NCBI GenBank assembly: GCA_002713205.1
Contig: PAVW01000015.1
Coordinates: 11,791 to 24,290 of the forward strand
Length of the DNA: 12,500 nt
DNA from: Nitrososphaerota archaeon
GTDB taxonomy: Archaea; Thermoproteota; Nitrososphaeria; Nitrososphaerales; UBA57
Direction of reading: 5' to 3'
The notes under the pieces are model-generated. The model was not told where the DNA came from and did no database searches. It was given only the letters and a program-made list of their open reading frames with translations. Within the stretch, counting starts at the first letter, position 1. Each line of letters starts with the position of its first letter. The translations under genes were made by a program, and so were the position numbers. This document shows, in pieces, positions 1-12,500 of this stretch.

Positions 1-72
1 TGACTCAACATTATAAACTAATACACACAACTATTCTAAAATGTATTTATTTTCAGTAAAAAATACGTTAAA

Positions 73-82
73 TTTTAAATAA
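73..82 (+). promoter_or_regulatory. TATA-like box (TTTTAAATAA) upstream of the protease gene
   Basis: AT-only box centred about 25 nt upstream of the ATGTG at 101-105. Most other genes in this window show similar spacing, consistent with archaeal leaderless transcription. Confidence 0.4.
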
Positions 83-102
83 TATTTTATCAAGTTAAAA
101 AT

Positions 103-1428
103 GTGCTCCGCATCATCTCCGTGATTTTACTATCTTTAATGCTTATAATTCCCACAGTAGTTCTATATCAAAACAATATAGAGATAACTGAAAATTACGA
201 AATGTTAACAATTGATTTTGATAATTTAACAATTAATTTTGATAATCTTGAAGATGATTTATTTAACTTAGAAAAAGAAAAACAACAACTAGATAACGAA
301 CTAACTTTACTACAAACAATACACAATTCACTAATGAGTGATTATGAAGAATCACAAAATACTTTAACCCAATTAGAACAAACACTTGAAGATATTAACC
401 GTCAGAAAACAACCCTAGAATCAGAAATTCAACAACGTAAAAACGAGATATTACAATTAATCGAGGATGGGAACGCAAAACAAAGCGAAATTATATCATT
501 AACTACTGACTTAACTCGACGCATTAACGATCTTGATTTACTAACAACTCGTTCACTAGAACTTGAAACGCAGATTTCCATACAAGATGAAAATATTGAA
601 AATCAAAAACAAACGATTGATAATTTAGAGGATGAAAGAACCGAATTGATTGAACAAAGAAACGAAATTACCGAAGAAAGAAATCAACTTGTTGTTGAAA
701 ATATACAACTAGCTGAAGATAATGCTAGATTGGAGCTTCTCCTAAATGAAGGTGATTTAGAAAACAGAGATGAAATACTAAGACTTGGAATTAATTCACG
801 ACAAAGTGTAGTACGAATAGGACATACTGGTGGCCGGCTAGTAGGCACTGGATTTTTCGTATCTAATAATGGCTGTATAATAACAAACTTACACGTAACT
901 AACGCAGCAACAAACAGCGAAGATCAAATGCTCATTCATTTTCCAGATGGACGTGAATACACAGGAGACTTACTCAAAGAAGGTTCGCTAAATCGGGGGG
1001 AAGAACGCAACATTGACATCGCATTAGTTAAAATTAGTGCTACTACAGTTCCCCTTTCACTTAGTAATTCTACCCCACAATACGAAGACACAGCGATCTT
1101 AATTGGGCATCCAGGAGAACTAGGTGCTTGGGTTATTGCAGCAGGGAGCTACAATGGAGTTAGTCCTTATAGTTGGTCTACTAATGATTATTTATTTTCA
1201 CTTCCTTCCGTATTTGGTGGTTCAAGTGGATCTCCAATACTTAATATGAACGGCGAAGTAATCGCTTTAAATTGGGGCAGTATCGTACACACACCACTAA
1301 ATCAAAACAACGACTTAATAGTCTGGAAAGATAATCTTGGAAAATTTATTATGGAAAACCAATATTCACTCGCTGAAACATCTATTGACATCATATCATT
1401 TCTTAGTGACACAGAATGCAGAATTTAA
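103..1428 (+). CDS. Membrane-anchored coiled-coil protein with a C-terminal trypsin-like serine protease domain (S1/Trypsin_2-like, no PDZ)
   Basis: N-terminal hydrophobic segment LRIISVILLSLMLIIPTVVLY. Residues ~28-225 are heptad-like and rich in Q/E/N/L (coiled coil). The C-terminal domain has triad contexts GTGFFVSNNGCIITNLHV (His264), NIDIALVKI (Asp305) and FGGSSGSPILN (Ser375). The start is GTG at 103, which is needed to keep the whole TM segment; in-frame alternatives are GTG 121 and ATG 139. Confidence 0.8.
   Translation: MLRIISVILLSLMLIIPTVVLYQNNIEITENYEMLTIDFDNLTINFDNLEDDLFNLEKEKQQLDNELTLLQTIHNSLMSDYEESQNTLTQLEQTLEDINRQKTTLESEIQQRKNEILQLIEDGNAKQSEIISLTTDLTRRINDLDLLTTRSLELETQISIQDENIENQKQTIDNLEDERTELIEQRNEITEERNQLVVENIQLAEDNARLELLLNEGDLENRDEILRLGINSRQSVVRIGHTGGRLVGTGFFVSNNGCIITNLHVTNAATNSEDQMLIHFPDGREYTGDLLKEGSLNRGEERNIDIALVKISATTVPLSLSNSTPQYEDTAILIGHPGELGAWVIAAGSYNGVSPYSWSTNDYLFSLPSVFGGSSGSPILNMNGEVIALNWGSIVHTPLNQNNDLIVWKDNLGKFIMENQYSLAETSIDIISFLSDTECRI
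205..246 (+). repeat. Tandem 21-bp in-frame duplication (20/21 identical) inside the coiled-coil region
   Basis: TTAACAATTGATTTTGATAAT (205-225) is followed directly by TTAACAATTAATTTTGATAAT (226-246). These encode LTIDFDN and LTINFDN, exactly one heptad each. Confidence 0.9.
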
Positions 1429-1457
1429 TTTAAATTCATCTTCTTCATACCGGATTT

Positions 1458-1880
1458 ATGGATTCGTGTCTATTTTGTAAAATAGTTAAAGGCGAAATTC
1501 CAAGCTATAAGATATACGAAGACGATAAAACACTTTCATTTCTTGATGTTTTTCCGATAAGCGAAGGACACTCTCTTATAATTCCAAAAAAACACGCTCA
1601 ATTTGTTGAAGAATTAGATAATGAAACAGCATCCGCTGTATTTAATACAACCATAAAAATTTCAAAGAAATTACGCAATAAACTAAATGTACCTGCAACT
1701 ACTATTGGAATTCATAACGGCAAGGAAAGCGGCCAGGAGATTCCTCACATGCACATTCATGTAATTCCAAGAGAAGAATCTGATGGCGGAGGCCCAATAA
1801 ACATTGTCATGGCCAATGGTAAATTCAATAAACCAACCGACGAAGAATTAAAAGCATTATTTGAGAAATTATCAAAATAA
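1458..1880 (+). CDS. HIT-family (histidine triad) nucleotide hydrolase/transferase, Hint-like
   Basis: Histidine triad HMHIHVIP (HxHxHxx) near the C-terminus and N-terminal CLFCKIV...IYEDD typical of the Hint branch. It lies 29 bp downstream of the protease gene on the same strand, so the two are probably co-transcribed. Confidence 0.9.
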   Translation: MDSCLFCKIVKGEIPSYKIYEDDKTLSFLDVFPISEGHSLIIPKKHAQFVEELDNETASAVFNTTIKISKKLRNKLNVPATTIGIHNGKESGQEIPHMHIHVIPREESDGGGPINIVMANGKFNKPTDEELKALFEKLSK

Positions 1881-1894
1881 TATGATAATATAAA

Positions 1895-1994
1895 TCAGGA
1901 GAACTGAACTGCGAGCCTTTACTGGACCATGCAGTTCACCTGAATTAAATAGGCTTGTTTACCCAAGCCTTGGCCCGTGAGCCATGCAATATGG
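1895..1994. ncRNA. Candidate structured RNA of unknown class (strand undetermined)
   Basis: GC-rich island: 50 G+C in the 102 nt of 1896-1997 by hand count. Three consecutive stem-loops can be drawn: a 13-bp bulged stem 1895-1943, a 7-bp stem 1951-1970, and a 4-bp stem 1971-1984 (or 1982-1994). No ORF longer than 16 codons on either strand. Confidence 0.3.
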
Positions 1995-2112
1995 TTGATT
2001 TTATTGCAGATAAACACAATAAGCCAAAAAAAGTCAATTAAAGAAGCAATATTTACTGACCATCCATCTCTAGTTTTTACATTTCTAACTTTTATTATCG
2101 TGTTATTAATTC

Positions 2113-2202
2113 ATGAAAAAAAATAAACAAATATCAAAAGAACAAATCGATTTAGATATTGGCACAGATTATAATTTTCCTGGTTATAATCCTACCTCTT
2201 AA
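2113..2202 (+). CDS. Speculative 29-codon sORF (MKKNKQISKEQIDLDIGTDYNFPGYNPTS)
   Basis: ATG 2113 to TAA 2200-2202, with a TTTTATTA box at 2089-2096 about 20 nt upstream. There is no family recognition, and a short ORF in AT-rich spacer could be chance. Confidence 0.12.
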   Translation: MKKNKQISKEQIDLDIGTDYNFPGYNPTS

Positions 2203-2204
2203 CA

Positions 2205-3122
2205 TTATAAATTATTTTCTTCAATAAATTTTTCAACATCAATAGCTGCTTGACACCCATGCCCCGCTGCAGTTACTGCTTGTCTGTAACGAAAATCATA
2301 AACATCACCAGCTACAAAAACCCCATCTATATTTGTACGAGTTCCATTATGAATAACATATCCTTTTTCATTAAGATCTATTTGTCCTTTAAGAAAATCC
2401 GTATTTGGTTTATGTCCTATTGCAACGAACAATCCCTGAACTTCCATATCACTAACTTGATTTGTTTTAATGTTTTTTATTTTAATTCCAGTGACGGAAT
2501 TTTCACCAATCACATCAACTATTTCACTATCCCAAACAAATTCTATTTTGTTATTTTTAAACGCACGCTCCTGCATAATTTTACTAGCTCGTAATTTAGC
2601 TCTTCTATGTATTACTGTAACTTTATTTGCAAATTTTGTAAGGAACAAGGATTCTTCCATAGCTGAATCACCACCACCAACAACTACAATATTTTTATTT
2701 TTAAAAAAGAAACCATCACACGTAGCACAAGAAGAAACACCTCTTCCAATCAATTTTTGCTCAGAACTTAATCCCAACCATTTAGAGTCAGCTCCAGTCG
2801 CAATTATTATTGTATTTGCATTATAGTTATTTTCTGCAGTTGAAACTTGAAACGGATTTTTCCTAAAATCTACAGATGTGACATTTTCATTAATTATTTC
2901 CGCACCGAATCTTTTTGCTTGTTTCCGAAAATTTTCCATAAGATCGGGGCCTTTAATTCCATCAACAAAACCAGGATAGTTTTCGACATCAGTAGTTAGC
3001 ATCAATTGTCCTCCCCATTCTACTCCACCTATGACTAATGGATTTAAGTTGGCTCGTGCTGTATACAAAGCCGCGGTTAATCCAGCGGGTCCTGAACCTA
3101 AAATTATAACCTTTTTACCCAC
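2205..3122 (-). CDS. trxB: Thioredoxin-disulfide reductase (low-Mr, NADPH-dependent)
   Basis: FAD-binding GSGPAGLTAA, redox-active CATC within SSCATCDG, NADPH-binding GGGDSAMEE followed by HRR, and C-terminal GVFVAGDV...QAVTAAGHGCQAA. The start is GTG (3122-3120). Confidence 0.93.
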   Translation of the reverse strand: MGKKVIILGSGPAGLTAALYTARANLNPLVIGGVEWGGQLMLTTDVENYPGFVDGIKGPDLMENFRKQAKRFGAEIINENVTSVDFRKNPFQVSTAENNYNANTIIIATGADSKWLGLSSEQKLIGRGVSSCATCDGFFFKNKNIVVVGGGDSAMEESLFLTKFANKVTVIHRRAKLRASKIMQERAFKNNKIEFVWDSEIVDVIGENSVTGIKIKNIKTNQVSDMEVQGLFVAIGHKPNTDFLKGQIDLNEKGYVIHNGTRTNIDGVFVAGDVYDFRYRQAVTAAGHGCQAAIDVEKFIEENNL

Positions 3123-3141
3123 ATTCGTAACTATAGATGAA

Positions 3142-3151
3142 TAAAATAAAA
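3142..3151 (-). promoter_or_regulatory. TATA-like box (TTTTATTTTA on the minus strand) for trxB
   Basis: AT-only box centred about 23-25 nt upstream of the ATGTG start context at 3124-3120. Confidence 0.4.
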
Positions 3152-3170
3152 GGACTTTGATTATGTATTA

Positions 3171-3488
3171 TTAACTAACGATTTTTAATTTCTTTTCCTG
3201 AAGTCTGATATTTCTCCAACGCTTTCTTCTCTCAAAGATTTTTTTATCACTTGGAAGATGTTTTCCCATACTTTGAACTTTTTGTCTAGCTCGTCGTATA
3301 CTTCCCATTTTTCCAGCTAATTGTTCAAACTTTCTCCATGGCATTTCAGGAAGATCCACTTTTTCTATATCTTTCAACCATACCCATTGAAGATAAAAAT
3401 CATTGTTTTTTGTATCTGGATATTTTTCTAATAAATATTCAACTTCTTCAGTTGTACTTTTAAAATTTCTCATTTCCACATTAGCCAT
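3171..3488 (-). CDS. Small basic hypothetical protein (possible nucleic-acid binding)
   Basis: Uninterrupted 105-codon ORF. The C-terminal ~45 residues are very rich in Arg/Lys (SIRRARQKVQ...ERRKRWRNIRLQEKKLK). I do not recognise the family. TATA spacing favours the internal Met6 (start at 3473). Confidence 0.6.
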   Translation of the reverse strand: MANVEMRNFKSTTEEVEYLLEKYPDTKNNDFYLQWVWLKDIEKVDLPEMPWRKFEQLAGKMGSIRRARQKVQSMGKHLPSDKKIFERRKRWRNIRLQEKKLKIVS

Positions 3489-3493
3489 ATGAA

Positions 3494-3502
3494 TTATAAA
3501 AA
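3494..3502 (-). promoter_or_regulatory. TATA-like box (TTTTTATAA on the minus strand) for the 105-aa ORF
   Basis: Centred only about 10 nt upstream of ATG 3488 but about 25 nt upstream of the in-frame ATG at 3473. Confidence 0.35.
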
Positions 3503-3606
3503 CATAAAGGAATTAAACCTTCTTGTTCATTTTTCTAATTCCCAAAAAATTATAATAATTATTTATAAGAACACTAAATATTTTTATATGAAAATATAAA
3601 AACACT

Positions 3607-4140
3607 TTAATTTTTTATAAACAACTGAATTTCTGTTCCACTTTCTATACTTAGTCTTTCTGCACTACCGGAATTTAATTCTAACACATATTTCGCAGGT
3701 AATAAAGGCGAATAGATAACACAATTCTCTTCACACGGCGGAACTTGTTTTTCAATATGAACAATTTCACCATCAGAATTAATCCATATAATATCTAAAC
3801 TTATTATCATATTTTTCATCCAAAACTCATGTATTTCTTCATTTTCAAAAATAAATAACATTCCGTCATTATCATTAAGAATTTCTCTTCCCATCAATCC
3901 TTTCTGCCTCTCTTCATTAGTTAAAGCTAATTCTACATCAATGGTGTAATTATTTATTATCACATAACTATTTGATTGATTGTTTACCCCATTGTTTTCA
4001 TTTGAAACATCAATATTTTTTTCTTGCATTACATCCTGTTTTACAATATCTGCATATTCATAATAAATGAGAAACGAAAAACTCACAAAAACAAAAAACA
4101 AAAAAACCAAAACACGCATTTTACTATTCATAATTATCAA
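3607..4140 (-). CDS. DUF192 (COG1430-like) domain protein with an N-terminal signal anchor
   Basis: DUF192-type motifs ERQKGLMGR, GMLFIF, EFWMKNM, SLDIIWI and PAKYVLELNSG, plus an N-terminal hydrophobic stretch VLVFLFFVFVSFSFLIYY. The track start at 4140 is TTG; in-frame ATGs at 4131 and 4119 are more likely true starts. Confidence 0.8.
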   Translation of the reverse strand: MIIMNSKMRVLVFLFFVFVSFSFLIYYEYADIVKQDVMQEKNIDVSNENNGVNNQSNSYVIINNYTIDVELALTNEERQKGLMGREILNDNDGMLFIFENEEIHEFWMKNMIISLDIIWINSDGEIVHIEKQVPPCEENCVIYSPLLPAKYVLELNSGSAERLSIESGTEIQLFIKN

Positions 4141-4143
4141 TTT

Positions 4144-4157
4144 TTATAATATTATAA
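4144..4157 (-). promoter_or_regulatory. Perfect 14-bp AT palindrome TTATAATATTATAA, probable TATA element of the DUF192 gene
   Basis: Self-complementary 14-mer read directly from the sequence. It is centred about 20 nt from ATG 4131 and about 32 nt from ATG 4119. Confidence 0.35.
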
Positions 4158-4296
4158 TATGTAAGGAAATCGGGTTAATTTCCACTAAAAAATTTATTGA
4201 TTATATTATCATAGGTTATAGATATTAATTATGATTGACACTTTTGTTCAACCTTGTTAATTCTACTTCGTTTATCTCCGGTTTTGGATTTATATA

Positions 4297-4956
4297 ATGA
4301 TAAAAATGGGTATACTCAATAATAATTGGAATCAACAAGAAAAAGAACCAATGCTTTCAAAAATGAAAGGAAAAATAAATTCTCAACCCCCAATGAAACA
4401 CCAAATCGAATCAACACAGCGCTCTTTGCAATCAATGATAGGCAAATTAGATCAAAAAGTATCACGACTTAAGAGTCAAGATGAAAACATATTCAATAAA
4501 GTCGTAGCAGCAACACAAAAACACGAAACTGATAGAGCCTCTGCTTTTGCAAATGAATTAGCAGAACTTCGAAAAATAACTATGTCAGTTACTCAAATGA
4601 GATTAGTTTTAGAACAAATCAATCTCAGAATGGGAACTGTTCAAGACTTTGGTGATGTAATTACTTCCATCACACCGATTGTTTCAGTAGTTAAAGGAAT
4701 GAAATCCTCAATGACAGGGATTCTACCAGAAGCTAGTTCTGAAATGTCAAAAATTGGTGAAATGATGACCGGATTAATTTCCGACGCAGGTCAACTTGGA
4801 GGAACACAAACATTAATTGAATCTTCAAGTCCCGAAACTGAAAGTATATTGGCTGAAGCTGCAGCCGTAGTTGAAGTAGATAATGAGAAGCAATTCCCAT
4901 CTCCCACTCCAATCTCATCTACACCAGATGAATTGGATTTGAATTCTACTTACTAG
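4297..4956 (+). CDS. cdvB: ESCRT-III / Snf7-family cell-division protein, CdvB-like
   Basis: Helical-hairpin core resembling crenarchaeal and thaumarchaeal CdvB: DENIFNKVVAA...ASAFANELAELRKI...LEQINLRMGTVQDFGD...ITPIVSVVKGMK...ILPEASSEM. The N-terminal half is basic and the C-terminal half acidic, ending in a Pro-rich tail FPSPTPISSTP. The start is uncertain (ATG 4297, 4306 or 4351). Confidence 0.8.
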   Translation: MIKMGILNNNWNQQEKEPMLSKMKGKINSQPPMKHQIESTQRSLQSMIGKLDQKVSRLKSQDENIFNKVVAATQKHETDRASAFANELAELRKITMSVTQMRLVLEQINLRMGTVQDFGDVITSITPIVSVVKGMKSSMTGILPEASSEMSKIGEMMTGLISDAGQLGGTQTLIESSSPETESILAEAAAVVEVDNEKQFPSPTPISSTPDELDLNSTY

Positions 4957-4977
4957 CAGCACTCAAAGATTGTATTA

Positions 4978-5003
4978 TGGAAGAGGGTTAATACCCTCAT
5001 CCA
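4978..5003. terminator. Hairpin in the 53-bp spacer between the convergent cdvB and reductase genes
   Basis: TGGA-A-GAGGGT / TAAT loop / ACCCTC-A-TCCA gives 10 bp with one A.A mismatch. It is the only GC-rich element in the spacer. Archaeal termination normally uses oligo-T tracts, so its function is uncertain. Confidence 0.3.
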
Positions 5004-5009
5004 CACAAT

Positions 5010-6206
5010 CTACCAACCCCATTTTCTTGTAATTGAAAAAGCCTTCATCACTGTAGGCATGTAAGGTATTACTGGTATCAACACCCAATATTTTGGCAAT
5101 AAAGTTTTAAGAATAATTTTTAATTTTCCTGCAGCTGTAATGTTAGTTACATCTGTTTTTCCTACAAGCTCTCCCATTTTTTCCCATCTCTCTGGAGAAA
5201 ACGCATGCATGATTTCCGCGGCTTTTAGTAATGATTTATCAGCTAAAGGCAGATTTTTCCAACATTTTTCATACTTTGATAAGAATTTGGATGAAGTATC
5301 GCCTATTCGAATTGCTTCCGAAGCAATTTCTCCTGATAATTTACCTGTTTGCATTGCTGTTGAAATACCTCCAAGGAACACTGGATTTGTATATCCTCCT
5401 GCATCTCCTGCAATTAATACCCCGTCAGCATATGTTTTTTCTAAAGGTCCTTTGTATGGAATCGCTCCAGCTGTTTTATGCAAAACAGTTCCATTGATTT
5501 TCTTTAATTCGATAAATCGTTCAAGTCGTTTCACACTATCAGTTGCAGTAGTTGCAATTCCAACATTTGCAATTGACTCGCCTTTCTTAAATATCCAAAG
5601 ATAACCACCCGGTGCTATATCAAAATTAAAATACATATCAAACCCTTCGACATCTACCCCTTCCATTTTTAATTCATAAGCTCGAATTAAACACTCTCTC
5701 CATTTTTCTTTTGCAACAAGTCCCGACCACTGAGCCACATTGGATTTAGAACCATCTGCCCCAATTACAATTTTAGTTTTCACAAAAAATGTTTTTTTAT
5801 TTTTAATTACTTTAACGATTTTTTCTTCCAAATCAAAATCTACAACTTTAGCAGACGTCATTAATTCACATCCTACATCTACAGCTCTTTTTACTAAAAA
5901 CTGATCAAATTTATCACGATCCAATTCATAACCGCCATCATGAACTAACATCCAATTACCATTTGCAAAAATTACTTTCAATGTTTTGATATTTGCTGCT
6001 ATAAATTCCTTTTCTGGTTTTATATTTAGATGTTGCAATGCAAAACAACTTAGACCTTCACCACACTGAACTGGTATGCCAACAACAGGATCTTCCTCAA
6101 ACATTAACACCTTTAATCCGCTTTTTGCACATTCATAAGCTGCAGTACTTCCTGCAGGACCTGCACCGACAACAACCACATCGTAATTTAAAACTTCATT
6201 ATTCAT
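5010..6206 (-). CDS. Geranylgeranyl reductase family flavoprotein (digeranylgeranylglycerophospholipid reductase-like)
   Basis: N-terminal Rossmann FAD motif VVVVGAGPAGSTAAYECAKSGLKVLMFEE, IGADGSKSNVAQ, and LIAGDAGGYTNP. The ~400-aa length is typical of archaeal GGR. Confidence 0.9.
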   Translation of the reverse strand: MNNEVLNYDVVVVGAGPAGSTAAYECAKSGLKVLMFEEDPVVGIPVQCGEGLSCFALQHLNIKPEKEFIAANIKTLKVIFANGNWMLVHDGGYELDRDKFDQFLVKRAVDVGCELMTSAKVVDFDLEEKIVKVIKNKKTFFVKTKIVIGADGSKSNVAQWSGLVAKEKWRECLIRAYELKMEGVDVEGFDMYFNFDIAPGGYLWIFKKGESIANVGIATTATDSVKRLERFIELKKINGTVLHKTAGAIPYKGPLEKTYADGVLIAGDAGGYTNPVFLGGISTAMQTGKLSGEIASEAIRIGDTSSKFLSKYEKCWKNLPLADKSLLKAAEIMHAFSPERWEKMGELVGKTDVTNITAAGKLKIILKTLLPKYWVLIPVIPYMPTVMKAFSITRKWGW

Positions 6207-6230
6207 CTATAGATATAAGTTATTGACACT

Positions 6231-6240
6231 AATTATAATT
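6231..6240 (-). promoter_or_regulatory. TATA-like box (AATTATAATT) for the reductase gene
   Basis: Centred about 29 nt upstream of ATG 6206 in the divergent spacer. Confidence 0.35.
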
Positions 6241-6256
6241 TTTATTATTAATGAAT

Positions 6257-6266
6257 TAATTTAAAC
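6257..6266 (+). promoter_or_regulatory. TATA-like box (TAATTTAAAC) for the polymerase IV gene
   Basis: Centred about 27 nt upstream of ATG 6289. Confidence 0.35.
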
Positions 6267-6288
6267 TGTAATTACATAATATAACTAA

Positions 6289-7374
6289 ATGGAACGTGTT
6301 GTACTTCATATTGATCTCGATTATTTTTATGCGCAAATTGAGGAAATACATGACCAATCAATTCAAAACAAATCAATAGTAATTTGCCAATATTCAGGTC
6401 GAACTGAAGACAGTGGAGCAGTAGCCACTACAAATTACATAGCTAGAAAATATGGAGTAAAATCAGGAATTTCCATTAAACAGGCAAAACAATTACTTTC
6501 AGGAAAGGAATCTGTATTTATTGCAGCTAATCATGAATTATACGAATCTATTTCTAATTTAATTATGAATATTATTCGCAAATATAGTTCTAAATTCGAG
6601 CAACTTAGTATAGACGAAGCATGTATTGATATTACATCTATTATAGATGGAAACTACGAATATGCAAAGGACATTGCTATTAAAATAAAAAACGAAATCA
6701 AACAAGAAGAAAATCTAATTTGTTCTGTTGGAATTGGACCAAATAAATTAATTGCAAAAATGGCAGCAGATTCCAATAAACCAAATGGCTTGACCATTTT
6801 ACCGCCATCTAAAGTTAAACCCTTTCTTTTTCCTCAAAATGTAAAATCACTATACGGCGTTGGTCCAAAAACACATTCTAAACTAAAAACATTGAAAATT
6901 GAAACGATTGAACAACTAGCTAAATGCAACTTGGATGTACTAATCAAACATTTTGGACATAAATTTGCTATATATCTACACCTTTCATCTTCTGGAGTTG
7001 ATGACGAACCAGTTAGAGAAAAACCAGTAGATCAAATAGGACGAATATTTACACTGAAAGAGGACACAAAAGATTTTACAATAATTAAACAAACTATAGA
7101 AACTCTTTCAAAGGATGTTTATTTACAACTCCAAGAACAAAATCTCACCTTCAAATCGGTGGGTATTACTGCAATACTAGAAGACATGAATACTTGTCAA
7201 AGGACCAAGACTTTTGAAATTTCTCATAATTCTTTAGATATTATAATTAATACCTCACAAAAATTATTTTTGAATTTTCTAAATCAAGAATCAAAAAAAA
7301 TTCGTCGTGTTGGCATCAAAGTTTTTCATTTTAGTAAAAACACAGGACAAACTAAACTTTTCGACTTTAATTAA
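6289..7374 (+). CDS. dinB: Y-family DNA polymerase IV (DinB/Dpo4-type translesion polymerase)
   Basis: Catalytic motifs HIDLDYFYAQIEE and SIDEACIDIT, GIGPNKLIAKMAAD, and the helix-hairpin-helix LYGVGPKT. Length is 361 aa. Confidence 0.9.
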   Translation: MERVVLHIDLDYFYAQIEEIHDQSIQNKSIVICQYSGRTEDSGAVATTNYIARKYGVKSGISIKQAKQLLSGKESVFIAANHELYESISNLIMNIIRKYSSKFEQLSIDEACIDITSIIDGNYEYAKDIAIKIKNEIKQEENLICSVGIGPNKLIAKMAADSNKPNGLTILPPSKVKPFLFPQNVKSLYGVGPKTHSKLKTLKIETIEQLAKCNLDVLIKHFGHKFAIYLHLSSSGVDDEPVREKPVDQIGRIFTLKEDTKDFTIIKQTIETLSKDVYLQLQEQNLTFKSVGITAILEDMNTCQRTKTFEISHNSLDIIINTSQKLFLNFLNQESKKIRRVGIKVFHFSKNTGQTKLFDFN

Positions 7375-7395
7375 TCGATTCTTAATAATACCAAA

Positions 7396-7405
7396 ACTAT
7401 AAATT
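7396..7405 (+). promoter_or_regulatory. TATA-like box (ACTATAAATT) for the UPF0182 gene
   Basis: Centred about 32 nt upstream of ATG 7433. Confidence 0.35.
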
Positions 7406-7432
7406 ACAAACCCCAATAATCATATAATTACA

Positions 7433-10330
7433 ATGAGTGATAATGCAAATTCATTCCCTAAACCTGAATCTCGTAGACTATTCTGGATTCTACCAATTAT
7501 TTTATCAATTATTATAATTTTTTCTTTTATGGGCCAAATTCTGGATTTCTGGCTCAATTACAAAGAATTTGGTGATATATACATACGCCCTCTGTATTTT
7601 GGAATAATCGGCGGAACAATTTTAGCAATGGTCTCTTTTGTAAGAATTGACATTAAAAATCGCAGATCTATAATTTGGTGGCTTCTTGATATAGTAATAC
7701 AAGTTGTTCGCAAACCCAATGATTTTGATAATCCAAAAATAAATATCCAAGACTTTCGTAATTTTTCACTTACTCCAGGTAAATTTGTATTATGGCAACT
7801 AACAAAACTCATTATTATTTCAACATTCTTCCTTAACATGAATGTAGGAATGGCACTTTCGGGGATGTCACAAGGATGGCAATCTGGTTTATCACACATT
7901 CCAAAATTGCTATTATTCCCGTTTATAACACCAACACCTGGTTTTGCAGAACAAAATGTAATTCCTATGATTCCTGCTTTAACATTAATAGTGTATCCGT
8001 TATTAAATTCACTAGGAACAAGATTAGTAATTCTTGTAGGGCTTACCCAACTTCTAAAAGGAATGTCTTCAACAATTATTGAATTCGGTGGTGAACTTCG
8101 AACAGGAAATGACAAATTTGGAGTTGGACCTGATCTAAGCCAAATTAAACTTCCAATATCTACAATAGAAGCATTAATTGCACTGTTTCTCTTTTGGACA
8201 GGTTTTAATTTATTTTTCCCATCATACATTGATTATAATTCTAAATTTATAATTGGAGGATTTTTTGCAGCGGGTATTGCCTTTTCAATTTTCTCCTATT
8301 TAGATTCACCAAAAACAAAACGACTATTCAAACCTTCACGCATTAATTCTATACGTATAGGATCATTACTTCTAATCGGCTTGTTGGTTGGTTCTGCAAT
8401 AGCAGTCCAAGGTAGTATAGCAGATGCCAGAAAAGTAGAGTGGAATGGACCATATACAGATCAAGAAATCGCCGTAAACCGATACTTGGCGAATCTTGGC
8501 AACGTTGATGAAATTCCATATAATTTTAGCCTTACACCACTTTCACGAGATGAAATACGTCCGTATATTGATGAGAATGCCGAACTTTTAGACAAGATTC
8601 GCTTATGGGATCTTGCAGGTGCTGATGCAAAGTTAAAACCTGAAATTGGATTGATTCCATATGTTGACTTTCAGGATACTGATATTCTAAGATTTAACGG
8701 TTCGCTGTATTGGAGCTCTTCCATGAAACCAATACTGCCTGATACAGTTGAAGCAGCAAATGTTTGGTACAATCAACATCTTGTTTACACACATGTACCG
8801 AATGGCTTTCTTCTCCTCGACGGACATGACGGAAAGATAGTTGACACTCAAGACTTTTTCGACCAACGTAAAATTTACTATGGTGAAGGAGGCCTGTTCT
8901 CCGAAACATGGTCGGCATATCCTTCAGCCCGAGAATCCAGTGATGAATTAAATAATTATATGTATTCAGGTAGTGGCGGTATTGATATTTCTCCTCCGTT
9001 AAGTTGGCTATTCGAACCAAATTTCCTTCTTGCCAGACCTTTTGAAACAATACACGCGATGAGGTATAAAGACGTACATGAACGTATGGAGTTGTTATTC
9101 CCTTATTTTGTTTATAATATTGATGGAAGACCTATTGATATGTATCCAGTTACCGACGGCAAGGAGACTTATTGGCTTATGCCACTTATTACAGCATTAG
9201 ATACATCTAATGTTCCATGGAGTGACGGAAACTTTTTCGTTAGGCATGTAGGCTATTCATTAATTAATACCTATGACGGAAACATTTCTCTGTATATATT
9301 GGGAGATGACTATTACAGCGACTTGTTCAAAACACTATATCCAGATTACATTGAGAAAGACATTCCTGAATGGCTTAAAGAACAAACAAGGTATCCAGAA
9401 GAACTTTTTAATTATCGTGTGAATATGTACAACTTTTATCACATAACTGACTCTGCAACATTTATTGAGGCCAGAGAGTTCTTCGAAGTTCCTCCAAATC
9501 TTGACACATACTTCATCCTTGCAAAACCACCCGGTTTTGTTGAAAACGAATTCTTAGGACTCATCTCTTTACAATTACGTGGTTCTCCAGGACAAAACTT
9601 GGCAGGATATATGGTCGTTCGAAATAACTTTGAAAATTTGGGTGAAATGATATTCTATGAGGTTCCACTTGACGCCACGACGAAACTCTTGGGACCTACC
9701 GCCATTCTTGAAGCTTTGGAACGCAATCCTGATTTTGCTACCCTAAGGACATTGCTAAGGAATCCTCGTGTAGGTGATAATATATTGTACAGGGTGGGTG
9801 ACCATGATGTCTACTTTATCCCTGTTTATACTGCCGGAGCTGGTGGTGTTGTAACAAATTTGGGGACTGTGGCAGCTATTGGAGCCGCGTTCGATGGAGA
9901 ATATTATGTTGGTTTTGGAGACACACCCGAAGAGGCGTTTGAACAATTTCTACTCGAATTAAGTGGGGTTAGCGTTAAACAACTTCCTGATCCTGAACCA
10001 AAACCTGGACCAGAACCGGAGATTGTCAGACCAGACATTATCAGGGAAGGCATAAATGAACAAATCTTGGATATATTTTCGGACAATGGAATATCGGTGG
10101 TCACACCAGAAGAAATCCCGTCGCTGTTCAAGTTCAAGGAATTCCAGCTTGGAGAAGATGCTGATTCAGAAACAGTCCAATCTGTTGTAGACGACTTTAT
10201 CAACACTTGGATGAAGTCATTTGATGTAACAAGGATATACTACTGGACTGACGGAAACAGTGTGAATTATGGAGCCGTGATTAACGTCAATGGAGTTTCC
10301 GAATTGCATTACATTACGATTCTAAAATAG
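7433..10330 (+). CDS. UPF0182-family large integral membrane protein (function unknown)
   Basis: 965 aa with a multi-TM N-terminal third and a large soluble region. The motifs match my recollection of UPF0182 proteins such as M. tuberculosis Rv3193c: KIYYGEGG, YSGSGGIDISPPLSWLF, TRYPEELFNYRVNMYNFYHITD and YFIPVYTAGAGG. A Pro/Glu linker PDPEPKPGPEPE (nt ~9983-10021) precedes an extra ~100-aa C-terminal domain. Confidence 0.85.
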   Translation: MSDNANSFPKPESRRLFWILPIILSIIIIFSFMGQILDFWLNYKEFGDIYIRPLYFGIIGGTILAMVSFVRIDIKNRRSIIWWLLDIVIQVVRKPNDFDNPKINIQDFRNFSLTPGKFVLWQLTKLIIISTFFLNMNVGMALSGMSQGWQSGLSHIPKLLLFPFITPTPGFAEQNVIPMIPALTLIVYPLLNSLGTRLVILVGLTQLLKGMSSTIIEFGGELRTGNDKFGVGPDLSQIKLPISTIEALIALFLFWTGFNLFFPSYIDYNSKFIIGGFFAAGIAFSIFSYLDSPKTKRLFKPSRINSIRIGSLLLIGLLVGSAIAVQGSIADARKVEWNGPYTDQEIAVNRYLANLGNVDEIPYNFSLTPLSRDEIRPYIDENAELLDKIRLWDLAGADAKLKPEIGLIPYVDFQDTDILRFNGSLYWSSSMKPILPDTVEAANVWYNQHLVYTHVPNGFLLLDGHDGKIVDTQDFFDQRKIYYGEGGLFSETWSAYPSARESSDELNNYMYSGSGGIDISPPLSWLFEPNFLLARPFETIHAMRYKDVHERMELLFPYFVYNIDGRPIDMYPVTDGKETYWLMPLITALDTSNVPWSDGNFFVRHVGYSLINTYDGNISLYILGDDYYSDLFKTLYPDYIEKDIPEWLKEQTRYPEELFNYRVNMYNFYHITDSATFIEAREFFEVPPNLDTYFILAKPPGFVENEFLGLISLQLRGSPGQNLAGYMVVRNNFENLGEMIFYEVPLDATTKLLGPTAILEALERNPDFATLRTLLRNPRVGDNILYRVGDHDVYFIPVYTAGAGGVVTNLGTVAAIGAAFDGEYYVGFGDTPEEAFEQFLLELSGVSVKQLPDPEPKPGPEPEIVRPDIIREGINEQILDIFSDNGISVVTPEEIPSLFKFKEFQLGEDADSETVQSVVDDFINTWMKSFDVTRIYYWTDGNSVNYGAVINVNGVSELHYITILK

Positions 10331-10341
10331 TTAATAACGTT
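10331..10341 (+). promoter_or_regulatory. TATA-like box TTAATAA overlapping the palindrome TAACGTTA, upstream of the Cys-rich sORF
   Basis: TTAATAA (10331-10337) is centred about 25 nt upstream of ATG 10359. TAACGTTA (10334-10341) is a perfect 8-bp palindrome with imperfect AT arms and could be an operator. Confidence 0.35.
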
Positions 10342-10358
10342 AATTACTTGTGAAGCGT

Positions 10359-10427
10359 ATGGACCCAAACTGCTCTAACACAAATTGCAAATGTACTAAC
10401 TGTACTTGTGATCCTTGTACATGTTAA
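10359..10427 (+). CDS. 22-aa cysteine-rich peptide, metallothionein-like (MDPNCSNTNCKCTNCTCDPCTC)
   Basis: ATG 10359 to TAA 10425-10427. Seven Cys in 22 residues, three C-x-C pairs, no aromatic residues and no His. It has a promoter-like box at canonical spacing and an oligo-T tract downstream. It is too short for the supplied ORF track. Confidence 0.45.
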   Translation: MDPNCSNTNCKCTNCTCDPCTC

Positions 10428-10490
10428 ATAATTAAAAAACTAATTACTCCAAATTTTCACTTGAATTCTTTACATCAACTTTACCACACT

Positions 10491-10505
10491 TTATTTTTCC
10501 TTTTG
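10491..10505 (+). terminator. Oligo-T tract (TTATTTTTCCTTTTG), archaeal-type terminator candidate for the sORF and/or UPF0182 transcript
   Basis: T-rich run on the plus strand 64 nt after the sORF stop. Archaeal RNA polymerase terminates at oligo-T tracts. Confidence 0.3.
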
Positions 10506-10524
10506 ACTGTACGTTAATCCATCA

Positions 10525-11175
10525 TTATCTTTCAATTAATTTTACGTTTATATTTGATCTACAACATTCTGGAGAATTTTTAACCACACTTGATTTTTCA
10601 TATTGACTATTTATTATCTCAAATTTGTAATTTCCGTATGGTTCTTCCAATTTATTTTCCTCCCAAAGCCAGATTATTTCATATATTCCTGAATATTCTC
10701 TCGAAAATATATCACAATCCTCGTCTAAGAATAAATCATAACATGCCACTCGTTCAAACTTTATGTACTCTTCAGGTATTGTCAAAGTAGTTCCGTTAGG
10801 ATATGTTGCAATTATCTGTATATTATCCCTGTCTTCGTAATTGAATATCCCTCCGTATAACACCATTATGTTGCCTCGATAGAATTCTGAAGTTACGTAT
10901 TTGTTTTCTAACTCGATAATCTCTCCGTTTTCCGTAACATCTCCCCAAAATATCACATCCAATGTCGGAATATACAGTTCAACTTTCATTATCACTTCTT
11001 CTATTTTGTTTATTTCCTCAATGTATTGATAGTACTCGAATCCTCCTACTAGTAAAATTCCTATTAATCCCATTACTATTGCAGTTTTGTAGTTTATCCA
11101 CCTGCTAGCCTTACTTTGTTTCTTTTCAGGACCTCTTGTTGTGGAGAATCCTTGTTCTGAATTATTTTCTGTCAT
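10525..11175 (-). CDS. Hypothetical single-pass (type II) membrane protein with a Cys-containing extracytoplasmic domain
   Basis: Charged N-terminus (KKQSKASRW), then TM segment TAIVMGLIGILLVGGF, then a ~165-aa beta-rich-looking domain with Cys at VACYD, DEDCD and SPECCR. No family recognised. Confidence 0.7.
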   Translation of the reverse strand: MTENNSEQGFSTTRGPEKKQSKASRWINYKTAIVMGLIGILLVGGFEYYQYIEEINKIEEVIMKVELYIPTLDVIFWGDVTENGEIIELENKYVTSEFYRGNIMVLYGGIFNYEDRDNIQIIATYPNGTTLTIPEEYIKFERVACYDLFLDEDCDIFSREYSGIYEIIWLWEENKLEEPYGNYKFEIINSQYEKSSVVKNSPECCRSNINVKLIER

Positions 11176-11280
11176 TGTTTTTCAATAAAGTCTTGAAGTT
11201 CTGGACCTTTCATTTCCACACTACCTATTTGGAATATGACCAATCGGTGTTTTTACTCATTATTATTTACAACATTAAAA

Positions 11281-11290
11281 AAATATATAA
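11281..11290 (+). promoter_or_regulatory. TATA-like box (AAATATATAA) for the HAD gene
   Basis: Centred about 26 nt upstream of the TTG start at 11312, which supports the TTG start. Confidence 0.4.
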
Positions 11291-11311
11291 CTTGAGACTG
11301 AATTCACTCTA

Positions 11312-11950
11312 TTGAATATACACGGAATAATCTTCGATTTTGACGGTACGTTAATCGACACATTCGACACACATCTACGATCATGGAGAGAGGCATTTGA
11401 ATCTACAGGAACTACCATGAACAATGATGAATTCATCAAAAACTTTGGCAAATCTCACAAAGATTTTACTTTCAGCATAAATCCTTCTCTGACCAATTAT
11501 GATATTGATAAAATTATTCAAATCGAAAAAAAACTTATGAAGGAACGTTCCAATCAGTATACTCTTTTCCCAGAAACTTATCAAGTACTTGAAAAACTAA
11601 ATGAAAAGAACATCCAATGCATGATTGCTTCGTCCAATCCCAGACACGTAACCGAGCAACTGCTTGAACAATTTAAAATTAAGCACCTGATTGGCAAAGT
11701 GGTTGGACCCGACGACGTAAAAAATGGCAAACCCGCACCTGATATGTTGCTTTTTGCCCTAAAACACCATAACATTGATCCAAAACATTCGATTATGATT
11801 GGAGATACATCACATGATATTCTAGCTGGAAAAAACGCATCCACAAAGACAGCTCTCATACTCCGCCGTGAACATCAGGAAAGCGTGCTTGCAACCAATC
11901 CGGATTATGTGCTTACCAATCTTAAAGAATTATTCAAATTTTTAGATTAG
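11312..11950 (+). CDS. HAD-superfamily hydrolase, subfamily IA (phosphoglycolate phosphatase / beta-phosphoglucomutase-like)
   Basis: Motif I IIFDFDGTLIDT, motif II IASSN, motif III KNGKPAPD, motif IV IGDTSHDILAG. A TTG start is required because motif I begins at residue 7 and there is no upstream in-frame ATG. Confidence 0.88.
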   Translation: MNIHGIIFDFDGTLIDTFDTHLRSWREAFESTGTTMNNDEFIKNFGKSHKDFTFSINPSLTNYDIDKIIQIEKKLMKERSNQYTLFPETYQVLEKLNEKNIQCMIASSNPRHVTEQLLEQFKIKHLIGKVVGPDDVKNGKPAPDMLLFALKHHNIDPKHSIMIGDTSHDILAGKNASTKTALILRREHQESVLATNPDYVLTNLKELFKFLD

Positions 11951-12500
11951 GAATGATATTATCCTTGAACATTTCCATCTGATTTATTAATCCATTTTCA
12001 TTTTGTTCAAATCTATTTTCCTTGTTACTAAGAAAATATATTGCAAATCTGTTAAATCCCAAATCTACAAATCCTTGAATTTTATTACAGATGAACTCCG
12101 AATTACCATTGAAAACATTCCAATTCTTATCAAAATTATCCCCTGAACTAATTGACTCGTTCCCCTTCATATCAATGGACACGAACAACTCAATCGACTT
12201 GTCGACATTCAACTTATTGTATTTTATACAACTTTCATTTACCTTTTCTAGTAATAATGGATAGTTTGTATCCTTGTGACCTCCTGCTTCCCAAACATCT
12301 CCATGTTTTCCTAATAACTCAAGTATACCATCACTCTTTCCAGAGATTGTAATCGGAGGCCCATCTTTTTGCATTGGCACAACTTCTTGCCGTGCGCCAT
12401 TCAACTTAAAGTGCTCACCATTGAAATTTGTTTCATCATTCATCCATAAACTTTTGATGATTTCCAAACTTTCATCTAAAATTTTTAATCTTTCATTATG
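11934..12500 (-). CDS. Luciferase-like monooxygenase (LLM) family oxidoreductase, possibly F420-dependent; 5-prime partial, continues past the window end
   Basis: The reading frame stays open from 12467 to 12500 (HNERLKILDESLEIIKSLW...). The C-terminal LLM pattern is LEIIKSLW..E..NFNGEHFKL...P.Q.DGPPITISG...GDVWEAGG. The track start at 12467 is only an internal TTG. Confidence 0.75.
   Translation of the reverse strand, partial: HNERLKILDESLEIIKSLWMNDETNFNGEHFKLNGARQEVVPMQKDGPPITISGKSDGILELLGKHGDVWEAGGHKDTNYPLLLEKVNESCIKYNKLNVDKSIELFVSIDMKGNESISSGDNFDKNWNVFNGNSEFICNKIQGFVDLGFNRFAIYFLSNKENRFEQNENGLINQMEMFKDNIIPNLKI

What the first reader, a model, noticed from the sequence alone, without database searches (positions are those of the whole stretch)
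10359..10427. Unannotated 22-codon cysteine-rich sORF: candidate minimal archaeal metallothionein
Seen in the sequence: ATG GAC CCA AAC TGC TCT AAC ACA AAT TGC AAA TGT ACT AAC TGT ACT TGT GAT CCT TGT ACA TGT TAA encodes MDPNCSNTNCKCTNCTCDPCTC. It has 7 Cys in 22 residues (32%), spaced C-x4-C-x-C-x2-C-x-C-x2-C-x-C, with three C-x-C pairs, no aromatic residues and no His. Those are the defining compositional traits of metallothioneins. The first six residues, MDPNCS, are the same as the N-terminus of vertebrate MT-1/MT-2. Size and Cys count are close to the 25-residue, 7-Cys Cu(I)-thionein of Neurospora crassa (established knowledge, recalled from memory). The sORF looks like its own transcription unit: TTAATAA at 10331-10337 is centred about 25 nt upstream of the ATG, matching the spacing I see for the other genes here, and an oligo-T tract follows at 10491-10505. 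The TATA-like box overlaps the palindrome TAACGTTA (10334-10341), a possible repressor site. Inference: ammonia-oxidising archaea depend heavily on copper enzymes and are sensitive to free Cu, so a Cu(I)/Zn-buffering thionein would make physiological sense. I know of no experimentally characterised archaeal metallothionein.
Basis: partly seen in the sequence, partly recalled or inferred. Interest (0 to 1): 0.75.

Follow-up and report, generated by a model that had tools for sequence, protein, structure and literature searches.

The report
Conserved 22-residue metallothionein-like archaeal micro-gene
A 22-codon gene that annotation pipelines miss encodes a seven-cysteine peptide under strong purifying selection in marine ammonia-oxidising archaea; it belongs to an unnamed peptide family also found in marine bacteria and phages, and its sequence looks like a minimal metal-binding metallothionein, a protein class one review says is absent from archaea.

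Summary
Window 10359-10427 (+) encodes MDPNCSNTNCKCTNCTCDPCTC, and this is not a chance ORF.

- **Orthologues:** Eleven further contigs from marine thaumarchaea carry the peptide at the same locus. Their flanking enzymes are only 67-89% identical to the window's, yet the peptide matches at 19-22 of 22 residues.
- **Selection:** 14 of 18 variable columns are third codon positions. pS is 0.5-1.1 against pN 0-0.07. All seven Cys and the ATG are kept.
- **Promoter:** A TATA-like box sits about 20-29 nt upstream of the ATG in every orthologue.
- **Wider family:** The peptide belongs to a family of 19-26-residue peptides with core C-x-N-P-N-C-x-C-x2-C-x-C-x2-C-x-C-stop. I found 57 distinct cores. 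Most have Shine-Dalgarno sites, so they are bacterial or phage genes; one lies on a T4-like phage contig.
- **Annotation:** Thirteen family peptides were looked up by exact sequence in a 15-billion-protein collection and none is there. None of the nine scanned matches Pfam, and none of the five scanned matches NCBIfam or PHROGs.
- **Metallothionein link:** A family profile retrieves genuine plant-type metallothioneins (PF01439) and aligns to their C-terminal Cys domain (hhalign probability 95.8%).

Best reading: a cytoplasmic metal-thiolate (metallothionein-like) micropeptide. Metal binding and metal identity are untested. The proposed palindromic repressor site is not conserved.

The parts
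10359..10427 (+). 22-codon protein-coding gene (ATG to TAA) encoding MDPNCSNTNCKCTNCTCDPCTC
   Evidence: Translation. Eleven further contigs carry an orthologue: L132, L231, L194, L201, L221, L253, L256, L270, L272, L293, L294, L300; L133 holds only the 3' half of the same peptide. 14 of 18 variable columns are at codon position 3, with pS 0.5-1.1 against pN 0-0.07.
10371..10424 (+). 18-residue seven-Cys core (C-S-N-T-N-C-K-C-T-N-C-T-C-D-P-C-T-C), the family-defining module
   Evidence: All seven Cys are invariant in 57 distinct family cores, and those cores contain no aromatic residue or His. The core aligns to the C-terminal Cys domain of a PF01439 metallothionein.
10331..10337 (+). TATA-like box TTAATAA at -28 to -22 from the ATG; inferred promoter of a leaderless or near-leaderless transcript
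   Evidence: A TTTAATA(T/A)T or TTAATA box lies within -20 to -29 of the ATG in every orthologue, although the rest of the upstream flank has diverged. Other window genes show the same spacing. The function is inferred, not shown.
10428..10450 (+). Remnant of the ancestral spacer between the sORF and the HAD gene; the stop codon plus AATAATTAAAAAA resembles the TATA box that serves HAD in relatives
   Evidence: The window sequence ataattaaaaaactaattactcc matches L294 (ataattaaaaactaactacacc) and L256, then diverges where the hyp216 gene is inserted. Lineages without the sORF keep the same stretch in front of HAD.
10491..10505 (+). T-rich tract (tttatttttcctttt), a possible archaeal oligo-T terminator for the sORF transcript
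   Evidence: Read directly from the sequence. Its role as a terminator is inferred, and such tracts are common in this 33% GC DNA.
7433..10330 (+). UPF0182 gene, the upstream neighbour; it ends 28 nt before the sORF
   Evidence: Pfam PF03699, E=3.3e-38. It is syntenic in L194, L253, L256, L272, L300, L293 and L201.
10525..11175 (-). Hypothetical 216-aa gene, convergent with the sORF; a lineage-specific insertion between the sORF and HAD
   Evidence: No Pfam family. It is absent between the sORF and HAD in L194, L221, L253, L256, L270, L272, L293, L294 and L300. Its homologues sit in other contexts.
11312..11950 (+). HAD-family hydrolase; in eight of the eleven orthologous contigs it starts 26-29 nt downstream of the sORF stop
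   Evidence: Pfam HAD_2, E=3e-41. Adjacency is shown.

Best explanation
Window 10359-10427 is a real, independently transcribed gene. It encodes a 22-residue cytoplasmic peptide whose seven cysteine thiolates most likely wrap a small metal-thiolate cluster. In other words it is a minimal metallothionein-like metal buffer or store. By analogy with 6-7-Cys metallothionein domains, the cluster could hold about two divalent ions (Zn or Cd) or several Cu(I) ions.

Shown: it is a conserved coding gene under strong purifying selection. It belongs to a family of 19-26-residue Cys7 peptides that spans archaea, bacteria and phages. The family profile resembles the C-terminal Cys domain of plant-type metallothioneins.

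Inferred: a TATA-like box about 25 nt upstream gives a leaderless mRNA. The peptide has no signal sequence, so it stays in the reducing cytoplasm. Folding is driven by metal binding. In a copper-dependent ammonia oxidiser the physiological metal may be Cu(I), but Zn or Cd is equally open. The gene has been lost in some sister lineages, which fits a conditionally useful accessory function.
For: **It is a coding gene**
- Eleven further contigs, with HAD 67-89% and UPF0182 67-84% identical to the window (apart from near-identical strains), keep 19-22 of 22 residues, the ATG, the stop and all 7 Cys.
- 14 of 18 variable columns are third codon positions. L194 against L256 shows 13 synonymous and 0 non-synonymous differences. 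Four Cys codons switch between TGT and TGC.
- In L194 an in-frame stop lies two codons before the ATG.
- The promoter box keeps its position while the rest of the flank diverges.

**It does not depend on its downstream gene**
- The sORF is intact when followed by HAD, by a protease gene (L201) or by a convergent gene (the window).

**It belongs to a family**
- Architecture-based DNA scans found 57 distinct cores of the form C-x-N-P-N-C-x-C-x2-C-x-C-x2-C-x-C.
- Composition is 39% Cys and 20% Asn, plus Pro, Asp, Glu and Lys, with no aromatic residue or His.
- The non-archaeal members have AGGAG-type ribosome-binding sites.
- One member is on a T4-like phage contig (portal protein, E=1.7e-163).

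**It resembles metallothioneins**
- An exhaustive hmmsearch of 1.84 billion proteins with the family profile gave 56 hits. These include the PF01439 metallothioneins P0090 and P0082.
- hhalign of the family against P0090 gave probability 95.8% over 18 columns.
- Relatives with 9 Cys and multi-module relatives exist.
- Seven is an odd number of Cys and there is no signal peptide. Both argue against a disulfide-knotted secreted peptide.
- No secondary structure is predicted, as expected for apo-metallothioneins.

**Circumstantial**
- In L293 and L201 the gene immediately upstream encodes a membrane protein with MauE and a weak YHS (putative metal-binding) domain.
- MymT is a precedent for a bacterial metallothionein hidden in an unannotated small ORF (PMC7558416).
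Against: - No metal binding, transcript or peptide has been observed.
- The similarity to plant metallothioneins rests on 18 Cys-dominated columns. It could be convergence or compositional bias. The library-wide E-values are only 5e-4 to 8e-4.
- No Pfam metallothionein model matches the peptide, and no PDB metallothionein matches significantly.
- Gene neighbourhoods are heterogeneous, and no metal-responsive regulator or transporter recurs.
- Recurrent links to thioredoxin-fold proteins fit a thiol-redox role as well as a metal role. These are fusions P0061 and P0084, and a neighbour in L142.
- The gene is absent from many related thaumarchaea, so it is not essential for copper-dependent ammonia oxidation.
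Confidence: 0.6

Rival explanations
1. The peptide is a thiol-redox micropeptide. It would act as a sacrificial or catalytic polythiol (an oxidant or electrophile scavenger, or a substrate or partner of thioredoxin-fold proteins) rather than as a metal store.
For: The Cys7 module is fused to thioredoxin-fold domains in P0061 and P0084. A thioredoxin with a hydrophobic N-terminus lies two genes from the sORF in the phage-like contig L142. A thioredoxin gene lies nearby in L294.
Against: C-x-C triplets are poor disulfide formers but typical of metal-thiolate clusters. Seven Cys cannot all pair. The spacing is strictly conserved, and residues such as the N-P-N turn are conserved too, which suggests a defined cluster geometry. 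The profile retrieves metallothioneins, not redox proteins. Metallothioneins are themselves redox-active, so the two roles are not exclusive.
Confidence: 0.15
2. The peptide is a structural or regulatory micro-protein. It would use its cysteines to hold one or two structural metals, or an Fe-S cluster, and act by binding a partner protein. Its job would then be regulation or assembly, not metal buffering.
For: Many conserved prokaryotic micro-proteins act as subunits or regulators. In one bacterial group the gene follows the alternative complex III cytochrome c gene directly (L205, L242). Non-Cys positions such as N7, P/T8 and N9 are conserved beyond what chelation alone requires.
Against: No single partner gene is conserved across the archaeal, bacterial and phage contexts. 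The Cys spacing matches no ferredoxin or zinc-ribbon motif. Tandem and multi-module relatives behave like modular metallothioneins.
Confidence: 0.12
3. The sORF is a cis-acting leader peptide (uORF) whose translation senses cysteine or Cys-tRNA supply and controls the downstream HAD hydrolase gene.
For: In eight of the eleven orthologous thaumarchaeal contigs the sORF ends 26-29 nt before the HAD start on the same strand. Classical attenuation leaders are short and rich in one amino acid.
Against: Purifying selection acts on the non-Cys residues too. The sORF stays intact where HAD is displaced by another gene, as in the window and in L201. Bacterial and phage homologues precede unrelated genes. 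HAD appears to have its own TATA box overlapping the sORF stop, and that box is retained in lineages that lost the sORF. HAD has no known link to cysteine metabolism.
Confidence: 0.03
4. The peptide is the precursor of a ribosomally synthesised, post-translationally modified peptide, for example a thioether-linked or copper-chelating natural product.
For: It is short and Cys-rich. Some chalkophore and ranthipeptide precursors are of similar size.
Against: There is no leader-plus-core organisation in 19-22 residues. No radical-SAM enzyme, cyclodehydratase, protease or exporter gene lies next to it in any of the contexts examined.
Confidence: 0.03
5. It is a chance ORF, or a DNA or RNA element such as a TGTAC repeat, and is not translated.
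For: It is only 69 nt long and contains three TGTAC motifs. No gene caller reports it.
Against: Substitutions have a three-base periodicity and are synonymous. Cys is conserved through TGT/TGC switches. The ATG and stop are conserved. There are 57 homologous cores across domains. No Rfam match was found. The shuffles argue against chance.
Confidence: 0.01

Closest known systems
C-terminal Cys-rich domain of plant-type (type 1/2) metallothioneins, Pfam PF01439 Metallothio_2
   Same: It ends at or near the C-terminus with C-x-C-x2-C-x-C-x2-C-x-C, including C-x-C-[DN]-P-C-T-C (P0090...GCKCNPCTCNPCTCK). The family profile retrieves PF01439 proteins from 1.84 billion sequences and aligns to this domain over 18 columns.
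   Different: Plant metallothioneins are 60-85 aa, with two Cys domains separated by a long Cys-free spacer. The aligned domain has 6 Cys, not 7. The window peptide gets no PF01439 hit. Common ancestry cannot be told apart from convergence over so short a Cys motif.
Neurospora crassa Cu(I)-metallothionein (PDB 1T2Y)
   Same: It is a single-domain metallothionein of almost the same size (25 aa) and with the same Cys count (7). It is rich in C-x-C, with no aromatic residue or His. From my own knowledge, it binds 6 Cu(I).
   Different: The Cys spacing differs (C-x-C-x5-C-x-C-x3-C-x-C-x2-C). Its filler residues are Gly and Ser, where this family has Asn, Pro, Asp and Lys. The family profile does not detect it even at E<=10.
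Vertebrate MT-1/MT-2 beta domain (PDB 2MHU, Pfam PF00131)
   Same: The first six residues, MDPNCS, are identical. Both have C-x-C motifs, a high Cys fraction and Lys next to Cys.
   Different: The beta domain has 9 Cys with different spacing. There is no Pfam match. The N-terminus is variable across the family (MLNAC, MESKC, MC...), so the MDPNCS identity is best read as coincidence or convergence.
Mycobacterium MymT and cyanobacterial SmtA/BmtA bacterial metallothioneins
   Same: They are prokaryotic cytoplasmic Cys-rich metal buffers. MymT was likewise hidden in a small unannotated ORF and is predicted to bind up to six Cu(I) (PMC7558416). From my own knowledge, SmtA contains a C-x-C-x2-C-x-C stretch.
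   Different: From my own knowledge, both are about 53-56 aa and use His as well as Cys, and SmtA has a zinc-finger-like fold. No sequence match was found (no PF02069 hit).

Membership tests
Metallothionein (operational definition: small, Cys-rich, metal-thiolate cluster protein) | Low molecular mass and about 30% Cys arranged in C-x-C / C-x-x-C motifs | tested here: met
   22 aa with 7 Cys (32%): three C-x-C and two C-x2-C motifs. The family cores are 39% Cys.
Metallothionein (operational definition: small, Cys-rich, metal-thiolate cluster protein) | Few or no aromatic residues and no hydrophobic core | tested here: met
   The window peptive has none of these residues: no F, W, Y or H in the window peptide or in the 57 family cores. 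AF2 predicts no secondary structure.
Metallothionein (operational definition: small, Cys-rich, metal-thiolate cluster protein) | Binds several metal ions in thiolate clusters with characteristic spectroscopy | not testable with these tools
   This needs peptide chemistry: ESI-MS, UV and CD titrations with Cu(I), Zn(II) and Cd(II).
Metallothionein (operational definition: small, Cys-rich, metal-thiolate cluster protein) | Expression or phenotype linked to metal supply | not testable with these tools
   No expression data were available. No metal-responsive regulator is consistently adjacent.
Plant-type metallothionein, Pfam PF01439 | Significant match to the PF01439 model | tested here: not met
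   No Pfam family at E<=1 for the window peptide, or at E<=10 for four relatives.
Plant-type metallothionein, Pfam PF01439 | Similarity to the C-terminal Cys domain | tested here: met
   The family profile hits P0090 and P0082 (PF01439, E=1e-25 and 7e-16) at library-wide E=8e-4 and 5e-4. hhalign gives probability 95.8%.
Plant-type metallothionein, Pfam PF01439 | Two Cys-rich domains joined by a long Cys-free linker | tested here: not met
   The peptide is a single 18-residue module with a 4-residue N-terminus.
Vertebrate metallothionein, Pfam PF00131 | Match to the family model, including the beta-domain Cys pattern | tested here: not met
   No Pfam hit. Only the hexapeptide MDPNCS is shared.
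Bacterial SmtA/BmtA metallothionein, Pfam PF02069 | Match to the family model; Cys plus His ligands | tested here: not met
   No Pfam or NCBIfam hit. The peptide has no His.
Fungal Cu-metallothionein (N. crassa type) | Cys spacing C-x-C-x5-C-x-C-x3-C-x-C-x2-C | tested here: not met
   The spacing here is C-x4-C-x-C-x2-C-x-C-x2-C-x-C. 1T2Y is not found by the family profile.
New Cys7 micropeptide family defined here (C-x-N-P-N-C-x-C-x2-C-x-C-x2-C-x-C-stop) | All seven Cys in register, Asn at core position 3, and a stop directly after the last Cys | tested here: met
   The window peptide aligns without gaps to 32 other members, and all Cys are invariant. N3 and the terminal stop were partly imposed by the search pattern. 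L294 has Lys at that position.
Attenuation leader peptide / regulatory uORF | Function depends on a fixed downstream gene; only the regulatory codons are conserved | tested here: not met
   The downstream gene varies. Non-Cys residues are under purifying selection.
RiPP precursor peptide | Adjacent maturation enzyme or exporter genes; leader plus core organisation | tested here: not met
   None in the window or in any context examined.

The most novel reading that the evidence does not exclude
These peptides are the smallest gene-encoded metallothioneins known (19-26 residues). On this reading they form a new metallothionein family shared by marine Thaumarchaeota, diverse marine bacteria and T4-like phages. 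The family has stayed invisible because every member falls below gene-calling length cut-offs. The archaeal members would be the first metallothioneins in Archaea. In ammonia oxidisers they would buffer or store Cu(I), or Zn/Cd, for a copper-heavy metabolism. Phage carriage would suggest that metal buffering is an auxiliary function exploited during infection and moved horizontally.
Probability: 0.45. Interest if true: 0.85.

Novelty: new variant of a known kind. Interest (0 to 1): 0.72.

Why it matters
- **Archaeal metallothioneins:** A 2013 review states flatly that 'MTs are absent in archaea' (PMC3600143). Only two bacterial metallothioneins have been studied functionally (PMC7387436). A conserved, selected, metallothionein-like gene in marine ammonia-oxidising archaea gives a concrete and cheap test of that view, because a 22-mer can be made synthetically.
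- **Copper handling:** From my own knowledge, these archaea depend heavily on copper enzymes and can be copper-limited or copper-stressed in the sea. The peptide is a candidate for how they handle intracellular copper or zinc.
- **A hidden family:** An entire family spanning archaea, bacteria and phages has escaped a 15-billion-protein collection, Pfam, NCBIfam and PHROGs purely because of its size. It can be recovered with a simple architecture-based DNA pattern.
- **Phage copies:** They raise the possibility of metal-homeostasis auxiliary genes in marine viruses.

Tried and rejected
- **Direct protein searches with the 22-mer.** I worked around this with degenerate DNA patterns and a doubled-peptide alignment.
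- **Synteny through UPF0182 in GTDB genomes.** This found only 11 distant loci (51-64% identity), none with a Cys-rich sORF.
- **Synteny through the 216-aa downstream gene.** This recovered only near-identical strains. More distant homologues sit in other contexts, because that gene is a lineage-specific insertion.
- **Cys-only DNA pattern.** Too permissive.
- **tblastn of the peptides against the phage GenBank collection.** No match, probably because of the low-complexity filter.
- **Family libraries and databases.** Pfam, NCBIfam, PHROGs, PDB and Rfam gave nothing significant.
- **Literature search for the sequence motifs and for archaeal metallothioneins.** No prior description found.
- **AlphaFold2 on a 35-aa relative.** Mean pLDDT was 60.7 with no secondary structure. 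I ran no fold search because the model is too weak.
- **Palindrome TAACGTTA as an operator.** Rejected because it is not conserved.
- **Leader-peptide, RiPP and chance-ORF readings.** Considered and rejected for the reasons given under the rival explanations.
Full report
**1. Observation**

Window 10359-10427 (+) reads ATG...TAA and translates to MDPNCSNTNCKCTNCTCDPCTC. That is 7 Cys in 22 residues, spaced C-x4-C-x-C-x2-C-x-C-x2-C-x-C, with no aromatic residue and no His.

The window is 33% GC. Its genes are typical of a thaumarchaeal chromosome:
- UPF0182 (7433-10330)
- DinB-type polymerase
- geranylgeranyl reductase
- Snf7/CdvB-like protein
- thioredoxin-reductase-like protein
- HAD hydrolase (11312-11950)

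TTAATAA lies at -28 to -22 from the ATG. Other window genes have A/T boxes at similar distances.

PDB 2MHU (MT-2 beta domain) starts MDPNCSC. PDB 1T2Y (N. crassa metallothionein) is 25 aa with 7 Cys.

**2. Chance**

Among 123 ATG ORFs of 10-60 aa in the window, this one is by far the most Cys-rich. The next best has 3 Cys. Only 2 of 2000 second-order Markov simulations of the window produced an ATG ORF of 30 aa or less with 7 Cys. The exact Cys-codon spacing never occurred in 200 dinucleotide shuffles, even with two mismatches allowed. These figures are suggestive on their own. Comparative data settle the matter.

**3. Orthologues and selection**

Near-identical contigs carry the same peptide: L132 and L231, with L133 partial. 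L132 differs by one synonymous TGC>TGT change.

A metagenome scan with a degenerate core pattern (parsed) added more contigs. So did look-ups through the HAD neighbour. Together they gave nine more divergent thaumarchaeal contigs: L194, L201, L221, L253, L256, L270, L272, L293 (NCBI MAG GCA_022451545.1, 'Nitrososphaerales archaeon'), L294 and L300.

All of these are syntenic with the window. Their UPF0182 is 67-84% and their HAD 67-89% identical to the window proteins. The peptide itself matches at 19-21 of 22 residues.

Across nine distinct DNA sequences, 18 columns vary, and 14 of those are third codon positions. Four of the seven Cys codons switch between TGT and TGC. Pairwise pS is 0.5-1.1 against pN 0-0.07. 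L194 against L256 shows 13 synonymous and 0 non-synonymous differences.

The only amino-acid changes seen in the group are P8T, T13V, D18N, N7K and T21A. In L194 an in-frame TAA lies two codons upstream of the ATG, which fixes the start.

This is the signature of a translated gene under strong purifying selection.

**4. Transcription unit and neighbourhood**

The sequence upstream of the ATG has diverged almost completely between lineages. A TTTAATA(T/A)T or TTAATA box nevertheless stays within -20 to -29 of the ATG in all of them. This fits an archaeal TATA box driving a leaderless or near-leaderless mRNA; that reading is an inference.

The palindrome TAACGTTA overlapping the box in the window is absent from the orthologues. 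It is therefore not supported as an operator.

The conserved downstream partner is the HAD gene. In eight of the eleven orthologous contigs it starts 26-29 nt after the sORF stop. UPF0182 is the immediate upstream neighbour in the window and in L256, L272, L294 and L300. In L293 and L201, two other genes lie between UPF0182 and the sORF. One of them encodes a membrane protein with a MauE domain and a weak YHS domain.

In the window lineage, a 216-aa hypothetical gene (10525-11175, minus strand) has been inserted between the sORF and HAD. The first ~23 nt after the stop still match the ancestral spacer. In L201 a trypsin-like protease gene separates the sORF from HAD. The sORF is intact in all of these arrangements, so it does not depend on HAD.

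Some sister lineages lack the sORF (L290-292 and L297-299). They retain GATTATTGTACATATTAAATAAC in front of HAD. This is homologous to the sORF's last codons plus spacer, GATCCTTGTACATGTTAAATAAT. I read this as secondary loss with a breakpoint inside the sORF. It also suggests that the HAD TATA box overlaps the sORF stop codon.

More distant thaumarchaeal loci have no Cys-rich sORF at this position. These are L001-L011, with UPF0182 51-64% identical, and L295/296, with HAD 42% identical. The gene is therefore an accessory gene of one marine clade.

**5. A family across archaea, bacteria and phages**

A scan of IMG/VR for the bare architecture (ATG-N9-[Cys pattern]-stop) returned 14 hits. Ten of them were clearly homologous 22-mers, for example MLNACKNPDCKCENCNCKNCDC and MESKCDNPNCKCDPCTCNPCEC.

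Dropping the ATG requirement added 19-23-residue forms, such as MCNNPNCKCNPCNCKDCKC.

About half of those rows were genuine members and the rest were Cys-codon repeats.

Altogether there are 57 distinct cores. The consensus is C-[DNES]-N-P-N-C-[KET]-C-x-[NP]-C-x-C-x-[PN]-C-x-C followed directly by a stop. Composition is 39% Cys and 20% Asn, plus Pro, Asp, Glu and Lys, with no aromatic residue or His. One caveat applies: Asn at core position 3 and the terminal stop were partly imposed by the search pattern.

Nearly all non-MDPNC members have an AGGAG-type Shine-Dalgarno site 6-9 nt upstream, so they are bacterial or phage genes. The MDPNC group has the TATA-type arrangement instead.

Contexts vary widely:
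- a T4-like phage contig (L149; portal Gp20, E=1.7e-163)
- phage-like contigs, one encoding a thioredoxin (L142) and one an H-NOX protein (L148)
- the end of an alternative complex III operon (L205, L242)
- upstream of phosphotriesterase-family genes (L283, L255)
- next to SDR, DJ-1, Amt and HbpS-like genes

No RiPP maturase, exporter or metal regulator recurs.

**6. Not annotated anywhere**

Thirteen family peptides were looked up by exact sequence in the 15-billion-protein collection and none is there. Pfam scans of nine peptides and NCBIfam and PHROGs scans of five gave no hit, and two PDB searches (the window peptide and the family profile) and an Rfam scan of the region found nothing significant.

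Only longer relatives are in protein databases. These arise from upstream alternative starts or C-terminal extensions, and all are unnamed with no Pfam domain. Literature searches for the motifs and for archaeal metallothioneins found no description.

**7. Relation to metallothioneins**

I ran an exhaustive hmmsearch of 1.84 billion representative proteins with a profile built from the window peptide and the longer relatives. It gave 56 hits at E<=1e-3.

- **Plant-type metallothioneins.** P0090 and P0082 score E=1.3e-25 and 7.2e-16 against PF01439 Metallothio_2. The match is to their C-terminal domain...GCKCNPCTCNPCTCK.
- **Profile-to-sequence alignment.** hhalign of the 33-member family alignment against P0090 gives probability 95.8% over 18 columns. 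Six of the seven Cys align.
- **Modular relatives.** Other hits include 9-Cys forms with a ...DNPCGC extension, tandem and multi-module proteins built from C-x-C-x-P-C-x-C-x-P-C-x-C units, and forms that by inspection carry a C-terminal hydrophobic tail (P0039, P0041, P0091).
- **Fusions.** There are fusions to thioredoxin-fold domains (P0061, P0084) and to a CAP domain (P0066).

This modular behaviour is typical of metallothioneins. AlphaFold2 on a 35-aa relative predicts no secondary structure (pLDDT 60.7). That is uninformative, though it is compatible with folding that depends on metal.

**8. Mechanism**

Several features together make a metal-thiolate cluster peptide the best-supported mechanism (confidence about 0.6):
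- seven invariant Cys in an 18-residue polar module with no hydrophobic core
- an odd number of Cys
- no signal peptide
- C-x-C and C-x2-C spacing
- modular relatives
- profile similarity to a genuine metallothionein domain

The following rests on my own knowledge of related domains. The wheat Ec-1 gamma domain has 6 Cys holding Zn2, and N. crassa metallothionein has 7 Cys holding Cu(I)6. By that analogy the peptide could hold about two divalent ions or several Cu(I). Which metal it binds is open. The copper argument for ammonia oxidisers is plausible but untested, and the family's presence in unrelated bacteria and phages argues for a general role.

The main rival is a thiol-redox role linked to thioredoxin-fold proteins (0.15). 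Next is a partner-binding structural or Fe-S micro-protein (0.12). The leader-peptide, RiPP-precursor and chance-ORF readings are each at or below 0.03, for the reasons listed under the rival explanations.

**9. Novelty and verdict**

The peptide does not belong to any curated metallothionein family, because every model test failed. It does meet every sequence-level criterion of the operational metallothionein definition, and it resembles the plant-type C-terminal domain.

I classify it as a new variant of a known kind. It is a new, very small metallothionein-like family. This window carries an archaeal member, set against a published statement that metallothioneins are absent from archaea (PMC3600143). 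MymT is a precedent for a metallothionein hidden in an unannotated small ORF (PMC7558416).

**10. Limits**
- There is no expression or metal-binding evidence.
- The metagenome scan was truncated at 120 rows, so family size and taxonomic spread are lower bounds.
- Homology to plant metallothioneins cannot be told apart from convergence.

Noticed in passing
window 10525-11175 (-), with L134 and L135-L141: The 216-aa hypothetical gene between the sORF and HAD is a lineage-specific insertion. Its homologues (66-84% identity) sit in quite different neighbourhoods, next to a Band_7 gene or an S6PP/HAD-type hydrolase. It matches no Pfam family, so it may be a mobile or rapidly relocating gene.
   Followed up: partly
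L293 5234-5860 and L201 2980-3606: In two thaumarchaeal lineages, the gene immediately upstream of the sORF encodes a 208-aa membrane protein. It has a MauE domain and a weak N-terminal YHS domain (E=2e-5, below the Pfam cut-off). From my own knowledge, YHS is a putative metal-binding module. This is a possible functional link to metal handling.
   Followed up: partly
L297 about 2455-2500, L290 about 5955-6000, L298 about 95-140: Lineages without the sORF keep an ~18-nt remnant of its 3' end, GATTATTGTACATATTAA, directly upstream of HAD. The retained stretch looks like the HAD TATA box overlapping the former stop codon.
   Followed up: yes
L205 9800-10560 and L242 about 1460-2209: In one bacterial group the 23-aa family member starts within a few bases of the stop of the cytochrome c gene, which follows the NrfD-like and ActD genes of an alternative complex III operon. 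This suggests translational coupling to a respiratory operon.
   Followed up: partly
proteins P0061, P0084, P0066, P0039, P0041, P0091: The Cys7 module also occurs fused to other elements. P0061 and P0084 carry it upstream of a thioredoxin-fold domain, and P0061 has a hydrophobic N-terminal stretch (by inspection). P0066 carries it next to a CAP domain. P0039, P0041 and P0091 carry it ahead of a C-terminal hydrophobic tail (by inspection).
   Followed up: partly
L148 5819-6370 and L142 5064-5492: Two IMG/VR contigs that carry the sORF encode unusual cargo for phages. L148 has an H-NOX (haem-NO-binding) protein (PF07700, E=2e-45). L142 has a thioredoxin with a hydrophobic N-terminus. These contigs lack recognisable Pfam structural genes in the stretch I examined.
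   Followed up: no
proteins P0075, P0060, P0088, P0051, P0065, P0073, P0080: These are long acidic proteins with 2-6 repeats of a C-x-C-x-P-C-x-C-x-P-C-x-C module and no Pfam family. They look like unannotated multi-domain metallothionein-like proteins of unknown origin, possibly eukaryotic.
   Followed up: no
window 11934-11950, with L290 6623-6639: The 3' ends of the HAD gene and the convergent luciferase-like monooxygenase gene overlap by 17 nt. The overlap is conserved in relatives.
   Followed up: no
   Followed up: yes
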